A model generated the notes under the pieces. That model made no database searches. It was not told the DNA's origin and was given only the letters and a program-made list of their open reading frames with translations. From Octopus sinensis (Eukaryota), in assembly GCF_006345805.1 (NCBI RefSeq), contig NC_043000.1, forward strand, positions 67,394,001 through 67,458,000: a stretch of 64,000 nucleotides of DNA. Reading direction: 5' to 3'. The stretch's first letter is position 1; each line of letters begins with the position of its first letter. The position numbers and the translations under genes are program-made. Positions 1 to 64,000 of this stretch are shown here, piece after piece.

Positions 1-1347
1 AGCATGCATGTATTGCATCTGAGCAGCTCCTAGTTCTAACAGAGAAATTCTATTCAGAATTCCAGTGCAGAATAATGTCAGAAATATCGACAATCGATAT
101 GATTTTCTCTATTTATCTTTCAGGGAAAATCTCGAGATCTTGATCTTAACAAAGCCTTTGACTTTGTAGTTACAGTAGATTTTTACCTATTCTTGAGAGT
201 ATTGGTTGTCTTTCCTGCCTTTCCTGCAGTTTGAAAGCTTTCCACAACGGCCTTCTCACCCGTATCAAAATTGCACATAATTCGTTTTGAAGTAAAGTCT
301 TGAGGCTGTATGATCACACTGACTTTTATATATATTTTTCTTAAGTTTTGAGTCACGATCTCAAGAAAATATAGAACTGATGAGAAATCTTTTAATACAA
401 CAAGTTTGAAAGCCAAAGTTAAAGGGGAAAATTTTTTATCTTAATCATAATGGGTGCTGACCAGTTTTTTAAGTAATAAAAAGGTAAATTTGATTATTTC
501 TAGTGTTTTTAGTATAAAAAATAATTGCACTACGTTTAAAGGTGCTGATTAGAAAAAAATTAGACATTATTTTCGGCCGAGTAAGCAACGGGTGTAAGTA
601 ATGCAAAAGTTTTTGCATAATAAAACTTCGTAAACGGGATAATAGCGGAAACGTTTTTGGTCGAGTACTGTTATTTTGTTGCATAACATGTGTGAAACAG
701 TTTATTTTCAGTTCGCCACTTTGGTATCATATGCATAAGAGCATTATATGAAACCCTATGAGACTCTCATAAACCCTATGAATTATTTGAGTTCCTTCCT
801 ATGCCGAGTACGTGCATATAAAACGGCAAATATGGCACCTGATGGCAAAGGAAAAGGTGTTTAATCTCACACCCTCGAAAAGATAACGTTACGAGTATAA
901 AATTCTCTATGAATAACTTGTTAAAATATTAAAGGCATAAATTCTTACTAGAGAATTTTGATTCGAAGATAGCTCATTCTCAAAGTGAATTGTCTTTTAA
1001 AATGTTTTAGATAAATTATGCTCTACTCTTGGAGTCACAGCACAAATGCTCTCGTTTGCGACACTTGTCAGAACTTTTCTGCGAGTTGTGGTAACACTAT
1101 ATTGAATCTTTTCAATTATGTCTTGTCTCACAAGCAACAATCCTAGATTTTGAAACCCCTTGTTGTTTGAATAATTTGAGAAATAATAAGATTCGTTGTG
1201 TTTGATAATTTCACCCTAAACAAGGGAATTTAATATAGATAAGTTTCATCAAATATAGGAAAACTACTGAAAAATAGTTTGAGAAAATTGAAGCTTGAGT
1301 ACAGATGACAAATTTGAAGTTTACCGCATATGCGTTATAATCATAAC

Positions 1348-1540
1348 GGCGGTGAGCTGGCAGAATCGTTAGGATGCTTATCGGCATTTCGTCCATCTTT
1401 ACTTTCTCAGTTCAAATTCCGCCAAGGCCGACTTTGCCTTTCAATCTTTCGGGATTGATGACGTAAGTACCAGTCGATGTAATCGACTAGCTCCTCTCTC
1501 GAAATTTCAGACCTTGTATCTACTGAAGAAAGGATTACTT
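1348..1540 (+). mobile_element. tRNA-derived SINE, family A
   Basis: A-box-like GAGCTGGCAGAATCG and B-box-like GTTCAAATTCC, then the GACTTTGCCTTTCA..CTTTCGGG..GAT...AAGTACCAG body seen in more than 10 copies in the window. Confidence 0.8.
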
Positions 1541-1899
1541 TTTTATGATGTACTTCTAAATTTCTTTACATCAATTTGAATAAGGAATCCAAAGCATTTA
1601 CCTTGCTTTACCGACTCACTGACAGATGGAAATTTGTTATCTATAATTGGAACTACAACATTGGTGAATGGAATTTGAGTTCATTCTTCATTAATGCGCC
1701 TCCTTTAACTATAAGAGTTTTTTTTAATGTTAGAATGTGTGGAAACTATTGGAAATAAATTTATCTTCTCTAGCCCAAGAACAGGCATAGTTGTATGATT
1801 AAGAAGCTCACTTTAGCAACCGTTTCGGTTCGGTCCCAATACACGCTAGTCCATCGTGTGTGTATGTGTATAAATAGGTATATATATGTATGTATATGT

Positions 1900-2130
1900 G
1901 TATATGTGTGGATGTGTATGCGTTTACTTATGTTTCCCTCATCACCACCACTTGCCAACCGGTGTTGGTTTTATTACGTCGCAGTAGCCTAGCGGTTTGA
2001 TAAAAGAGCCGGATATAATAAGTATCAGACTTTAAAATAAGTGCTGGAGCCGATTGTTCGACTAAACTCTTTTAGTCAGTGCCCCAGCATGGCCGAAATC
2101 CAGTGAGTGAAGTAAAAAGTAAAATATAGA
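1900..2130 (+). mobile_element. SINE family B, 3' half
   Basis: CTTGCCAACCGGTGTTGG...CCCCAGCATGGCCG...AAGTAAAA matches the 3' half of the full copies at 16471, 48028 and 52520. Confidence 0.7.
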
Positions 2131-4147
2131 CAAAAACAATGATAGCCCTTAGATAATTTCTGTTGATTGATATCTGACATATAATGATAAAAGGATACAA
2201 AGATATTCTTTATAGTGAAATTTCCGATAAAGATACTAACTGGACGGCCTTACTTTTCATTTCAGTTATGTCTATAAATAGAATTACGGTAACGGACGAC
2301 AAATCCAGCACAGCTTTTATCCATCCATCCATCTTTTCCGCTTACTTTTCCTGGAAGGATTGTTGGGGTAGAGTTCTTAAGCATTTCCTCCATAGGCTTC
2401 TACCAGAAGCAGCCATCACCACACTTTCCGGCTGGATTCCCATGTGTGACCAATTGAAACTAAGGATATTATATAACTATCTCGTTCTTAGTCTACTCCG
2501 AGGTCTTCTGCCAATTGGTTCTGCTGTAAAAATCCGTCTTTTACATGTTTCAGAGGTTTTGTACTGCAAGTCAAATATTGATCTTAGGAATCACTAGAAA
2601 ATCTACGCAAAGTGTGTAGTATTATGTTTATATAAGATGATTTCATCCAGATTTTAATATCCATTGATTGTTATGACTGAGGGTGATCTTACTTATCAAT
2701 GTTACAGTTTTAGGTTGGCACCTCTCAAAATTTTCATCAGATTACATGCAAAATATCTTTATGGTAGATTTGATTAAATTTTGAGGCAGATGCCTCTCCA
2801 GTTTTGTATTGAGGATTATTTCAATGTAATGTTTCTTAGATTTTCAGTTAAGTGTCGTTGATCCTAAGGTTTAAAGTAACTAGACAAATAATCGTTATAG
2901 CTTCTCTTGTAAGGCTGAAATGCATTTTTGTCATCTTAAAAGTCTCTTTGTATTATATTTTTGTCGCAAATCACAGTCAATATCTTATCAAGAAAGAAAT
3001 GTATATCTGTTATGCATTCCCCCACTCTCAAAACTATAATGATCCTTAGTGAATATGGACTATAAAAAAAACTCTGCTTTTTGACATACCAATCGCAGAT
3101 AATTTCTCCTAGTGTTAAAAAATATTTGTTGCTGAACATTAAATTACTCTATAATACATTGATATTGATTCCTTCACTGAATAGTTAAATTGTGAGCAGA
3201 AAACAACTGTGCATATACTATCAAGGAAAATTTATCATGCTGAAAGAGAAAAAAGTTTATTTATTCATTTATTTACTTATTTGTTTATTGCCAAACTCTT
3301 TACATAGGTAAGTAATACAGCTTATCGGTTCAGTGTAATCAGCAAAGTTTGAAAGACAGAGCAGCTTCCAGTGCTGTAATATATGAACTGGATAAATAAA
3401 TACCTGAACATAAAGAATAATGGTTTTCGAAAGGAAACGAAAATGAAGCGGCTGAAAAAATTAATTAATGTAATTGCTGCATGTAGTATCAATGTTATTG
3501 ATTTTATGCTTTTTAGAAAGGCCAATGTCGGATTTTAAGGTCATAAACGAGAAACAAATGACATTTCTTAACGTGGACTTTTTTTAATTTCCTGATTCAA
3601 ATTCTAATCAGATCGAAGAGCGTTCTTTTGCTTGATAAAGAGAAACATGTTCTTAAAAAATGTTACAAAAAGAAATTTTATTACAAAAGTTTTTAAAAAA
3701 ATGAAACTTGATGATTAACCCATTCAATTTCTTTATTTTTTCATACCACACTTAACTATAAATTAACAGGAAAAAAAGCTGTCTTTCTTTTACCAAAGAA
3801 ATCTTTTTCTAAGTATTACTATCTCTTTGCATTACGTTTTGATTAATTCCAAGCTTAATAAAGATTAATCAAATCTATATTTATAAAACTAAATTCGCGG
3901 TTCGAATCTGGTCTTTTGAGGTAGCATTTTCTTTCTTTTACCAAGGTTTTTTTTTTCCACTTGACAAAGCAAAATCGCCAGGGAGTTGAGTCTCTTAAAA
4001 GTTCATATGTTGCTTTTCAGTTATACATAGATAGATGACGCTCGTTGAGAACTAAATTTTATAATATAAAACCCAGATCCATACCCTCAGCATCATTACC
4101 AACTGTAACGTCATTAGGGTTTGTGTCATCCAATGTAGTAACTGATA

Positions 4148-4900
4148 TGAGGTGGTATCAAAGAGTTCCCGGACTAGGTATGCTTCATAAAAAATAACTT
4201 ATTTACCTAAGTGTTAACATCATCTCCATTGACATAGTCATCTTGCGCAGCAATACACCAGTCCCAGCGTTCTTGCCACTTTTAGAATCTGGCTTGGAAG
4301 TCGTTTTCCGTAAGCGAATCGAGGATCTTCTCCGCTTGGCTTGATCTCAACCATTGTATTAAAACGGCGACCTTTGAGCTGCATTTTCAGCTTGGGGAAA
4401 AGATGGAAGTTCACAGGTGCCAAATCTGGCGAAGAAGGCGGATGCAGAAGCGATATCATGTTGTTTTGGGCGAGAAACTCATGAATGAGGAGAACTCAGT
4501 GACAAGTAGGTGCATTGTCGTCATGAAGAATCCAATTCTTCGGGCACCACAGATCCGGTCACTTTCGCCGAATGTCCTTCCTCAAAGGCTTCAAAACATC
4601 GTAGTAGAACTCTCGATTGATCGTCTGGCCCTGGAGGGGGGCGAATTCTCGATGCACAGTACCGCGGATGTCGTAAATACGATGAGCATGATCTTGATTG
4701 AGCTGTTGCTATGTCATACCTTTTGAAGCACCCGTGACACTCGAAACATTGCGTACAATCCATTTCCTAGTCGTTGTAAGCTTGCCAAAGCATGTTCAAT
4801 ATCTCTGTAGCAAACTTTCTCGAGTTTAACGCAAGATTTCACGTTCGCTCTTTGGACCAGCTTCCTGTCCATGACAAAAATTGCAGATTACGTAATCACA
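4148..4900 (-). mobile_element. Internally deleted mariner (Tc1/mariner) transposon
   Basis: Minus strand gives an N-terminal QRANVKSCVKL..ATEILNML..TQCFE segment, WILHDDNAP and HPPSSPDLAPVNFHLFPKLK; a TIR-like TATGAGGTGGTATCAAAGAGTTCCCGGACT lies near 4147. Confidence 0.85.
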
Positions 4901-5640
4901 AAAACAAATTTCACAACTTTCTGCCCGAGGATGTAAGGCTTAGAGTGATGGTGGAGGATAGGCTGCCCATATGCTACGCATGTGGAGAGGAAGGCCACAT
5001 GAAGGCGAGGTACTCCCAGAGAGAACAATCTGAGAAGCAGAAAAGTGCGGACCAAGTGGTACACGTCGAGGTAAAGGAGACAAGAACAGAAGAAGAATTC
5101 ACGATAGTAAAAAGAAGAAAGAGGAGTGAAAGAGCAAGCTCTCCGTCAGAGAGGCAAAAAAGAAAACAGAAGTAGAGAAAGAGGTTGTGAAGAAAGTAAG
5201 AAGAGAGGAACGTGAAATGTTGATTGACAAAGAGATTGGAAAGGAGCTTGAAGAGGAGCTCAAGGAGGAGTTGCAGAAGGAAGGGACAGCAGCAAAGATA
5301 TTGGTTATACTACTGGAGGAAAAGGAAAGATATGTGAGAAATTGATCCGCCAGGACTAACGGTAGAATTTGATGAATTGCCACCAGTGGTAGAACTGAAA
5401 GATCTCGAACCTTTTATGAAATATTCAATAAGAAAAATAGCAGTAGCTAAATTCTTTTATTTGGGGAAAAAGGAAAAATGTAAAATTGTTTTATTATAAA
5501 AAAGAAAGAGAAAAATGATAAGGAAAAAACAAAGGGAAAATGAACGATCATGAACAGTGTATTTAAACGTTCAAATGGTACCGCATGGGAGTGGGGCCCA
5601 TGCAGCCATTTCATTTTCATTTTCATTCGTTTTGTTTTTT
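4900..5640 (+). mobile_element. LINE ORF1 (gag-like) fragment, probably Tx1/L1 clade
   Basis: LRVMVEDRLPICYACGEEGHMKARY is a degenerate CX2CX4HX4C knuckle, followed by a K/R/E-rich tail. Confidence 0.6.
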
Positions 5641-5739
5641 GTCCCCACTGTGGTGTCCTGTTTGTCATTGTGATGTCTCCTCAGTGTTATGGTCGTTCTG
5701 TCAAACTAAAGAAAGAGTACGTAGAAGGCGGTGAGAGAT

Positions 5740-8000
5740 ATTTATATCAATTGGAGTTAATTTTGTCGTGTCTTTTCTTACTTTGCCTTCAAGTAAAACT
5801 TGAAAAAGTTGATGAGTACTTGCTGGAAGTTGTAAGTATGTATCTCGGTTCTTTCAGTTTAGCCCACCACACAATTTCTTTTGCCATTTCTACGAGACAA
5901 GAAAATGGCTTACGTTTCCTAGTTAAAGGAAGGCGGTGAGAGAAATCTTTACAATGGACTCGGCTGATAGTCAAATCCATAGCTTTCATGACGAGAATTT
6001 CTTCGAAGACGTCATCTTCCACCCAACTAGTACTCTATAGAACGCCAACGTGAAAGGTCAAGCGACTGCACTGCTTGACTTATAGAAGGCTGTGAGCACC
6101 TGACAACTTTCAGGATGCTATGCCAAGTGCCCAATCTTGGTCACTACATAACTCAAAGTTACATTTCTGGTGAGAAGCTAAGCTATGGAAAGACATGCCT
6201 GAGAAAAGATTGTCAAATCTGTTCTAATTTACTTTAATGAGTTTTCGTAGCTTCCACTTCCTCAACACATGTCTGGATATCAATAGCCATAACATACAGG
6301 ACTATCAATTTAGCTGGCGTTAACAGCACATGAACTTTCTGACTAGTGGAACGCGTCGTTTCTACAAAAAGCGAAATAACCGATGTCTCAGTTCGGTCAG
6401 ACAAGAACTAGTGCCAAATAAGATGGCCAACTGGTAACATATAACAGAGGCCCTGAAACGGTGCGCATTCTCTACTGATGACTCCTGCTACCTACTGGCA
6501 TCTGGTATGCGAATTTTTCGAATAACTGCGTTTACACAAGCAAGCTGTTTCCAAGTCTCGGTTCTCCATCTGTCATGGATCGCCTTTTCTCAGTCTATTT
6601 CTGTTTGAGACTAGTCACCCTGCTTGCAAACTCCTCTCAGTCAAATCATCTGTTTAGTGCGTTACGACTCCGTCCGATGACATGGACTGCCTTTCCATGG
6701 TGCTGAGCTGCAAGATCACTGACTTTTAAGGTTAGTCTTTCTCCCCATCACCTTGCTTTTCGTTGTATCCGACACTATTACAGTGACGTTGTTTGCACAT
6801 AGTGATACGGCTCTCCCGCTCACCAGTCAGAGCTGGATGCTTCACAAACCCTTCAGTTTCTACAATAGTGGCTCGAAAACTAATGCGCTCAGAATAAGTG
6901 AGAGAGAACACTTCTGACGTACTGAATGCTGGATTCGAAACAGTTTCAGTAAGTGAGCATTTACCCTGATCAGTAAGCGAATGTCGCTGTGCATTGCAAC
7001 CATCCAGTCTCTTTAAACAGGCTGAAACCGGCTGTCTTGAGGACAGTCATCAAGTATCTGACCTTACCAGAAATTTTCGATTGATCAAAGGGCCCTATCA
7101 AAGCTAGCTTTACTATCTATCTTTTCTTTGATGTATGAAATAAATTGCGCATGTCTGTGCTTTCCCGGCAACACTCTTTACCACAAGAAGCAACCACTTT
7201 GGCCAAAATTTTGAAGACCGCTTTCATCAAAGTTAAGTTACAACCACTTAATACGGTCATTATTTCAGTTATTGTTATCATCCTTCCGAAACACTCCGCA
7301 TTTTCCGCCGAGGTAGGCACAAATGTCCACTACCGTCTCCTTCCCACTTACTCGCTCCGAAGAGTCGAGGGAATCGCCGCTATAAAACCGCACACAGCTG
7401 TTTGGAATCGAATGGCACCCGTTCGTCCCAGACCGTCAAACACCGAATTGCAAATTTGTCACACTTCTGATCCCTCGAACGTCTTTCTTTCCTTCCTTTC
7501 CTAGTGCACGTGCCTTAGTTATAACAATGTAATATTCATGTTTCAGGTTGAAGAAATGAGTGAAGGCCAAACTTTCAGCAAGCACGTTGGTCGCAACGTC
7601 TTTCCTAATCATTTCTAATTTACTCACAAACTTACCCTTTGAATATTTCGCTCTACTGCTACTACCTAGCTAAAACTTAAAGAACCTTTTCAACTTGCCT
7701 TCTTTAAAGAACAGTAGCACAGGTTGTTGACGATTGTCTCCACCGTCTGACGTTTAATTAAAAAGTTAATCTGCATACGCTGAGCGTCTGGAAAGATGCG
7801 TGTAGGTACTAGTTGTCAATCTACTTTCCATTGAACCTCAGAGTTTTCTGCATTAGGTGACCTTTAACTTTCCTTTGTCTGTTTTCCCTTGTTCATAAAC
7901 AAAGAAGAGTGATGTTTCTGCACGTATATGTGTTCGTGTCGTAATTTGTTGTGGAGTGGAGGGGGTGAGTAAATTAGGAAATTTACTTTTTGGTGGGTGA
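5740..8000 (-). mobile_element. Heavily decayed Tx1/L1-like LINE ORF2
   Basis: LTLMKAVFKILAKVVA resembles the RT motif ITLLN.D.KILAK; the C-terminal FSCLVEMAKEIVWWAKLK is homologous to FLCLVAVAKEVVWWTRLK at 35300-35581; many stops and frameshifts. Confidence 0.6.
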
Positions 8001-8199
8001 CACGTCCTGTTATTGTTGATGTCAGTGCGGTTCCTGCGCCTCTGCTATTAGTTGTGGTGCTGCTATTGTTGTTGTTACTTCTGCTGCTGTTTATGATGAC
8101 TTTGTTCTTGTTGTTTGTTATTATAGCTGTTGTTACTGTTGTGGTTGCATGCTGCTCTTGATGTTATTTTGGAGATGTCAGCAGCAGTGAGGGCTTTCC

Positions 8200-9350
8200 T
8201 TCTTTGAGACTTAACTGTAGATAGAAAGTCCTTGCTGATTTAAAGTAACACATACGTTGCACCTTTGCATTTTGCTCTCTGCCACCATGAAAGAAATCTT
8301 TAATCCGGCAAAATAATCAGGCTAGACAAAGCTCCAATTCTTTCTAGATCCAAATGGATCAAGAGATTCCTTCATATTTTCAACCAGTTCTCAAGATATT
8401 GCTTGTGTACCTCTTATATTTTGTCTCATTTTCAATGTTTCCCAAAACGGCCTTCATTAGCCAGCAAATGCTTATTTCTGGAGGCATATCTATGACTCTG
8501 ATTTTAACACACGATCACTCAGATATGTAGGTATATGGATTATTTTCTCATTGTTTTAGAAAGGCTATCGAGTAAATCTTTAATTTAGCTAATTATCTAT
8601 TATTATTTTTTCTCGATCTCAATGGGGAACCTAATATTGATCCGGATTTCAGGTAACTTCCTACTAAGACTTGGGTTGATCTTTCTGCCTGTATTTTAAG
8701 TTGTTAGCTACGCATCAATAGGTTACTGTCAGCCTCCTCATTTCCTCTATTTTCTGATTTTCCATCCTTACTTCCTCACAATTTTTTTGCTTGCATTATG
8801 TCTTCCATTGGTATTTCATTTCTTTCTGATATCCACGCTGCACTGCCAAAAGACCCAGTTTTCAGCTCTGCATAGCCGTGGCTTTTGCTGTTATTACTGC
8901 TTTCGGTACTGACAAACTCGATGGTCGGTGGAGGTGAGGGAGATGATTGGTACTGTGTGAGCATGTTTGTGCATGATGGGGTTGGTGCAGGCGGCAGTAT
9001 TATTACTCACGTCATTGTCAACAGCTGAAGTTGTGGTGGTGGTGGTGGTGGTTGTGGTATTAGAGACTTGCTGCTCGCAGTCGAGTTGGCAACAGCAGTG
9101 TTGCTGTCGGTAGAACTACAGTTGTATTTTCCTTTGTGACATTCATTTTTGTGGTTGTAGTTGCTTTTGTTGTTTATTGTTCGATACACTTTTGCCACTG
9201 CTGCTACATATCCTACATGACCTGCCCTCCTTCCTCGCTGGACATCAGGTCTAGGAAATAGTTTTAATTGAAACGGAAACAGCTCCTCCTTCAAAATTTT
9301 TTGCCCGCTGCCTTTCAAATTTACTGCCATGTTTATTACTTCTGAAAATT
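8200..9350 (-). mobile_element. Possible decayed ORF1 and 5' part of the same Tx1-like LINE
   Basis: Lies upstream of the ORF2 remnant on the same strand; IILPD..ISFMVAE weakly resembles LPEDVRLRVMVED of the 4900 ORF1; low-complexity P/S/T stretch. Confidence 0.3.
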
Positions 9351-9419
9351 TTCGAACTAATTTTATAGATCAGACAACAAACTTACTAACCGTCTTTCTA
9401 ATAATGCCAATAATAATAT

Positions 9420-9825
9420 TTAAAATTTTGACACAAGGTCAGCAATTTCGAGGGAACTGCTAAGTCGATTACGGGATTTGAACTCAGAATGGTAAGACGG
9501 TCGAAATGCCGCTAAGCATTTTGCCCGGCGTGCCAACGATTCTGCCACCTCACCGCCTTTTATAATAAGAGTAACAATAGTAATAATAATAGTTTTAAAT
9601 TTTGCCACAAGGGCAGCCATTTTGGTGTGGGGAATGTGTCAATTAAATCGAACCCATTGTTCCACTGGTACTTAATTTTTATCGACCCCAAAAGTATGAA
9701 AGGCAAAGTCGACCTCAGCGGAATTTGAACTCAGACCGTAGTGACGGGCGAAATACTGCTAAGTATTTTGTCTAGCATGCCGACGATTCTGCCACCTCAC
9801 CGCCTTAATAATAATAATAATAATG

Positions 9826-9861
<36 letters not shown>

Positions 9862-10290
9862 TAATAATAATAATAAATAATAATAATAATAATAATAACA
9901 GCAGCAACAACAACAACGATAATAATAATCCTTTCTACTAAAAGCACAAAGCCTGAAATTTTGGGGGAGGGGACTAGTCGTTTATCGACCCTAGTGTTTC
10001 ACTGGTACTTAATTAATTGACCCCGAAAAGATGAAAGGCAAAGTCGACCTCGGCGGAATAATAATAATCATAATGTTTCAAATTTTTGGCACAGGGCTAG
10101 TAAGTTTATGGGAATGGATTTTAGTCGATCACATCAACCTCAGTACCTAACTGGCTCTTTATTTTAGCAAAGCCGAAAGGATGAAAGGCAAAGTTGATCT
10201 ACGTGCAATTTGAACTCAGAGTGAAGAGTAGGAAGAAATACCTCTAAGCATTTTTGTCCGACGCTCAAAGAGTTGTATAGGGACATTGGC
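9420..10290 (-). mobile_element. Four head-to-tail family A SINEs separated by (AAT)n
   Basis: Repeated AAATTTTG.CACAAGG, GAAAGGCAAAGTCGACCTC and TTTGAACTCAGA units starting near 9420, 9595, 9930 and 10075. Confidence 0.85.
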
Positions 10291-10296
10291 AACTGT

Positions 10297-10348
<52 letters not shown>

Positions 10349-10559
10349 AAGAAAGAAATAGGCAGACAAACAGAGAGACAGAGAGAGAGGGAAAGAAAGA
10401 GAAAGAGTGAGTGAATGACATATATGATGACACAGCAACATCAAAGGAAGTTCAATCGCATTGGGAGAAAATATGAATAAACCATTCCGTGCAATCAAAG
10501 TGCACATAGGATTAGAAGAGAAAGATAAAAAAAAACGGTAATAGCACGACAAACGTGAC

Positions 10560-11050
10560 TCAGCATAACTCACGAGGAACTAACCAACACAGTACAGATT
10601 TAAGGCAACTGGAAAGCTATTGCAATTGGCAAAATTCGTTATTTCTCGCTGAAATGCCTTACTAGTAAGCTGTTGTTATGCAGTTATAACATTCAATTGT
10701 TATTAAAACTGATCAGAATAGACATATCAAAACAGCATAGAAAACAATTCATTCCCACGAATTAAAGCACCAAGAGATGCTCCCACAAAATAAACTGCAG
10801 ATGAGTAACATGATGCTAAGTACAAAACCTGTAGCTCTGCATTCAAGCATGTTTTTAATCTAGAAAGCAGTTACTTATTTGAGAAGGGATATTGTAAATG
10901 AATTCGTGATTGTAAAGAGCAGTTATTAGCGAACCACTCAATTATTAAAGGCAATAAGGAGAGGAAAAAAATTAGAGTAAAATGCATTTATGAAAAAGCA
11001 TTCAATAGCATACCGGTGATATCGGAGACACGATGTGTAAATAAAATAAG
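10560..11050 (+). mobile_element. Old R4/Dong-like RT remnant
   Basis: DCKEQLLAN and YEKAFNSIP resemble GCKDQLLIN and DYKKAFDSVPH of R4-clade RT. Confidence 0.45.
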
Positions 11051-11587
11051 CCAAAACTAAGACAGTATAAGCAATTATATCACTATAAGATAAAGAGATG
11101 ATAAAAAACTCAACTATACATCTCTAAGAAGTATCATTTAAAGACACTTCTTATTTCGTCTGTTCTCTTTTGAGCTTTAACTCCATTAACAAATCTACCA
11201 AATCAAACCTCCTCGGAGTTGGCTGAACTTATTCCACCCCAACTCAAGCATTTCTCTTCTCATTCGTTTCTCTTCTCCTCACCATTTCTAGGCTCGCACT
11301 AATCACTACATCTTTCCTTTCTCAGAACGCTGTCCTCTTGAAATTTCCTCTCTGCTCATGTCTTACCTGCAAGTATTCACTTACAGAAGTCCAAGAGGAG
11401 CATTAATGACATATCAACCTCATCGGTTTTCGATGACTTGCGAAATCTATGAGCACGACCCTTCCATCAAACCAGCTAGTAACAAACACAATGGATAATT
11501 TATTATAAACCATCTCCTTGTTTATGGCCTTAAGTGGTGTTTATATAGCATGTAGTAAATGTGGTGGAACTTACGGCAGAAGCAGTG

Positions 11588-11971
11588 CTACCTAACAACA
11601 TATCCGTCTAGATGGTTTCTGAAGGAGGAAGCTCTCGTGTTCAGATCTTCTTTGATGCGGATGTGCAACGGTCTTGTTGTGCTACCCGCATAGAACTTGT
11701 ATTTGTTCCATTGTATTCTATACACAACATAAACCCTTTGGCATAAATGTGTGTCACGGATGGAACAGTTTGTTAGTGTACATTGATTGTTGTCCCTTGT
11801 TCGTTTCTTAGTGAGGTGTCTTCTCAGAGAGGGGCCGGAGTGGGCTAGTTGTATGTCTAGCCCTTCTCTTCTTATGGCTCTTCTGATGGATGTAGTTATC
11901 CTCTCGCTAAAATAGGGTATTTTAAGGAAACATGTGTTGCTGGGTTTTCTATGAGTTTGAATATCTCTCAA
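11588..11971 (-). mobile_element. Penelope-like element, GIY-YIG endonuclease fragment
   Basis: FLKIPYFSE linker, Cys-containing spacer, then VVYRIQ...FYAGSTTRPLHIRIKE, the GIY-YIG pattern VVY..C..C..YIG.T.R.L..R..EH. Confidence 0.8.
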
Positions 11972-12094
11972 GAGTAATATTTTATCTTTAATATTTTACT
12001 TTTTCTGTCATTAGACTGCGGTCATGCTGGGGCACCACCATGAAGAATTTTTAACCGAATGAATCGACCCCAGTACTTATTTAATAATACCTAA

Positions 12095-13170
12095 AAGGAT
12101 GCATTTTGACCAAGAGGAACTGATGTTATCAGACGGTGTCCGACATTCGCCGGGTGTTTCGACACTAAACCGTAACGTTGGTAGTTCAGCGGTGGTGGCC
12201 AAATCACTGCTCCTCATCTCCTCATGGCTTCCAACTAAACTTCTCTGGCTAAACTTCATGGCTTCCAACTAAACTAAGCTGCCTCTCCCATCCTGCACAC
12301 AGCCAACCTTTGCTCCTTTCCTCTCATTCCAATGACTGTAAGCGTCCCCATGCCCACTGAGCAGGGAACCACCTGCGCCAACCGTGACGGGGAAAAACTA
12401 TAACTGCCATCCCTTTTCCCTGCAATCCTACAGAAGGCTCCCATGCTTGGCACGTTTCACTTCGTGGGGCTGATCCCACCCTTCTTCCCTCGGTACTGTG
12501 AGCTCAGTCAAGATCATTTTCTTGGTCTTTTCAGACCACAGGACCACATCTGACCTTAGAGTTGTATGGACGACCTAGGGAAACTGCAGTCCCTCCCCCA
12601 AGTTCACTTTCATATTCCATGACTGGGATTCATGCTGCAAGCTATGTGTCTTTCTTGTTGTCCTTACTGGCCTCTCTCCTTCTTTTACGAACTTAATTGC
12701 TGTTGTTGTGTTCACCTGATGATGATGTGTCTTGAGTACTTCCTGCTTCAGAATGTGAGCGAGTTTTGCAAGTACCTTATCATGACATAACTTGTATCCT
12801 CCTGAAGAAAGTACTACCCTGCACCCTATCAAGATGTCTGCCAGTGTACCCCTTTCTCCACAAAGTCTTCGCAGCTAGTTTTCCATCAAGCCCATCTGTG
12901 CAGGTTTGTTGGTGTTGGGAGCGTATCATACACAACCCGCAGCAAGAAGGAGAGGCGGAAAGGTTCCAGTCTCCAAAGGTCCGTCGTCTTAGGGAGGTCT
13001 CATTTAGTTCAGCCACACTGAGACACCAACTCTACAGCTCTTGACTTTCTTTCTTCCTCCTGGTTTCGCACTTCCGCCTGGATCGTGGCCTTCCTCCCAT
13101 TGATATCCGCTTCATTCCATTGTTGGAAATCGGAAGAACCGAAACTCTGGTGACCTCTGCAGATACCCCC
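12095..13170 (-). mobile_element. HERO-type RLE non-LTR retrotransposon, 3' portion with 3' UTR
   Basis: LCGERGTLADILIGC (decayed CCHC), CHDKVLAKLA (RHD-like motif), LRSDVVLWSEKTKKMILTELTVP and CREKGW: RLE motifs of the HERO/R2-related type; contains stops. Confidence 0.75.
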
Positions 13171-13225
13171 AATGATACATACATATATACGTGTCTGTGT
13201 GCGTGCACGCGCGCGTGTGTGTTAA

Positions 13226-13536
13226 GGCGCGTGGCTTCGTGCTTAAGGTATTCGGCTCAAGATCGTAAGGTCGTGAGTTCAATTCGCGGTGACGCGTTTT
13301 GTCCTTGTGCAAGACACTTTATTTCATGTTACTCCAGTCCACTCAGCTGGAAAAATTAGTAGTATCTGTATTTCAAAGAGTCAGCCTCGTCACACTTTGT
13401 GTCACACTGAATCTCCCTGACAACTACATTAAGGGTACACGTGTCAGTGTTCAGCCACTTGTATGTTAATTTCACGAACAGGCTGTTCCGTTGACCAGAT
13501 CAACTGGAACCCTTGTCGTCGTAACCGACGGAGTGC
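13226..13536 (+). mobile_element. tRNA-derived SINE, family C variant 2
   Basis: tRNA-like head (GGCGCGTGGCTT...GAGTTCAATTC); its 3' half (TGTATTTCAAAG...GTAACCGACGGAGTGC) is shared with the element at 24117-24496. Confidence 0.8.
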
Positions 13537-13566
13537 TTTTTTACATACACATACACTCACACACAC

Positions 13567-13621
<55 letters not shown>

Positions 13622-13719
13622 TATATATACATTTTTTCCAGGTGGAGCTATTAAGTTAGACATGGCCTGGGCCAAAGCTGATCGAATTTATCTAATCTAA
13701 CAAAATAAGGTTATATGTG

Positions 13720-14268
13720 TGAGAACGCAGCAAAAATAAGGTTATATGTGCATCTATCAAATGTGTATCTATCAATTACGATCTATCAATTACACTGATA
13801 GATACACATTTGAAAATAGTTTTGTTCCATTGGTCTTTTCAATTAACGGTCTTTGTAGTAATCGGTTTTATGAAATTACAATTATGATTTAAAATCATAT
13901 TATTAAAATCGAAGAAAACCTTAAATCAAAAATTAGCTTTAGTAGAAGGAAAAATCCTGTATACCCTGTGTTTAAACGTTTAAAAGGACTTATCTTTTTA
14001 ATTAATTTAAAATTAAAATTATTTTACCATCAATTAATTTACCTTGGGTATACAGGCTTTTTCTTTCTACTAAAGCTAATTTTTGATTTAAGGTTTTCTT
14101 CGATTTTTTATAACAATATGATTTTATATCGTAATTGTAATTTCATATAACCGGTTATTGAAAAGACTATTAGTTGAAAGGACCAATGAGACAAAACCAT
14201 TTTCAAATGTTATCTATCAATGTAATTGTATATTTATACATATAACCTTATTTTTGTTCTATTCTCAA
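13720..14268. repeat. Long imperfect inverted repeat (arms ~13720-13968 and ~14044-14268)
   Basis: AAATCGAAGAAAACCTTAAATCAAAATTAGCTTTAGTAGAA is matched by TTCTACTAAAGCTAATTTTTGATTTAAGGTTTTCTTCGATTT, and the match extends out to TGAGAA/TTCTCA. Confidence 0.9.
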
Positions 14269-14499
14269 CCAAAACTGTCCGACGGACGGGAACGCGAAGC
14301 TCTGAGTAACAGAGTTTGTGATGTCTTTGCAGCTTTATTAGTAAAGCATATTACTCTACCTCGGGTATTCGAGTACTATTTTTCCCACCTCGTTTCATAT
14401 TTATGTGCTTACTTTGGTGTAACTCGCTCCTTTTTAAGAAAGTTTGAGCGACTCTCCACAAGTAAGAAGAAATTGTTTAAAGAAATAGAACTCCACCCA

Positions 14500-15870
14500 T
14501 TGGATTTTTCCCTAAACAACATACCTATCCCGGCGCAAAAGCAATACCTCAAAAGTCTTATTGGAAAAACGGAAGATTTTATCCGAAGAATGAGATAGAA
14601 AGGATACTTCTTTGACATGGAACAGCTAATTAAGATCTTCTAAAAACCCATCACACAAAACAGCAAATTTAGATCTTCTAAAAACCCATCACCTATTTCG
14701 AAATTAGAAGCTTTAGAAAAAGAACTATTTTTTAGCTTATTAGAAGATTAAAATTCTACAAATTCAACAATCTATTCCAGAGAGATAGGAAAGAAAAAAA
14801 TTAGAAACATAAAGAACTCGAATAAGATTTTCGTAAACTCCGACAAAGCAAAAAACCTATACGCAGTTGACAAAGATGTTTATAAGCGTCTAATTTCGAA
14901 CAGTATTACAGACACCTACAAAAAAGATAACGCGAATTTATATAAAGTGGTGGATCTAGAATCAAGAAGAATTGCAAACAATTTTAAAGTTAATGATAGG
15001 ATAGAATGCCTCCCCCTCCCCGCGCCCACCCTTTATTAACCTAAAAGACCACAAAGCTAATTTCAATAGAAAACCCAAATGTAGACTAATTAACCTAGCT
15101 AAAACTGAAATAGGCATTATTAGCAAAAAATTTTAGATTCTATTTTAAACAAGTTAAATAGAGAATTATATCTACGGATTTGGGGAAATAGTAAGTCAGT
15201 GATCGATTGGTTCAAAGGAATTAGCTATTAGTACAACTGCAAATTTACGCAGTTCGATAGTGTCGATTTTTACCTGTCAATATCCAGGCCTTTACTTCTT
15301 AAAGCATTAGACTTTGCCAAGCAGTATGTCACAATTGATAACTCGGATTTAGATATTATCCTTCATGCTAGGAAATCCCTCCTTTTTTATGATGATTCCA
15401 CCTCGCGAGGATTCTTTATTCGTTGTACTGATGGCGGCATATAATGGGCTGGGTTGCGTATGCTTATAGGAGCCTATGTTTTACATAACCTGCCTCTAGA
15501 ATTTCCTTTTATAGATGCAGTATTATACAGGGATGACAGTCCTATAGTCAGCTGTGATTTAAACGGTCATGAGTTAGATAAACTTAGGAAGAATCTTATT
15601 ACTTTCTTCCAAAGAATAGGCTTACGGATAACGATAGAAAATAACCTTAATAATGTAGATTTCTTAGGTATTAACTTAGATTTGCAGTTAGATAAATTTA
15701 AAACCTATTTTAAGTCCAATGAAAAGCTACTTTGTATTAACAAATAATCAAATCATCCAACCGTAAGTCTTAAGAACCGAGTAGTATAAGAAGGCGTATA
15801 TCATCCATATCTTCAGACGAGACAGAGCTTCAAAATGCCGCTCAGTATTATAATAATGTATTAAGGGACA
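14500..15870 (+). mobile_element. Penelope-like element reverse transcriptase pseudogene
   Basis: [65 protein letters not shown] and VDFLGINLDL appear in the expected order. Confidence 0.9.
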
Positions 15871-15887
15871 GTAGATTGTCTGCATGC

Positions 15888-15929
<42 letters not shown>

Positions 15930-16130
15930 GCATGCGTATATATGTATCTTGATGTTAATATATGTATGTAGATATATATATCTACGTATATGTTTATTTG
16001 TATATTTGTATGCGTGTCTACATGTGTGTTACTATTGCATGTATGTATGTATTTATGTAGATATGCATGTCTTTTTATATGTGTGCGTTTGCAAGCTTAC
16101 TGAAGTTATATACTTTTGGGGAACGCCAAC

Positions 16131-16470
<340 letters not shown>

Positions 16471-16585
16471 GGCGTAGGGGTGGGTGTGGGTTCAGTCCCA
16501 CTGCAGTGCACCTTGGGCATGTGTCTTCAACTATAGCCTCGGGCCGACCAAAGCCTTGTGAGTCAATTTGGTAGGCGGAAACTGA

Positions 16586-16620
<35 letters not shown>

Positions 16621-16860
16621 TGTATGTATGTATGTATATATGTGTGCGTGTATATGGTTGTGTGTCTGTGTTTGCCCCCCCCCCAACATCGCTTGACAAC
16701 CGATGCTGGTGTGTTTACGGCTCCGTAACTTAGTGGTTCGGCATAAGATACCGATTGAATAAGTACTAGGCTTACAAAGAATAAGTCCTGGGATCGATTT
16801 GCTCCAGCATGGCCACAGTCACATGACTGAAACAAGTAAAAGAGTCTAAAAGTAAAAGAG
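16471..16860 (+). mobile_element. SINE family B with internal (TATG)n microsatellite
   Basis: Head GGGTTCAGTCCCACTGC..CACCTTGGGCA, central microsatellite, tail CCAGCATGGCCACAGTC..GAAACAAGTAAAAGAG. Confidence 0.85.
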
Positions 16861-16945
16861 TAATACTATTATCTTACTAAAACATATATCGATGTATATA
16901 GGTATATATATATATAATATATATGTGTGTGTGTGTGTGTGTGTA

Positions 16946-17485
16946 TCTATTATATAAAATCCATTCTGTCTGTCTGTGTGTGTGTCTTCTAGGATCTCGG
17001 GCATCCTCCATCCGATTGCGCTCAAATTTGATATGTAAATACCGACGGTATCAGGGCGAGTATAAGTCTTGAAAAAATTACAAAAATCGATTCCAGGTGA
17101 GAAAGCGATCGATAAAGCCGTGGGAACGTGCATTTGTACTCGCAAGTACATCAGCGTACGCAGGAAAAATGCACGTGTAGTTTGCGCAAAAAAGCCGGCT
17201 GGCTTGAAATAATGCCACAAAATGCAGTATATTTAAGAGACCCCAAAAGTCAAATGCAAAAGAAATATTTTTTTCAAACTTGGCGTGAAGGAATGAAAGA
17301 CTATTTGGTTTCTCAAGATATTTTTTTTGCCTTAACGTCGTTTAACAAAACCCAAAATTTTATTGAAATAAAGGCATTCTTAATTATTTTTAATGAAAAG
17401 AAAACACTGATTGCTTTTTATTCAGCAAATATAATTCAGCAAATATAATTCAGCACCGTCCATTGGACGGGGGGCGTTTTGCTCG
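16946..17485 (+). mobile_element. Non-autonomous Helitron-like element
   Basis: A|TCTATTATATAAA 5' end, (TCTG)n, subterminal hairpin CCGTCCA-T-TGGACGG, and a CTCG|T end (variant of CTRR). Confidence 0.7.
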
Positions 17486-17493
17486 TATATATA

Positions 17494-17541
<48 letters not shown>

Positions 17542-17857
17542 GAGAGGGAGGGGAGAGGAATTATATAGACATATATCTGGGGCGAAAACAAACAACAACA
17601 ATGCATCGCTTAGTTTCGTGGGTAGATAATGAGATATTCAGGGCCGAAGTGCTGAGTGCACTACTTGGCAAACGGGTTTGCAGCTAATAAAAACAGCAAC
17701 AGCAGCAACAACAACAACAACAACCACAACTACACCAACACCAACAACAACAACAATAATAATTTATACAACATAACATTGAGTGGGATAGAAAAAACAC
17801 TTTCTAGAAAATAATAGCCCCAGTATTAAAAAAATGTCGGTTAAAAAATAAAATGAA

Positions 17858-19205
17858 CTAGCAGAGTTACCCGGCGTTGCCCGTGTTACATGCAATTGAA
17901 GAATTAGACTTTTCTGTTATATTTTCTGTAATGAACTGGAATACCTATGTTTCGAATTTCATCAAAATTGCAGATGAGGGTTATTTCCCCTCTTTACACA
18001 CCCTAAAAAAATTGTAATCGTGCCCCATGTATCCCATACGACTGATTTTTATGTGCATATTCCAAAATTACAGTGACCCAACTGAAATAAACATTAACAA
18101 CTGTGTGACGTGAGGGCTAAGGAGAAATGAAAGTTGGAGTTTGCAAATGACCACTATACTGATACGTAACTGGACAGAATAAATTTGCAATCTATAAATG
18201 TCTTTGAATAACCAGTCACTCATCTGGGAAGGCCTTGAAATCAATGTTACCATGTGGGGACTATGTGTGACCCAGTGATAATAAAAAGACTGAAAGGAGG
18301 TTTGCAATAAAATAACTTTACTCAACACTTTGCAACTGAATCAGTGGAAGCAAAGATACCTCTCATTTACTTGACAATTATGCAGCACATTGCAGAAATC
18401 ACAATCTAAGTGTATGTCAAAGCAAACTCTTACACTGTTGTACCATTGAATTACAAATAATGCTCATCTTTTATGCTCGGGTGACCTACGGCTTCCAAGA
18501 GTACAACTGTATTCGTCTTTGCTTAGATAAAGTGACTAAATTGTGGGTGTTAAGTCCCCATGAAGGGGTCTTTGTAACTTGTAAGAAGATGAAATTTTAT
18601 AAATATTACTTCATTTGTATCTAAATATATGAATTTTCATGGGGTTATGGCCCTTATGCATAGAATATAATTTCCAAATTTCCTAAAGATCCATTTAGTA
18701 CTTTTGGCGTAGTTTTGGATCATAAAAGAAATGACTAAAATATAACAGAAAAAGTCTAATTCTTCAATTGCATGTAACACAGGCAACGCCGGGTAACTCT
18801 GCTAGTTAACTTTATTTTTTAACCGACAAAATTAGGGTGTCTTAGAATACTCATGTGAAGTGGAAACTTTGGGAATACTTCTTGATGAGTCAATTACCCA
18901 TGGTTGAAATTTCATCGACATCGAAAATTGATGAATTTTCATGGGGGTTCTTCCCCCTTTAAGCCATCTGAAATTCAAACCAAACATATTGCATTATACC
19001 CGCCTTTATGCATTGAATGTAAGTTTCAAATATAATAAGGATCCAGTCAATAGTTTTGGTCCATGAAATTGTATGAAGCACGCAGCATTACCCTTCTCCC
19101 TAGGCTTGAATTTTGTGTTCCAAATTTCATTATGATCGGTGCAGCAGTTTTCGAATGTATAAGTAACACATGAACACATAAAGACATTGACTTTGATATA
19201 GTAGA
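17858..19205 (-). mobile_element. Non-autonomous Helitron-like element
   Basis: Minus strand starts A|TCTACTATATCAAAG at 19205 and ends with a GC-rich CGGGCAACGCCGGG hairpin then CTAG|T at 17858. Confidence 0.7.
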
Positions 19206-19242
19206 TATGAATTTGCACATTATACATACATGTATGTATACA

Positions 19243-19299
<57 letters not shown>

Positions 19300-19303
<4 letters not shown>

Positions 19304-19519
19304 GGGGATGCTGAAAAGTTCCTCGCTTTGGGTAAAAGAAAATTCTGGAGGATCGGTTAAATTATGAGTTTATTCAACATGTTTTCCTCTCAGATTCACA
19401 CACTTACTGCAGTGGTCTTTCAGTTTTTCTAAGCCATGCAAAAGAACTCTGAAGGTTGGGCCTCCAACCAGGCCTTTAGTGATACTTTGAACCCAGGAAC
19501 TTTTCAGCACCCCATCGTA
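19300..19519. mobile_element. Mariner-derived MITE
   Basis: Terminal inverted repeats GGGGATGCTGAAAAGTTCCT / AGGAACTTTTCAGCACCCCATCGTA; the minus-strand interior GLEKLKDHCSKCVNLRGKHVE resembles a mariner C-terminus. Confidence 0.8.
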
Positions 19520-21959
19520 TACACATATGCGGACTGGTGTGGGACAATATATGGAAGGTGTGAAAAGTTGTGTGTGTGTGTGTGTGTGTGGTGTGTGTGT
19601 GTGTGTGTGCGTGCGAGAATGCCTGTGGCTGCCAAGTTCTTCACCGCTCTCAGTATTAGCGCCATCTAAACCACCTCGCATGGTTAACTTAGAATTTTCT
19701 TTGATTGTAGCAGTTTGAGAGTTGATCTTACCTCCTTTTCTTTAGATATTCTAACTACAAAATTTTTCGTTCTTTCTTTCTTTCCTTCTTTATTTATTTA
19801 TTTATTTCGCTTATAAAATAAAAATGATGGTCTTCTACTATAAAAAGATTACATAGTTGTGCTGTAAAACACTCAATCAAAGGATACGAGTAAATAATAA
19901 TGGATTGAATTTCTATTTCCTTCCGGTAGTGAAACACGTGTAAAATTTATGTAATTTATGACGATGTAATAAAAAAGAACAACTTAAAACAACTCACCAG
20001 AATTATTGGATATACACTCGGTAAACTATTTAAATGTGCGTAATACCAAAAGAAAACCGGAAGAAAAACCATGCTTGATACTCGATAGGAATTAGGATAA
20101 TAGCAATTTACATGAAGTTCTAAACATTGGTTAACTGTTATCTCATTCAAAATTACAATTTTTCAATACATGTATGTATGTATGTATGTATGTATGTATG
20201 TATGTATGTTTGTATGTACCTGCAGATCACTAAATGGGAAGCTGGGTTGAAAAAATATAATTCTAAGAACATAAAAGCGTCATTAATGTGGGGTAACCAA
20301 ATGATAGAATTTCTTTTTCCCCCTATTTTATGCATTGATTTTAATAATTAGTTTTTGTCATTTTTAAAAAGACAACAGAAAAGCTCGTAAAGAGTTAACT
20401 GGGTAGTCATTTTCGTGTAATTACCCCTATACCATAATCAATAGGACAATTATTGATTTCTTAACATAGGTGCAAAACGACAAAATGGAGATGAGCATGA
20501 TGCAGTTATTTACTCGGCTTAATTCATCCCTAAGAAGAAAACGAGTTTATTTTAGTGATATTTGAACTCAGAATACTCATTTTATCTGTGATCATTTTGG
20601 ATGTTGATCACACATATTAGCAAAATCAATTTGTTTGGTTGATTCTGCCTTTCGTTTCTATATCAGATTCTATCGCAAAATCTGCTCCTGAAAAATAGCA
20701 ACATTCGACTTAGTTTTAACAGGTCATCAAAATTTCTTACTATCTGTTGTTTTGTTTTGTTTCTGACGGTGCGAAACGGAGATTTAGCTTAAGTTTTTTT
20801 ATGCATATCTGAAAAAAAAAAGACAAAAAGTAAATAAAATTACTCATCTACTGTTCAGCTTTATAATACCAGTCATACACAGAATAAATAATTAAAATCT
20901 AAAATTCATTTCTTCAGACGATAGATTGTAAGGAAGCTATACCCGGGTTCCTTAAAAATGACCCGAATACCTTAATCGGAGATGCCAAGATTGGGGTTAA
21001 ACAACAACAAAATACATCCAGAATATTAAACAAAAGGCAAAGATAAAATCAACTAATTTTTGAAACCTTATCGTTAGCATCCATATGTCAATAAAGGATT
21101 GTCGTAGTTATTTGAATGTGTTAGCAGTATCAGAAAATTGAATCCTTACCTGCTGAACTTTGTATGCCCTATAAGCCAATGTTTGTGATTGTATTGAGTA
21201 AGTAGTCGTAACTGGAAGAAGGGACGGCTTTGAATACTCTTGCATTGGCCCTTTCCAAGAGACATACCACCTCACCAACATTAGTGATATGAGGGTTGTG
21301 ATGGAATGTTACCATGAAAACTTGATAAGTTTTACTCTGTCGTTATTTAGCAGAAAATCAGCTCAGATTAGGGAGATCTTCGATCAAAGCCTCCCAACCA
21401 TAGCTATCTTATTTTATTTTCAGACAATGCATCTATATCAACATTATCCACTCTTTTCTTATTAATTTGAAGGCAATGTGTGATTTTATGAAAATTTGAA
21501 AGCCATTCCTTGCTTGCCGCACAACTATGACACCATAGGTTGACTACAGTAGAATTGTAGTTAACTATCGAACAGATATTAAAGTTACCGAATTGATGTT
21601 GTAAGAATTTCTCAGATTCACTTATGTGAAGTTAATCAAATGGTAATGAGCCACCCAGTTTATACAAATCCCAAATTGCTATTTGTAAGGTCTACTTAGA
21701 TAAAAGATTCAGAATGCTTTGTTTCGGGAATGGGAAGTCTACATGCAATAAATTTTATTGGAATTTTATCGATTAGGGATACTGTATGTGTACAACACGA
21801 ATCGCAACTTCCCACCCCTCTCTTCATCTTTCGCGATCATCAACTAGCAAGCTGAAACTTACACTGTCTTTTACTTTATCCCTTACTTAATGTTACTTAA
21901 CAACTCCCTTCATGATTTATACTACTTACATAATAAAGGATAAAATACAATTTAAACTA

Positions 21960-22425
21960 TAAACGTGGGACTTGAAGAAAACAAGATAAAGCAAGATAAA
22001 AAAAAAATGAACTCCAGATATTTATAAAATACAATATCACATTAACCGACAGTAGTGAGGCTTAAGCAAGAGATCCTGGTTCAAAAATACAGTTTAAAAA
22101 ATATTTTGAAAAATGCCAACTCTTCTATGAACAAAATCGATTTTATCCTCAGCCTAAAGAAAAACTGCCGGAAATTAAGCAAAAGAATACTGAAAGAATA
22201 AACAAACGAAAAGAAGATAAAAGAGGTCTAAGAAACAATGGGTAACGATAAATAAACAACACAAGAGAGTGTTGAGGATAGAAAAGAAACATTCCGAAGT
22301 AGAAGGTTGGCAGATGTAACAAAAGAAGAAATCCTCAAAGAAGTTAATTCAAATTATCAATTGGAAAGCTCCTAGTATTGATAAATTGTTTAACTTCTGA
22401 CTCAAACATTTAACAAATGCACAAA
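21960..22425 (+). mobile_element. Old R4/Dong-like fragment (pre-RT and RT domain 0)
   Basis: NWKAPSIDKLFNF*LKHLT matches the NWKAPG.D...NFWLK.LT motif. Confidence 0.7.
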
Positions 22426-22879
22426 GCAAAGTTTATAGTGCCACCATTAAGAGGAAAGCTTTAAGACAGCTACTCTGACTTTATATAAGTAAATACAGAT
22501 TAGTTAAGGAATATAAAAAAGAAAAAAGGACCATCAAGTTTTTTAACAGATTTTTTTTTGCTAATCATCAACGTCATGTGTCGTTTGCTTTCAATAAGTT
22601 CAATACCATGGCATACCATTTCAGTCTCTTTTCTAGTATCTTTATACATTCACTGTATTTTGATTCACGCCGATTCTTGCTTTTATCCGACCGCATAATT
22701 CTTACTTCTTTCTTCCTCTCCTATCATTCCTTCTGAAAACTCATTTTTTGTCTTTTTTTCATATAAGAGAGAGTCCAAAGTATTTTAATTTTCTCTCTTT
22801 GGTAGCGTCACAAATTTTTACAACGAAAATTTGAAAAAGATCATCTTCGTCATCATCATCGTCGTCGTCGTTGTTATTA

Positions 22880-23090
22880 AGGAGGCGAACTGGTGGAATT
22901 GTTACTACACCAAACAAAATACTATGCGGCTTTACGATCTGAGTTCAGATGCTGCCAAGGTTGACTCTACTTTTTATCCTTCCAGGATCGATAAAATAAG
23001 TACCAATTCAGAAGTGGGATCGTTGTAGCCTATTTGTTCACTTCCCCCAAATTTCAGGCCTTGTGCCTATATTTGAAACAGTTATTATTA
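22880..23090 (+). mobile_element. SINE family A, decayed
   Basis: GAGTTCAGATGCTGCCAAGGTTGAC...GATCGATAAAATAAGTACC...AAATTTCAGGCCTTGTGCC. Confidence 0.7.
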
Positions 23091-23479
23091 TGACATAAAT
23101 CTATCCTTCGCAAGGTGGCGCCCCAGCATGACCGCAGTCTAATGACTGAAACAAGTAAAAGGTAAAGGTAGGTAAAGGTAATCTATTATTCCAATTTTAC
23201 CTTTTTTTGCAAACTCACAATAACTGGAATATAGAAAAAGCGATATGAATAATCTTTTATCTTTTACTTGTTTCAGTTACTGGACTGCAGCCATGCTGGA
23301 GTGCTTCCTTAAAAGGATTTGATCGAGCAGATCGATACCAGTGTTTACTTTTGAAGTTTAGTACTTTTTGACCGATCTCCTTTTGTCTAACCACTAGGAT
23401 GCGACGTAACCCAACACTAGGTGCCAAGCAATGATGAGGCAAAAACACAAACACAAAGACACGTACACACAAACACACA

Positions 23480-23537
<58 letters not shown>

Positions 23538-23550
23538 TACGTATTTATAT

Positions 23551-24021
23551 AGGCGCAGGTGTGGATATGTTGTAAGAAGTTTGCTTCCCAACCACATGGT
23601 TTCCGGTTCAGCCGCACTGCGCGGTACCTTGAGCTAGTGTCTTCTACTATGGCCTCGGGCCAAAGCCTTGTGAGTGCAAAACTGAAAGAAGCTCGTCGCT
23701 TAAGCCTAAGCATTGCTTGGTGCTGATACTGCTAAGTTTCTTCCTAACTGGCGGTCAAATGGCGCAACTCAGTCAATGTTGTTGACTGTGTTATTGATAA
23801 AGTTACGACTTTAATTCAGTCCAGAGTTCTCTCTCTTCGGTATTTCCCGTTGATAACGGCTAAAGAGCTAGAAACGCGTCTGGTAATCCGACATGGGGTC
23901 GCACTGGACAGATATGGTATTTTTACCATATGAGATAATATTTTTTCCACAGTAATTGCAATGAACTTGCCTTTAGAAGTTGAAATATGTCGCAAACATA
24001 TTTTAACCAACCCAAAGTTTA

Positions 24022-24066
<45 letters not shown>

Positions 24067-24815
24067 ACACACATAGACACACACACACACACACACACAC
24101 GCACATATATATATATGAAGCACTCCGTCGGTTACGACGACGAGGGTTCCGGTTGATCCGATCAACGGAACAGCCTGCTCGTGAAATTAACGTGTAAGTG
24201 GCTGAGCATTCCACAGACACGTGTACCCTTAACGTAATTCTTGGAGATATTCAGCGTGACACAGATAGTGACAAGGCCGGCCCTTTGAAATACAGGTACA
24301 ACAGAAACAGGAAGTAAGAGTGAGAGAAAGTTGTGGTGAAAGAGTACAGCAGGGATCACCACCATCCACTGCCGGAGCCTCGTGGAGCTTTAGGTGTTTT
24401 CGCTCGATAAACACTCACAACGCCCGGTCTGGGAATCGAAACCGCGATCCTACGACCACGAGTCCGCTGCCCTAACCACTGGGCCATTGCGCCTCCACAA
24501 TATATATATATATATATATATACGTATGTATGTATGTATGTATGTATGTATGTATGTATGTATGTATGTATATGTGTGTGTGCGTGTGCGCGTGAATATA
24601 CGTGTGTGTGACTGTGTCTATGTCCACCACCACCGCTTGACAACTTGTGTTGGTGTGTTTACATCTCTATAACTTAGCAGCTCGGCGAATGAGACCGATA
24701 AAATAAGTATCTGGTTTAAAAAAATAAGTCCTAGGGTTGATTCGTTCGACTAAAATCCTTCAAGGAGGTGCTCCAGCATATCCACAATCTAATGACTGAG
24801 ACAAGTAAAAGATAA
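23551..24815 (+). mobile_element. SINE family B split by nested insertions (head 23551-23700, tail 24590-24815)
   Basis: Head GGCGCAGGTGTGG..GTAAGAAGTTTGCTTCCCAACCACATGG; tail ends GAGACAAGTAAAAGATAAAG. Confidence 0.7.
24117..24496 (-). mobile_element. tRNA-derived SINE, family C variant 1, well preserved
   Basis: A box TGGCCCAGTGGTTAGG, B box GGTTTCGATTCC; 3' half shared with 13226-13536. Confidence 0.85.
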
Positions 24816-26633
24816 AGATATATATATATATATATATATATCGACGACGAGCTCCCACATAATTTCCGTCTACCAAATTCTCTCACATGGAATTGGTCTG
24901 TCTGGAACCCGAAACCATGTGGTTGTAAAGCAAGCTTCTTGACTACCACAGTGAGCTTCTTAACCACACAACCGTGTCAAATACAATTAATAACATAAGC
25001 AATGAAAAGTAGGAACTGGGTATGATGATGGTAATTTTTAGCTGTTGTTGACGTTGTCATTATTGTTGTTTAATTTCAAGCTTACCCTATTAAGTAAACC
25101 AGAGGCTGCATCGAAGGTTTGTTTTAGTCCCTGTCCAGCCTTCAACGAGCAGACTCATGATCTGAGGAATTTCAGATATGACCACCTCGACTTTTCGTTT
25201 GGATTTTTTTTCTTTTTGAGACGTTAGGGCAGTCATTGCACACTTGTGCTATGCTATGTAGCTAGATGTCTGTGTGTTATTTATTAAGTAAAGATGTATA
25301 TAATAATTTTCTATAGTTTGAATTATATATAAATATTTGTTTTCATATTTATAAATATATAGAAATAGCTATTTACACACAATTCTAGATTTTTAAAAAT
25401 GCACTTGTGCATAAAAATATCTTTATTTGCTCTAATATGTGACGCGAGAAAAAAAGATTTGGTAACACTGAGGTAAGTTTAAGGGAAATTCAGCTGTTAT
25501 TTCTTGCAGGGTGAGTGACAGCGTAACACTCTTTTGTTGGTTCAGTTTCCCTCGGTTCTATTTTTTTTTTTTTAAACTGTAGAGAGGAGGGATAACAAAA
25601 AAGAAAAAGAGAAAAACTATTCTGTCTTTACATCCTTTTCATTAAATAACAATGTTTGGATAAATCTTTACCACGACAGAGAAAGAAGACGTGCTAACCA
25701 ACATCAGTCAACGGGTTATTGAAGCATAGCGTGACAGCTGCGACAATGTACGATGTTCAGTAGATGGGGAAGGCAACTACAATATGGTGTATAGTTAGTT
25801 GTATGACTGTACATTTGGCAGAGCTGCTACGCCATGCTTCGATTAGCAGTTGCTTGACGTTGAAGAGGGACACCTTTCCCTGTCATGTTAAAGTTTCACC
25901 GAACATGTCATCAAATATCTGTTTTCGTTGTTATTTGTTTAGTCGCATGTCAACCCTGATTGGCCAGATCTATGATGAAAGACATTCCAGTCCTCTGCTA
26001 TATCTAAGACTACACTCTCCGCGTTCCTTTCTGTCTTGAGACGGTAAGGCGTGATTTGACAGAATTAGGCTGCTGTTTATGTAGATATTTGGAAACACAA
26101 ATAGCATCAACATCGAGAAAAAGTCCCATAATATTCACCGTTCCTGTATGTTTAAAACAAATCTACCTGCATAAAATTGTGAAAGAATAGAATGGTAAAT
26201 ATTCCACCAATATTAGATATGAAGATTGAATCAGCAGAAAATTTGTGAGAGCCCATAGGGAATGCACAGAAATGCCTTAATGGACTCGCCTTTGGTTTTG
26301 GCCTAATCACACACAACCAAACTGAATTGAGGGACGTAATATGGAATTTTCCTTTCTATTACCGTGGAACAGTTAAAACCATGAGTCACCTATTGGGTTT
26401 TTCCATTATTGGATATTCTCTTTGTTGTTTCGATGATTTGAGAAATAAAACCAACATTGCAGAAGATTGTGAAGAAAAACAAAACTGGTTTAATTTAGAT
26501 ACAAAATAACAACCAAACATGAATTGCTACCTACGATTTGAAAGTGTTGTAGTTACAAAAATATTCTTCCACAGCTACAAAACTTTGTGAAGTGAAACTC
26601 TCACCCCCACCCCCCAATAAATTTCTATCTAAT

Positions 26634-26832
26634 AATCCTGTCTACTATAGGCACAAGTGCCTGAAATTTTAGGCGAAGGGTAAGTCGATTACATTGACAG
26701 CAGTGCTCCACAGATACTATTTCATCGGTTCAAAAAGGATGAAAAGCAAAGCTGATCTCGGCGAAATTTGAAAACTAAAAGTCGGACGAAATGCCGCAAA
26801 TAATTTAGTCCGGCATGCTAAGAATTCTGCCT
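26634..26832 (-). mobile_element. SINE family A with 16-bp target site duplication
   Basis: Flanked by TAAATTTCTATCTAAT (26618-26633) and TAAATTTCTATTTAAT (26833-26848). Confidence 0.85.
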
Positions 26833-28112
26833 TAAATTTCTATTTAATTATAGCTGATTATTTCTCACACTTCATACCGTACAGAGAGGGAGAGAGAGAG
26901 AGAGCATAAGAGGTGCTGCATGTGTCTTAGAACTTTCTGAAAATACATATACATTTTTTAAATGAAATTTTGTTGTGGATTGCGATTATGTTGATAAATT
27001 TTTTTTTTAAATCAACGTATATTTATTGCAAATATACAACGAAAAATTTTCTTTTTTCAAATTTCACTTTTAGGTAATAAATATCTTACTTTTGAAAATT
27101 GGCATTCATTTCATTATTTTGTATGAAGAAATTATGATTATTGTATGTGTGCCTTATTTCTTGGTATTATCCAGATGGCAAAAGTATACTTGCGAAGTTA
27201 CTCGTCAAACGTACGTGTATATCAAAACAATTCAATTATGAGCCATCCTCTGCAATTAATTAAGTCTCTTCGGGGTTTTTTTTCTCTCTCTTTATCTCTT
27301 ACCCTCTCTGTATCTTCTTAGACTTTTCCCAATACTTAAGGAGACTCGAACCAGTAGAGAGTCTACACGTCTACACCTCGCTCATCCTTCTAGAAACAAC
27401 AGCCAAACCTCCATGAAATCACAACCCAACTCAGTATTCTCAAACTTGATCTTCATTCACGGCAGACTTTAGAGTAAATAAAAAGTATTTTGCTTCTCTT
27501 TAAAACATGAAGTTTTTAAAATGTATTTTTAAAAATATTCCTATTGTTCAGTCTATAAATATAAATCAAACAATAGAAATGAATGAAGTAAAGTTGCCAA
27601 AACTTTTGTAATTAGAATTTCAGTTGATATTTTTTTGATTTTCGAAATATAATTTTAATATTTTCGCAGCGACAAACTAGCGTATCGCGCCAAACCATTT
27701 GTGAACACTACTTTATTGCCTTGTGTTTCCTTATATACAAAAAGATGGGATGGTCACGCCTAGAACACATTTAATAAGGGTTGACTTGAGCTAACAAACA
27801 CCAGCGGCAGCAGCAGCAGTAGCAGCAGCAGCAGCGGTAACAGCAGCGGCAACAACAGCGGCAGAAGCAGCGACAGCATCCTGGTCCTGTCACGAATAAA
27901 TTTAGCAGCTATTTCTAGCAGGTCAATAGACGTGCTAGAAATAGCAGAAACTCAATCCTTTTCTCTCTATTTCACTGCTGCTGTTGTTTCAGAATTCCAT
28001 TCCTCTTCGCTGTTAATTTGTAAGATTTATTATTCTTATTTTAATTTCAATTCAAATTAATAACTTGATTTTTTAAAGAGCTTTTTCCCCCGTTAATAAA
28101 GCATGCGAGCTT

Positions 28113-28356
28113 ACTGAGAGAGAGAGAGAGGGGGAGAGGGGGAGAGAGAGAGCGAAAGAGAGAGTGCGTGTGTGTGTGAGAGAGAGAGTGTGTGAGTGTG
28201 TGTGTGACAGAGTGTGTGAGAGACTGTATGTGTAAGAGAGAGAGAGAGTGAGTGTGTGTGTGCGAGAGAGAGAGAGAGAGTGAGTGAGTGTGTGTGTGTG
28301 CGAGAGAGAGAGAGAGAGAGAGAGAGTGAGTGTGTGTGTGCGTGAGAGAGAGAGAG

Positions 28357-28392
<36 letters not shown>

Positions 28393-28428
28393 CGAGAGTC
28401 TGTGTGTGTGTGTGTGTGTGTGTGCGTG

Positions 28429-28470
<42 letters not shown>
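28113..28470. repeat. Compound (GA)n/(GT)n microsatellite
   Basis: Direct inspection. Confidence 0.97.
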
Positions 28471-28471
<1 letters not shown>

Positions 28472-29099
28472 ATTGAGTGGTGCAACTTATCCTAACAGTT
28501 TTTCTCCTTCTTTCCTTCTTGTCTCAGCGAGTTTCGCAGTAAAATAGACAAAAATAGAATAATAGATTCGAGACAGGGAGCATCAACGTGATAGTTGGCT
28601 TGCTAGAAATAACTGTTAAATTTCCTTCAAATTATGACTCTGCATTCTTAATTTTAAAAAAACAGGAACCACACTGGATGATGTCCCCTAAATACATAAT
28701 GTCTAAAGGAGAGACTGGATGATCATAGTTACAAGGCTTTTGATTATAGAGAGCTGCAGCTGCCAAAATCTGGCCTGGCTGAGAATCAAACAATAATAAC
28801 AATAATAACGCCGCGGCGGCGGCGGCGGCGGAGGCGACAACGACGACGAAGAGGACTACGACAGTAACGATAACAACAATAAAGATTTTCACTAATACAA
28901 ACCAAAACATATCTCAACCTTGAATGAATAACGAGTTCACGGAATATGGTAAAACTTTAACTGATGTGAGGATTAGAAAGTGTAACACACTTTATACATC
29001 ACACCGCGCCAAAATACAAAACAAAACAAAAAACCTGAAAATTTCTCAAAACAAGCAATCTAAATTAGTTTCCTCTATCCTAGCGTCCGCAGATCAGCG

Positions 29100-30250
29100 A
29101 CCATTACCCATACTCTTTAGTATTATGCAGACCACATGATCTATATTAGTGTCATGCTACTCTCTATATTCCAATTTGGCGCATAACTTGTATCTACTCG
29201 CCCTACCACTCATCGTTCTCTGTCTCACCTGAATTTCAGCCACAAATTTCTTTTCTTCCGACTCGAAGTTTCTCTTCCCTATCCCTCAGGATTCAACTTT
29301 GGTTTCTGCTGCTCTTCCATATATCTTCAGTTACAATGCAATGTTTCGCTTCCTGCAAGACTACTGCAACGCCTACAAATACTATCGTTAGAAAAGCAAA
29401 CTTTCCCGCCTACCAGATTGCATCAGAATCTGCAGCCTTACCAAGAGAGTCTCACCAAAGATAGCTATTAGCAGCACTCCTGCAGACAAACCCTCCGCAT
29501 TTGCTACCTGTTTCACCTCTAACTCGACTCTATACACGTTCAACGAAACTCCTAACAAACGAACCTTCTCCACGTTCCCCACACCTCCACTCTCACAACG
29601 ACATTATTGTTTCGTGCGGCTAGTCACAACGGCTTCACTTACATCATCTTCAAACGGTGCATTATAGACTTAATTCCTGCCCTCGCCAAACTTTTCAGTC
29701 TCTCTCTCTCACCCTCTCTCTCGCCCTCTCTCTCGCTGTCTCTCCCCCTCTCTCACACACACATACATACATATACACATACGCACACATGCACATACAT
29801 ACTTCTTTATGTATGCATAAATGTAATTCTTTTCCCTACTAAATTGTACTTCATATTCAAGGCTCTGATGAAGCTATAAGGCGTTACACAGACACTCAAA
29901 TATGAGTCTACTGCCTCCTATAGCAGAAACAGCGGTAAGCTAATGAAGTTCATAATATAATCGTTTATTCCTTTGTTATTTCATTTTATTACGTTTGTAT
30001 GTGTGTATATATATATACACATACCCCTTGGAAATACACCACAGTACACCACAAGAAGTACCATCTTTCTGACATTGCCAACTACAACTCTATTGCTCGC
30101 ACTTCCAGTAGCTGAAAAGCAATAAAATCAACCACCCTTTTGTGAAAACTATATCTCCTTCTCACAGGTGATTACCCGTATGCCCTACTAAGGACCACAT
30201 CACCTGGAGACTTGCTTTCCTGTTCATTTACCCGTGATCAATCGCCCTTG
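29100..30250 (+). mobile_element. Decayed CR1/Jockey-like LINE RT, interrupted at ~29700-30040
   Basis: NGFTYIIFKRCIIDLIPALAKLFSLS resembles GPDGI..IVLK.C..EL...L.KLF, and KKYHLSDIANYNSIARTS resembles SNYRPIALTS. Confidence 0.55.
29861..29941 (+). ncRNA. Type I hammerhead ribozyme-like motif
   Basis: GGCT-CTGATGA-A-GCTATA...TATAGC-A-GAAA-C-AGCG-G-TA-AGCT: all core nucleotides are present and stems I and II can pair; stem III is minimal. Confidence 0.65.
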
Positions 30251-30289
30251 AGAACTTATGTATCATTAATATGTATTATTTTGTAGTTG

Positions 30290-32330
30290 ACATTAGCGAA
30301 GTCTTTCACTGCGAATGATATGAGGACCTCCAAGCTGACCACCTAAGATCTGTATGTGTGCAGATTTCTTGCGTCGAGGTGGATCTCACTATTGTTAAGA
30401 GTGTCGTTGGGAGTTCTCTCCTATCTTTTTTCTATTAACTCTGATGACCTTGGGTTCGGTAAAATTTCATTCAAGAGCACGACATTCCCCGTTACTTGGA
30501 CACATATCCTGTTATATTATCCAGAAGTCAATGTGTCGAATAACTGAACAATAACTATCAGGTCATCCCATAAGTTCTGTCCGAATTTTGAATAAAGAAA
30601 ACAAGTGATCAAATGTTATATTGAATTGAAATTTAATCATCAATGTATTTTCCCTGATTATCTATGACTTCCTTCCATCTATTTACAAGCTTTTTAATCC
30701 CATCAATGTAAAATTCTTTTGGTTTCAAAGCGAAGAACTCTAAAATGTCAGTTTCGACCTCCCCTGGCTTGCGAAAGTTATGTCCCCCAAATGATTCTGT
30801 AAACTACGAAACAAATGGTAGTCTGAAGGAGCAAGGTCGGGAGAATAAGGTGGATAAGGAATTTTTTCCCAACCAAGCTCTTCGATCTTCTGTGATGTGA
30901 TCTTTACAGTGTGAGGTCGCGCATTGTCCTGATGAAACATCACTCCTTTTCGATTCACTAAAGCGTATCTTTTTTTCTTTAAAGCTTGGTTCAAACGCTC
31001 TAATTGCTGACAGTAGACTTGAGTATTGATTGTTGCATTAGGTAGTATCAATTCAAAGTTTGCAATCCCACCAGATAGAGAGAAGAACCTTTTTTCCATG
31101 AAGTTCCCTTCACGGTTGTGGTTGAGCTTTTTCCCTTTTCCCAAGCCACTGTTTACGACGTTTAACATTTCGATAGAAGATCCATTTTTCGTCACCAGTC
31201 ACAAGTCTATCCGAAAAGGGGGAAATGAGTTCACGAGAATGGAGAGAAGAGCAAATGTCAACTCGGGATTTGCGGTTGCTTTCAGACAATTCATGAGGCA
31301 CCCATTTTCCAAGTTTAGGAACTTTTCCAAGTTGTTGAAGATAATGATGAACAGTTGTATGGTTCGAACTAAACTTTATTGCCAATTCTTCAACTGATAA
31401 TGCAGGATTTTCTTCAAGTAATGCCACTCAACTGGACGTCCTGTTCGATCTTCATCTTCAAGGCTGAAATCTCCACTTCTGAATTTTGCTAACCATCTTC
31501 TGCAAGTTCTTTCATTCAAGCATTCTTTCCCATAAACTGATTGTGTGTTTCGAGTCGCTTCGGCTGCAGAGTTTCCTTTTTTGTGCTCATAAAGCATTAT
31601 GTGCCTTAAATGCTCTTTGGATACTTCCATGTTAGAAAGGGTTTTAATCAAAGAAATTGTAATTCTATTAGACATTCTAAAATACTATTAAATTTCATTC
31701 AATTTTAAAAAAAGGAAATTCGGACAGAACTTATGGGATGACCTGATATTTGGATACCTCTTTATTTAGGTTTCATGTGTAACCCTACTGGGTTATATTA
31801 CGTGTACCTTTGATAAGTTCATTTCATGATCTCTTAACACATACTGAACATATCTAGCCAGAGGTTTTCAACTTCACCTTGATTTTCTGACATTTAGTAC
31901 TGCTTATTTCCGATGACCTACCTAAACCGATATTTCTCACTTTGGCAGTTGTGATAATTATCGAAGATTCCACATCCGTTGGTTTCAACTCAATCTTTTG
32001 AAGATGACCACAGAATAGGTTTGGCAATAGAAGCGCTAGTTTATCGGAATTACTTTCTTCTCGGACATTTTCTGAACCCAGGGCATTTGTCAATAGTTTG
32101 CTTTTCATTTGAATCCTAACTTCGGTTGTGTTGCTTTTACCATTTATTTTTGATTTTTGATTTTCACTGGATTTTGTCTACTCTTGGATTGATCTTCTTA
32201 TGAGGGTACAGTCTTTTTTAGTTCAGTAATAATTTTACTGGGTTATACATCTAACAAACCTTAGTTTTCTAGCAAGTTCTTCCACTAAGATCAAAATATT
32301 CCAGACATACCCTCATATTTCTTCAAGCGA
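30290..32330 (-). mobile_element. Very decayed PLE RT split by the mariner insertion
   Basis: VLRDHEMN..VI*PS near 31790-31840 resembles LKDHK..F..CRLINP; weak similarity on both sides of the mariner. Confidence 0.3.
30558..31746 (-). mobile_element. Mariner transposon with both ends intact and a frameshifted DD34D transposase
   Basis: Perfect 31-bp TIRs TCAGGTCATCCCATAAGTTCTGTCCGAATTT, TA duplication on both sides, and WVPHEL, VTGDEKW, HQDNARPH and YSPDLAPSDY spread over three frames. Confidence 0.97.
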
Positions 32331-32344
32331 TATGTACACGATAT

Positions 32345-33110
32345 GTACAAGTTCCCGCTGTTTTCTTAAAAGTTAAATTTTTAAAAAGGTTTAATCAAAA
32401 AAAATAACAACTAATTAATCAATAATGTATTCACCCTTGTTATTTACAACTTCTTCCGAACGTTCAATTAGATTTTCAATACCTCGTTGGTAGAAATCAC
32501 CCGATTTCGACTCGAAAAATTGATCCAACCAAGCTTTCAATTCTGCATCAGTATTGAACGAAACTCCGCGCATAGTATTTGAAAGAGATCGAAAGAGGAA
32601 ATCTGTTGGTGCCAAATCAAGAAAGTACGGCGTGTGTGGCAGCACTTCCCAGTCATGCATTTGAATGGTTTCCTTGGTCTATTGGCGATATGAGAACGTG
32701 CATTGTCGTGCAGCAGCAGAACTCCATGCTGACGATTAGGTCTTTTCTCTTGAATAGCCGTGTTGAGTCGTTCTATTTGTCGAACATAGAGTTCCGCGTT
32801 GACCGTTTGGTTCTGTTCAGGCAATTCTTAATGCATAATTCCTTCCCAGTCCCACCATATGCACAACATCGCTTTACGCGGATGAAGATCTTATTTCACA
32901 TGCGGTGTCGCTTGTATACTGGGGATAAGCCATTCCTTATGCTGCTTCGTATTGATGTGCATGCATCATTTTTTCTTCGCCAGTAACGATTCGGTAAAGA
33001 AATCGTTTACTGTGTCCATGAGTTGAGTGGTAACGAGCAAGCAAACCAACGGAGATTGTGGCTCGTTGATTTTTGTTGTTGTGACTTAAAACATGCGGAA
33101 CCCAATTAAT
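32345..33110 (-). mobile_element. Truncated mariner, second family
   Basis: WVPH near 33095, LLLHDNARSH, HTPYFLDLAPTDFLFRSL, C-terminal GIENLIERSEEVVNNKGEYIID. Confidence 0.9.
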
Positions 33111-33914
33111 GATCTGAAAATAAACAAAAATTAACTAAAATTAACTAGAAAAAAAAAACAAAATTGATTCCAAAATGATTCAAAAATAGAATTCTCGAAA
33201 AAAATAGATTCCAAAATTTAAAAACGCAATAAATTCCAAAACTTAAAAAAAAACAGAGGGAACTTAGTTGCCAACTCAATACATTACACAATGTGTAAGA
33301 TATGATGGGGGAAGGGGAAGATTTAGTTACTATTTCTAGCCGATCAAAATGACCACATAGACGCTCCTGAAACTGCATATCATAATCTATTAATAGTTGT
33401 GTTGATTCAAACTGTCTATCATAATCTAATAATAGCTGTGTTGTGAGGTATCAAAAATAGACATGGCTCTAGTTACAATAGGCTTACATACCGTTATCAT
33501 GCCAGCTCCAAAATTAATCTTAAGTGTTTAGTAATAGTATACCACCTGTAATCTGAATGCTCGTACTTGTTCTGCTAATATTTATTTTACACATGAGAAC
33601 TCAGGTATGTAGGAAAGTCAGCTAGATTCAGAATCACAGTTTAGGATTTTCCATATATCTCTGAGCTGTTTCTCTTGAACCCTCATCAATTCGGAGAGTG
33701 TTTAACCACTTTTAGCCTGCGTGTCGGGCAACCTGTATATATTTTGTTTTGTTTTTTCTTTATAGTTCGGCAGTCAAAATGCTTTGTGATATTTAATTAC
33801 CTGTCTTAATGACTGAGTTGAATTCCTACCGATAATGGCTTTAGCTTCTCTCTTTTCAGTAGTACTAATCAAGAACTGAGGACGGTATAGCTGATTATGC
33901 CTCTTTGCCACAGT

Positions 33915-34100
33915 ACGCCGGACAAAATGCTTAGCGGCATTTTGTCCGTCTGCACCGTCTGAGTTCAAATTCCGCCGATGTCTGTTTTGCCTTTCATCAT
34001 TTCGGGGTCGATAAAATAAGTACCAGTTGAACACTGGGATCGATGTAATCGATTCATCCCCTCCCCCCAAATTGCTGCCCATGTGGCAAAATTTGAAACC
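33915..34100 (+). mobile_element. SINE family A ending in an (ATC)/(ATT) tail
   Basis: GAGTTCAAATTCCGCCGA..GCCTTTCATCATTTCGGGGTCGATAAAATAAGTACCAG..AAATTTGAAACC(ATC)n. Confidence 0.85.
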
Positions 34101-34134
34101 ATCATCATCATCATCATCATCATCATCATTATTA

Positions 34135-34480
34135 TGATTATTTTTATTTGATGCAAACTCACGGCTTATTTTCTTGGGTATGATGGAAAGTGTTAGCTGT
34201 CCACGGCCAGCAGACTAAGGTAACACTTGTTTACTACTCATGCTTCAAGAACCCCGCGAAGACTTCTTGCAGTTCCAAGCAATGCTGATTTTTGTAGGTG
34301 TCCTACCTTTGCATTTGTACCAATCCTTTTGAGGCATAATGGTAGTTGAGTGATGATACTTCCTGGTGCGCCATTTCCTGTTGGTACCACGTCAACTCTC
34401 TTCATTGACCGCAAACTTCGTATTTCTCACTTGAAATTGTCATAGTTGTTCAGTCTTTTTCCTCTTCAAATCGTCATATT
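34135..34480 (-). mobile_element. R4/Dong-like 3' fragment
   Basis: EIRSLRSMKRVDVVP..GAPGSI...HLQKSALLGTARSLRGVLEA*, then a short 3' UTR running into AAT/GAT repeats. Confidence 0.8.
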
Positions 34481-34544
34481 ATTATTATTCGTTATATTGT
34501 TGTTGTTGTTGTTGTTGTTATTGTTGTTGTTATTATTATTATTA

Positions 34545-34575
<31 letters not shown>

Positions 34576-34597
34576 ATTATTATTATTATTATTATTA

Positions 34598-34655
<58 letters not shown>

Positions 34656-34656
<1 letters not shown>

Positions 34657-35207
34657 GAGTGCGTGAGAGAGCAGTGCATGCCATCAAAGTGACACTGGGG
34701 CAAAATATACGAAGCCCAGTATACCCATCATGACTACCCGTCTGATAAGGGTACACTAGGCACATGCATCACAACCATATGTGCGCGACATGGTGATCTC
34801 ATATCAAGATAAACAGCACATGACCTTGCAGGTGGGGCCCAGTTAGAATTTTCTTCTGGTCGATTAACCCATCCCACTCAAAAGGTCCCTGAATAAGAGT
34901 TGTTTAAGGTTGTTGAACGAAACACCAATGTTTCCAGAGGTGAAACCCCAAAGAATCCCTCTCAACACATGGCTATGATGCTCCCCAACTACTTCTGCTC
35001 ATGATCAGAGATGCACATATCGTCAGCCACTAAGGGACATGCTCAACTGGTTATGGTCAAACAACTGACAAGCAAATCTGTGGTATTGAGCAGAATATTT
35101 GCTGTAGCCCGTCTTTTATACCAAGACAAAACAATGTACATGATAACACTTCCAATCAGTTAAGATCAGCAGCCACGAGAGCCACTGCCTGGTACTGTAT
35201 CAGGGCA
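34656..35207 (-). mobile_element. Non-coding retroposed element, family D, copy 1 (longest)
   Basis: Closely similar to 35924-36415 and 62572-62919; all share the end ..GCATGCACTGCTCTCTCA(..)CTCA-(AAT)n or a close variant. Confidence 0.75.
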
Positions 35208-35848
35208 TTTTCCAGTGCCCGAGTATTGCTGAACTATGGGTTTCTGTCGAACAGCTACTGTCACGTATAGGACGGACACGGCTATCAGCTGAATCCATAG
35301 TGAAGACTGCCCCGCCGACCTCCTTTAACAAGGAGTGCAAGGCCGTTTTCCTGTGCCTAGTGGCTGTGGCGAAAGAGGTTGTATGGTGGACCCGTTTGAA
35401 AGGGCTAAAGTCAGACACTTTCCTCTTTGGTCAAGGCCACATCAACTTTTTCAAGTTTCACTTGAAAAGTAAGATGAGGTTAGAGAGGAGAGTGCTGTCT
35501 GATAGCAAGTTTTCTGAAAGGTGGGTGAATTGTGCAAGAATGGCCAGTATAAATGAACCAATTCTGAGGTTTCACCTGTAATTGAAAAAGGTATTATAAA
35601 AGGAGAAAGGGAATCTCTACCCCACTTTTGACCAGGCTCCCGTTGGCTTTTATGGGTTTTTCCACCAGGAACTTTTCGTAACGCCTCCCCCTATTGGGAG
35701 TTTTTCGTTGTTATATTATTTGATTGTTAAACTGTTTTTACACGATTTTTTCACAAACGGACAAAACCCTTTGTAACCTTTCGTCTTGTTTTGTCCCTTT
35801 ATGTTTTCTAATCATGTGTGTTAGCCCTTGTGGCCAATAAAAAGAATC
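35208..35848 (+). mobile_element. 5'-truncated Tx1/L1-like LINE 3' end
   Basis: CLVAVAKEVVWWTRLKG...FFKFHLKSKMRLERRVLSDSKFSERW C-terminus, T-rich 3' UTR, AATAAA at the end. Confidence 0.7.
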
Positions 35849-35923
<75 letters not shown>

Positions 35924-36415
35924 TGAGTGAGACAGCAGCGCATCCCATCAAAGTGACACTGGGGTACAAATATACGAAGATCAATATACCCGTCATGACT
36001 ACCAGTGTGATGAGGGTACATTTGGCACATGCATCACAAGCATATGTGCACAACATGGTGATCTCATATCAACATAAACAACGCATGACCTTGCAGGTGA
36101 GAGTCCAGTTAGAATTTTCTTCAGGTAAAGTAGACTATCCTGCTCAAAATCTCCCTGATAAGGTTTGTTTAAGGATCAACAAAACACCCATGTTTCCAGA
36201 GGTGAATTATTCAAACCCCAAAGAATTCCTCTCAACACATGGTTATACTGCTCCCCCATTACTTCTGCTCGTGATCAGAGGTGCATATATTGTCAGCCAC
36301 TAAGAGACATGCGAAATTGATTAAGGTCAAACAACCGACATGCACATCTGTGATATTGAGCAGAATACTCGCTGCAGCCTATCTTTTGTACCAAGACAAA
36401 ACAATGTACATAACA
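35924..36415 (-). mobile_element. Family D element, copy 2
   Basis: Aligns with 34656-35150; flanked by (TTA)n and (ATC/ATT)n. Confidence 0.75.
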
Positions 36416-36417
36416 TT

Positions 36418-36518
<101 letters not shown>

Positions 36519-36585
36519 CATTATTATTATTATTTTTATTATCATTATTATTATTATTATTATCATTATTATTATTATTTCTTTA

Positions 36586-36624
<39 letters not shown>

Positions 36625-36712
36625 TATTATTATTATTATTATTACTATTATTATTATTATTATTATTATATTATTATTATTATTATTATTATTATCATCA
36701 TCATTATTATTA

Positions 36713-36771
<59 letters not shown>

Positions 36772-36776
<5 letters not shown>

Positions 36777-37673
36777 TAGTTTTATTTTTATAGCGTGCTT
36801 TCACTTCACTACCGAGCGCAGCTCTGTGTGCCTTGGGTATGTGCTGTGATTTGTTGTGATGCTCTGATGGTTATTGTATGGAAAGTGTTCTGCGTAGGAT
36901 GTGTGCAGTGCCTAGTAGTGCAATTTTCTGTATGTTATATGTGTTTGTAAGTCCTGGTGTTTTTGTTATGTATTTGTCTGAGTATTTTTTTATCATGCCT
37001 AATGCACCTACTATGATAGGAATTGTTTCTGTTTTTAGATTCCACATTCTGGTTACCTCTATTTCCAGGCCTTTGTATTTTGAAAGTTTCTCCATTTCTT
37101 TTAGAGAAACGTTGTCATCTGCCGGTATTGATACATCAATTAGAAAGCATTTATTTTCTTCATGATCTCTGACAACTATATCTGGTCTGTTGGCTTAATT
37201 TCTCTATCTGTGTGTTTCGGCATATCCCAGAGTATGGTTGCTTTCTCGTTTTCTGTGACCTTTTCTGGTGTGTGCCTATACCATCTTTTTTCTGTTGTTA
37301 TTCCATAATGTTGGCATAGCTTCCAGTGCATGTAGGTTCCAACTCTGTCATGTCTGTGAATATATTCCTTCTTAGCCAGGACTGGGCAGCCAGAGATAAT
37401 ATGATTTATTGTTTCTTGTCCATCTCCACATATTCTGCAGTTACTTGTTATATTTCTTTTCATTACATGTTTTTGGTAATTTCTGGTGGGGAGGCTTTGG
37501 TCTTGTGCTGCAATTAAAAATCCCTCTGTCTCTGCTTTGAGTCCTGAGCTTCTCAACCATTGCTGGGATTTTTCTTTGTCTATTTCTTTTGCGTTTAGTT
37601 TACTCCAATATTTACCATGAAGGGGCTTTTCTTGCCATCGTTTTATCATGGTTCGTTGCTGTTCTATTTTTAG

Positions 37674-37675
<2 letters not shown>
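36772..37675 (-). mobile_element. 5'-truncated R4/Dong-like retrotransposon in (AAT)n
   Basis: WQEKPLHGKY, ETEGFLIAAQDQ, CRICGDGQETINHIISGC, RHD, KYKGLEIEV, QKIALLGTAHILRR; (TTA)n on both sides. Confidence 0.95.
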
Positions 37676-37732
<57 letters not shown>

Positions 37733-37733
<1 letters not shown>

Positions 37734-39157
37734 TGAGACGTGATAGTCTCAGGCAAATTTCTACTGCATACACCTCCGCGTTACTGAGGTGAGTTCAGTA
37801 TTGTATTCTTGTTTCATTAAAAAAATGTTTTTGTTGGGGGCGTACAAACTCTTCTCGGTGTTGTATTGCCATGGAGCTCGTTTGCAATGTTTTGTTGTAT
37901 TAGTGTTTGTATTGTGTATTGTGTGTGTAATGCGAGTTATGTTCTTCTGTTGGGTATCCGACCTGTAGAGTAAATGTTGCGAGAGTTGTGCATCTTTTGA
38001 GATATTTGCCATGTAGAGTGTACCTTGTGTTTGTAGATTGTTATACTTGGGTTGTCCAATTGAATTGATAGTGTCTTGCATAAGGTGTGGGCTGTTTCTA
38101 GCAGGGCTATTTTGGGGGTATTGAGTAGTGTTGAGGGTTCAGATATAGCTTCTACGTTTTCATTCTTACGTTTTTTTTTTATCATACTCAATGCTCCAGC
38201 TATTGCTAGTATTGTTTTCGCATTCATTCTCATTAAATTCTCATTAAATGCTTCAATTTCGAGATCTTTGTACTTTGAAAATCTCTCCACCTCTTTTGGG
38301 CAATGTATTTTGGTCAGAAAGGCATGAAATGTCCATCTGTATGCAGGTATTTTTCGAATGCTTGATTATTATGCCTGGACAATTAGCTTTGATTTGTCAG
38401 TAGAAGAGATATATCTCAGATGATTGTGGCTTGGGTATTGTCACGTACATGTTTTTTGGCACATGTTTTTAACATTTTTTGTAAGTTTTCATGTTGCAGT
38501 CTTGGCATATTGTCCAGTGGATATGAGTGCTTACTCGGTCATGTCTGTATATATATTCAAATCTGACTAGAACTGGACAGCCAGAGATGATGTGGTCAAC
38601 TGTCTCACTGTGCTGGTTGCACATTCTGCATTTAGTGTAAGAGCTTGTTTTCATCAGAACTCAACTGGTACTTGTTTTATCGATCCCGAAAACATGAAAC
38701 AAAGTCAACCGCTGCGGCACCTGAACTCACAACATAAAACCGGAAGAAATGCTGCTAGGCATTTTGTCCGACAAGGTAACGATTCTGGCAGTTCACTTCC
38801 CTAACTATGGTCACTCCCGTCGATTTCGACGTATGAGTGTTTGAAGGAAAGGGTTTAAAAAGAAAAAGAAGTATTAAAGTAACCGAAGCTGCAACTATTT
38901 GCGACGGATGAGTAAATGTAATTTTGAGTCTAGGTGTGGATTTTACTATGAAGTCACAATGGGGATAATAATGATTATGATTTTGCCTGGGATTAGACAT
39001 ACGTGTCTGTTGACTGCAGGATATAATTCTTTTATTGTTTTGCTTCTTCAACTCAAACTGTTTAGATGCATCATGACACAATTTACGCCTCTCAGATCGT
39101 TCTAACCAAGATGTTAAATTAAGCTGTAGGGATTTTAGCGATTGTTTCAACTTGTCC
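37733..39157 (-). mobile_element. Decayed R4/Dong-like element interrupted by a family A SINE (~38655-38800)
   Basis: CRMCNQHSETVDHIISGCPVL..RHD, KYKDLEIE, KIALLETAHTL. Confidence 0.8.
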
Positions 39158-39169
39158 TTAATAATAATA

Positions 39170-39352
39170 ATGGCTTCAAATTTTGACTCAAGGGAAGCAG
39201 TTTTGGAGGAGGGGATAGTCGATTACATCGACCCCAGTACTTGACTGGTACTTAATTTATCGACCCCGAAAGGATGAAAGGCGAAGTCGACCACGGCGGA
39301 ATTTGAACTCAGAGCGTAACGGCAGACGAAATACCCCAAAGCATTTTGCCGG
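39170..39352 (-). mobile_element. SINE family A
   Basis: CTGGTACTTAATTTATCGACCCCGAAAGGATGAAAGGCGAAGTCGAC..GGAATTTGAACTCAGA. Confidence 0.85.
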
Positions 39353-39367
39353 GTAATAATAATAATG

Positions 39368-39456
<89 letters not shown>

Positions 39457-39461
<5 letters not shown>

Positions 39462-40970
39462 TTTAGGGATAAATGAAGGCTCTGGTATTCAGCATGCAAG
39501 CATGAAAGAGAAGATCAGGAAGGAATGTTATAGGAGAGTTCGTGCAGTCCTGAAATCTGAACTAAATGCACGTAACAAGGTGTTAGCTATAAATTCCTTA
39601 GCAGTTCCAGTTGTTACTTATAGCTACAATGTGTTGAATTGGAATATGAGTGAAGTAAAGAATATAGATAGGAAAATACGCAAGCTGCTGAGTTGTAATA
39701 GGATGCACCACCCAAAGGCAGACGTAGATCGCCTTTACCTTCCCAGAGCCCAAGGATGTCGAGGCCTGATCCAATTTGAACTAGCTTACAAAACAACCAC
39801 AATTGGACTGGCCAAATATCTCGAAATATCGAATGACTGGATGCTAAAGCTCGTGGAAAATCACGAGAGACGAAAGAAGCTTCATTCTATCATAAAGGAA
39901 AGCAAAAAATTTGCTATTGATCTCGTGCAGGATACCCAAACTGAACAACCCGAGGGAAGTACGGCAACTATTGTTGCAAAGAAGGTGAAAATGATGGCAA
40001 CGAAAAAAGCGCACGTGCAATTGGCTGATAGGTGGGAGGAGAAACCTCTGCACGGCAAATATGTGACCCGCAGCAAACAAGCTGATGTTGACCAGAAGCA
40101 AACCCATCAGTGGCTACGGAGCTCAGGGCTAAAAGCAGAGAGCGAAGGTTTCATCCTGGCTGCTCAAGATCAAAGCCTATTAACCCGGAACTACCAGGCC
40201 AATGTGATGAAAAATGGAGCAGACCCAAAATGCCGATTCTGCAACGACATGATTGAAACAGTGGACCATCTAATCTCTGGATGTAAAGTCTTAGCACCAG
40301 TGGAGTATAAATTAAGACATGACAGAGTTGGCCAATATCTACACTGGCTAATAAGTCGGCATTACAATATCAAAACTGCCGACAAGTGGTATAATCACCA
40401 CCCTGAGGCTGTAACTGAAGGAGAAAATGTAACCATTCTGTGGGACTTTCCAGTACATACAGACCGAACCATCAAGGCCAATAAACCAGATATTGTTGTG
40501 AAAGACCAAAACAATAAAGTTTGCTTATTGATCGACATGAGCATCCCCTGTGATCATAATATCTCAGCGAAAGAGTTTGACAAGCACAGAAAATATAAAG
40601 ACCTACTCATTGAAATTGAGAAAATGTGGCATCTCAAGGCGGTTACAATACCAGTGATCGTAGGAGCACTAGGAATGATCAAGAAGGGAACCGAAAATTA
40701 TATGAGAATGATCCCTGGCTTACCATCCCTGCAAGAAGTGCAAAAGATTGTCTTAACTGGTACATCACACGTATTGAGAAGAGCATTGTCGATGTGAGAA
40801 CTATTGCTGCTCATGTATTTTAATTTAACTTAAAAAAAAAAAATTAACGAACTATTGAGTTTGGTTTAATGGCCTACCAATGTATACTATGAGTTTCTTT
40901 GCCCTAGGAGTCGGGAAGACACTCGGCAAGAAATGGAAGCAAATTTGAAAGAAGGAAAAAAAAAATGATA
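39457..40970 (+). mobile_element. 5'-truncated R4/Dong-like retrotransposon; 446 open codons from KYLG through CCHC and RLE (stop at 40797)
   Basis: KYLG, RLYLPRAQG.RGL, LHGKY, AAQDQ, CRFC..ETVDHLISGC, RHD, KPDIV, IDMSIPCD, KYKDL; (AAT)n on both flanks. Confidence 0.97.
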
Positions 40971-40984
40971 ATAATAATAATGAC

Positions 40985-41622
40985 GTAGACACAAAGTGTA
41001 GACTCTGCAACGAGAAACTTGGGAGTATTGACCATATTGTTGCCGGTTGCTCAGTCCTTGCCCCTACAGAATATAAAATCAGACATGATCGAATTGGTCA
41101 ATACTTGCACTGGAGCATATGCCGTTATTATGATATCCCACACCCTAAGAACACCATCCAGAGCCAGTCACTGAAAGAGAAAATGTGACCAATCCTATGG
41201 GATTATGGGATACATTCAGATAGGCAAATAAATACTAACAACCAGACATCATCACCAAAGACTTAACACAAAGAAATATGCCTGTTAATTGATATGACAG
41301 TGTTTCTGATTGCAACATCTCAGCAGAGAAATTTGAAAAACTGTCGAAATATGAGGATCTTGAAATTGAGATATCTAAGACGTGGCAATTTAAGACCAAA
41401 ACCATCCCTGTTGTTGTAGGTGCACTGGGAATGATCAAGAAAGTTACTGACAAATTTTTTTTTACCATATCTCTGGGAAAACAACAATCTATGAGACTGA
41501 AAAGATTGTGTTGACATCAACCGCCCACATTCTCAGGAAGTACCTCTCCAGCCAATATATACGTGCCTTAGGTCTCTGGTTGAGACCCGGTCGGAATATG
41601 AAATGAAATGCAAATCAATCGG

Positions 41623-41625
<3 letters not shown>
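40985..41625 (+). mobile_element. CRLCNE: Decayed R4/Dong-like 3' fragment
   Basis: CRLCNE..SIDHIVAGCSVLAPTEYKIRHD, NQPDII, KYEDLEIEI, PVVVGALG; ends in (AAT)n. Confidence 0.9.
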
Positions 41626-41699
<74 letters not shown>

Positions 41700-41885
41700 T
41701 CATTCAATTTTCTTTGTCAGAAATTTTAGTTAAGAGATTAGTCAATTACATCAACTTGTACTTTATTCAACGATCTCGAAAGGATGAAAGGCAAACTTGA
41801 ACTCAGCCGGATTTGAACTCAGAACATAAAGTGCCAGACGAAATGGTACAAAACATTTTTTCCGACGGGCTAACGATTCTGCGAA
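41700..41885 (-). mobile_element. SINE family A, decayed
   Basis: GAAAGGATGAAAGGCAAACTTGAACTCAGCCGGATTTGAACTCAGAAC...GCTAACGATTCTGC. Confidence 0.75.
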
Positions 41886-43387
41886 TAAGATAGAGATGAT
41901 TTAAATATGCCAATGGACTTGAATGTGGTTAACTAAGTTAAGTAGCGATGTATAAATGTTGTACACAAAAGAATTTTTATGCTTAATTTACTTGAAATAT
42001 TCCTCTTAGTCAGAAGAAGAAAACAAAAGCCTAGAGGCAAAGTTAGTGATTCTTAAAGGAAAGGGAAGACAACTTCAAGATATCTCAAAATATATTTACC
42101 TGTATAGAGAAAGAGAAGTAAGATCTTTGCAGGCAAGGGACGACTGTGAGCATGTTCCTGTCTGCTAGGCCTCATTAACATAATATCGCCTATCCAAGAT
42201 TGTCGAATAGCAACAAATAATTTGAATATGACAAAGAATTTAACGCGTAGAAAGAGAGATATAAATAATTATTGACCTAACAGACCAAAACAAGTTCCCT
42301 CTATAGTTGCCGTTTGCCTACAAATAAAGGTCAAACTTTCCTTCCTCTGGGCATGTATATTAACTCTAAGCTATTAATTATTACTTATCTCCCTTTTTCT
42401 TCGAAAGTTGCTAACAACTGCCGCTGGGTAGTTTAGTTTTATTTTTGTTTTCTTTTATTATGAAAGACAGACATTTCATTTGGGAATTTTTGAATTTTAA
42501 CGTACGGCAATTCTAATAAAGACAAAAAATAAAAAGAAGAAAAAACAATTTGTTTATAGATCTTCGATTCTAAAATGTAAAAATTGCGAGCGCGGTAGTT
42601 CATTTATGGGAAGGAAACGAAATTGTTCGTACGAGGCACATGGTTAGTTTGAGTAAAGATGACACCACACATGTAAGAGTAAGAACATCAGCATTGTGGT
42701 GAAACATACATCCGCATCATAAATAGCAGCAGTTGTTGTTTTTAGCCCTAAGTCAGGCCTGACAGAAGATGTATGTAATCAAAAGATCTTTCCATTTGTG
42801 ACCATTGTATCTTTCTAGGACTACATGACTGTCTCATTCTCTCCTTTAAGATGGCACACTATAATTTAACTGCGGTTTCTAGCAAAAGGATTTTATTGTT
42901 GACTCGTAAGTAGCAATAGCTGCAGTCTCAAGAGCTGGATTGTAAACAAAAGCAGGGACTTCAGCAGCTGTAGTTGTAGGCAATAACTGTATCGGTTATA
43001 GTGACAGCAGCTCTAGTAGTGGCGGCACACACTACCAGCACCACCAGCGACAACAGCAGCAGCAGCAACTTTGTTACCAGATTTGCCGTGCTACTTTTAT
43101 CAAGAATAGTGATTTATTGAGAGCAGCAGCAGCAGCTGGCACCGAAATATGCAATTGACGTTGAATTATCAGAGCCGGTTCCAACATGATTAACTGCTGT
43201 GATGGCAGCAGCTTGAGCATCGGCAACAGCAGTAGCATTAGCAGTGGCTGTGACAATAGCAGACACCGATAGCTACAGCAGCAACTGCAGCTGCAGCAGC
43301 AACAACAATAACAGCAACAGAAGTATTGAATGTCGAAGTAACAACAACAACAAGAACAATAACAGTAACAAAACATATCTTGGTGCC

Positions 43388-43605
43388 GTTGTTGTCAGTG
43401 AGTGATAGGCCAGCTTTGCTTGAACTCACCTATGATCAAACACATTCCAGCTATGAACGTCTCGGGTTTTTTTTTCAGACATAATAGGGCTGTGTGATCC
43501 AAAGTGTTTTTTCTTTAGATGATAAAGTATCATCTGAGGGAGATTATAACTGCTATTTATAGGAGGTCGAGCGACATCACAGAGACAACTACGTTGGCTC
43601 GTTGA
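43388..43605. repeat. Old dispersed repeat, family E (related copies near 21340, 25115, 25920, 28590 reversed, 42733, 52098, 63800)
   Basis: Recurrent GACCTATGATCAAAG.CATTCCAG..ATGACCATC...ATTATCCAATG...GTGATTTGAGGGAGATTTGGCTGCTATTTCTAGCAGG-like sequence next to (GTT)n. Confidence 0.65.
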
Positions 43606-44133
43606 TGTAGGAGGATGTAGATGTGTAGATATATGTCAAGGTAGCACTTGTAAAAGAGGATAATACAAAAATAGTAGCTGCAATAGGCATCCACTTGGAA
43701 GTGGTAAATAGAAAACAAACATAATTAGTCAAAAAAAAAAAGAAAAGAAAGAAAGAAACTGCTTCTGTGGGAAGAAATCAAAAAATGTCTGAAGAACAAA
43801 GATTCAATATTGAATACAAGAAGATAGGGAAGTGTGAGTGTGATTCTAAAAAATGAGAATTGAGCGATGAAAATTGCTACCTAATTTAGGTAAGCAAATT
43901 TAGTAGATTTTTATACAATAACCAACAGCAAAACTAGGGTTTCCAGTTCCTCGTATTTTTCTTTCTTAAGATAACTACAGGCTTTAAGTTCCAATTTGAT
44001 TGCCATCTATTAAAGTCAAGTTGGGGAAAAAGCTCAAGTTTTTTTTCTAGAGAACATGTAAGACTTAAACCATTGATTATTCTTTTTATAGAACGCTCAA
44101 ATTTCTGTCTATTTCTAGTTGTTTCAGTTGTAG

Positions 44134-44185
<52 letters not shown>

Positions 44186-44249
44186 TATATATATATTATA
44201 TATATATATATATATACATATATACATACACATATAATAGTCAGTGCAA

Positions 44250-46790
44250 CATCCAACCTCGTTATTATACAATGATATATTCAAACTAATGTCCTCATCG
44301 TGGCTCTTATACTCATAACGTTTCGACCGTTGTACTCTCTCGCCTTCTTCGGGTGCTTGTCCTAATTGTAACGTTCTCAGAATTTCCAACCGACCTCTTT
44401 ATTAAATCCAAGGAAGTAAATTGTCTTATTTCACTGTACACACCAAAGACTTCTCCTATTAGTTATAATCTTGGGACGCCGCTTGTATATTCCCCTTGAA
44501 TGGGAGTATATACTGTTTGACTGACCAAAGGACTAAACTCTGGTCAAAAAATGAAAACTTGAATGTTTGAAAAATCGCAGTATGAGACATAACAGTTTTC
44601 ACCATCTACCAGTGCAAATCGTCAACATCAGTAAATGTCAGTTGATGAATACTGTTCCTTTGAAGGAACAGTGCTAAACAAAGGCCTCAACTTCGTAACA
44701 ACCATCTAGCGGGTCCCAAACTTTGATGTAAAAGGCCTAGTTGTGTCGGCTCCTTTAAACATACTCTAACACAGGGCGACAGGTTGAGATGAAGACTAAG
44801 TCAAGCACTGGAGAAAAGCAAACCTCTCGGACTGAATATCATAAAAAAGGGCAAATTGATATTCCTGCAGAGGGACACCAGTATAATTATACTGTCAGTA
44901 GACAATTTCAACGCATTAATGGCGATGGACAGGCTGAAATGCTAGTGTCGAGGGACAGATTGAAGAACTAGCAAACTTAGTGGGGAGCGATAGCTACTAC
45001 AAGTAAAAGAATAATCCAGCCTTGGTAACCGAAGGAAAGCTTTCAACTCTGATAACCGAAAGTAAGATATGATATCTCTCTTCAATCAACATTACAGTAG
45101 GTCGCTGTTTATATAATACAATCTCCCGAAAATTCATGGAAAAAACAGTAGTCAATTAAGAGGTATAGTCGGTTGTCAGGGTGCGGAATATTTTCAAATT
45201 ACTAATGGATATAATCAGCCTACTAATAGATCAGTCACTGGTCTATATACATATATATATATATAAATTCTGCCCAAGTTTGTCGGCATAATTAAAGGCA
45301 CTCCTATACATTCCAACTGCTTGTTGAGTTTGGAAGTGGCGACACTGTTCACTTAGGTTTGTGACAAATTGCTATCAGATCTTTCAATTGGAGAACGTAT
45401 CAGTAACTCAATAGACAATCTATTAGACATGTTGACATTCTGTGTTCAAACAACATACTTGTATTTAGGTACTGACATAGATAGCAAAAATATTTAGCTT
45501 TGAGATGACAAACAAATATGTATGGAAATGGCTTAAGGGTCGTTGCCGTTTAAGCTATGTTGCGGACATTTTCATACACTGGCCTTACTAGGAAGAAATG
45601 TAAGTACTGCTGAACCATGGGAACTCAATAAGACTTTCAGTTCAATTCACACAGAGTGGAGTCACATTTGCAAATCTCAAACCCAGAGCTACCAGAAAGT
45701 ACGTAAATTTTGATATCCACCACCCATATAACTGTGTACAGAATCAAAACTCATAAGTGTTTTATCAACATGAGATAATCAAACTTGGTAAGAGGATCTG
45801 CAGTTTAAACATCAGGCCAGTATCCAGAGCTGGTTTACTCTTCGGAACATCTCTTCCTAACAAAGCTTCCATCAGAAGAGACCATGACTAAGAAGTGTGT
45901 AATCCATTTCAGGAAGTTGTGACAGTGAATATAAAGGTGGGATCAGCTATTCTGCTACAAATAAAGCTAGAAGATTATTGTGAAGTTGTAAATCCACGAA
46001 GAGATATAAAAATCCACCATGGCTACTCATTTGTGGACAGAAAAATATGGTCACCAGCCTTTGTGGAACAAAGTTAAGTTAATCGATAAGGATCAACGTT
46101 GAAAGATAACACGACGAAGAATATCAGCACGTGTGCTGGACTTTGAAACCTTCTAGGCAGGCCTAACAAGTGGGTAAAAACCCATATGGGCACCTTTGAT
46201 TAACAAAGAACATAAAACCTGCAGCTACAAAATAAGTTAAACTCAAAGCTCCTTATTTCCATCACAAGATTTGTTAAGAGTAACACAGCCAGTGAGTGTG
46301 GGTTCAATCCCTGCATCAGCCAAATAATGTTATTCTGGTTTAACGCGGCGTGCTGGCAGAATAGATAAAACGCCGGGCAAAATGTTTAGTAGTATTTCCT
46401 TCGTCTTCACGGTCTGAGTTCAAATTCCGCCGAGGTCGACTTTGCCCTTCATCCTTTTGGGATCGATAAAATAAGTACCAGTTGAGCACTGAGGTCGACG
46501 TAATCGGCTTACTGCTCCCTCAAAATTACCGGCCTTATCAAAGTTTGAAACTAATGTGTTATTCGGGTTTAAGTGAATGAGCAAGCGACGCTACAAGTAG
46601 GAGAATAACTAATATGAGAATATCCCTGGCATGAATAACTGAATGGAAACAAATCTGCACCCATAGATTAATTAAAACATTCCGAGAACGGTACCTGAAG
46701 AAGGCTGAAAAGTTAAACGGTCAAAATAAGGATACTCGACTAAATGTATCAATGCATCAATCATGTGAAATATATCAGTCACATCTCAGA
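44250..46790 (+). mobile_element. Decayed Penelope/Poseidon-like element with terminal repeat remnants
   Basis: VLNKGLNFVTT, YNLPKIH and LSLEVATLFT in order; pLTR-like CTGAAGAAGGC..CGGTC at 46694 (+) and an inverted counterpart at 44311-44356. Confidence 0.7.
46344..46556 (+). mobile_element. Full-length SINE family A with 16-bp TSD
   Basis: Flanked by TGTTATTCTGGTTTAA and TGTTATTCGGGTTTAA. Confidence 0.9.
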
Positions 46791-47275
46791 AATGCAACTT
46801 CGTATTAAGGATAATCCTCTACAATTACTGCCGTGCAACTCACTCATCAAATTACCACGAATTGCTAAACCGTGAACACATTTCGAGCTGTTGTTATCAG
46901 GTGAAGTTTCAACAGAGCACCTATTAAATGATTCATACAAAAAAAAATGCAACTGGAAAACTGAAATCTCTTTCTCTTTCTTTTTCTCACTCTCACGCTG
47001 TCTCTCCTTTCTCTCTCTTTCAATTCCCCCTCCCTCTTCTCTCTCTTTCCTCTCTCTCTCTCTCCATTCCCCTCTCTTTCTTCCTCCCTCTCTCTTTCTG
47101 CTCCATTTCTTCTAGTGTATTTTAAAGTCATCTCCGCAATTAATTTTTAAGAAAATTAAGTGGGAAAGATGAATTGAATTACATAAATGAGCCAACACTT
47201 CATTGCTACTAAAATAGGAGACTACATATATTTATAGCTAAAGATAATTAGACTCTTGGTATAGCATGCTTCTTA

Positions 47276-47664
47276 AGGCAGCGAGCCTGCAGAATCGTTA
47301 GCACGCCGGGCGAAATGCGCAGCCGTATTTCGTCTGTCGTTACGTTGTGAGTTCAAATTCCGCCAAGGTCAACTTTGTCTTTCATCCTTTCGGGGTCGAT
47401 AAATGAATACCAGTTACGCACTGGGTCGATGTAATCGACTTAATACCTATGTCTGTCCTTGTTTGTCCCTTCTATGTTTAGCCCGTTGTGGGTAATAAAG
47501 AAATAGGTATTTCGTCTGCCTTCCGTTCTAAGTTCAAATTCCGCCCAGGGTGACTTTGCCCTTGATGCTTTCGAGGTCGATAAATTAAGTACTAGTTGCA
47601 TACTGAGATCGATCGACTTGCGCCCTTCCCAGAAATTTCGGGCTTTGTACTTTGAGTAGAAAAG
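47276..47664 (+). mobile_element. Dimeric family A SINE with 18-bp TSD
   Basis: Two GTTCAAATTCCGCC units; flanked by GGTATAGCATGCTTCTTA (47258-47275) and GGTATAGTATGCTTCTTA (47665-47682). Confidence 0.9.
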
Positions 47665-48027
47665 GGTATAGTATGCTTCTTATTTACTGAACTGACTCTC
47701 TATACTGTTGGGAACCCGAAAATATAAATTTATATAATCCATAAAACGCTTACATTGTGACGCATCAGCGTTATTACAAACACGCGCATATAGTTATGTT
47801 CTCTAATACTAGATTATTATAAAGTGTCAAACATCTTTTGTCGTTCGTTTATGACAAAGTTACTGAGACTACTGTTTGTGAAAAAGCTATAAATGTAAGA
47901 TGAAAGACTTCGACATATTATGGATATTAGAGTCAATGCGTGTATTTTATGGCTACAATGACTATAACAATCACATTGTCTTTGTTTCAACATAAGATTT
48001 GAAGTGAAACTCAAAAGATTATTGTTA

Positions 48028-48432
48028 GGTCTGGTTGTGTGGTAAGAAGTTTGCTTCCCAACCACATGGTCCCGGATTCAGTCCCACTGTATGGCACTTT
48101 GGGTAAGCGCCTTCTACTTTAGCCCCAGGTGGACCAAAGCCTTGTGAGTGGATTTAGTAGACGGAAACCGTAAGAATACCGTCGTTTGTGTGTATATATA
48201 TAGAAAGATAGATGCGTGTGTATCTGTGTGTGTATCTATGTGTGTCTTGACAACCGGTGCTGGTTTGTTTGTGCCCCTCCTGTAACTTAGCGGTCAAGCA
48301 AATGGAGATTGATAGAATAATTATCAGGCTTTAAAAATCATAACTACGGGAGTCGATTTCTAGACTCCTGTACTCTTAAGGCAGTGCCTCAACATGGCCG
48401 CAATTCAGTAACAGAAATAAGTAAAAGATAAA
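48028..48432 (+). mobile_element. Full SINE family B
   Basis: Head, central (TG/TA) tract and tail as in the other copies. Confidence 0.85.
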
Positions 48433-49399
48433 GGATATGCTGGCTGTCCACTCGATTTTGAATGCAAATAACATTTGATACGAATCGTTCCTTTTCATGG
48501 ATTTTTGACTCCTAAGAAGACCTTCAAGCCAGAACTTAGACATAATTAATGTAACATGATGTACCAAAAGCTACCCGTGTCTATTTTTGTTTATGCTGAA
48601 ATGAGCTCGCATTTCTAAGTGGAGAAGTTCCAATGCCATAAGAAGAAAGTGAGACGACAGGGCCATATCAAACTCATATTTCATATGAGAATATTTTCAT
48701 CTCCCAGTCCTTTCCAGTCAAAGTGTCCTCCTACAGAACAATAGGGATTTGAATTCAGTGCTTCTCTCTCAAATAACCCCACCACCATCTGTATGGCTGA
48801 GGAGCTCTATCTGACTCCTTTCTACTCAGATATTTTGATAAAACAATTCCACCTTCGGCAAAAGGTCTTACAGCGTTCTAATTCATCGTCACCTCTGGTA
48901 TTTCCTTGTTCCGAGCAATATTGCTAGACAGTCACTGGTCGTATATTAGAGATTATCCATTCTTTTGACATGTTTTGTTTTTCTCTCGCTGGGTTTCTAG
49001 AAATCCTCCTTTTTAGCATGCAGAACTAACGTTCCTCGGATATATTTTTCTCAACTCTATTTTTTCCGATCTCAATAGTCACCTTTCCAGGATAAAGTGG
49101 TGTTGCAACCTATTTATGGTAAACACAGCCAATATGGTTGGCGTAGACATTACAGTTAAAATTAGATATTTTGACCATTAAATTTATATACCATCAGTCA
49201 GATACCTATCAATATCTGGAACTGGTGCATGTTGCATGTTGTCAACTTTAGTATTGTACTATGTCGCTAGTGTTGTTTTCATCATGGTTGTCTATTTCCG
49301 CGGTTAATTCTATAAAGTATAGATTTGTTATCCACTAATGTTTTGCGATCTAGGTTTGGTTTATGTTGTGTGGTATAAGGCATGGCAAATGCTTCCTGT

Positions 49400-49950
49400 T
49401 GTAATTACATGTTGTTTTGCTAAATGAGTGTGGTACTTGTATGGCCAACACAACAGCTGCGATCATGAGAAAGTCATAATAGAAAATAATGGAATAGGAA
49501 GACACGAACATGTGACATACACCAGATATGTGGATGATATAAGTGTTGTAGCATACACAGCGGAAGGACGAAAACAAAAAAGAACTAGGGTACAATTAAA
49601 ACTTCGAGCAGTACAATGACACCATTTCTGTACATAAACATTCACATAAAGAAAATAACATCACGTCCGTTTGGACCAAAGACACTGTTAAAAGACACTG
49701 CATTACAGAGACATTACAAAGAGACACTGCATTATAGAAACACAAATGACCACACAAAAACACTATGTGGGCAATAAAGCTCTTTCTTAAAAGAGCATTT
49801 ACATGCTCTTGCAAAAGGAAACACTAGATAAAGAAATCACAAAATAAATTTGACACTAAAATCAACTGTGCCTAGCTTAAGTAACCAGTAGACTGGGCTA
49901 GTAGAAAAATAGAAGCACGAGTACAATGCAACAAATCCATTAGATACAGC
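49400..49950 (+). mobile_element. Decayed RT remnant, probably PLE
   Basis: YTRYVDDISV followed by TPFLYINI, which resembles LPFLDV.I. Confidence 0.45.
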
Positions 49951-50855
49951 ATCGGCATCCATAAAAAATAACACAAAGTACTCTAAGTGTATTATATGAA
50001 TCTACTGCAAACTAATTATAAAGGAGATGAATACATTATCGAAAAACCTCGATATCAAACCTTAAGCTAACACTAATGTACAACAGACAGTAAAAGCAAA
50101 AATACCCTTATTAATAGCAGACTGCAAGCATGAACACAGGCGAACAAACTACTAATGACCAATGTGTTTATTAATGCGATAGCACATGTGCGACTTGATA
50201 TAGTTTATGACTCCAACATATATACGAAGATATAAAAAGCCTTGATTAAATGATGAACCTGTAATACAATTGTGTTTTCAAAATAACATGTCTAAAAGAA
50301 AGACTTTCTCTCTCTCTGCTTTATATTTACATGTACGCGCGCACATTCACACACACTCACACATATGTAAGCTATGGACACAAGAGGTGCAGTGAATTAA
50401 TAGGAAGATTATCAGAAAAGATAGCTTTCGTATGTGGATGATGAACAGTATCCATAAAACTTTGGAGGCTCGAGAAATTGAATCTCAAATGTTCTGGTGG
50501 CTCACTAGAGGTTTGATAACATTTGATAGCCGATACACGGAGAGGAGCTTTGGAAAGTACACTATGCTGTTATTGCACAGGTTATATATATGTATATATA
50601 TATATATATATGGAATTGGTTCTCGAAGTACATATAAAGCTATAAAGGACAAGTAAATATTGGGTTCAGAAACCTTTTTAGGTAAAAAAATGTCGAAGGC
50701 AGCCATCGACTTTTTCTCTGCAAAAGGGATTTTTCGATGCAATATTTACGTACATGTGCTTTGAGATCTAATTCCAAAACAGAATTATTCACGTTCTCTC
50801 GAAAGTTTATAAATTCTTATGACGTCAGGAATACATACATACATACATATATATG

Positions 50856-50937
<82 letters not shown>

Positions 50938-51316
50938 GTAAACATAGACGCATTGATGATAATTCTAGAATGACTTCAAACAAAATTTCTTCTTCATCGT
51001 TATCTCAGTATCTACACCATTGGTTCATTGGGTGATATTAATCCACTTTCTGTCAATGAATCGATGGATGGTCATGCCAGAATCAACGGTTAATCTAGTT
51101 TTTGAATAAAACTATTGAATTTTTCTTCTTTATATTGATTTCTCTATTATTTAAAATTATTTTATTTCAGTAACGCACACATGCGTGCATGTACAGACAC
51201 ACGCACACACGTGCACACACAAGCACACACAAACATACACACACACACGCTCTAAAGTCTCGTAGAGTGTCCTCTTGTGTTTCTGGTCTCCTTGATCTTT
51301 CATTCAAGAATTTTCA

Positions 51317-51364
<48 letters not shown>

Positions 51365-51373
51365 ATATATATA

Positions 51374-51441
<68 letters not shown>

Positions 51442-52519
51442 GTATATATATACACACATAAGTACGTACATAAGTACATGCATGTATACATACATACATA
51501 TATACACAGACATAAATATACATGTGTATACATATATTTACAGTCGTCTACGACTTCATAAGTCAGAAAAAAAATGTACTCGTATATTTGTCAATAAAGA
51601 GGCTGTATTAATCAAATTATACAGTGTTATAGACCCATTAGAGCTGATTCGACATATCAGTTTCACACCGGGTACTAAAACTGGATTTTACGTTACAGTA
51701 CTTTTAAGTAATACTGTGTGTATGGCAAGTATGGAAAAGACACTTTGAAACCAATTGGTAAGATAGGCTGTAATTGATTTATAATACTATATACTTTGAT
51801 ATGTATATGTGTGTGTGTGTGTGTGGTGTGTGTGTGTGTGTGTGTGCGTGCGTGTGTGCGTGTGTGTGTGCGTGTCTGTGTTTATTTAACTTTATGTTGC
51901 CTAAATTTAATACTTTGAATTTACTATGTTTTGATATTTTGTATTTCATACAAATTAGTCGATAGTGTATCGAGCAACCAGCTGAAGGTTTACTGCACCG
52001 TATAATATTACCAGAGCTTCGGTGCGTCTCTCTGATCGAGTTCACACTGCTCAAAATGCTGTACGTTTATTGTCACTGCTGCTACTGTTGCTGGTGCTAT
52101 TGTTGTTTAGATCACAACCCAATGATCAACAGGATTATTGCCAGGGTTATAATCTTTCTTCCTTTCTTTTTACTCGGAAGTTTTGGGACTACCTTATCCA
52201 GTCAGACCTTCCCTATGTGAAAGAAAATTGAGTGTGATTTGAGGAGGATTTGACTGCTATTTTTCGAAGAGCGACACGTAGGAGATCTGTCATTGGATCA
52301 AAAGGATCCTTCTTTCACTTTAGTGGTATAATTTGTAACTGCAAACTCTACAATCCTGGGTATTGATTTTATATACGTATATATTTATCTCTCTACTGTA
52401 TTGTATTGTTTGTGTTAGTATAACTTTTGGTAAAATAAAGAGAAGTTTGTCATTAATAAGAAGTTCAGAATCCGATGGCACCACGTTACTCTCTCGGCTT
52501 TACGAGCTTATACTGAAAG

Positions 52520-52679
52520 TAGCTGCTTCCCAACCTCATGGTTCCTGGTTCAGTCCCATTGCGTGGCACCTTGGGCAAGTGTCTTATACTAGAGCCTCGG
52601 ACCGACCAAAGCCTTATGAGTAAATTTGGTAGACGTAAACTGAAAGAAGCCTTTGTTTATATATATATACATTTATGTG

Positions 52680-52727
<48 letters not shown>

Positions 52728-52935
52728 TGTGTGTGTGTGTGCGTGTGTATGTGCGTTTGTCCGGTTTTGGTGTGTTTACGTCCCGCAGCTTAGCGGTTCG
52801 GCGGAAGAGACTGACAGAATAAGTACCAGGCTTAAATAGAAAAGTACTAGGGGGAATTCATTCGATTAAAAATTCTTCAATGCGGTGCCCCAGCATGGCC
52901 ACAATCTAATAAGTGAAACAAGTAAAAGATAAAAA
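52520..52935 (+). mobile_element. SINE family B
   Basis: TGCTTCCCAACC..CACCTTGGGCAAGTGTCTT, (TG)n, then CCCCAGCATGGCC..GAAACAAGTAAAAGATAAAA. Confidence 0.85.
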
Positions 52936-53545
52936 GATATCGTTGATATTGTTGTTTATCCCCCATTCAAGCCAACTCCGATAAAACAAGATTATAATCA
53001 AATGCCTTAAGCCTAAACCTAACTCTAACACTAATCCTAATCCTAACCCTAATTGCCTATTGAAAGGTATTTTTTATGAATATCATCACCTTCGTTTTTT
53101 TTAATCGATGATATTCATAAAAAATACATCTGAATAGTGATCTGAAAGAAATCAGACAGGTATTTTAAACAGATCGAGCGACCACTTAGAGATGTTGTTG
53201 TTATTACTGTTTTTTTTTTTCTTTGGTACGTAGTAAAACGGTTCGAATCGCACAGACTAATGACTATAGACGTTCTAGGGAAAAGTATGTTTACGCTAAC
53301 CAATACAGGTACAACAACGATTTTCCTGAGCCTCTTATAATTCGCAGTAATTTACTCTGATGTCCAGATACCTGTATTTCATTTAATTATTTAAATAAAT
53401 TTAGTATTTGTTTACTTTAGAGTTCATTGATCAAGGTAACAAACCCTGGTTCAGAAAAATCAGTAACCCGGAAATGTTTTGGAATCGATGTTGAACATGG
53501 ATATCATTTTCTTTATATGGTAGAATATGATTTCAACAGAACTTC

Positions 53546-53665
53546 GTGGACTGGAGCAGCGTGAAATAAAGTGTCCTGTTCAAGGACACAATGCGTCGCC
53601 GGGAATTGAACCCTCGACCTTGCGATCTTAAACCGAATACCCTAAATACTAAGTCACGCGCCTTC
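53546..53665 (-). mobile_element. SINE family C variant 2, head only
   Basis: Reverse complement matches 13226-13345. Confidence 0.7.
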
Positions 53666-54090
53666 ATGTGATCATATAGAGACTCCGTTATTGGCTCTTA
53701 CAAGAAGTTATAATTTTAAGGTACGAAATATAGTCACGACGATAGTGGTGGTGGTGGTGGTGGTGGTGGTGGTGGTGGTGGCGCTATGGTAACTGACGTT
53801 TACTCCAGATTCCAAAAATACTTCGTTAAACATTTCTTAAACCTATCACAAATTATTCCTATAGTTCGCAATAGTAATTTGACAGAGGTGAAGTCATTAA
53901 CGTTAAAGAGTTTAAGAGTTCCCTTTACGACCACAAGGCTCTGACTTCGATCTCAATGCACGTGTACATTAGGTATCTGTCATGATTCTACTCTAGCCTA
54001 CGGTTGGCTTGTGACTTGTGAGAGAAATTTGATATCTGGAAACTGGACGGCAGCCCGTCAGGTATATATATACATATATGCATCTGTCTG

Positions 54091-54155
<65 letters not shown>

Positions 54156-54766
54156 AGAAAGATAAGTGAGTACATAAATACATAATACATATATATATTT
54201 ATATACTAACTAGTGTATCTCTGTTGTGTTGTGTGTGTGTGTGCGTGTGTGTGTGCGTGTGTGTTTGTGTGTGCGTGTGTGCGCGCGCACGTGCAAGTGT
54301 GCTTGTCAGTGTTAATGCTATAAGTAGGTGTATCGAGTTGCTTCACATTATATCATAAACGTAACGAAGTTTTCGATAAATAGAATCTATAAAACAAGTA
54401 CCAGGCTGAAACAACTACCGGGGTCAATATGATAGAAGAAAACCCATGTGCTTTGTGCTACATTACAATAAGGCCACATTCGAGTGACTGAAACCAATAA
54501 AATATTAAAAGAACAGAAAATTTTCTTTGATGACCATAATTGTAATCTCACGCTCGATGGCTTGATATTTCTTAAGTTACTTTTGGTTACTCGTTTCCAG
54601 TACAATCAGTTCTAGATACCGCAATGACGATACTTTCAAATAATTATGCATTTAACATTTTTATTTTATTTTAGCTACTAAAGCAGTTTCTAATTTCTAT
54701 TGTATACTAGCACCGAATTTTAAAACCATGGCAACATTTACAATGTAAGACCGAATTATATTAGAA

Positions 54767-55237
54767 TAGCGTCTTTCAAATAGGGCTCCTTGGAATCCTA
54801 AGCTTCAGTGAGAAATCGCTAGGGGGCTCCGTGAGAAATAAGCAAATTATATGCAAATTACAGTAATTTCTGTATTAAATTCTATATTCGTACTTTTATT
54901 ATACACACATGGCATATTTCCTAATAGTAACAATATCATCCAGGTATCTGTATGTAATAAGGATTCTAACAAAAAAAAATCGATTCCTTAATAGGGAATT
55001 GTAAGGGAATTCTAAGTGTAGTCTTGGTTAAGATGAAATTTCTGTCGTCTGACGGATTTAGCATTGCCAAACCTTCTAAAGGCGGTTTTGTGATTTGCTT
55101 AATCTCTCGTAAAATTTAATTTTATGAAAGAAAAAGAAGTGAGTGCATAAATTATTTAATAATTTTATGTAGGGCTTTCCTAAAACATGGAATATATTTC
55201 AAAGGTTCTCTGAGAGTAAAACGGTTGGGAAATACTG
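54767..55237. mobile_element. Decayed hAT (Charlie-like) MITE
   Basis: Ends TAGCGTCTTTCAA and GGTTGGGAAATACTG, GGGG.TCC subterminal motifs, imperfect 8-bp flanks TATTAGAA and TACCAGAG. Confidence 0.45.
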
Positions 55238-56961
55238 TACCAGAGGGATGGTGTTGATATCATATCGTTGCCCTTTCCAAGCATTTTCTATAGGAAAACA
55301 GGTGTAATATTGATTTCAAGCATTGGCACAAGCTTAGGAAATCTGGTGAAATGAACAGTTGAATTACACGTTACAAATGCATTACTGGTTCTTATTTTAT
55401 CGACGCTGAAATGAAGAAAGCGAAGTTGATACGGCGTAATTTGATCTAATGACTCTGCCAACAATTTTTAATTCAAATAGTGGCAGAAGGGCACGTATTG
55501 AGGAGGAGAGGTTGAGAGTGTACGCGATTAATCAACCTTGGCAAAGTTAACGTCGTCAGGATTTGAATTTTGAACGAATCTAAATACTGTAAAGAAGATT
55601 TTTCGATACTCTAACCAATCCCCCGCCCTTATAATCCGTGTATGTTAACATGTCTTATCTTATATCATATCTCAGCTGGTTTACAACATACTCTTATCAA
55701 GATATATTACGCATTCACTTCCCCTGGTCACATTTTTTCCGAATGGTGATTCAGTGGCCTTATCTATCTCCATGGAACTAAATATCATGTTTCCAGAGCC
55801 TCTTCTTCTGCTGCAAAGATCAATGCAAAAGTCTTTTGATTTAATTTTATTAAGCACGATCACAGATCTCTCGATCCATATTTTTTCAAGATATCTCTCC
55901 AATTCGTCAGATGCTATTGATCTTTCTGTCTTAACTATTCCAGCCTTCAGCAGTATTTCCACACAATTTGCCTAACATTGTATAGATTCTTCACAAGCAA
56001 TTACACCGTTTCCTCATTTTATACGAGGTATATAAATCCTATCAGCCTTACATCTGGGATTTAATGTTCCATATATGTTCGTTCCATTATGTTCTGTTTC
56101 ATTCGCGTTTAGGATTTCTCTGCTATTCATAAAAAATATATAGGTTAATAACTAGAATTTAATTTAATTAGCTTTGATTTATGCACTTAATTCAGCCACC
56201 GTTCCTTTCTAAATATTTGTATTGGCCATTTTTATGTTTATATGCTTATATAAATGATATTTACCAAATTTAGATTTCTCAGTTGTTTTGCTAAGGCATT
56301 ATCTGAAGTTTCTGACATGCCAATAACAGTGAAACAGTCGTTGCGCATTATTCACATATGTGACTTGACTGTTTGTTTTCCTTTATTCCCTTTTCTTTCT
56401 TTCTTTTCTTTTCATTTTCTTTTTTTTTTTTTTTTGGTAGGGGTGTGTGACTTTCACAAGAAACCTTTGAAGGACCGCTCTTCTTAGGGAGCCACCTATC
56501 TTTTTGCTGCAGCAGCTCCTTAAATCGCTAATGTTCTGTTTGCAAACATCGTCTCAAAATGTTTCAGTCTGAATTGTTTCTATTGTATCATTATTGATCT
56601 ACAACCTTGCATGTAAACCTCTTTGCAGTAGAGCTGGGATCTTCCTGTAGATCGTTTTCCTTCAGAATGAACATACATACATACATACATACATACTACA
56701 TACATACATACATACATACATACATGCATGCATACATACATACATACATACATACATGCATGCATACATACATACATGCATGCATGCATACATACATGCA
56801 TGCATACATATATACACACATACATACATATAATTCAAATGGTTGGTATACTTAAAGGCGCGGCGCATTACCAATGAGTATGGATGCGTTAAGTCAGTTC
56901 TATATTCAACTCTTTTCTCCGACGTGGTTAGACACCAGAGAGGCTAGAATGCATCGTGGCG

Positions 56962-57288
56962 TATAAAGAAAAAGAACAAAGAAAACACAATCAGCGTTGA
57001 TACTTATATAATGTACAGGTGTTTCGTGAGATTGGCAAGCATAAATTAAAAGAGCATAAAGTCCAATTACATGGATAAATGCTATCGAGCCCGTTCGTAG
57101 GCATTACTCAAAGGGCCCCGTGTTTCCTCGTGTTGTATTTTGTTGAGTAATGCTGATGAAGGAGACCAATGGCATTTGTTTATGTAAATTGTCTTTATGC
57201 TCACATAAATGATGTCTGCCAATCTCATGAAACACGTATACATCATATAAAACATTAATACTGATTACGTCTTTTGTGTTCCTTATAT
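56962..57288. repeat. Inverted repeat whose arms carry hammerhead-like motifs (PLE pLTR-like)
   Basis: Arms 56962-57111 and 57143-57288; the plus arm reads ATG-CTGATGA...GAAA-CACGTA-TA-CAT. Confidence 0.75.
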
Positions 57289-57879
57289 ATCAGTGCATAT
57301 AGTCATTTCTGCTTGAGAATTGTGAACATATTCGCTGCATCATGAAGTTGATACATTTGTTTCTATAGAAAATGTCGAAAACAAATTTTCTTAGTACAAA
57401 TCGTTTTGTCCGCTTATCTAGTAGAAGCATAAGTTCCAACCTCTCTGCCTTACAGAAATATGGACATGTTTCAGGTTTTGTAACCGAGATCTTTGTAAAT
57501 AAATCTACTTCTTGTTGGACTATACATATTTCATATACAGTCAAGATATATGTTAACTATACCATAGCATATATGCTTCCTGAAACACATCACCTGTAGT
57601 ATTTTCTTATCTACTAAAAACATACGGAATGTAATCCCAATATTATATTTGCTTAAAGAATTAGTATCTATTTGTTATATACTGACAACGTGCTTTACAA
57701 TTCGAAAGAGCTTTACACATAGATACGTGTATAAATGCATGTATGTATGATCTTCCTTTGAGTTCTTTTCAAGAGAGTTCAAACTAACAAAGCGACAAGA
57801 CTTTTTGAATTAAGAGAACTCTCGCTGTTTATAAATAAGTGATTGAGATGATGTGTTGCTTGAGCTGTCGACACACACA

Positions 57880-58410
57880 CCCAAATGTGTGCATCTACAG
57901 AATCTCAGTTACGAATCTTTGAAATGTCTTACAAATCTTCACTATGCCACTAATAGTTTGGATTTAGAGAATCCGAGCCAGTATCTTTTGCTTCGAAAAA
58001 CCTAGTATGTTTGGGTTTTTGTGTAAATGTGTAGGTACATAGCTTAAAGCACCTAAGATAATAGGTACAAATTTGAATTTATAGTCAAGGTACAAGAGGT
58101 GTAAGTTCCGTATTAATTCACCGTAAATGTTCTCTTTTTCCAGAACTTTTGATGGCTCATTCACAAATGCTGGGCCGTTAAGCTCCAAAGTAATGCATGA
58201 CTTTTTTTCCCGTCCATCAGAATATCTGGTCTGTTATGTTTGCATCGAACTGATGTTTTTATCGGGGTATTCCATCAGTATTTCTTGTTTCTATAGGTGT
58301 AAATACCTGCTGGTTCTGACATGTCTTTGATTAATACGTCAGCACAATCATTCCTGCGAATAGTCACTGTAAACATATCATGCCTCAAGGGCAGGTAGTA
58401 TCTAGAAGTA
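57880..58410 (-). mobile_element. RLE retrotransposon C-terminal fragment of a distinct family
   Basis: YYLPLRHD, KHNRPDILM and EKENIYGELIRNLHLLYLDYKFKFVPIILGAL. Confidence 0.7.
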
Positions 58411-58420
58411 TATATGTATT

Positions 58421-58623
58421 CTTTACTCTTTATATTGTTTCTGTCATTTGACTGCGATCATACTGGAATATTGCCTCAAAGATTTTTAGCCAGTACTTAT
58501 TTTTTTAACGCATTATACAATCAGTTTCTTTTGCTGAACCACCAAGTTACGGGGATATAAACATACCAACACTGGGGGGGGGGGGGTACACACATAGATA
58601 CAAAGGCACGCACAGACATAGAT

Positions 58624-58656
<33 letters not shown>

Positions 58657-58820
58657 CGACAGGCTTCTTTCAGTTTCCACCAACCAAATCCGCTCACAAG
58701 CCTTTGGTCAGCCCGAGGCTATAGTAGAGGGTACTTGCCCAAGGTGTCACGCAGTGGGACTGGACCCAGAGCCATGTCGTTGTGAAGCAAGCTTCTTATC
58801 ACACAACCACGCCTGCACCT
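58421..58820 (-). mobile_element. Full SINE family B
   Basis: Reverse complement of head, microsatellite and tail. Confidence 0.85.
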
Positions 58821-58994
58821 GCGTGGTCAATAAAATAATTACTAGTTGAGCACTGGGATTAATGTAATAGATTATACCCCTCACACAAACGTTCATATTC
58901 ATATATAAATGTATGAACGTAAGCACGCACGTACAAAGACACATTTGTCTACCTCCGCAAAAAATACTGTCTTTTCACCAAAATTTGAAAGAAA

Positions 58995-59049
<55 letters not shown>

Positions 59050-59064
59050 GCTGTTGTTGTTGTT

Positions 59065-60315
59065 GTTATTATTCCTTCGTAACACAGTGTAGGTAAAAAT
59101 GCACCGGAGTCTTTAATCATCTGTCAAGTCACAACAAGGACCTGAGACACATAATATTTTTCTTATGATGTACGCTGTACCCAATAAGGCTGCTTTTTGC
59201 AAGATATCAATCTTGCATAGAATTTCCTGAAGTTTCAATGGGATTGGGCCCAACGCTTCGATCACCACTGGTATCACTTTTACATTACCCTCTCGCATTC
59301 CATACAGTCTTGCCATTTCCAGTTTCAATTCGGAGTATTTGGTGATCTTTTCAACCACTTTACTCACAACATTTATGTCATTTGCTATAGCTACATCAAT
59401 GATCTGACAGTATTTGTCTCTCTTGTTCAATAGGACAATATCCGGCCGACGGTGTTCGAGTACACGATCCGTCTGAAAATCATAGTCCCAGAGTATCGTT
59501 ACTTTTCTATCCTTCTGCATAACTTTACTTGGTACATGCTCATACCAGTTCTCTGTTACTTCATATTGGTATTTAAGTCATAAGAGCCAATGAAGATACA
59601 CACACAGTTTATTGTGGCAGTGTTTGTATTCTTTTTGTGCAAGGCTCTCATATCCACTTACCAAGTGGGTCACATTTTCCACACTCTTTCCACAGAGTCT
59701 GTATTTCTAGGTGCCAGAAGTTTTGTAGATGTTATACTTCACTGAATTGGTAGCGAGAGTCTGGTCTTGTGCAGCAATGATCAGGCTTTCGGTGGTACGC
59801 TTCAAATCACCTCACTCAAACCATGCCCACAATACTGTATTATCCTTAACGTCTTGTGTATTCCTTTCAAACTGTCCATGCATTCTCATTTCAATGTCTT
59901 TTCTCTTCTCCTCAGCTCTTTGGTTAAACTCTTCCTTGCCCATCATTTCACCCATATCTTTCGCGGCATATTGCAGCAGATCTTCATCACTTTTTATCGA
60001 ATACTCGGCAAGCGTTCTCCTTTCACTCCTTATACAATGGTCTATACCAATTAGTCCTTTGCCACCATTCTTTCTTTTCATATACAGTCTGTTTACGTTT
60101 GCTTTAGGATGTAGTGCTCCATGCAGCGTCATCAACTTTCTCGTCCTTCTATCCAGTGTTGATATTTCCTCCTTAAGCCATTTGAGGATGGACACGCTAT
60201 ATCTGACCATCGCAACAACCCAGATATTCCTTGCGGTAATCAAATTTTTGGCATTCATGTTGGATTTCAATACCATCTTCACACTGTTTTGATGCGCCTC
60301 GCTGACCTTGACCAT
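59065..60315 (-). mobile_element. 5'-truncated R4/Dong-like element in (AAT/AAC)n
   Basis: LHPKANVNRLYMKRKNGGKGLI, MHGQF, AAQDQ, HRRPDIV, IDVAI, KYSEL, LQKAALLGTA. Confidence 0.92.
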
Positions 60316-60351
60316 ATTGTTATTATTATTGTTGTTGTTATTATTATTATT

Positions 60352-62484
60352 ATTCATTATTTGTATAACGTGCTTTCATTGCACTACCGAGAGCAGCTTT
60401 GTGTGCCTTGGGTATGTGCTTTTGTTTGTTGTGACGTTCTTATTTTCACTGTATTGAAAGCGTTTTACGTAGGATATGTGCGGTGCCTAATAATGCTGTT
60501 TTCTGCATGTAATATATACTTTAAGTCCTGGTGTTTTAGTTATGCGTCTACTATGATAGGAATTGTATCTGTTTTTAGGCTCCACATTCAAATTACCTCT
60601 ATTTCCAGATCTTTGTATTTTGAAAGTTTCTCCGTTTCTTTTAGAGAAACATTGTCATCTGTTGGTATTGATACATCGTTTAGGAAGCATTTATTTTCTT
60701 GGTGATCTCTGGCAACTATATCCATATCTATTGTTCTTAACTTTTCTGTGTGTATTGGTATATCCCAGAGTATGGTTGCTTTCGCATTTTCTGTGACCTT
60801 ATCTGGCGTGTACCTATACCATCTTTTTCTGTTGTTATTCCTTAGTGTTAGCATAACTTCCAGAATACATAGGTCCCAACTCTGTCGTGTTTGAGAATAT
60901 ATTCCTTCTTAGCCAGGACTGGGCAGCCAGGGACAATATGATTTATTGTTTCTTCTCCATCTCCACATATTCTGCAGTTACTTGTATTTCTTTTCATTAC
61001 ATGTTTTTGGTAATTTCTGGTGGGAAGGCTTTGATCTTGTGCTGTAATTAAAAATCCCTCAGTCTCTGCTTTCAGTCCTGAGTTTCTCAGCCATTGTTGG
61101 GATCTTGCTTTGTCTATTTCTTTTCTGTTTAGTTTAACCCAATATTTGCCATGAAGGTGCTTTTCTTGCCATCGTTTTATCATGATAGTTGCTGTCCCAG
61201 TTTTAGTTTGGATTTCAGTTGTTTTACAGCTTTTGTTGTTTCTTCTTTTTCTTCAGAGTTGTTCGGTACTGTGGCTTCTTTTTTTGTATTTGTCAGCTTC
61301 CTTAAAGACTGAAAACAGTTTTTTGTTTCGTTCCTGTTTTGTGGCTATTTGCATTAAATTTCCTTGCATCTGAAGTAGGTATTTTTGTAGTCCTATGGTG
61401 GTTATTTTGTAATAGTCTTCTAGCTGTATAAGGCCTTAACCACCTTCTATACGTTGTATATATAGCCTTTCTATGTTACATTTTAGATGGTGCATCCTAA
61501 ATCCTGTCATTATTTTTCTTGTTTTCCTGTCTATTTTATTTCTTTTTTATTTTCTCTTTCATTTGTGTGTGTATTGTATTGTTCATTGATCCCTAAGTAT
61601 TTGTATGACTGGTTTTGGCCTAATTCTCTTTTCATTTGCTTTATCTAGTGTGATGTTGCTACTAGTTTTCCTCTTTTCAAGGCTGCTTTGGCATATGTTT
61701 CTAAGCCAAATTTCGTGTCTATTTCGTGGTAATTCCATATACTGTCTGTAGTAAAGTTTCCAGCTGTTTTCTCATTTGTAGCGTACCGTGGTAGAGCATC
61801 CATATACAAGAGATGGTTGATTGTTTTGCCATAACAGCTGTATCCACACCCAGTTCTATTTAGCATATCAGATAAAGGTGTCAGTGTCAAGCAGAAAAGG
61901 AGTGGAGAGAGCGTGTCTCCCTGGAATATTCCTCTCCTAATGGGGATGGCTTTGGTTTGTATGAGTCCTTTTATCTGGAGCTGTAACACTGTCTGCCATT
62001 TATTCATGGAATATTTATATATTTTATGATTATTGGTGCTACCTTGCTCACGGCTAGTGTTTCTAGGATCCATGTGTAGAAGATACTATCAAAAGCCTTT
62101 CGGCAATCGATTCAGGCTATACTTAGTCCAGTCTTCTTTCTACGACTGTCTTCAGTTGTGGCTTTATTGATCAGTAGCTGATCTTTACAACCGTATCAGC
62201 CCTTGCAGCATACCTTCTGCTTTTCTGGAAACAGTTTGTTTTCTTCCAGATGCCCATTGTCTGCGATATTATTCCAGTAAAGGTTTTGTAAATTGTAGGG
62301 TCTATAATTTTCGTTTCAGTGGATTTGGGAATTAGGATAGTTTTCCCTTCTGTGAGTCATTCAGGCATTGTCTCTAACTCTGCTAATATTTCATAAAATT
62401 TCCAGCCAGCTTTTTATGTGTTCTTATTAGGTATTTTGACTAGAAGTTGGGGATCTTGTCGTGCCGGGGTGTCTATTTAGTGCC

Positions 62485-62485
<1 letters not shown>
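60352..62485 (-). mobile_element. R4/Dong-like element with RT and RLE, same family as 36772-37675, frameshifted
   Basis: RGIFQGDTLSPLLF, INHLLYMD, YKYLG, CRICGDGEETINHIVPGC; shares the 3' UTR CACATACCCAAGGCACAC; (TTA)n on both sides. Confidence 0.95.
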
Positions 62486-62537
<52 letters not shown>

Positions 62538-62571
62538 TTATTATTATTATTATTAATATTATTATTATTAT

Positions 62572-62918
62572 TGAGTGAGAGAACAGTTCATGCCATCAAA
62601 GTGACACCGGGGTAAAATATACGAAGCCCAATATACCCATCATGACTACCCGTCTGATAAAGGTACACCAGGCACGTGCATCACAACCATATGTGCGCGA
62701 CATGGTGATCTCATATCAAGATAAACAGCACATGACCTTGCAGGTGGGGCCCAGTTAGAATTTTCTTCAGGTTGAGTAGCCCATCCCGCTCAAAAGGTTC
62801 CTGAATAAGGGTTGTTTAAGAATGTTGAAAGAACCACCCATGTTTCCAGAGGTGAATTATTCAAACCCTAAAGAATCCCTCTCAACACATGGCTATGATG
62901 CTCCCCCACTACTTCTGC

Positions 62919-62919
<1 letters not shown>
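62572..62919 (-). mobile_element. Family D element, copy 3 (shortest)
   Basis: Aligns with 34656-35000; (TTA)n on both sides. Confidence 0.75.
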
Positions 62920-62997
<78 letters not shown>

Positions 62998-63224
62998 CAT
63001 CATCATCATTGTCAGTGAACAGGTCGCGGTCTTATAGCGACGAAAATATTTTGAAAAATTAAACTTAAATGTTGAAGTGAATCGAACGGCTTTTGTGTGT
63101 TTCTTAAATGGCTTACAAACACCTTCCACGCTGCAATTGTTTTCGTTCCAGCACACGATCTCAGATCAAATCACTTGCTATGCAAATACATCTCCGTAAT
63201 ATTTTTATTATTATTATTTAGTGC

Positions 63225-63385
63225 GTCGAGAAAATGCTTAGCGGCATTTGTTTCTTCCATTTATGTTCTGAGATCATTTTTCGCTGAGGATAACTTTGCC
63301 TCGTAGACGACAAAATAAGTACCAGTCAAATACCTCCCCCTTCCTCTGAAACTTGCTGTTCTTGTGACAAAATTCGAAAGAATTT
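63225..63385 (+). mobile_element. SINE family A, decayed
   Basis: AAATGCTTAGCGGCATTT..ACTTTGCC..AAAATAAGTACCAG..AAAATTCGAAAG then (GTT)n. Confidence 0.6.
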
Positions 63386-63691
63386 TTGTTGTTGTTGTCG
63401 TCGTCGTTGTTGCAGTTGTCGTTGTTGTTGTTGTTTTGCTGCAAATAATATTATTGAAAACATTACTAATTTTCACCTTTATACAAAAGAGTTTTGTGTT
63501 TCCTTATTCGTTTTTGTGATTCGCATGAATCTCTATATATTCCATCAACGCTTAAATAACTTCCAGGTCTTATCGGCTGGGTAGTATGACATTACTGAGG
63601 TTGTAATTGCTGCTGATGCTGCTGCCGATACAGTTGTAATTATTGTTGCTATTGTTGTTCCTGCTGCTCTTGTCACCGTTGTTGTTGTTGT

Positions 63692-63738
<47 letters not shown>

Positions 63739-64000
63739 GTGGTGGAGGTGGTGGTGGTGGTGGTGGTGGCGGTGATGATGATGACAATGGTGGTGGTGGT
63801 GGTGATTCTGCTGAATTCCAATTCAACCTTTAAGTTAACAGATACGTGATCTGAGATATTCTAGTCGTTCCGGTCGTTTTCTTAAGGGTATCTTGGACTA
63901 CATTATCGAATGTGTTCTTTCCATTTTCAGATAACAAGAGTGTGGGATAATTTCTACCTTTCGTAGCAGGTGAACACTTTGCCTACCAAACCTATTTAGT

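Follow-up and report, generated by a model that had tools for sequence, protein, structure and literature searches.

A 64,000-nt stretch of the Octopus sinensis genome (NCBI RefSeq assembly GCF_006345805.1, contig NC_043000.1, positions 67,394,001 to 67,458,000), hereafter the window, carries three copies of a non-coding sequence that abut (AAT)n tracts inside nests of Dong-type LINEs, raising the question of what this sequence is and which enzyme copies it. The original prediction, made from the window itself, was a non-autonomous RNA copied by target-primed reverse transcription (TPRT), mobilised by a Dong-like restriction-like endonuclease (RLE) protein and analogous to the R2/R4 SIDE elements. 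The element proved to be a discrete 555-nt non-coding repeat family whose sense strand is the minus strand of the window, where the following features were placed.

34478-34656, minus strand: (AAT)n tail/target 3' of copy 1
34657-35207, minus strand: copy 1, full-length (consensus nt 1-555), 94.3% identical to the consensus
35208-35850, plus strand: L1/Tx1-like LINE, a 3' fragment that terminates on (ATT)n and separates copy 1 from its upstream tract
35850-35924, minus strand: (AAT)n tract, tail of copy 2
35925-36411, minus strand: copy 2, 5'-truncated (consensus nt 67-555), older, 87.8% identical to the consensus
36412-36773, minus strand: (AAT/GAT)n tract that forms the tail of a Dong copy and lies upstream of copy 2
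36774-37649, minus strand: 5'-truncated Dong/R4-type LINE (RLE domain and 3' UTR) upstream of copy 2, 57-59% to the young Dong ORF by tblastn
39457-40794, plus strand: fragment of the youngest Dong family, candidate enzyme source, 98% to an intact copy
about 60350-62249 (start approximate; self-match from 60357), minus strand: decayed Dong/R4-type LINE downstream of copy 3, 44-51% by tblastn
62485-62572, minus strand: (AAT)n tail of copy 3
62573-62919, minus strand: copy 3, 5'-truncated (consensus nt 209-555), young, 97.7% identical to the consensus
62920-62996, minus strand: (AAT)n target that meets copy 3 at its truncated 5' end

As predicted, all three copies shared one fixed end, CACTC followed by (AAT)n, which is the 3' end of the element. 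The accompanying claim of three different opposite ends held for copies 2 and 3, truncated at nt 67 and 209, but not for copy 1. In a family consensus built from 30 best-hit loci, the position matching 35207 was the constant 5' start in 29/29 other loci (two of which overlap), each with AAT-type tracts on both sides. Copy 1 is therefore full-length, 35207 is the true 5' end of the family rather than a truncation, and the unit is 555 nt. The tract at 35850-35924 was likely also the original upstream target of copy 1. Neither an ORF nor RT/RLE similarity was detected in six frames of the window copies, and searches for tRNA A/B boxes by regular expression and ARAGORN were likewise empty, in agreement with the first reading of the sequence.

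To avoid length selection, loci were also picked by each end alone. With the first 80 nt as probe, 17 of 20 loci reached at least nt 534, one stopped at nt 386 and the remaining two (L154, L156) were tandem arrays of 5' pieces. With the last 70 nt, 29 loci were obtained, all of them copies of the same 555-nt unit. None of these 29, nor of a further 66 copies picked on the 3' end (below), consisted of an ORF end plus UTR; one 3'-picked copy (L271) adjoined a mid-RLE fragment. Searches of the masked loci (1.37 Mb) with relaxed blastn and with six-frame tblastn returned nothing matching. Because picks on either end return the 555-nt unit and not an RT ORF, a long 3' UTR of Dong is excluded for the bulk of copies, and the longer copies running into an RT/RLE ORF that had been envisaged as an alternative did not appear.

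Pieces of the element also occur in other arrangements. The tandem arrays of 5' pieces comprised a 139-nt unit present at least 18 times and a 123-126-nt unit with flank present 12 times (L154, L156), and the piece nt 1-240 was repeated ahead of a full copy in two loci (L187, L303). An inverted-repeat (MITE-like) family of ~490 nt (L084:4850-5350, L197-L203; 40 matches scored, 84-87%) has element nt 102-271 at its centre, likely as a captured piece; MITE/element junctions recur as loose ends in sequencing runs of other organisms.

The genome search revealed a high copy number. In the 2.72-Gb genome analysed (~30 large scaffolds plus small contigs), the exact 3' motif (22-mer) was found 13,496 times, twice as often as the exact 5' motif (6,805), with 0 matches for either reversed control. 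Evenly spaced loci totalling 590 kb held nine copies, which corresponds to ~41,000 copies genome-wide (95% range 19,000-79,000), and the element accounted for 0.68% of bases in the sampled loci. Both young and old subfamilies were present; given that identity to the consensus spans 78-99.6% and that nearest-neighbour copies reach 99.8%, the family is judged to be long-lived with recent activity. A sequencing-run index placed the element in 20 runs with six organism labels from nine studies, with no RNA run listed among them. Seven of the eight runs inspected (five labels) gave thousands of contigs that together span the element from end to end and carry label-specific variants, and one gave 19; such contigs reveal neither transcript ends nor strand.

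We then scrutinized the junctions of an unselected set, namely 66 consecutive 3'-motif matches in 60 stretches of one chromosome, taken with the 5' side ignored. Thirty-six were full-length and 30 were 5'-truncated. An AAT-type tract lay downstream in 63/66 and (AAT)3 within 25 nt upstream in 53/66, and 24 of the 30 truncated 5' ends were joined to an AAT tract, against a background of 0.5-1.3% of 24-mers. Among 135 distinct copies, counted after setting aside copies that run off the edge of a locus, the satellites L154 and L156 and the MITE loci L084 and L196-L203, an AAT-type tract adjoined 22/35 broken 5' ends vs 1/12 broken 3' ends (Fisher P=0.002); truncated Dong copies, examined as a control, were joined to such a tract in 26/28 cases. 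This asymmetry fixes the sense strand and identifies (AAT)n as the target, not only the tail. Target-site duplications are unreadable inside the (AAT)n repeat. Upstream ATT polarity occurred in 1 of 84 full-length copies, and short 5' tandem duplications in 9 of 82 (10 flagged, one false). Insertion into AAT sites is not random, unlike that of the random-site SINE once considered as an alternative. The nearest Dong coding sequence had the same polarity as the element in 34/43 cases and the opposite polarity in 9/43; in the chromosome set, the polarity was the same in 13/14 loci. The predicted common polarity with the surrounding Dong nest thus held for the adjacent Dong fragments (36877-37649 and 60543-62249), both on the minus strand, but the nest also contains the plus-strand Dong at 39457-40794 and the opposing L1/Tx1-like fragment at 35208-35850.

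That fragment, which we take to be Tx1-like, belongs to a multi-copy family (69-93% matches at other loci) with an open frame, which had no match in Pfam. Many of its relatives sit at AAT tracts with polarity opposite to Dong. The window further contains copies of one common tRNA-type SINE (33912-34111, 39159-39353, 9573-10263, 46340-46553 and 47270-47613), many flanked by ATT/AAT tracts in Tx1 polarity. Elsewhere in the genome, a 5S rRNA gene cluster was found at G000:C4:131.78-131.98 Mb (L235-L245), along with dispersed 5S copies (e.g., L234, L238) followed by a SINE-like tail.

The element carries no recognisable head. Rfam gave no match inside copies at E≤10, snRNA and other small-RNA heads included, ARAGORN detected no tRNA and the regular-expression search no A or B box in the element; a tRNA-, snRNA- or other Rfam-type head was consequently rejected. 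The element has three internal T4 runs, and T4-T5 runs are reported for other mollusc SINEs (PMC4758252). A TATA-like TATAAAAG at nt 88-95 was dismissed because transcription from it would begin within the element rather than at the 5' boundary, and a 10-nt match, seen by eye, that the element's 5' end shares with a short tRNA-like SINE at the latter's 3' end was treated as chance. Nor was a part of Dong recognised: 123 Dong 3' ends in 13 clusters showed no match to the last 150 nt (0/13 clusters, best P=0.10), and both Dong 5' UTRs compared were unrelated. Rfam and a pattern search detected no hammerhead core, there were no inverted terminal arms, and the twister pattern given in Table 1 of the accessible text of PMC8501958 was absent by eye. 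The HDV descriptor had no match at the element's 5' end, nor in three Dong-A 5' ends, so that it ran without a positive control; an HDV-like arrangement at the 3' end, with a weak 5-bp P1, was treated as chance. With neither Dong end nor ribozyme recognised, the analogy with SIDEs drawn in the original prediction was not borne out.

The sense strand folded better than shuffles (z -3.3; antisense +0.5; 40 shuffles), as did a hairpin at nt 452-505 (z -4.8, in a window chosen after the fact). An excess of pair-keeping changes (P=0.0006) vanished with a transition control (P=0.13 and 0.64), and the one line of support for structure is folding energy. The element shows the broad features of SINEs, being short, non-coding, discrete and of high copy number, with a fixed 3' end that bears a simple-repeat tail and with 5' truncation of variable extent. 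Its behaviour is that of a SINE-like retroposon without a recognised head and, as far as these comparisons reach, it would lie outside SINE1, SINE2, SINE3 and SINEU as tested and outside SIDEs as defined in the accessible text of PMC3414825.

We also scrutinized the Dong elements of the genome, which comprise at least 13 3'-end families. The youngest had at least 150 copies at 99-100% amino acid identity (150/150 scored matches) and open frames of up to 1,235 aa, and the best PDB matches of its protein, which has an RT domain, were R2 proteins. We assign the candidate partner to Dong/R4, provisionally and by resemblance rather than by a tree, from these RT/R2 matches, the AAT target and reports of Dong-R4 in octopuses (PMC13282606, PMC9115989, PMC8967140, PMC10294476); Dong is known to target TAA repeats (PMC3812793). 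A second young family, Dong-G, had 5' tandem duplications of its first ~20 nt in 8/24 full-length junctions. Two element-Dong chimeras were found, one in which element nt 1-405 continues into an old Dong family within its RT region (L121:288-680, minus strand) and the other joining nt 524-554 to a Dong 3' UTR (L080 near 6490-6620); they are compatible with template jumps and also with nested insertion.

Other features of the Dong elements were recorded. In the youngest family, the 5' UTR is 1.5 kb long and includes a tandem duplication of 450 nt. Full-length octopus Dong copies (L205-L232, L061-L070) carry variable G/A at the 5' junction and a splice-donor-like motif ~130 nt in, which suggests that their RNAs are capped Pol II transcripts rather than products of an HDV ribozyme of the silkworm Dong type. 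A second candidate Dong passenger is a very short tRNA-like SINE (L039 near 1150-1242 plus six further segments) whose end passes straight into (AAT)n, with the polarity of Dong.

Taken together, the AAT target, polarity, truncation pattern and Dong-like 5' duplications make it likely that the element is a SINE-like retroposon copied in trans by the RT/restriction-like endonuclease of the genome's Dong (R4-clade) LINEs, a reading to which we give a probability of roughly 0.75. The corresponding part of the original prediction, a non-autonomous RNA copied by TPRT and probably moved by Dong, thus stands. Since no tail or head is shared with any sampled Dong family, we infer the partner from target and junctions alone. 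The element RNA would start at A(1-3)UGCCC and end in (AAU)n; the Dong protein would bind it, nick (ATT)n and prime on (ATT)n. Because no Dong-derived tail was found, recognition would likely rest on pairing of the (AAU)n tail with the primer, perhaps with help from the 3' hairpin at nt 452-505.

Other origins were weighed against Dong mobilisation of a SINE-like RNA. The element could be a true SIDE or a stringent SINE whose 3' end, or both ends, derive from a rare, extinct or unsampled Dong family. More than 50 Dong-R4 consensus families are described for O. vulgaris (PMC13282606), compared with the 13 3'-end clusters and two 5' UTRs used here, and the age of SIDEs can reach tens of millions of years, with divergence from the parental element (PMC3414825). 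Against this, the 123 Dong 3' ends, the relaxed searches of masked loci and the 66 plus 29 3'-picked copies all failed to reveal a parental LINE, and among the best-supported loose ends listed for the eight runs there were AAT tracts at the termini and no recurrent LINE junction; we consider such an origin unlikely, though worth keeping in view. Less probable still is a highly decayed 5S-derived SINE3, whose Pol III promoter would be of type 1. By eye, nt 94-107 resemble box C, being identical to the genome's own 5S at 11/14 positions, and other short colinear blocks were found, but the alignment was no better than with shuffles (head P=0.19-0.75; 5'-anchored P=0.39), nhmmer and Rfam gave no 5S match and the box spacing is ~6 nt too long. 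Mobilisation by a Penelope-like element or, if the opposite strand is taken as sense, by an ATT-seeking Tx1-like LINE appears very improbable. The Tx1-like family does use the same repeat and adjoins copy 1, and tandem arrays of 5' pieces exist (L154, L156); yet it is the TGCCC end that shows the insertion-type truncations and duplications, and this sets the AAT polarity, opposite to that of Tx1, and a Penelope-like element is at odds with the missing hammerhead core and inverted terminal arms.

How the RNA would be made bears on a further alternative, which is compatible with Dong mobilisation and differs in RNA production. A promoterless passenger would arise by read-through from upstream Dong or host genes, its 5' boundary being set either by cleavage, at a ribozyme or nuclease site, or by annealing of the cDNA to upstream (AAT)n. 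Uncut element copies were enriched right behind Dong tails (8/30 Dong-selected loci vs nine copies in 590 kb of random DNA), Pol III boxes were not recognised, silkworm Dong self-cleaves from TAA repeats (PMC3774820) and flank-driven transcription has been proposed for SINEU (PMC4494074). Against the annealing variant, internal duplication units restarted at A(1-4)TGCCC without AAT repeats, which argues for a defined RNA end rather than annealing. At nearly all of the 67 clean junctions of full-length copies, only A stood between TGCCC and the tract (AAA 41, AA 11, A 4, AAAA 3, none 3). A G occurred among the extra bases in 2/67, compared with 22/24 Dong-G junctions (where one G may be native to the element and three loci resemble a single insertion that was duplicated); the extra A, rather than the G-rich additions of Dong, hints at an uncapped RNA. 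We infer from these junctions that the RNA has a defined and likely uncapped 5' end. Against the ribozyme variant, no HDV (by a descriptor without a positive control), hammerhead or twister pattern was recognised; a promoterless passenger is a tentative reading overall. As the simplest source of the RNA we favour RNA polymerase III acting through an unrecognised promoter, at somewhat less than even odds, although the lack of a canonical A/B box and the three internal T4 runs count against it; cleavage from a read-through co-transcript is a close rival that we hold plausible but tentative, and an internal Pol II promoter is improbable. It is possible, though doubtful, that the full scenario applies, that is, a SINE without small-RNA head or LINE tail that reached ~40,000 copies on the Dong enzyme through its (AAU)n end alone, its uncapped 5' end being made by an undescribed Pol III promoter or a self-cleaving motif.

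The partner of EhSINE1 from Entamoeba histolytica is an RLE-type LINE, and the octopus SINEs OK, OR1, OR2 and 'Twitch', which like the element are abundant short octopus retroposons, are tRNA-derived; the element differs from that description in having no recognised tRNA head, but may be identical with 'Twitch' or with a library entry. OR1 and OR2 are cited as CORE-SINEs (PMC4824008, PMC4758252). In the accessible text of PMC2996970, EhSINE1, the closest to the element in build, resembles it in its 500-600 nt of non-coding sequence with no precursor small RNA identified and only weak A/B-like boxes. It has, however, ~70 nt of its 3' end in common with EhLINE1 and uses T-rich sites broadly, whereas no shared tail was found for the element, which is microsatellite-specific. 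Drosophila R2 and R2/R1 SIDEs, as far as described in PMC3414825, are likewise non-autonomous and target-specific, with TPRT-type 5' junctions and an RLE partner; however, they are rare, and both of their parts, the 5' ribozyme and the 3' end, come from the LINE itself, whereas the element has tens of thousands of copies and neither part is recognisable. For SINEU of crocodilians (Tx1-Mar), too, the partner LINE was inferred from a shared target and the transcription route is unclear, but SINEU has a U1/U2 head and an APE-type partner, in contrast to the unrecognised head and (AAT)n target of the element (PMC4494074, accessible text). Dong itself, in Bombyx mori, Anopheles and Biomphalaria and as octopus Dong-R4, matches the element in TAA/AAT target, polarity, 5' truncation and 5' duplications (PMC3812793, PMC3774820, PMC13282606, PMC9115989). 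Unlike the element, it is autonomous, and silkworm Dong has an HDV-like ribozyme, none being recognised in the element (PMC3774820).

We found no description of a Dong-mobilised SINE in cephalopods in the literature, with Dfam, Repbase, SINEBase and the Zenodo library of PMC13282606 lying outside the comparison; a relevant description was absent from the accessible text of PMC3774820, PMC4824008, PMC4758252, PMC8501958, PMC8010984, PMC4640811 and PMC5753468. The sequence very probably sits in automated libraries among unclassified SINEs or unknown repeats, there being 893 recently active unclassified SINE families in O. vulgaris.

Known passengers of target-specific RLE LINEs are rare internal-deletion derivatives (SIDEs) or tail-sharers (EhSINE1). 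Here, ~0.7% of a 2.7-Gb genome would be the passenger of a target-specific RLE retrotransposon, and a Dong passenger would help explain the polarised AAT nests of octopus genomes. The system is testable, since the partner, with its intact young ORFs, and the passenger, with its near-identical copies, both appear recent. If the element is neither a SIDE nor tail-sharing, it would offer a direct test of whether Dong reads RNA structure or just the (AAU)n tail, and of the way in which an RNA without a head obtains a precise 5' end. If the full scenario above, with neither small-RNA head nor LINE tail, is true, target-specific LINEs of the RLE type can be relaxed towards foreign RNAs, and the element would provide a small natural template with which to direct insertions into AAT repeats.
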